The notes beneath the pieces were generated by a model, which was not told the DNA's origin, made no database searches, and worked only from the letters and a program-made list of their open reading frames with translations. A stretch of DNA of 14,980 bases, from assembly GCA_047611865.1 (NCBI GenBank), contig JBLFWS010000074.1, positions 1 to 14,980 of the forward strand, in the 5' to 3' direction. Made by a program: the position numbers and the translations under genes. The stretch is from Chlamydiales bacterium. GTDB taxonomy: Bacteria > Chlamydiota > Chlamydiia > Chlamydiales > JBDQID01. Below are positions 1-14,980 of this stretch, piece after piece. The first letter of the stretch is position 1; the number at the start of each line of letters is the position of its first letter.

Positions 1-1
1 G

Positions 2-358
2 TTCTGCTGTGATACGAAAAATATTAGCTTCCGGCACGGGGAGTTTGGAAAAGGCGGCATCCATAGCCATTTTGTAGTTGCTATCAGGATGTGTTGGAGG
101 GACAGGTCTTTCATCTCCCCAAAAAATCTTTACCTTACTCCAGTCAGCCCTATTGGCATTTTTGGGTAGAGCGAGGCGCTCGTACATGGCTTTTGGAGTA
201 CTTCCTCCTGAGAGGGCAACAAAAAAGTTTCCTCTTTTTTCGATAGCCTCATTGGCGAGAGAAAAAAAATGTTCGCTACAAAAGTCAATTGTCTTTTCGT
301 AGTCTCCAGGTATTACGATGTTGTATTTTTCTCCAAATGGCTTAATTTTGCTTTGCAT
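2..358 (-). CDS. pgl: 6-phosphogluconolactonase (DevB/Pgl), 5' part only; runs off the left edge of the window
   Basis: Not in the ORF track. Manual translation from the ATG at 358 gives MQSKIKPFGEKYNIVIPGDYEKTIDFCSEHFFSLANEAIEKRGNFFVALSGGSTPKAMYERL...DWSKVKIFWGDERPVPPTHPDSNYKMAM, open to the edge. LSGGSTP and FWGDER.VP..HPDSNY are 6PGL motifs. It follows zwf-opcA and overlaps the opcA 3' end by 17 nt. Confidence 0.95.
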   Translation of the reverse strand, partial: MQSKIKPFGEKYNIVIPGDYEKTIDFCSEHFFSLANEAIEKRGNFFVALSGGSTPKAMYERLALPKNANRADWSKVKIFWGDERPVPPTHPDSNYKMAMDAAFSKLPVPEANIFRITAE

Positions 359-1442
359 ATTCTTCCTGCTGTTTGGCTAATACCTGTAATGTTTCAAAAT
401 AATCTGAGTTTAACGGGGCATAAAAGGTTTCCTGAATCAAGGACTGTTCTTTATTGAGATACGAAAGAGGGAGTGTTATGGGGAAGTTACATCTTTCAGG
501 AGTGCTTGTCTGAATACGAATAAGCCTGTGGAGGCCTTGTCTTTTGAGGGAATATTTTTGTTTATCATGAGTGGAAATTTCAATAGAGGTGATGGCTCCT
601 GAGCAATATTCTTCACGAGATTCAGGGCTTATAGAAATAGTTAGAGTGCCGTATTTGTGCTGATAAAGAAAGTTTTGTTTTCCCTCAGAGGTGAAAGAAT
701 CGAGAAAGGACCAACCAAGCTTTGCAGCAAGCCAGCATTGTAGGTATCTTGAGCGGAGGGACGGTTGGGGTATTAGTGGGTCAATCAAGTCACTATAGCT
801 GATGTGGATATTTTGGCTTTTTGATAGATGTTCCCGCCTTTCTTTTGTATCGAAAGTTTTTGCCAGAATATGTCTCCATTCGCTAAGGCGTGCCCAATTG
901 AGATCAGTACTTGTATTGTTGGACGGGCTTAAGCGAGAGAGTAGGGTCCGGGTAAAACCGGAGAGGTCATGGCTAGCATCGGAATCATAAATAATTCTTG
1001 TGGAAAATTTTTGCAGTTGCTGGAAGGTTGAGCGGTCTTCACAAGGCTCCTTCCCCCAAGCCAGGTAAACGGGGATGTCAGGAATAATATGAGGCAATAT
1101 GATAAAAGGTACCCTTTCCAGATGCTTGCCGGCAGCTTCAATAGAAATTAACTCGCAGGTAATGCTATGGCCAAGTTTTTCTACGGATTCAGCAGAAACG
1201 CTGGTACGTAGATACTCTTGTCCTATAGTGGAGTTCCCCGTAACAAAAATTATTCGGCAGGGGTACTGATGCATAAGGGTATCGACAAGGTATTGGTAGT
1301 AATCGAGGCGTTCAGAATATGGCGCATAGATGATTAGGGTGTAAAGACAGGCACGCGCCCTGTTATCTTCATCAAAGGAATTCCATATCTCCTGTAGTTC
1401 CTCTTCTATATTTGCCAGGAAGACATCTGCTTTAGTAATCAT
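342..1442 (-). CDS. opcA: Glucose-6-phosphate dehydrogenase assembly protein OpcA
   Basis: 366 aa, located between zwf and pgl. Motifs RACLYTLII, YPCRIIFV, ITCELISI, ILPHIIPDIPVYLAW, RIIYDS, DLNWARLSEWR and WLAAKLGW are typical of OpcA. RBS-like AAGGGGGA ends 8 nt before the ATG. Confidence 0.9.
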   Translation of the reverse strand: MITKADVFLANIEEELQEIWNSFDEDNRARACLYTLIIYAPYSERLDYYQYLVDTLMHQYPCRIIFVTGNSTIGQEYLRTSVSAESVEKLGHSITCELISIEAAGKHLERVPFIILPHIIPDIPVYLAWGKEPCEDRSTFQQLQKFSTRIIYDSDASHDLSGFTRTLLSRLSPSNNTSTDLNWARLSEWRHILAKTFDTKERREHLSKSQNIHISYSDLIDPLIPQPSLRSRYLQCWLAAKLGWSFLDSFTSEGKQNFLYQHKYGTLTISISPESREEYCSGAITSIEISTHDKQKYSLKRQGLHRLIRIQTSTPERCNFPITLPLSYLNKEQSLIQETFYAPLNSDYFETLQVLAKQQEEYAKQN

Positions 1443-1464
1443 AGTAAAGGTCCCCCTTAACTTA

Positions 1465-3012
1465 TTATAGGATGCGCCAGGATCGACCTGTTTTGCTTAT
1501 CATTTCATCGGCAGCCTGCGGGCCCCATGTTCCAGAAGGGTAATTGGGGAAGTCCTCAGGTATTTCCTCGGACCACCTATCAAGTATGGGGGTCAGAAGG
1601 CGCCAGGAGGCCAGTACCTCATCACCACGCGTGAATAGTGTACTGTCACCAGAGATGCAGTCGCAGATTAATCTTTCGTAAGCATCGGGAGAGCTTAAGC
1701 CAAAGGTAGATCCATAGTGAAAATTCATTTTTACAGGTTGAAAGCGGCTGCTAAGTCCCGGAACTTTGCAATTTATTTTCAAAGAAATACCTGCGTCTGG
1801 TTGAATCCGGATTACAAGAACGTTAGCCTCAACAGACTGGACATTTTGCTGGAAAAGTATGCTGGGAACATCTTTGAAGGTGATGGCAATTTCGGTAGCG
1901 CGTTTTGGTAGTCGCTTGCCGGCGCGTAGAAAGAAAGGAACACCGGTCCAGCGCCAGTTGTCGATAAAGAATTCCAGGGCTACAAAAGTTTCTGTTTGAG
2001 ATGTGGGGCAAACATTCTCTTCTTCACGGTAACCTTTGACGCTTTGTGAATTTATGAACCCAGGGGCATATTGTCCTCGAACAACCTGCTTATGAAAAGA
2101 AGACAAATCAACTGGACGGATAGACTGGAGTACCTTGACCTTCTCGTCACGAATGGAGTCGGCGTTGAGGTTAACAGGGGGTTCCATGGCTACCAGACAG
2201 AGGAGTTGCATCAGATGGTTTTGGACGACATCGCGCAGGAGGCCAGCTTCTTCAAAAAAACGCCCTCGGGTTCCTATGCCAATGTCTTCACCTACAGTAA
2301 TTTGAATATGATCGATATTTTGCTTATTCCAAAGTGACTCAAAAATAGAATTCGCGAATCGAAAAACCATCAGGTTTTGGACTGTTTCCTTACCCAGGTA
2401 GTGATCGATACGGTAAACCTGGTCTTCACTTAAGTATTTGAGGAGGTGTTTTTCCAGAGAGATTGCCGAAGCCAAGTCGTGGCCAAAGGGCTTTTCTACG
2501 ATGACTCGGGACCATTTATCCAAAGTTGTTTTGCTATTGTATAGCAAACCGTGCTCGTAGAGTTTTTCCGTTATCAATGGAAAGTGGCTGGGAGGGGTAG
2601 AAAGGTAATGTATTCTGTTGCCACGAGTACCAAATTCTTTGTCAAGCTCATCCAAAAAAACGTGTAGAGAGCTGTATCCCAGGTCTTTGTCAAACTCAGA
2701 TTTATGATAGAAAAGCTGTTTGCTAAAGGTATCCCAAACTTCCGCATCGACCTCGCCAGTCGTTGAGTGAGTACGGATGGCATTGTACATCTCTTCTCGG
2801 AAGAGATCGTGATCCTTTTCTCTACGGGCAAATCCGACACAGGCGAATTGAGTGGGAAGCTGACCTTTGAGAGCTAGCTGATATAGCGAGGGAATAAGTT
2901 TGCGTGCGGTGAGATCTCCCGTAGCTCCGAAAATCACAAGGATGCAAGGATTTAGGGCTTCGAAGGTTTGAGATGCTTCTTCTAAGGGGTTTTCCAGGAT
3001 AGTGCTTTCCAT
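1465..3012 (-). CDS. zwf: Glucose-6-phosphate 1-dehydrogenase
   Basis: GATGDL NADP-binding motif, EKPFG, RIDHYLGKETVQN and DNWRWTGVPFFLRAGKRL. The ORF track starts at 3030. The ATG at 3012 (MESTILENP) is preferred because AGGA lies 5 nt upstream and the predicted promoter lies very close to 3030. Confidence 0.97.
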   Translation of the reverse strand: MESTILENPLEEASQTFEALNPCILVIFGATGDLTARKLIPSLYQLALKGQLPTQFACVGFARREKDHDLFREEMYNAIRTHSTTGEVDAEVWDTFSKQLFYHKSEFDKDLGYSSLHVFLDELDKEFGTRGNRIHYLSTPPSHFPLITEKLYEHGLLYNSKTTLDKWSRVIVEKPFGHDLASAISLEKHLLKYLSEDQVYRIDHYLGKETVQNLMVFRFANSIFESLWNKQNIDHIQITVGEDIGIGTRGRFFEEAGLLRDVVQNHLMQLLCLVAMEPPVNLNADSIRDEKVKVLQSIRPVDLSSFHKQVVRGQYAPGFINSQSVKGYREEENVCPTSQTETFVALEFFIDNWRWTGVPFFLRAGKRLPKRATEIAITFKDVPSILFQQNVQSVEANVLVIRIQPDAGISLKINCKVPGLSSRFQPVKMNFHYGSTFGLSSPDAYERLICDCISGDSTLFTRGDEVLASWRLLTPILDRWSEEIPEDFPNYPSGTWGPQAADEMISKTGRSWRIL

Positions 3013-3047
3013 TTTTTCCTGTCGGTACATGCTTTCGTAAGGGGGTT

Positions 3048-3076
3048 ACTATAAACTTTAACTTCGGAAAAAGCAA
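3048..3076 (-). promoter_or_regulatory. Putative sigma70/sigma66 promoter of the zwf-opcA-pgl operon
   Basis: Minus strand TTGCTT (3076-3071), 17-nt spacer, TATAGT (3053-3048), directly upstream of zwf. Confidence 0.55.
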
Positions 3077-3188
3077 GTATACAGCGATTATTCGTTGTGA
3101 ATAAGGGGTAGACGGAAATTTCAATTTTGTTGATAGTCCAGACCTAAATCTAAGTCTACAAATTCAAAATTTAACTTTCTGGTGACTT

Positions 3189-6100
3189 ATGCAAGCATTC
3201 TATCGTGATGTTCCAGCTTTCAAAAAATATATCTCTCCAAAGCTATTACAAGAGTTATTAGAAGATACTGAGCCTGTCCCTGGTGTGGCGGGGTTACAGG
3301 TAAAGCGTGGATTGATGGAGGCGTTTAGCAGAACGGAGACAGCGGAGTCACTGGATTTTATCTGTCGCTTGTATATTAAGGTGCGAAAGGATCTTTCATT
3401 ACTTTTGGAAAAGCGTCGTGTGGACCGCAATTTTATTGACATTACGACAAAAGCATGCGGGATAAGAAACGAAAAAAATGCAACGGATTACCTGAGCGTT
3501 GATTATGAGACTGTGATCGGCAAGAGAAATGAGGATGGTGAATTGGTTGTAGGTCCTTATTCGAACATGTTTTCAGGGGAACATCAGATTGCAGAAATTC
3601 CGGACTGTTTAAAGGGGAAACATGTCACCCTTTTTGGTCCTGCTGACAGTGCAAAGATGTCCATTAATGCGATGAATGCCTGGCATAGAATCCCTAAGAA
3701 TGAGTCTGCTATTATTACAAAATTGGTAAATGATTCAGGGATAATCCCCAAGTGGGGAGCAGATGATGAAGATTCCAAGACACCAGAAAACACCACCTTT
3801 GCATCAGCCTGTAATAATTTGATTGATTGTTTTCATCGAACTATATCCTTTAGAGATGAGAAGAGCTCTCAGGAATATCACTTAGCTAGTGACAAACTTT
3901 CCCTTCCTATCAAAAGACCTCCTGGTTTGGAGTTACCAGACGGTGGGCACATATTTCAAGGTAACCCTTTACCCCTTCATTTGTACGACTTCGCTAACCA
4001 TCTCTTCCATTGCTGGGATAAGCCGGAAGCTTTGAGTTTTTATATACCTAAATTGGAAAATGAAGGCGAAGCCCAGTATGTGAAAAAGCTTGTCTCCAAA
4101 GCTGAAGAGATGATTCAGGAGTTACATCCAGAATATAAGTCTGGGTCAGTACGATTGTTTATCGTGTTTGAAAATCCACGAGCCATATTTCGTATGCGTG
4201 AGATTATTTCAGAACTCTATCCCTACTTTGCTGGAGGCTCCTTGGGGTGGCACGATTACCTGGCATCAACAGCAAGGCTATTCCGTTTTGACAAAAACTA
4301 CCGCATACCTGTGAAAGCAGACCCTAACATTGTTATCGACCATATTAAAGCTTCCCATGTACTTGTAGCCAAGACTGTGGGGGAGCATGGGGGTATTGGC
4401 ATAGGAGGAATGTACGGCGTATTGCCTGAAGGGGGTAATGCGGAGTCAGAGGCTGTCGCGATGATAGGCTTTATCAAAGACGTCGTTACACAAATGAAGA
4501 GGGGCTTAGACGGTTTTTGGGTGGCTCATCCCGATTTTGTACGACCAGGAATTGCTTTGGTAGAGGCGTGGGGTAGGTATGCAGAGGATTCGGAAGATAA
4601 ATCTTTGTTTCAGCTAATTGGAGAGCTAATAGAGGATTCTCAAGATCAGGGTATGCTTGTAGAATTTATCAAAGGCAAGGATGTCATGGGATTGGATGGT
4701 GAGGATCCATTATTTCCAAGAGCTCTATTAGCGGCAAACATACGGGAATCGAATGTTATCCCTAACAATCATCCCGATGAAATACGCTATAATGTTTTTC
4801 AAGCCCTACAGTATATGGTCGATTGGCTATGCGGAAATGGTTGTGTGGCTTTACCCGCGATGATGAAAAACTCTCAGGGGAAAGATGTATTTGTACGGAT
4901 TATGGACGACCTGGCAACGACTGAGCGGTCACGCTGGGAGCTTTGGGCAGAGGTTTATCATAAAAGGTTTTCTCAGAGTGATTTTCTAAAGGTCGCTTAT
5001 GAAGAGATGCATTTTATTCAGAAGGGTAAAGAAAGCGAAATTAAAAAGACCCAGGTTAAATGGAATAAGCTAACGGAAAAATGGTACCCAGTTGCCTTAA
5101 AGGTTCTTATCCAGCTGGTGACAGATCCAAATCCAGTGGAATTTGTGAGCGAACTTTTACTTCCCTTTACTTTTGATAGCATCCGTCAGTCGGATGATCC
5201 ATGGAAGAAAGCTTCTGCAATGGAAGGGCATAAATATTCCCTGGAGGATGATGTTAGAGGGTTTTGTTCTTATTTCCAGCAATGTGGAAGTGTAAAATAT
5301 GCTGAGGGGATGTCTCAACAGGACTACAACACTGTGGAGGACTTACTCTCTATCTCACGCGAAAAGATTCTGGAATTTGATATTGATGAGATCAATGCAG
5401 CGGCGGGCTTTCACGGAACTATAGGAGAATCTCAGGCTACTCTCAATGGGGTGGAATCAGAAGAGCAGGCTCTAGTGCAAGAATCCCATGAGGAGCTTCT
5501 GGAAAAAGGATCTCTCTATCAAAAACAGTTTGGAATGAAGTTCTTGATTGCAGCGAGCGGTAAAAGCAGTGAAATAATACTGAGAGAGCTGGATGGACGT
5601 TTAAAGAATAACTTGGATGAAGAAATTCAAAATGCCAAAGAGGCTCTTGTGGCAATCACAGAAAAGCGCTTAAAAGAACAATGTGGAAACCCAGATAATT
5701 TTAGCTTCTTGTCTACGGGAAAAATCATAGAAGATCTTTTGGGAAAATATGAGGTAGCAGGTGTTAATGTGAGCCTGCTGAGAAAGGGGAGTGAAGGATT
5801 ATGTGAGCTATCAGGGGATTTCTCAGCTGGACTCTCGAATAAGGAAAACATGACAGCTATGAAAGCCGGAACTATTTTACAAATGGCCTCACTCAGCAAA
5901 ACGATTGCAGCGGCATTTGCCATGGAATATTTTAGAAAAAAAGAGATCAGCCTTGATACCCCAGTGAATGACTTACTTTTAGCGTCCGGATCTCCATTTC
6001 AAATTCAGTCGGCAGTAAATTGTCCGAATGAGTGGGCAGCAGAAGTGAGCTTGAAGCACCTTCTAAATCATTCAGCAATGGGTATGCATTATGTAGATGG

Positions 6101-8042
6101 CTATCCCTTGGGTCAGGGCAGTCCCGATGCTTTTGACCTTCTTTTAGGTACTCATGGAACTGAGGCTATTCTTTTACATAAAAAACCTGGAACAGAGTTT
6201 CATTATTCAGGGGGAGGCTTTCTCCTTCTTCAGCATTTGTTAGAAGCGATATTTTCCAAGTCAATAGCAGATATTATGCGTCCGTTTCTTGATGATTTGG
6301 GTATGCAGGATTTTAGTTTTCGTGAGATGGAAAACAAAGAATACGCTTTTGGCTTTAGGGATGATGGGAATCTCGTCGCAGCAGAGGGCCGGCTAGCTTT
6401 TCCAGAACTCGCAGCTGGTGGAGAAGGGACGACGAATGCTATGGCTAAGTTTTTGTCTCACCTCGTGAATGCCTATCATTCCCTTGAGGGTTCTGGTCCG
6501 TTATCTCATGACACCGCGGTTGAAATGCTCTATGCGGGTCGAGACTTTGGCAGTATGGAATTTATGGGGGCAAAGATGGGCCTCGGTGTCTTTTTAGGGG
6601 AAGCGGGACCTAATAGAATAGCTGTGCATCAAGCGGCAAATGATGGATTCAGGGGTTTGTATCTTGTTTGTTATAAGGGCCCCGACGAGGGAAAGGGTTT
6701 TGTAATTGTAAGCAATGGAGACAATAAGGCTACGTTGCTTAATTGTGAGATAGCCAGGAATTTGATGGAAGCTGAGGAATGGAGAGGAACGGATTTTAAA
6801 TCAATAAAGCCCCTGGAAATTACGGGTCTTAAGCAGGAAGAGATAGTCAATATAGGTGTGAAAGAAATGCTCCTTAAACATCTCTCTATTGAATTAGCAG
6901 ATCCGATGCTGGCTTTAGGAGACGTTGATCCTTTTTCTCCTGTAAACCTGGCGTGTAATTCCACAATCAACTTTTGCTCTAATCAAAGATTTGCTCGAGC
7001 AGAAAACTTGTTTTTATCGACGTTACCCGCATTTGATCCAGAGGCTTATGGAAAAGATGGCAAGATTATGGATAGCTGGGAATCTGAACGTCATAATGTA
7101 GAGGATTATGATTTTGTCGAATTTACTCTACAGTCGCCTGCTTCTTTTAATATGCTTCATCTGTCTACCATGTTTCATGATGGGAACCATGCCGAGAGTA
7201 TTCAGCTTGAAGCCTGGGAGGGTGAGCAATGGGTGGACTTGATTGAAAAAATTCCGCTTGAGGGACACTCCAGTCATTGGTTTAGGCTAGAGAAAGCTCA
7301 AGAGGGACTATGGTCTAAACTGAGATTGCGTAACTATCCTGATGGGGGAATATCCAGGATTGGACTCTATCATTTAAAAGATTTAAAACCTTTAGTTCAG
7401 GATCTTGAACTGAAGTCATTCTTGGAAGGGACAGAAAAGAAGCTAATCATTCCCTATTCTTTTTCCATTCCTACTCAAAAAGAAAAAAAAATGACAATGC
7501 CTCATCTGATTGAGGAAGCAGAAGTGGAAAAGAATTGGAAAGGCGTAAAGCTTGGGGACAGGGTCAATGTCGCGAGTGAGTGCATGGGAGGGGAAATTCT
7601 TGAGGTTTCTAACGAACACTATGGTTCTGCGTACAGGATCTTGTCGTCTGAGATAGCTCTCGGAATGGATGACGGTTTTGAAACGAAAAGGAATAGGGAA
7701 GGGAAGTTTGAAGAGATTATTTTTGCGTTAGGAAGGCCAGCAATAATTGAAGAAATAGAGCTGGATTTTACTCATTTCGTAAACAACAACCCCATGAATA
7801 TGGATGTGTCCGGATATCTTGAAGGAGAATGGATGGACTTGCTTCCTAAAACTTTTGTGAAGCCTTACCGGGGTAATAAATTTAGAAGGCATACGGAAAA
7901 ATGTGGGGATCGTGTATCACAAATTAGAGTCCGTATTTATCCCTGTGGAGGTTTTAACAGAATAAAAGTTATGTGCACGGCAGATCAGGAGCTTCTGAAA
8001 ATTGAGCAAAAAATTCAGGGGTCTGTGATGACTCCTGAATGA
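3189..8042 (+). CDS. Four-domain fusion: malate synthase A-like / OHCU decarboxylase (UraD) / beta-lactamase-family serine hydrolase / allantoicase
   Basis: 1617-aa open frame. aa ~40-660 malate synthase: ADDEDSKTP, KRPPG, FYIPKLE, IVFEN, GWHDY, GGM, DGFWVAHP, WLCGNGCV, IMDDLATTERSR. aa ~690-830 UraD: CGSVKYAEGM, HGTIGE, SEEQA, YQKQFGMKFLIAASGKS..IL..L..RL.N...E...A, ITEKRL. aa ~845-1195 serine hydrolase: ASLSK (SxxK), LLNHSA, PGTEFHYSGGG, HQAANDGF. aa ~1250-1595 two allantoicase repeats: MDSWESERH and YPDGGISRIGLY; SNEHYG, MDDGFETKRNR, DFTHFVNNNP and IYPCGGFNRIKV. Confidence 0.88.
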   Translation: MQAFYRDVPAFKKYISPKLLQELLEDTEPVPGVAGLQVKRGLMEAFSRTETAESLDFICRLYIKVRKDLSLLLEKRRVDRNFIDITTKACGIRNEKNATDYLSVDYETVIGKRNEDGELVVGPYSNMFSGEHQIAEIPDCLKGKHVTLFGPADSAKMSINAMNAWHRIPKNESAIITKLVNDSGIIPKWGADDEDSKTPENTTFASACNNLIDCFHRTISFRDEKSSQEYHLASDKLSLPIKRPPGLELPDGGHIFQGNPLPLHLYDFANHLFHCWDKPEALSFYIPKLENEGEAQYVKKLVSKAEEMIQELHPEYKSGSVRLFIVFENPRAIFRMREIISELYPYFAGGSLGWHDYLASTARLFRFDKNYRIPVKADPNIVIDHIKASHVLVAKTVGEHGGIGIGGMYGVLPEGGNAESEAVAMIGFIKDVVTQMKRGLDGFWVAHPDFVRPGIALVEAWGRYAEDSEDKSLFQLIGELIEDSQDQGMLVEFIKGKDVMGLDGEDPLFPRALLAANIRESNVIPNNHPDEIRYNVFQALQYMVDWLCGNGCVALPAMMKNSQGKDVFVRIMDDLATTERSRWELWAEVYHKRFSQSDFLKVAYEEMHFIQKGKESEIKKTQVKWNKLTEKWYPVALKVLIQLVTDPNPVEFVSELLLPFTFDSIRQSDDPWKKASAMEGHKYSLEDDVRGFCSYFQQCGSVKYAEGMSQQDYNTVEDLLSISREKILEFDIDEINAAAGFHGTIGESQATLNGVESEEQALVQESHEELLEKGSLYQKQFGMKFLIAASGKSSEIILRELDGRLKNNLDEEIQNAKEALVAITEKRLKEQCGNPDNFSFLSTGKIIEDLLGKYEVAGVNVSLLRKGSEGLCELSGDFSAGLSNKENMTAMKAGTILQMASLSKTIAAAFAMEYFRKKEISLDTPVNDLLLASGSPFQIQSAVNCPNEWAAEVSLKHLLNHSAMGMHYVDGYPLGQGSPDAFDLLLGTHGTEAILLHKKPGTEFHYSGGGFLLLQHLLEAIFSKSIADIMRPFLDDLGMQDFSFREMENKEYAFGFRDDGNLVAAEGRLAFPELAAGGEGTTNAMAKFLSHLVNAYHSLEGSGPLSHDTAVEMLYAGRDFGSMEFMGAKMGLGVFLGEAGPNRIAVHQAANDGFRGLYLVCYKGPDEGKGFVIVSNGDNKATLLNCEIARNLMEAEEWRGTDFKSIKPLEITGLKQEEIVNIGVKEMLLKHLSIELADPMLALGDVDPFSPVNLACNSTINFCSNQRFARAENLFLSTLPAFDPEAYGKDGKIMDSWESERHNVEDYDFVEFTLQSPASFNMLHLSTMFHDGNHAESIQLEAWEGEQWVDLIEKIPLEGHSSHWFRLEKAQEGLWSKLRLRNYPDGGISRIGLYHLKDLKPLVQDLELKSFLEGTEKKLIIPYSFSIPTQKEKKMTMPHLIEEAEVEKNWKGVKLGDRVNVASECMGGEILEVSNEHYGSAYRILSSEIALGMDDGFETKRNREGKFEEIIFALGRPAIIEEIELDFTHFVNNNPMNMDVSGYLEGEWMDLLPKTFVKPYRGNKFRRHTEKCGDRVSQIRVRIYPCGGFNRIKVMCTADQELLKIEQKIQGSVMTPE

Positions 8043-8072
8043 TATGTCCTCTTAGCAATTTGAGCGTTGAAA

Positions 8073-8111
8073 GTGCGACACAAAAAAGTAATCAACTCTT
8101 TTGTGCCGCAC
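8073..8111 (-). terminator. Stem-loop between the convergent fusion gene and MATE gene; probable terminator
   Basis: Plus strand GTGCGACACAAAAAAG-TAATCAA-CTCTTTTGTGCCGCAC. The two A/C mismatches become G-U pairs in the minus-strand RNA, giving a ~16-bp continuous stem that starts 10 nt after the MATE stop. It is followed by only a short UUUC. Confidence 0.6.
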
Positions 8112-8120
8112 CTACCGAGC

Positions 8121-9500
8121 TTAAACCAAGCGCTTTGTTTTCCAGCTTCCTTTGCGGAATCTTAAGTAAAAACAAAGGGCATTGATTGCGGCATAGCCGT
8201 TGAGTATGACCCAAACATAACTGGGCGGGCAATCCCCCTGCACTACGAGGAAATAAACGGGAAGAACAGCAAAGGTCCAGGTGGTGACGGTGTTGATGAT
8301 CATCACATATGTGGTCTCGCCAGCAGCCGTAAGTACTCCGGCCGATATCCAGGTTAATCCATCGAGGACAAAGTAGAAAAAAATGCATGCAGCAGTAATT
8401 CTTAACATTGCCGTTAAGTGAATAAGCCGCTCGGGGTTCATATCATCAGATAGAAAAAAACTGATAATGGGATCAGGGTAGAGTAATAAAATCGGGGCCA
8501 CCAAAAGCGCATAAATAAAGAGGAGTCGAACTGCAGACTTCCAGGCTTTTAGGATTAGGGCAGGTTTTCTTGCTCCCAAAAAGTTTGCACTGATGGTGGT
8601 GATTCCTTTCTGTAAACCTTCCATGGCATAAGATATTAGGGCATAAAAACATTGGCCCATAGCTGCAACGGTGATGTGATCTTCACCGACGCCAATCAAC
8701 AGACGAGTAATCAATGCCCAAGCGGAAATTTCTATCATATGGCCCATCGCACTGGGAACTCCAACTTTAAGACAGTTCCAAAATACCTGGATTTTGAAGC
8801 CATACCTTCTTGTTCCATACTGAAGATTGTAGTGCTTATTCAGAAAACTGCTTAAGAGAACTAAGACCTGGATGAACATGGAGATTACAGTGGCAATAGC
8901 TGCTCCTTCACAACCCATAGCTGGAATGATTTCTCTAAAACCGAATACTAAAAGGATATCTAGAATGACGTTTAGGACATTTCCGATAATTGCTGCTTTT
9001 GTGACAATGCGTACTGAACCAATACCAATGAAAAATGCAGATATGGCTGTTTGCATAGGGAAAAGTGGGCCAAAATAAAGTAGCCATTGAAAATAGGGAA
9101 GAGCATGACTCTCATAATGGTAGTCAGCAAGAAAGAGCGGCCCTCCCCAATGGGCAATAGCAAAGAAAACGGGCCAGCAGAATAAAGAAAACCAGATCAT
9201 TTGCCAGGCAGGGCTAGCTGCCTTGTCCTTTTCTCCAGCTCCATTATGTTGTCCTACAAAAACTTCAGCAATTGAACTTATGCCGATGGCTCCATAATGG
9301 AAGACAAAGATGACCATGCCAGCAGCAGCAGCAGCGTTCATAGCTTCCAGGGAGAATTTTGCCAAAATAAGGCGGTCTAGAAAGAGCATGACGCTTCCTG
9401 ATAAAACGGAAAGCATCAGGGGGAATGAGATGGCAAACATCTCTTTGATGCTGCCTTCAGGATGTCTAGTTAATTTTTGAATTTTACTTTTAGTAGTCAT
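8121..9500 (-). CDS. MATE family efflux transporter
   Basis: 459 aa with about 12 hydrophobic segments. Motifs ISFPLMLS...FLDRLILA, VGQHNGAG, GNVLNVILDILLVFG...PAMGCEGAAIAT and ISANFLGA are typical of MATE. AGGA RBS lies 6 nt upstream of the ATG. Confidence 0.92.
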   Translation of the reverse strand: MTTKSKIQKLTRHPEGSIKEMFAISFPLMLSVLSGSVMLFLDRLILAKFSLEAMNAAAAAGMVIFVFHYGAIGISSIAEVFVGQHNGAGEKDKAASPAWQMIWFSLFCWPVFFAIAHWGGPLFLADYHYESHALPYFQWLLYFGPLFPMQTAISAFFIGIGSVRIVTKAAIIGNVLNVILDILLVFGFREIIPAMGCEGAAIATVISMFIQVLVLLSSFLNKHYNLQYGTRRYGFKIQVFWNCLKVGVPSAMGHMIEISAWALITRLLIGVGEDHITVAAMGQCFYALISYAMEGLQKGITTISANFLGARKPALILKAWKSAVRLLFIYALLVAPILLLYPDPIISFFLSDDMNPERLIHLTAMLRITAACIFFYFVLDGLTWISAGVLTAAGETTYVMIINTVTTWTFAVLPVYFLVVQGDCPPSYVWVILNGYAAINALCFYLRFRKGSWKTKRLV

Positions 9501-9677
9501 GGTGTGTCCTATTACACAAAAATATAAGTATAAAAAATATTAAAATCAGATTCTGCAGTACAGCAAATAAAACGAATATCTTCTTTCGTTAAATGGCAAA
9601 CTACAAAGGTAAGGCAACAAAGTAGACAGAGAGAAATGATATTTCAAAGTGTTGCTACAGTGTCTTCTTTCTTTGAC

Positions 9678-9713
9678 TTATGCAGAGAATGGAGTTTTGT
9701 GAATGACTATCAT
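9678..9713 (-). other. Candidate 11-aa leader peptide (uORF) MIVIHKTPFSA in the MATE 5' leader
   Basis: Minus strand AGGGAG-acgtc-ATG ATA GTC ATT CAC AAA ACT CCA TTC TCT GCA TAA, ~40 nt downstream of a good promoter match. Translation is not demonstrated. Confidence 0.35.
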
Positions 9714-9755
9714 GACGTCTCCCTAATATTCGGAGGAAATTAAAAACTATTTACA

Positions 9756-9784
9756 AGTATAGCAATTGCAGATGGATATGTAAA
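9756..9784 (-). promoter_or_regulatory. Putative sigma70/sigma66 promoter for the MATE gene
   Basis: Minus strand TTTACA (9784-9779), 17-nt spacer, TATACT (9761-9756). Both hexamers match consensus at 5/6, and the upstream sequence is AT-rich. Confidence 0.6.
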
Positions 9785-9824
9785 TAAAATTTGTGTTGAG
9801 ATTAGAATTTTGTCGGGTGAAGAC

Positions 9825-10295
9825 CTATCCCTGACCCAACTTACTAATAATATCAAACTCATTTTTCTTGATAGGCTGGATAGAAAGTCTTACCCCTTTT
9901 TTTATGAGTGTCATGTCTTCTAGTCCGGGGGTTTCTCTAATTTGTGATAGAGGAACATAGGTTGAAAATTTCTCGACAAATTCGAAGTCGACCATATACC
10001 AAGTTGGATCTTCTTTTTTGGTCTTTGGATCGAAGGTCTTGCACTTGGGGTCCCAGGCTGTAAAGTCGGGGTATCCCTCCTTGCAAACTTGGACGACACC
10101 TGCAGCTCCAGGAGGGTTTGTGCTGGAGTGATAAAAGATGGCTATGTCACCAATCTTTAGGGTGTCACGTAGAAAGTTTCGTGCCTGATAATTTCGTATC
10201 CCATCCCAATGTTCCTGATGATTTTTTTCCATGTCGTCGATGGAGTAGGCTGAGGGCTCGGACTTGATTAACCAGTAGTTGATGTTCTTCGCCAT
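9825..10295 (-). CDS. EVE domain-containing protein (PUA-like, THYN1-type)
   Basis: YWLIKSEP..YSIDD, WDGIRNYQARNFLR, GD..IFYHS, YPDFTAWDP, PTWYMVD and RLSIQPI are EVE signatures. RBS AAGGAG overlaps the nadA stop. Confidence 0.95.
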   Translation of the reverse strand: MAKNINYWLIKSEPSAYSIDDMEKNHQEHWDGIRNYQARNFLRDTLKIGDIAIFYHSSTNPPGAAGVVQVCKEGYPDFTAWDPKCKTFDPKTKKEDPTWYMVDFEFVEKFSTYVPLSQIRETPGLEDMTLIKKGVRLSIQPIKKNEFDIISKLGQG

Positions 10296-10307
10296 TTCCA
10301 GGACTCC

Positions 10308-11342
10308 TTAGCTGTATTTGAACATTTCTTCGAGGCAGTTCTTTGCCCCTTTACGAACATCTTCTTCGACTTCCACAATGTCATCCGGACGAGGATCTCT
10401 TAGGGCTCTTTCAAGCTGTCCGAGAGTATTAGACTTCATATATTTGCACAACATGCAAGTTCCGGCCATTTTAGCTTCTGGGACTTCAATTTGAAGACGA
10501 GAGACCAGGCCGCATTCAGTGAGTAGCAGGAAGCGATTGTTGTCCTTGGCATGTTCTTTGACATAGTTTGCCATTCCTGTGGTGGAGCCCACGACGTCAG
10601 CTTTTGCTAGAACTTCAGGGGTACATTCCGGGTGGGCTAGAACGACTGTGTTGGGGTGGAATTCTTTTGCTATGTCAATGAGCTCGGGAGTAAATTGTTC
10701 GTGTACATAACAGGTGCCATCATAGAGAAGAATTTCCTTTTTGATACCTTTCTGACGTAAGTGTTCACGAATATTGAGTCCCATTAGCTTATCAGGGACA
10801 AAGTAAATTTTGTCGTTGGGGTATTCTTCTACAATTTTGTAGACATTAGAAGAGGTGACACATACATCACAGGCGGCCTTTACGGCAGCAGTGGTGTTGA
10901 TGTAGCACATGAAAGTATGCTCAGGATGACTTTTACGAAGTGCTAGGACATCTTCTGCTGTAATACTGTCAGCTAGTGAGCAGCCACCGTTAGGGTTGGG
11001 ATCGATGACAAGTTTGTCTGGATTCAAAATTTTTGCAGTTTCAGCCATAAAGCGTACGGAGGGGAAAACGATCGTAGATTCAGTAGCCTCCATTGCTTTT
11101 AGGGCAAGGCCATAAGAGTCACCGACATGGTCCGCGACAGTATAAATAATGTCGGGGTGGACGTAGGAATGTGCGAGAATCAGTGCATTTCTTTGCTTTT
11201 TTAATTCGAGGATTCGGTTGACGGTAGGGACCAGGCGTTCACAACGTTCTAAGCTGTAAAGGCAAGCTGGATTATCAACTTGAACATCTTTAAGTTTTAG
11301 GTAGAGGTCATCCGCTGACCATTTGTCAGTTTGCATTGTCAT
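10308..11342 (-). CDS. nadA: Quinolinate synthase NadA
   Basis: ILAHSY, GDSYGL, VRFMAETAKILNPDK, GGCSLA, YINT...KA, CVTSSN, GTCYVH, AHPEC, GSTTGM and CKYMK. The three [4Fe-4S] cysteines are present. Confidence 0.96.
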   Translation of the reverse strand: MTMQTDKWSADDLYLKLKDVQVDNPACLYSLERCERLVPTVNRILELKKQRNALILAHSYVHPDIIYTVADHVGDSYGLALKAMEATESTIVFPSVRFMAETAKILNPDKLVIDPNPNGGCSLADSITAEDVLALRKSHPEHTFMCYINTTAAVKAACDVCVTSSNVYKIVEEYPNDKIYFVPDKLMGLNIREHLRQKGIKKEILLYDGTCYVHEQFTPELIDIAKEFHPNTVVLAHPECTPEVLAKADVVGSTTGMANYVKEHAKDNNRFLLLTECGLVSRLQIEVPEAKMAGTCMLCKYMKSNTLGQLERALRDPRPDDIVEVEEDVRKGAKNCLEEMFKYS

Positions 11343-11364
11343 GAGAGTGATTCCATAAAGATCA

Positions 11365-11856
11365 TTAAAAGTTGTCAGGAAAATTAGGCATTTCGGGCAT
11401 CAGGGTATTCGATTTTCCGTCGAGGTAGCTTTGTAGGATAAGTACCGCGGCAATAGAGTCAATGGCTTTGGCGCGTTTTTTTCTGGAAAGTTTTGCATCA
11501 CGCATGGAGCGATCAGCTTGCATGGATGTCAGGCGTTCATCCCAAGTAACGAGTGGGCACGTAATCGCCTCTCGGAGGAGGTCTGAGAATTGAACGGCTT
11601 CATCAGTCATTGAGCTCATAGAACCGTTCATTTTTAATGGTAAGCCCACTACGACTTCGTCGATGCCTTTACCACTTTCTTCAAGACGTGCGATTTCCGT
11701 CGCAACTTTTGCGACGGAATCTTCAATCTTTTTTTCCGCTTTAATGGTAGTTAAAGGGGAGGCGATGATCTTTCGTTCATCGCTCATAGCCATCCCTATA
11801 CGTGCCCTTCCATAGTCAATGCCGATTGATCGGCTCTTTCTTCCTTGATTTAACAT
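11365..11856 (-). CDS. ruvX: YqgF/RuvX family nuclease (pre-16S rRNA nuclease / putative Holliday junction resolvase)
   Basis: IGIDYGRARIGMAMSD, VVVGLPLKMNG, WDERLTS and IDSIAAVLILQSYLD. Confidence 0.95.
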   Translation of the reverse strand: MLNQGRKSRSIGIDYGRARIGMAMSDERKIIASPLTTIKAEKKIEDSVAKVATEIARLEESGKGIDEVVVGLPLKMNGSMSSMTDEAVQFSDLLREAITCPLVTWDERLTSMQADRSMRDAKLSRKKRAKAIDSIAAVLILQSYLDGKSNTLMPEMPNFPDNF

Positions 11857-11860
11857 ACAA

Positions 11861-14238
<2,378 letters not shown>

Positions 14239-14279
14239 AAGCTGAATATCTACCAATTCTTCTTACTATTTAACGCAAT

Positions 14280-14309
14280 ATAGTACCCTTAATTACACAT
14301 AAGTTTCAA
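14280..14309 (-). promoter_or_regulatory. Possible sigma70/sigma66 promoter for kdsB-pyrG-ruvX-nadA-EVE
   Basis: Minus strand TTGAAA (14309-14304), 18-nt spacer, TACTAT (14285-14280). The region is AT-rich, so a chance match is possible. Confidence 0.4.
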
Positions 14310-14603
14310 GAGAAGTTTTTCAAAGTAGTACTAGTAAAATACTTAATTTAAAAAGTAGCTGAAAAGGAGGGGTGAAGCTGCTAAAGTTATTTTTACATTT
14401 GGGACTGGTCTTTTTACGTAATTCACCACTGAGCCATTTAGAACACAGAGGAGTGATGAGATAGGGAGACAGGGCAATCGAATTACAATAATTTCTTGAC
14501 CTTCTCATGACAGTAACCTGCGGGATTCAGAAAAAATATCCCAAATTTAATAGTGTTTCGGTGGTGACGCAGCTGCCGCAGTTCTATTTTTTAATTTACT
14601 TGC

Positions 14604-14635
14604 TATACCGGGCCTTGCTCGCAAGGCCCGGTATA
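14604..14635. repeat. Perfect 15-bp inverted repeat (palindrome) with a 2-nt spacer
   Basis: TATACCGGGCCTTGC-TC-GCAAGGCCCGGTATA; the two arms are exact reverse complements. Confidence 0.9.
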
Positions 14636-14643
14636 ATGGTAAG

Positions 14644-14677
14644 AAAAAAATGTGAGCACCGCAGGTACGGCACTCAC
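14644..14677 (-). terminator. Intrinsic (Rho-independent) terminator on the minus strand
   Basis: Minus-strand RNA GUGAGUGCCG-UACCUG-CGGUGCUCAC-A-UUUUUUU: a 10-bp GC-rich stem with two G-U pairs (mismatches on the other strand) followed by seven U. Confidence 0.7.
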
Positions 14678-14980
14678 TCAGAATTTATAATGGCAGACAG
14701 CTATTCCAGGTTATACTATCGCTTAAAAAAAATAGCTTCTAAGAAATATCGAAAAAATCTTTTAAAATATTATTTATAATACGATTGCCTTCATAGGGAG
14801 AAACTAAGCTGTTATTTTTTCACGTATTGTCATTTCTTGAAGGGTCACCTTGTTTAAGGTGATTGATTGGGTATAGGCTTTAACTTGCTGATCAATTTTA
14901 ATATGAAGCTATTGAAAATGGCTTAAAATGCCTGATCGTATGACTCCCCCTCAGGTATCTGACATGTTCTCTGTGTTCTC

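Follow-up and report, generated by a model that had tools for sequence, protein, structure and literature searches.

Fusions between enzymes of purine catabolism are, to our knowledge, known only as two-domain cases, such as Bacillus PucL, in which uricase is joined to UraD. Known allantoinases include AllB/DAL1, a metal amidohydrolase, and PuuE, which has a polysaccharide-deacetylase fold, and we know of no allantoinase with a beta-lactamase fold. Fusion is also seen in the Urah-Urad ‘allantoin synthases’, for instance Arabidopsis TTL and the diatom protein 5Z5M (PMC13751858); a term search of this 2026 review returned no mention of beta-lactamase or serine hydrolase. Further along the pathway, ureidoglycolate lyase activity has been demonstrated for vertebrate malate-synthase-like proteins. 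The D. rerio protein (MSL), a lyase of (S)-ureidoglycolate, has lost Arg276 and co-evolves with allantoicase, and the UGL group consists of eukaryotic sequences only (PMC10120013).

Here we consider a chlamydial open reading frame (P0001) that joins four modules of ureide catabolism in one chain, located in a stretch of 14,980 nucleotides, hereafter the window (Table 1). Our favoured reading, to which we assign a probability of about 0.48, is that P0001 is a genuine multifunctional enzyme, conserved across its family, which serves the lower half of urate degradation and takes OHCU to glyoxylate and two urea. In a first step, the UraD module would decarboxylate OHCU to (S)-allantoin. The hydantoin ring of allantoin would then be opened to allantoate by the serine hydrolase module, with Ser901 as the nucleophile, which would make this module an allantoinase of a fold new for that reaction. 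The allantoicase module would convert allantoate to urea and (S)-ureidoglycolate, and the malate-synthase-like module may, by analogy with the vertebrate lyases, release glyoxylate and the second urea from ureidoglycolate. With one step assigned to each module, the four modules would match four consecutive reactions. The evidence comprises the architecture, the conservation of catalytic motifs in each module, the urate-gene context in relatives, and the near-absence of canonical allantoinase and AllA genes nearby; we infer the substrate of the serine hydrolase, as well as lyase over synthase chemistry in the N-terminal module. The combined proposal of a new, non-homologous type of allantoinase (the serine hydrolase) and a bacterial ureidoglycolate lyase (the Trp276-His277 clade of malate-synthase-like modules) is put forward tentatively, with the odds somewhat against both parts holding together.

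Table 1 Features of the fusion gene and its flanks, in window coordinates.
Feature	Position	Strand	Details
Intergenic region, zwf (minus strand) / fusion gene, divergent	3031..3188	.	GGTGA 3 nt before ATG
Whole ORF P0001, four-module ureide-catabolic fusion	3189..8042	+	1617 aa, ATG start, stop-free translation
Malate-synthase-like module	3189..5258	+	aa 1-690; MS_TIM-barrel nt 3909-4541, MS_C nt 4776-5150
OHCU decarboxylase (UraD) module	5274..5687	+	aa 696-833; Pfam OHCU_decarbox aa 703-829
Beta-lactamase-fold serine hydrolase module, candidate allantoinase	5694..6833	+	aa 836-1215; Pfam nt 5724-6728
Allantoicase, two jelly-roll repeats	6960..7982	+	aa 1258-1394 and ~1458-1598
Stable hairpin, fusion gene / MATE transporter gene (convergent)	8073..8111	.	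-20.7 kcal/mol, z = -3.9

Integrity and spread of the fusion

A reading made from the DNA alone (the sequence-only reading) had described a single stop-free frame carrying four modules, and this description is borne out by the ORF list, the translation and Pfam. An open frame of this length is not explained by chance, because the probability of 1617 codons without a stop is (61/64)^1617, or ~1e-34. Along P0001, the Pfam families MS_TIM-barrel, MS_C, OHCU_decarbox, Beta-lactamase and Allantoicase follow one another in this order, all above their gathering scores. Every profile that had been expected was matched, including two stretches of Allantoicase, and the matches lie at essentially the same nucleotide ranges that had been given for the four modules. 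The same five Pfam families are found in P0002 (1625 aa), which is 79% identical to P0001. More broadly, the fusion ORF is uninterrupted and longer than 1480 aa in 62 of 80 related loci; in 16 others the gene is cut by a contig end, and one locus each has the fusion split over two ORFs (L050) or no clean ORF (L010). Given these full-length relatives, the module junctions in P0001 are genuine, and an assembly chimera or a pseudogene is ruled out.

Literature searches found no published characterisation of this architecture, but it is not rare. A protein search with P0001 gives 621 matches at E <= 0.001, and all four modules are present in all but two of the 120 matches listed. Of 597 candidate stretches in species-representative genomes, 525 encode a relative of P0001, and these belong mostly to Bdellovibrionota and Planctomycetota. 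Among complete genomes, that of Bdellovibrio sp. HCB337 (NZ_CP178621.1) is one example with the fusion. The four-module architecture is thus neither unique to the window nor an artefact. In databases these relatives go by names such as ‘serine hydrolase’, ‘malate synthase’ and ‘allantoicase/malate synthase/CubicO group peptidase’. In a FastTree phylogeny of 77 rows (62 full-length locus ORFs and 15 database proteins, with the 18 truncated or split loci left out), a long stem leads to P0001 and P0002, apart from the clades of Bdellovibrionota and Planctomycetota, and P0001 groups weakly with metagenome proteins and a Percolomonas transcript.

Urate genes around the relatives

Gene context was assessed within +/-10 kb of the fusion gene in the 80 loci. 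PuuD urate oxidase and HIU hydrolase are each encoded in 60 of the 80, which backs the role in urate and ureide catabolism first suggested by the sequence-only reading. Uricase is found in 4 loci, and 64 have PuuD or uricase; 25 loci have some xanthine dehydrogenase gene, and 71 have at least one gene for PuuD, uricase, HIU hydrolase or xanthine dehydrogenase. Upstream sequence of at least 2.5 kb is present in 58 loci. In 41 of them the HIU hydrolase gene lies directly upstream of the fusion in the same orientation, and 30 show the full order PuuD-HIUase-fusion; genes for PuuD, HIU hydrolase and xanthine dehydrogenase are all missing from 4 of these 58 assessable relatives. Since most relatives carry a puuD-hiuH-fusion operon in which the fusion comes last, the first substrate would be OHCU.

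The same loci were also searched for enzymes of the missing steps. With E. coli AllA, AllC, AllE, AllD, Gcl and AceA as queries, tblastn gave 0 matches across the window and all 80 loci. AllB matched in two loci only: L002 (31.6% identity), where the AllB-like gene adjoins genes for an NCS1 transporter, an aldehyde dehydrogenase and an aminotransferase, and, with a weak match, L012. Polysacc_deac_1, the PuuE-type domain, was absent from the representatives of the 104 neighbour clusters present in at least two loci. An amidohydrolase neighbour in L039 and L063 was considered as an allantoinase and rejected as guanine-deaminase-like. Within +/-10 kb of the fusion gene in the 80 loci, a canonical allantoinase and an AllA-type ureidoglycolate lyase are essentially absent; either activity could be encoded farther away in these genomes.

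The N-terminal malate-synthase-like module

The N-terminal module had been read as malate synthase A-like, but membership of the canonical enzyme type is not supported. The Pfam matches to MS_TIM-barrel (aa 241-451, 77 bits against a cut-off of 26.4) and MS_C (aa 530-654, 38.4 bits against 23.1) are clear, but the NCBIfam equivalog TIGR01344 scores 133.8 bits, well below its cut-off of 594.5, and three conserved residues around the glyoxylate site (Arg168, Arg276 and Trp277) are changed. At positions of E. coli malate synthase A (MSA), P0001 keeps R166, E250, D278, W365 and D447 and has the altered residues P168, S273, W276, H277 and Y331. Arg166 and Asp447, which we take to be catalytic, and Glu250 and Asp278, presumably the Mg ligands, are present in P0001 and in 35-36 of 36 family rows. 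The family is marked by Trp276 (36/36), His277 (35/36) and Pro168 (32/36), where canonical rows have Arg276 (26/27), Trp277 (26/27) and Arg168 (27/27), and 50 of 105 positions conserved among canonical sequences are changed in the fusion family. Judged by these residues, the module departs from canonical malate synthase A.

Related modules also occur outside the four-module proteins. Standalone homologues of ~680 aa are numerous (814 matches of that length) and occur in Bradymonadales, Myxococcota and Planctomycetota, and the fusion family, an intermediate group and the canonical group each form a 100% SH-aLRT split. Two intermediate proteins with Trp276-His277 (P0305 and P0330) are fusions of a malate-synthase-like module with allantoicase, and four canonical proteins with Arg-Trp-Asp (P0345, P0364, P0365 and P0382) are fused to isocitrate lyase. 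As a lead only, P0320 has as its Protein Atlas neighbour a ‘malate synthase-like’ cluster that is 69% eukaryotic (score 0.93). The Ile276/Met365 pair occurs in none of the 56 longer representatives aligned, out of 150 listed. Trp365, kept throughout the family, is Met in the zebrafish lyase, a point that weighs against the lyase reading.

The strongest alternative is that the module is a true malate synthase and that the chain runs from OHCU to malate, with the serine hydrolase as the allantoinase and ureidoglycolate cleaved by allantoicase or spontaneously. All of Arg166, Asp447, Glu250, Asp278, Trp365, Met330, Met445 and Cys438 are kept, along with the GP..INAxNA motif; some of Asp447, Trp365, Met330, Met445, Cys438 and this motif presumably line the acetyl-CoA pocket, and with these retained, synthase chemistry is a serious rival to the lyase reaction. 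The only solved relatives of the module are malate synthase A, and yeast DAL7 provides a precedent, being a malate synthase inside the allantoin gene cluster. Nevertheless, Arg168, Arg276 and Trp277 are replaced throughout the family, the TIGR01344 score is low, and it is the canonical type that pairs with isocitrate lyase, whereas the Trp-His type pairs with allantoicase. In addition, no lyase gene is found near the fusion in the 80 loci, and the allantoicase lineages that we know of (Pseudomonas, fungi and animals) each own a separate ureidoglycolate lyase. In favour of this alternative, PMC10120013 cites as its reference 42 a work with the title ‘ureidoglycolate, a substrate of allantoicase’. 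On balance we regard a route to malate as unlikely, though to be taken seriously. The product of the chain, which the sequence-only reading had given as malate, may instead be glyoxylate, a possibility opened by the ureidoglycolate lyase activity reported for the vertebrate malate-synthase-like proteins (PMC10120013).

The UraD, serine hydrolase and allantoicase modules

The UraD and allantoicase modules resemble known enzymes of their steps. OHCU_decarbox (PF09349) scores 66.5 bits against a cut-off of 24, and the equivalog-domain model TIGR03180 scores 67.4 bits, below its cut-off of 139.4. In an alignment to 3o7h and 5uou, His742, Glu759 and Arg827 match the HP..EQ..RL motifs of the Klebsiella OHCU decarboxylase; the three residues, which we assume to be those of the catalytic motif, are invariant in 42 of 42 rows. 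Similarly, Allantoicase (PF03561) reaches 163.6 bits in two stretches, the DxWE..R and PDGG motifs are present, and both repeats align with yeast allantoicase (1sg3), with an equivalog score (TIGR02961) of 172.6 bits, below the cut-off of 277.9.

The serine hydrolase module matches Beta-lactamase (PF00144) over aa 846-1180 with 92 bits. Its motifs, S901-L-S-K904, Y1006-S-G and H1147-Q-G, are invariant in 58 of 58 rows, and the first aligns with the catalytic SxxK of the class C / DD-peptidase family. The second differs from Y-x-N by an invariant Gly in place of Asn, and the third, H-Q-G, departs from K/H-T/S-G. An AF2 model (pLDDT 95, pTM 0.94) matches solved structures with a Foldseek probability of 1.0 and TM of 0.64-0.74; the nearest of these share only 15-20% identity and comprise peptidases, amidases, esterases and beta-lactamases. 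Against the bla_class_C model the module reaches 23.7 bits, below a cut-off of 415, and Protein Atlas neighbours belong only to generic beta-lactamase and LACTB clusters. A fusion of serine hydrolase and allantoicase alone also exists (P0300). Pfam finds neither Amidohydro_1 nor Polysacc_deac_1, the domains of AllB and PuuE, anywhere in the 1617 aa of P0001. It is plausible, as the sequence-only reading had implied, that the serine hydrolase would fill the allantoinase step, and the gene context strengthens this proposal.

Alternatively, the module could act on another amide of the pathway (e.g., ureidoglycolate) or be non-catalytic, with the allantoinase encoded elsewhere in the genome. We know of no member of the fold that opens a hydantoin, its structural neighbours have linear peptides, amides, esters or beta-lactams as substrates, and a view of +/-10 kb per gene leaves room for a distant allantoinase. 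We consider this improbable: the invariance of the motifs would argue for activity, the placement between UraD and allantoicase is that of the pathway order, and the remaining pathway clusters with the fusion, yet an AllB-like gene occurs in at most 2 of the 80 loci and PuuE is missing from the recurrent neighbours.

The locus in the chlamydial genome

The window comes from an environmental chlamydia, with a PyrG that is 73-74% identical to that of Protochlamydia, and the neighbours of the fusion gene are housekeeping genes; genes for PuuD, HIU hydrolase, uricase and xanthine dehydrogenase are not present within the window. None of 200 shuffled sequences folds as well as the hairpin downstream of the fusion gene, which is likely, from its predicted folding, a bidirectional terminator. 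Scans of the window for promoter and terminator consensus sequences stayed at or near chance level, and the window holds no tRNA and no Rfam match. The fusion gene has a GC content of 42.6% and a GC3 of 39.2% (flanking genes 42.4-46.2% and 38.7-49.0%), and its codon-use correlation is 0.68 (0.56-0.77 for the other window genes); composition and codon use match the flanks and give no sign of a recent horizontal transfer into the window. In the sister lineage that carries P0002, PyrG is 91% identical to that of the window; P0002 and this PyrG are probably on one contig, because the longest contig given for each is 14,516 bp.

It is also improbable that the chlamydial gene is an orphan of an old horizontal transfer, using host allantoin or allantoate in place of urate made by the bacterium, or heading to loss: the housekeeping neighbours, the lack of urate genes in the window and the long stem would fit, but the ORF is unbroken and none of the family-invariant residues is missing, UraD's included, the 79% identity has been kept in the sister lineage, the gene resembles its flanks in composition and codon use, and urate genes could sit elsewhere in the genome.

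Implications

What sets the multifunctional enzyme proposed here apart is that four modules are joined and that two of them are not the textbook enzymes for their steps. If the assignments hold, a new fold would be added to the allantoinases, and malate-synthase-derived ureidoglycolate lyases would extend from eukaryotes to bacteria. Annotations as ‘malate synthase’ or ‘serine hydrolase’ would need correction across the 621 matches and the 814 of standalone length, and the gaps at allantoinase and ureidoglycolate lyase in metabolic reconstructions of predatory bacteria could be filled. PuuD, HIU hydrolase and the fusion would then form a set of three genes leading from urate to glyoxylate and two urea, and such a compact route would be typical of Bdellovibrionota and other predators, of Planctomycetota and of the intracellular chlamydia, all of them bacteria that live on other cells. 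P0001 is predicted to carry OHCU to glyoxylate on one natural chain, which can be tested by ordinary enzyme assays. Given its occurrence in a chlamydia, one may also ask whether these symbionts use purine waste of the host as food.

Comparison with known systems

The best solved relative of the N-terminal module is the malate synthase A of E. coli, AceB (PDB 3CUZ). Arg166, Glu250, Asp278, Trp365 and Asp447 are shared, but identity is only ~27%, and conserved residues are replaced here by Pro168, Ser273, Trp276, His277 and Tyr331. Isocitrate lyase-malate synthase proteins of the C. elegans type are alike in joining a member of the malate synthase family to the enzyme that handles glyoxylate in the neighbouring step; however, they keep the Arg-Trp-Asp site, whereas the Trp-His-Asp type found here is paired with allantoicase. 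With AllB/DAL1 and PuuE, the serine hydrolase module has only its proposed place in the pathway in common; it is a member of the class C beta-lactamase / DD-peptidase family and is unrelated to them in sequence and fold. The Urah-Urad fusions also place consecutive enzymes of urate breakdown, including UraD, on one chain (PMC13751858). Those proteins have two domains and cover upstream steps, whereas here UraD is followed through the pathway by three downstream modules and HIU hydrolase remains a separate neighbouring gene. Finally, D. rerio MSL (EC 4.3.2.3), as described in PMC10120013, shares with the N-terminal module its membership of the malate synthase superfamily, the link to allantoicase, and the loss of Arg276 beside the Mg-binding Asp. 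The zebrafish protein has Ile276 and Met365 where P0001 has Trp276 and Trp365, and the module described here is bacterial, ~690 aa long with large insertions, and fused to three other enzymes.

Architecture and spread of the fusion

The fusion gene is a single ATG-started ORF, and both the uninterrupted frame and the four-module layout described in the sequence-only reading hold up: ORF call and translation recover the former, and five Pfam families match at the places proposed for the latter (Table). Scores against the NCBIfam equivalog models are far under the cut-offs for malate synthase A (133.8 versus 594.5), allantoicase (172.6 versus 277.9), UraD (67.4 versus 139.4) and class C beta-lactamase (23.7 versus 415), so all four modules are diverged members of their superfamilies. 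Two of the four probably differ in function from what their names imply.

Table. Modules of the fusion protein and other features of the window; all Pfam scores are above the gathering score.
Feature	Position	Strand	Score or remark
Fusion gene	3189..8042	+	1617 aa, stop-free
MS_TIM-barrel (Pfam)	residues 241-451		77 bits
MS_C (Pfam)	residues 530-654		38.4 bits
OHCU_decarbox (Pfam)	residues 703-829		66.5 bits
Beta-lactamase (Pfam)	residues 846-1180		92.1 bits
Allantoicase, two stretches (Pfam)	residues 1258-1394 and about 1458-1598		163.6 bits
kdsB-pyrG-ruvX ... zwf-opcA-pgl order	11861-14256, 1465-3030, 2-358	-
Hairpin	8073-8111		-20.7 kcal/mol, z -3.9
MATE-EVE gap	9501-9824		324 bp; zero ORFs of at least 80 aa
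EVE-domain protein	9825-10295	-	179 bits; zero NCBIfam match
Short ORF	14507-14779	+	90 aa; no family matched

The fusion is genuine and occurs widely. A whole-protein search scoring 7992 candidates returned 621 proteins at E <= 0.001, and all but two of the best 120 of these are 1530-1669 aa long and carry the same Pfam families as the window's protein; one relative, P0002, is 79% identical. In a species-level scan with one genome per species, 525 of the 597 pattern matches encode a relative. Eighty loci were kept, from Bacteriovoracaceae, Bdellovibrionaceae, Oligoflexales, Planctomycetia and Phycisphaerales, and 62 of them carry an uninterrupted fusion ORF of >1480 aa; the others are cut by a contig end (16), split in two (one) or without a clean ORF (one). 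Databases name the relatives ‘serine hydrolase’, ‘malate synthase’ or ‘allantoicase/malate synthase/CubicO group peptidase’. Full-text literature searching found no paper on the four-module architecture. The 2026 review on urate-catabolic enzyme evolution (PMC13751858) uses ‘fusion’ 52 times, the passages listed all concerning Urah-Urad, and a term search of it gave no mention of beta-lactamase or serine hydrolase. As far as these searches show, the architecture is widespread yet uncharacterised.

In the split locus, from a Halobacteriovorax MAG (L050:9977-14612), the gene is broken into ORFs of 1010 aa and 523 aa; the split may be genuine or may stem from a frameshift or sequencing error. A 1619-aa transcript from a protist transcriptome, that of Percolomonas cosmopolitus (P0085), combines malate-synthase-like, serine hydrolase and allantoicase modules without a UraD Pfam match and groups loosely with the window's fusion protein; contamination or gene transfer is possible.

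Genomic setting in the window

Housekeeping genes surround the fusion gene: pgl, opcA and zwf lie on one side, and on the other come genes for a MATE transporter and an EVE-domain protein, followed by nadA, ruvX, pyrG and kdsB, the last two overlapping by 37 nt. This arrangement matches what we take to be the Chlamydia order, kdsB-pyrG-yqgF-zwf-devB, with nadA, the EVE-domain gene (directly 3' of nadA), the MATE transporter and the fusion gene lying between ruvX and zwf. Candidatus Protochlamydia proteins share 73-74% identity with the window's PyrG, whose named matches are all chlamydial, placing the window in an environmental lineage of the Chlamydiota. In a sister lineage, PyrG is 91% and the fusion protein 79% identical to the window's, and the two are probably on one contig (both proteins give 14,516 bp as their longest contig). 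Base composition and codon use of the fusion gene agree with those of its flanking genes. PuuD, HIU hydrolase and xanthine dehydrogenase are not encoded within the window.

The convergent fusion and MATE genes are separated by a stable hairpin that is probably a bidirectional terminator; a consensus terminator scan of the window does not list it. Nine of the ten window genes are on the minus strand, despite a plus-strand GC skew that is positive in 27 of 28 intervals (range -0.011 to 0.24).

Urate genes around the relatives

From the 80 loci, 1095 ORFs were taken and clustered, and representatives of all 104 neighbour clusters present in at least two loci were annotated, NCBIfam included. A PuuD-type urate oxidase (PF06181) occurs in 60/80 loci, as does an HIU hydrolase scoring above its equivalog cut-off; a cofactor-less uricase is found in the planctomycete loci (4/80), giving 64/80 with PuuD or uricase. 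Xanthine dehydrogenase genes occur in 25/80, and 71/80 carry at least one gene of these four kinds. Where at least 2.5 kb of upstream sequence is available (58 loci), the gene directly before the fusion gene, in the same orientation, encodes HIU hydrolase in 41; the complete PuuD-HIUase-fusion order is present in 30, and urate genes are absent from four. Other recurrent neighbours are adenosine deaminase, guanine-deaminase-like proteins, a xanthine/uracil permease and molybdenum-cofactor genes.

The enzymes usual at the remaining pathway steps are missing within 10 kb on either side of each relative. Over that range, tblastn with E. coli AllA, AllC, AllE, AllD, Gcl and AceA gave zero matches, and no PuuE-type domain was seen among neighbour clusters in at least two loci. 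AllB matched in two loci only, weakly in L012 and at 31.6% identity in L002, amid genes resembling pyrimidine catabolism.

The PuuD-type neighbours come in two forms, with (19/60) or without (41/60) a CxxCH haem-c motif. The median length of all 60 is about 534 aa; at least eight of the CxxCH-bearing proteins have 390-422 aa, and in the 532-aa representative the C-terminus weakly resembles CarboxypepD_reg.

UraD, allantoicase and serine hydrolase modules

The UraD module aligns to the Klebsiella OHCU decarboxylase through the H-P/G..IGE, EQ and RL motifs, and His742, Glu759 and Arg827, which we take to be the catalytic residues of UraD, are invariant in 42/42 rows. Both allantoicase repeats align to yeast allantoicase, D-x-W-E and PDGG motifs included. 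The serine hydrolase module has S901-L-S-K904, Y1006-S-G and H1147-Q-G, none of which varies in 58/58 rows, and its SxxK and Tyr motifs line up with the catalytic ones in class C beta-lactamases and in staphylococcal Flp. An AlphaFold model built with 58 sequences (pLDDT 95, pTM 0.94) gave only family-level Foldseek matches in the PDB, at 15-20% identity and TM 0.64-0.74, among them Pab87, IS11 esterase, LACTB, R61 DD-peptidase, D-amino-acid amidase and ADC-7. The module seems to be an active serine amidase or esterase that forms a separate subfamily, and homology does not reveal its substrate.

The malate-synthase-like module

At ~690 aa, the N-terminal module compares with 533 aa for E. coli AceB. 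A standalone version of about 680 aa also exists (814 matches, 53-59% identity), with named sources in Bradymonadaceae, Myxococcota, Planctomycetota and Halobacteriovoraceae; one such protein, P0122, is nearest to the window's module in the domain tree (64% identity over 510 columns). Many of the source lineages of these standalone proteins (P0122-P0241) are predatory. In a full HMMER scan covering 1.84 billion cluster representatives, a clear identity gap separates the family, at least 36% identical (at least 38% by the search's measure), from ordinary malate synthases of 500-560 aa at 27-35%.

The sequence-only reading had one polypeptide carry OHCU through to malate by means of a true malate synthase. 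The catalytic Asp and Arg are indeed retained, Arg166, Glu250, Asp278, Trp365 and Asp447 all being kept relative to AceB (whose numbering is used here), and several kept residues presumably line the thioester pocket of malate synthase. Canonical rows have Arg168 (27/27), Arg276 (26/27) and Trp277 (26/27), versus Pro168 (32/36), Trp276 (36/36) and His277 (35/36) in the family, which also has Ser273 and Tyr331; 55 of 105 canonical-conserved positions (from 26 canonical rows) are retained. A true malate synthase, which the retained residues support, is the main rival and a serious one, though rated less probable than the pathway proposed below.

Trp276-His277 also occurs in a small intermediate group (P0305, P0320 and P0330). 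With IQ-TREE on 67 rows (P0259, P0263 and P0300, fragmentary or degenerate, were dropped), each of the three groups (family, intermediate and canonical) comes out as a split with 100% SH-aLRT support. P0305 and P0330 are malate-synthase-like plus allantoicase fusions and P0300 joins serine hydrolase to allantoicase, whereas in four canonical Arg-Trp-Asp representatives the fusion partner is isocitrate lyase. This makes allantoicase the hub: found fused to it are a serine hydrolase and a malate-synthase-like module of the Trp-His type, and in the pathway allantoinase acts before it and ureidoglycolate lyase after it.

Proposed pathway

Building on the module identities, motif conservation and gene neighbourhoods shown here, we propose, at a probability of just under one half, that the fusion protein performs four consecutive steps, from OHCU to glyoxylate and urea. 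Urate would be oxidised by PuuD or uricase and HIU hydrolysed by the adjoining HIU hydrolase. The UraD module would then form (S)-allantoin, the serine hydrolase module would open it to allantoate, the allantoicase module would yield ureidoglycolate and urea, and the N-terminal module would release glyoxylate and a further urea. Of these steps, we infer the serine hydrolase substrate and the N-terminal lyase chemistry. The urate/ureide role claimed earlier is strongly supported, with the malate synthase ending rated under the lyase.

Comparison with the zebrafish lyase

In the Atlas, P0320 lies closest to a cluster named ‘malate synthase-like’ that is 69% eukaryotic (score 0.93), a lead only. 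PMC10120013 shows the ‘malate synthase-like’ protein of zebrafish to act as an (S)-ureidoglycolate lyase without synthase activity; its gene co-evolves with allantoicase, and its glyoxylate site equals that of the E. coli enzyme except for Arg276Ile and Trp365Met; the lyase group is given there as eukaryotes only. The family resembles this enzyme in having lost Arg276 but differs from it in keeping Trp365, and is therefore of neither the canonical nor the zebrafish type.

What the first reader, a model, noticed from the sequence alone, without database searches (positions are those of the whole stretch)
5721..6773. Beta-lactamase-family serine hydrolase domain as a candidate new class of allantoinase
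Seen: intact S901-L-S-K904 nucleophile motif, LLNHSA, Y1006-S-G, and an atypical third motif H1147-QAANDGF in place of the usual H/K-x-G. The domain sits between UraD (makes allantoin) and allantoicase (consumes allantoate), and no allantoinase is encoded in the window. Established: the allantoinases I know are metal-dependent amidohydrolases (AllB/DAL1/PucH) or polysaccharide-deacetylase-fold PuuE; SxxK enzymes hydrolyse cyclic and linear amides through an acyl-enzyme. Inference (Rosetta-stone argument plus domain order matching pathway order): this domain opens the hydantoin ring of allantoin, a third, analogous allantoinase. Alternatives are HIU hydrolase or ureidoglycolate cleavage. Automated annotation would probably label it only serine hydrolase or beta-lactamase.
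Basis: inference. Interest (0 to 1): 0.85.

Follow-up and report, generated by a model that had tools for sequence, protein, structure and literature searches.

The report
Probable serine-type allantoinase domain
A beta-lactamase-like domain inside a giant four-domain purine-breakdown protein of a Chlamydiales bacterium is very probably a third, unrelated kind of allantoinase, the one step of uric-acid breakdown for which these gene clusters show no other enzyme.

Summary
Window 3189-8042(+) is one 1617-aa ORF: malate-synthase-like, then OHCU decarboxylase, then a PF00144 beta-lactamase-fold domain (aa 846-1180), then allantoicase. S901-L-S-K904, LLNHSA, Y1006-S-G and H1147-QAANDGF sit where stated.

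The domain belongs to a tight subfamily. Of its 56 best representative clusters, 33 are fused to allantoicase and/or OHCU decarboxylase.

In 79 of 80 related bacterial loci, nearly all Bdellovibrionota, the fusion is present. It typically lies in an operon urate oxidase > HIU hydrolase > fusion, often beside xanthine dehydrogenase genes. I found no AllB- or PuuE-type allantoinase within 10 kb in any of the 80 loci.

In locus L001 every step from xanthine to glyoxylate has its own recognisable gene except allantoinase. The beta-lactamase domain is the only part left unassigned.

Stand-alone homologues are mostly protist proteins, and 47 of 106 end in a peroxisomal PTS1 signal.

The separate HIU hydrolase genes argue against the HIU-hydrolase alternative. 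Loci and fusions with their own ureidoglycolate lyase weaken the ureidoglycolate alternative.

No activity was measured and genome-wide absence of allB/puuE was not checked. Ten full-text searches found no report of such an enzyme.

The parts
3189..8042 (+). Single 1617-aa ORF (P0001): MS-like, OHCU decarboxylase, beta-lactamase-fold domain, allantoicase
   Evidence: ORF list and translation; Pfam and NCBIfam domain tables
3189..5258 (+). N-terminal malate-synthase-like module (aa 1-690; Pfam MS_TIM-barrel aa 241-451, MS_C aa 530-654). Candidate ureidoglycolate lyase or malate synthase.
   Evidence: It scores only 133.8 bits on malate synthase A TIGR01344, whose cut-off is 594.5. GRWDY of B. 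anthracis MSA reads GWHDY here. Stand-alone bacterial homologues of about 680 aa are 53-59% identical. An MS-like paralogue is ureidoglycolate lyase in PMC10120013 (passages).
5295..5675 (+). OHCU decarboxylase (UraD) domain, aa 703-829: makes (S)-allantoin
   Evidence: PF09349, E 5.2e-18; NF010372 and TIGR03180 hits below their cut-offs
5727..6884 (+). Beta-lactamase-fold (PF00144, S12-type) serine hydrolase domain, aa 847-1232: proposed allantoinase
   Evidence: Pfam aa 846-1180, E 4.9e-26. Family homology covers query residues 8-393. AlphaFold2 model has pLDDT 93.9 and pTM 0.93. Foldseek top hits are PAB87, esterase IS11, LACTB and R61 DD-peptidase, with TM 0.62-0.70 normalised to the query.
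5889..5900 (+). S901-L-S-K904: nucleophile Ser and general-base Lys motif
   Evidence: invariant in 301 of 301 aligned family members
6060..6077 (+). LLNHSA (aa 958-963). H961 is nearly invariant; H967-Y968 just downstream are invariant.
6204..6212 (+). Y1006-S-G: second motif. Tyr is kept; the Asn of the class C Y-x-N motif is Gly here.
   Evidence: Y, S and G invariant in 301 of 301. The class C numbering and motif are recalled.
6627..6653 (+). H1147-Q-A-A-N-D-G-F-R1155: third motif plus the family signature. H, N1151, G1153 and R1155 are invariant.
   Evidence: The motif H[QH][AG][AS]N[DE]G[FYV]R occurs in 115 of 120 homologues from the 220-702-aa search.
6960..7982 (+). Allantoicase, two repeats (aa 1258-1394 and about 1458-1598): allantoate to ureidoglycolate plus urea
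   Evidence: PF03561, E 3.9e-48, 2 stretches; TIGR02961, 172.6 bits

Best explanation
The domain at aa ~847-1232 is a catalytically competent SxxK serine hydrolase of the class-C-beta-lactamase/DD-peptidase fold that has been recruited as an allantoinase.

Proposed mechanism (inferred): Ser901, activated by Lys904 and Tyr1006, attacks the ring carbonyl of (S)-allantoin delivered by the OHCU decarboxylase domain upstream. The hydantoin ring opens to a covalent acyl-enzyme, much as a beta-lactam ring does. Water then releases allantoate, which the allantoicase domain downstream converts to ureidoglycolate and urea. The invariant H1147, N1151 and R1155 and the H967-Y968 pair probably hold the ureido and carbonyl groups.

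The malate-synthase-like N-terminal module then either splits ureidoglycolate (as the vertebrate MS-like enzyme does) or condenses the resulting glyoxylate. One polypeptide would so carry OHCU to glyoxylate or malate.

Shown: domain composition, intact and invariant catalytic residues, fold, fusion patterns, gene neighbourhoods. Inferred: substrate, acyl-enzyme chemistry, roles of the signature residues.
For: 1. Competent enzyme. PF00144 E 4.9e-26. S901, K904, Y1006, H1147, N1151 and R1155 are invariant in 301 of 301 aligned members; the three sets were not de-duplicated. The model is confident (pLDDT 93.9) and has the S12 fold.

2. Rosetta stone. Of the 56 best representative clusters, 31 carry allantoicase, 2 more carry OHCU decarboxylase only (both are truncated proteins), and 23 are stand-alone. 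The architectures are blac-Allc, OHCUD-blac-Allc, MS-OHCUD-blac-Allc and blac-UGL(PF04115)-Allc. There are 354 homologues of 889-2830 aa at E <= 1e-10, and 119 of the 120 listed carry PF03561.

3. Context. The fusion is present in 79 of 80 loci. HIU hydrolase (PF00576) occurs in 52 of the 79, PuuD-type urate oxidase (PF06181) in 53, and HIUH lies directly upstream on the same strand in 45. Xdh genes occur in 25. Among the 40 loci with at least 3 kb on both sides, 34 have HIUH and 36 have UOX.

4. Only the allantoinase step lacks a gene. L001 encodes XdhABC, UOX, HIUH (TIGR02962, 127 bits, cut-off 87), OHCUD (NF010372, 161 bits, cut-off 124), blac-allantoicase (747 aa) and ureidoglycolate lyase (NF009932, 183 bits, cut-off 160).

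5. No AllB or PuuE nearby. The only amidohydrolase or deacetylase hits among 381 cluster representatives scanned were three. One is guanine deaminase (3 loci; 472 bits, cut-off 351). One is a dihydropyrimidinase in a pyrimidine-catabolism set (608 bits, cut-off 393; allantoinase model 284 bits, below its cut-off of 358). One is a generic peptidoglycan-deacetylase-like protein with no PuuE model hit.

6. Eukaryotic stand-alone forms. Named sources include Prymnesium, Amorphochlora and Sphaeroforma. 47 of 106 end in a strict PTS1 such as SKL, which fits the peroxisomal urate pathway (PMC10120013 and PMC8919083, passages).
Against: - No enzymatic data exist.
A canonical allantoinase could lie elsewhere.
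- 122 of 503 ORF clusters were not scanned. These are singletons shorter than 230 aa or longer than 560 aa and not near core genes.
- ORFs were called by my own crude script.
- In the window itself the gene has no purine-catabolic neighbours. The Chlamydiales organism's source of OHCU or allantoin is unknown.
- If the MS-like domain is a true malate synthase, then two steps (allantoinase and ureidoglycolate cleavage) lack a gene in most loci, and the domain could serve the second.
- No SxxK enzyme is known to me to open a hydantoin ring (recalled, not tested).
- The closest solved structures share at most 22% identity.
Confidence: 0.7

Rival explanations
1. The domain degrades ureidoglycolate, as an analogue of ureidoglycolate amidohydrolase or lyase. 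The MS-like domain is then a genuine malate synthase that consumes the glyoxylate, and allantoinase is encoded elsewhere.
For: It is fused directly to allantoicase, which makes ureidoglycolate. No PF04115 lyase was seen in the 78 loci whose fusion falls in the MS-containing cluster. Genuine MS genes do occur in purine operons (PMC10120013 discussion passage). The MS-like domain keeps the residues aligned to the recalled Mg ligands, and the Trp of GTWVAHP.
Against: L001 has a bona fide ureidoglycolate lyase gene next to blac-allantoicase, and P0047 has the lyase domain inside the fusion. The beta-lactamase domain is therefore not needed for that step there. PF04115 appears exactly where the MS-like domain is missing, which suggests that the MS-like domain is the lyase. 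The MS-like domain scores 134 bits against the 594.5 cut-off for malate synthase A and lacks the Arg of GRWDY, the position changed in the proven MS-like lyase. Under this rival, allantoinase would be unaccounted for in all 80 neighbourhoods.
Confidence: 0.1
2. The domain is an analogue of HIU hydrolase and opens the ring of 5-hydroxyisourate just before the OHCU decarboxylase domain acts.
For: The reaction is also a cyclic amide hydrolysis. The domain is adjacent to the OHCU decarboxylase domain. The window has no HIU hydrolase gene.
Against: A separate transthyretin-type HIU hydrolase gene is present in 52 of 79 loci and lies directly upstream on the same strand in 45. In L001 it passes the TIGR02962 cut-off. 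Many family members are fused only to allantoicase, without OHCUD.
Confidence: 0.03
3. The domain is a pathway-associated serine hydrolase with some other substrate, or a scaffold. Examples would be salvage or detoxification of a side product, a peptidase or esterase, or an oligomerisation module.
For: PF00144 members are functionally very diverse. The nearest solved relatives are esterases, D-peptidases and LACTB. No curated family names this clade. The atlas search gave only generic beta-lactamase clusters.
Against: Strict invariance of the catalytic Ser, Lys, Tyr and His over 301 sequences argues for catalysis. Repeated fusion in several different architectures, and operon position among enzymes of consecutive steps, argue for a step of the pathway itself.
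Confidence: 0.15

Closest known systems
PuuE allantoinase (polysaccharide-deacetylase fold, metal-independent) and AllB/DAL1/PucH allantoinase (amidohydrolase TIM barrel, binuclear metal)
   Same: Same predicted reaction (EC 3.5.2.5) and same place in the urate-to-glyoxylate gene clusters. PuuE was itself found by the same 'missing gene in the cluster' logic (recalled: Ramazzina et al. 2008, not read here). The 2026 review lists only these two types (PMC13751858, passages).
   Different: No sequence or fold relationship: there is no PF01979 or PF01522 match in the protein. The proposed chemistry uses a covalent acyl-serine intermediate rather than metal- or base-activated water.
PF00144 / MEROPS S12 serine hydrolases: class C beta-lactamases, Streptomyces R61 DD-peptidase, family VIII esterases (Est-Y29, IS11), Pyrococcus PAB87, human LACTB, D-amino-acid amidase
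   Same: Same fold (Foldseek TM 0.62-0.70 normalised to the query), with SxxK, the catalytic Tyr and the His of the third motif.
   Different: At most 22% identity to any solved structure. It scores 23.7 bits on the class C beta-lactamase model, whose cut-off is 415. YSG replaces Y-x-N. The family has its own signature HQ[AG]ANDGFR and invariant H967-Y968. Its genomic context is purine catabolism, not cell wall or resistance.
Malate-synthase-like ureidoglycolate lyase (DrMSL/UGL; PMC10120013)
   Same: The N-terminal module of the same protein is an MS paralogue linked to allantoicase. It has lost the Arg aligned to Arg276, the position changed in DrMSL.
   Different: This concerns the neighbouring domain, not the finding itself. 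The window has Trp at that position, not Ile, and keeps the Trp that DrMSL changed to Met. The paper states that its UGL group is eukaryote-only, whereas this one is bacterial and about 690 aa long. DrMSL could not be retrieved for a direct comparison.
Known multi-domain purine-catabolic fusions, such as the allantoicase-OHCU decarboxylase model NF010371
   Same: Fusion of consecutive or nearby steps of ureide catabolism. NF010371 (521 positions) matches both the allantoicase and the OHCUD parts.
   Different: Those fusions hold no beta-lactamase-fold domain. The four-domain architecture of about 1550-1620 aa is named only 'serine hydrolase', 'malate synthase' or 'hypothetical protein' by its sources.

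Membership tests
PF00144 / S12 beta-lactamase-fold serine hydrolases | Significant match to the family profile | tested here: met
   PF00144: 92.1 bits against a cut-off of 27, E 4.9e-26, aa 846-1180
PF00144 / S12 beta-lactamase-fold serine hydrolases | S-x-x-K motif with nucleophilic Ser and Lys | tested here: met
   S901-L-S-K904; invariant in 301 of 301 aligned members
PF00144 / S12 beta-lactamase-fold serine hydrolases | Second motif Tyr (Y-x-N in class C enzymes; motif recalled) | tested here: met
   Y1006 is invariant. The Asn position is Gly (YSG) throughout the family, so only the Tyr is kept.
PF00144 / S12 beta-lactamase-fold serine hydrolases | Third motif K/H-x-G on strand beta3 (motif recalled) | tested here: inconclusive
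   H1147 is invariant. The Gly is Ala in the window and in 103 of 106 stand-alone forms, but Gly in 78 of 79 locus and 112 of 116 database fused bacterial forms. It aligns column for column with HGG of 7spn.
PF00144 / S12 beta-lactamase-fold serine hydrolases | Two-domain alpha/beta plus all-alpha fold | tested here: met
   AlphaFold2 pLDDT 93.9, pTM 0.93. The listed Foldseek PDB hits are beta-lactamase-fold proteins, best E 4.3e-21.
Class C beta-lactamase (resistance enzyme) | Score above NCBIfam NF033085 cut-off | tested here: not met
   23.7 bits against a cut-off of 415
Allantoinase, AllB/DAL1/PucH type | Amidohydrolase TIM-barrel domain (PF01979; TIGR03178) | tested here: not met
   No such match anywhere in P0001 at E <= 0.01
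Allantoinase, PuuE type | Polysaccharide-deacetylase fold (PF01522) | tested here: not met
   No such match in P0001
Allantoinase (by function, EC 3.5.2.5) | Hydrolysis of allantoin to allantoate | not testable with these tools
   Only indirect support is available: fusion and operon context, and the lack of another candidate nearby
Allantoinase (by function, EC 3.5.2.5) | Anti-correlation with allB/puuE across whole genomes | not tested
   Only 10-kb neighbourhoods were examined: 0 of 80 loci held a recognisable AllB or PuuE.
HIU hydrolase (transthyretin-like, PF00576) | Transthyretin-like fold | tested here: not met
   No PF00576 match in P0001. A separate PF00576 gene is present in 52 of 79 loci.

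The most novel reading that the evidence does not exclude
This is a third, evolutionarily independent class of allantoinase that works through a covalent acyl-serine intermediate on a beta-lactamase scaffold.

In Bdellovibrionota and a Chlamydiales lineage it is built into a megaenzyme of about 1600 aa. The malate-synthase-like module of that megaenzyme is a bacterial ureidoglycolate lyase. One polypeptide then converts OHCU to glyoxylate plus two urea through four consecutive reactions.

As a stand-alone PTS1 protein the same enzyme would be the peroxisomal allantoinase of many protists, including haptophytes, chlorarachniophytes and ichthyosporeans.
Probability: 0.5. Interest if true: 0.85.

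Novelty: new variant of a known kind. Interest (0 to 1): 0.8.

Why it matters
Purine breakdown is a textbook pathway in which missing steps have repeatedly turned out to be served by unrelated enzymes. Examples are PuuE, PuuD and the malate-synthase-like ureidoglycolate lyase.

A serine-nucleophile allantoinase would add a third solution for ring opening of allantoin. It would extend the chemistry of the beta-lactamase fold to hydantoins. It would also correct the names of hundreds of proteins now called 'serine hydrolase', 'beta-lactamase' or 'malate synthase'.

The finding would let purine and nitrogen recycling be reconstructed in predatory bacteria, environmental Chlamydiales and marine protists. 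The prediction can be tested directly with one recombinant domain and an S901A control.

Tried and rejected
- **PDB sequence search.** The domain gave only weak hits (best 7spn, E 5.6e-06). This is useful for motif alignment but not for function.
- **ESM Atlas look-alikes.** These returned only generic 'Beta-lactamase domain-containing protein' clusters.
- **NCBIfam.** It has no model for the clade. The best beta-lactamase-type hits score 23.7 bits.
- **Search with the N-terminal 690 aa for shorter proteins.** I hoped to retrieve the proven zebrafish MS-like lyase for a tree. The 120 listed hits were all bacterial or metagenomic proteins of about 680 aa, so MS versus UGL stays open.
- **Active-site geometry.** I wanted to inspect the AlphaFold model, but no coordinates are stored on the script machine.
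- **Candidate allantoinases near the fusion.** All were checked and rejected. The Amidohydro_1 cluster in L011, L018 and L073 is guanine deaminase. L004:17226-18623 is dihydropyrimidinase, sitting beside a CN-hydrolase, an aldehyde dehydrogenase and an aminotransferase. L013:4228-5091 is a generic peptidoglycan-deacetylase-like protein.
- **Literature.** Ten full-text searches found no paper linking a beta-lactamase-fold or serine hydrolase to allantoinase. For one search only the 40 listed of 58 papers were seen, as titles and abstract starts. Subscription-only papers are outside the library.
- **Not run.** No complex prediction was run, because no binding claim is made.
Full report
**What is in the window**

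Bases 3189-8042 (+) form one uninterrupted ORF of 1617 aa. Pfam finds four kinds of domain in this order:
- malate synthase TIM barrel (aa 241-451) and C-terminal domain (aa 530-654)
- OHCU decarboxylase (aa 703-829)
- Beta-lactamase PF00144 (aa 846-1180, E 4.9e-26, 92.1 bits against a cut-off of 27)
- two allantoicase repeats (aa 1258-1394 and about 1458-1598)

NCBIfam agrees but offers no specific model for the beta-lactamase part. The class C beta-lactamase model scores 23.7 bits against a cut-off of 415. The N-terminal module scores only 133.8 bits on malate synthase A, whose cut-off is 594.5.

One detail needs correcting. In the alignment with esterase IS11 (7spn), HGGGTNGQ pairs column for column with HQAANDGF. 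The third motif is thus H-x-A instead of H-x-G, a single substitution and not a different motif.

**Surroundings and organism**

The other genes of the window are 6-phosphogluconolactonase, OpcA, glucose-6-phosphate dehydrogenase, a MatE transporter, an EVE-domain protein, NadA, RuvX, CTP synthase and KdsB. None belongs to purine catabolism.

A member of the same 90%-identity cluster as the window's CTP synthase is named 'MAG: CTP synthase [Chlamydiales bacterium]' by its source. The kdsB-pyrG-ruvX ... zwf-pgl arrangement also resembles what I recall from Chlamydia genomes (recalled, not tested).

The window alone therefore offers only the intra-protein (Rosetta-stone) argument. The decisive context had to come from relatives.

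**The family**

A profile-free scan of 1.84 billion representative proteins with aa 840-1240 gave 4091 hits at E <= 1e-3, 1431 at E <= 1e-10 and 111 at E <= 1e-30.

I scanned the 56 best with Pfam:
- 31 also carry allantoicase.
- 2 more carry OHCU decarboxylase but no allantoicase. Both are truncated; one is the window's own protein cut at a contig end.
- 23 are stand-alone proteins of about 400 aa.

The architectures are blac-Allc (about 750 aa), OHCUD-blac-Allc (about 1000 aa), MS-OHCUD-blac-Allc (about 1500-1700 aa; 12 of the 56 hold an MS domain) and, in P0047, blac-ureidoglycolate lyase (PF04115)-Allc.

Among proteins of 889-2830 aa there are 354 homologues at E <= 1e-10. Of the 120 listed, 119 carry PF03561; the exception is the truncated copy of the window protein. 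Their sources call them 'serine hydrolase', 'malate synthase', 'allantoicase' or 'hypothetical protein'. Named organisms are Oligoflexus, Bdellovibrio, Bacteriovoracaceae, Halobacteriovorax marinus and one eukaryotic transcriptome (Percolomonas cosmopolitus, 53% identical). I could not exclude a bacterial origin for that last sequence.

Among proteins of 220-702 aa there are 196 homologues at E <= 1e-20. Those that carry a name are mostly eukaryotic: Prymnesium parvum, Amorphochlora amoebiformis, Sphaeroforma arctica, and MMETSP and EukProt transcripts. Of 106 such proteins of 380-520 aa, 47 end in a strict PTS1 tripeptide [SAC][KRH][LM], and 29 of those are SKL. This fits the peroxisomal location of the urate pathway in eukaryotes (passages of PMC10120013 and PMC8919083).

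**Conservation and fold**

I aligned 301 family members: 79 from loci, 116 long database proteins and 106 stand-alone proteins. The sets were not de-duplicated.

The following are invariant: S901, L902, S903, K904, H967, Y968, Y1006, S1007, G1008, F1071, P1072, A1076, G1077, H1147, N1151, G1153 and R1155.

Position 1149 is Gly in the bacterial fused forms (78 of 79 and 112 of 116). It is Ala in the window and in 103 of 106 stand-alone forms.

More distant relatives of about 490 aa (about 30-35% identity) read ASISK ... HGGANEGFR. The Gln at 1148 therefore marks the core family.

An AlphaFold2 model built on a 22-sequence alignment is confident (pLDDT 93.9, pTM 0.93). Its best PDB matches are beta-lactamase-fold proteins: PAB87 of Pyrococcus, esterase IS11, human LACTB, R61 DD-peptidase, class C beta-lactamases and D-amino-acid amidase. 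TM-scores normalised to the query are 0.62-0.70 and identity is at most 22%.

This is a catalytically intact S12-type serine hydrolase, far from every characterised member.

**Genomic context in relatives**

One scan of GTDB species genomes with the family alignment found 235 loci encoding a relative. The best 80 were kept with up to 10 kb on each side. Nearly all are Bdellovibrionota, and none is a Chlamydiales genome.

I called ORFs of at least 90 aa, giving 877 ORFs, and grouped them by BLASTP into 503 clusters. I then scanned representatives with Pfam and scanned selected candidates with NCBIfam.

Results for the 79 loci that have the fusion:
- 61 fusion ORFs are complete, with a median of 1561 aa.
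- 53 loci have a PuuD-type urate oxidase (PF06181).
- 52 have a transthyretin-type HIU hydrolase (PF00576), 45 of them directly upstream on the same strand.
- 25 have xanthine dehydrogenase genes (XdhA, XdhB or XdhC).
- 7 have a CDA-type deaminase.
- L078 has a classical uricase (PF01014) instead.

Of the 40 loci with at least 3 kb on both sides of the fusion, 36 have the urate oxidase and 34 the HIU hydrolase. Only one, L039, has none of these genes. The typical operon reads urate oxidase > HIU hydrolase > fusion.

**The missing step**

Urate oxidase, HIU hydrolase, OHCU decarboxylase, allantoicase and a glyoxylate-related module are all accounted for. Allantoinase is not, and the beta-lactamase domain is the only unassigned part.

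I looked for AllB- or PuuE-like genes among 381 of the 503 cluster representatives. The sample comprised the top 30 clusters, all 232 others of 230-560 aa, and 119 smaller or larger ones that lie near core genes or recur. The 122 clusters not scanned are singletons outside 230-560 aa and away from core genes.

Only three candidates appeared, and none is an allantoinase:
- An Amidohydro_1 cluster in 3 loci is guanine deaminase (472 bits, cut-off 351).
- L004:17226-18623 is dihydropyrimidinase (608 bits, cut-off 393; it scores 284 on the allantoinase model, below the cut-off of 358). It sits with a CN-hydrolase, an aldehyde dehydrogenase and an aminotransferase, which looks like a pyrimidine-catabolic set.
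- L013:4228-5091 is a generic polysaccharide deacetylase. Its best NCBIfam hits are peptidoglycan deacetylases, and no PuuE model hit was listed.

So 0 of 80 neighbourhoods show a recognisable allantoinase.

**The clearest single case: L001**

L001 (Pseudobacteriovorax sp., 50% identical) encodes these genes side by side:
- ureidoglycolate lyase (NF009932, 183 bits, cut-off 160)
- a 747-aa blac-allantoicase
- OHCU decarboxylase (NF010372, 161 bits, cut-off 124)
- urate oxidase
- HIU hydrolase (TIGR02962, 127 bits, cut-off 87)
- XdhA, XdhB and XdhC

**Rivals**

*HIU hydrolase.* The separate HIU hydrolase genes argue against this.

*Ureidoglycolate cleavage.* This is weakened because L001 and P0047 carry their own PF04115 lyase. 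That lyase appears exactly where the MS-like module is absent.

This complementarity suggests that the MS-like module is the ureidoglycolate lyase of the long fusions. Three further points fit:
- The module scores poorly on malate synthase A.
- It has lost the Arg of the GRWDY motif; the window reads GWHDY.
- The proven MS-like lyase of zebrafish is changed at the same position, Arg276Ile (PMC10120013, passages).

The mapping of Arg276 onto GRWDY is my own inference from residue counting in the 3cux alignment.

The window keeps the Trp that the zebrafish enzyme changed to Met. I could not retrieve the zebrafish protein for a tree. The MS-or-lyase question therefore stays open, and with it a residual chance of about 0.1 that the beta-lactamase domain handles ureidoglycolate.

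*Pathway-unrelated hydrolase or mere scaffold.* This is unlikely given the invariant catalytic residues and the repeated, differently ordered fusions.

**Mechanism proposed (inferred)**

Allantoinase opens the hydantoin ring at an amide carbonyl, which becomes the carboxylate of allantoate (recalled chemistry). This is formally the same transformation a beta-lactamase performs on a lactam.

The proposed steps are:
1. Ser901 attacks the ring carbonyl, assisted by Lys904 and Tyr1006.
2. The ring opens to an acyl-enzyme.
3. Water deacylates it and releases allantoate.

The family-specific invariant residues (H967, Y968, H1147, N1151, R1155) are candidates for binding the two ureido or carbonyl groups.

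The placement OHCUD, then blac, then allantoicase matches three consecutive steps and may favour hand-over of (S)-allantoin before it racemises.

**Comparison with the known, and novelty**

The two known allantoinase types are the metal-dependent amidohydrolase (AllB, DAL1, PucH) and the metal-independent PuuE. A review dated October 2026 names only these (PMC13751858, passages).

The domain fails the defining fold of both. It is a member of PF00144 by profile, motifs and fold.

Ten full-text searches found no report of a beta-lactamase-fold or serine-type allantoinase, nor of this fusion. The library lacks most subscription papers, so prior description cannot be excluded.

I rate the finding as a new functional variant of a known fold and a probable third class of a known enzyme activity.

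**Limits**

- No assay was done.
- No whole-genome check for allB/puuE was possible.
- ORF calling was crude.
- Model coordinates could not be inspected.
- The window's own organism shows no neighbouring purine genes, so where its substrate comes from is unknown.

**Phylogeny (secondary)**

A FastTree of the 302 domain sequences (the 301 plus the window's), midpoint-rooted, gives the following:
- The window groups with its 77%-identical relative P0152 (support 1.0).
- That pair groups next with L001 and the stand-alone P0004 (support 0.99).
- All of these lie inside a 108-member clade dominated by the stand-alone, mostly eukaryotic forms (support 0.64).
- They lie apart from the main Bdellovibrionota clade.

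Direction of transfer was not tested.

Noticed in passing
window 3189-5258 (+), aa 1-690: The malate-synthase-like module is not a canonical malate synthase A (134 bits against a cut-off of 594.5). It reads GWHDY where B. anthracis MSA has GRWDY. It belongs to a large family of stand-alone bacterial proteins of about 680 aa, 53-59% identical, from Persicimonas caeni, Bradymonadaceae, Myxococcota, Planctomycetota and Halobacteriovoraceae, named 'hypothetical' or 'malate synthase'. It may be a bacterial counterpart of the eukaryotic MS-like ureidoglycolate lyase, which the 2023 paper described as eukaryote-only.
   Followed up: partly
L070:5550-7166 and 53 other loci (cluster 1): The urate oxidase next to the fusion is the membrane PuuD type (PF06181, Urate_ox_N). 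In the representative it ends in a CarboxypepD_reg-like domain. No NCBIfam model matches it. L078, labelled Planctomycetota, has a classical PF01014 uricase instead.
   Followed up: no
window 1-3030 and 8121-14256: The neighbouring genes are pgl, opcA, zwf | fusion | MatE, EVE, nadA, ruvX, pyrG, kdsB. A member of the CTP synthase's 90%-identity cluster is labelled Chlamydiales bacterium, and another cluster member is labelled Halioglobus sp., probably a binning discrepancy. The fusion gene is the only + strand gene in the window and has no purine-catabolic neighbour.
   Followed up: partly
window 5706-6908; tree of 302 domain sequences: The window's domain and its 77%-identical relative P0152 share the HQA motif. 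In the tree they fall within the clade of mostly eukaryotic stand-alone PTS1 proteins, together with L001 and the Percolomonas transcript, and not in the main HQG clade of Bdellovibrionota. This hints at gene exchange between Chlamydiales or predatory bacteria and protists. The basal support is only 0.64.
   Followed up: partly
L004:15758-19504: Downstream of the purine cluster lies what looks like a reductive pyrimidine-catabolism set: aldehyde dehydrogenase, dihydropyrimidinase (TIGR02033, 608 bits), a CN-hydrolase and a class III aminotransferase.
   Followed up: no
L037 (match at 4902-5906); L056:472-5207; L072: L037 has urate oxidase and HIU hydrolase and a tblastn match to the domain, but no long fusion ORF in my calling, so it may be a frameshift or pseudogene. 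In L056 the last allantoicase repeat is a separate 155-aa ORF. The L072 fusion is 2005 aa, so it holds extra sequence.
   Followed up: no
L013:12058-16798 and L068: Molybdenum-cofactor biosynthesis genes (MoeA, MoaA-like, MoaC/MobA, MoaE-ThiF) lie between the fusion and the xanthine dehydrogenase genes, which fits a self-contained purine-oxidation island.
   Followed up: no
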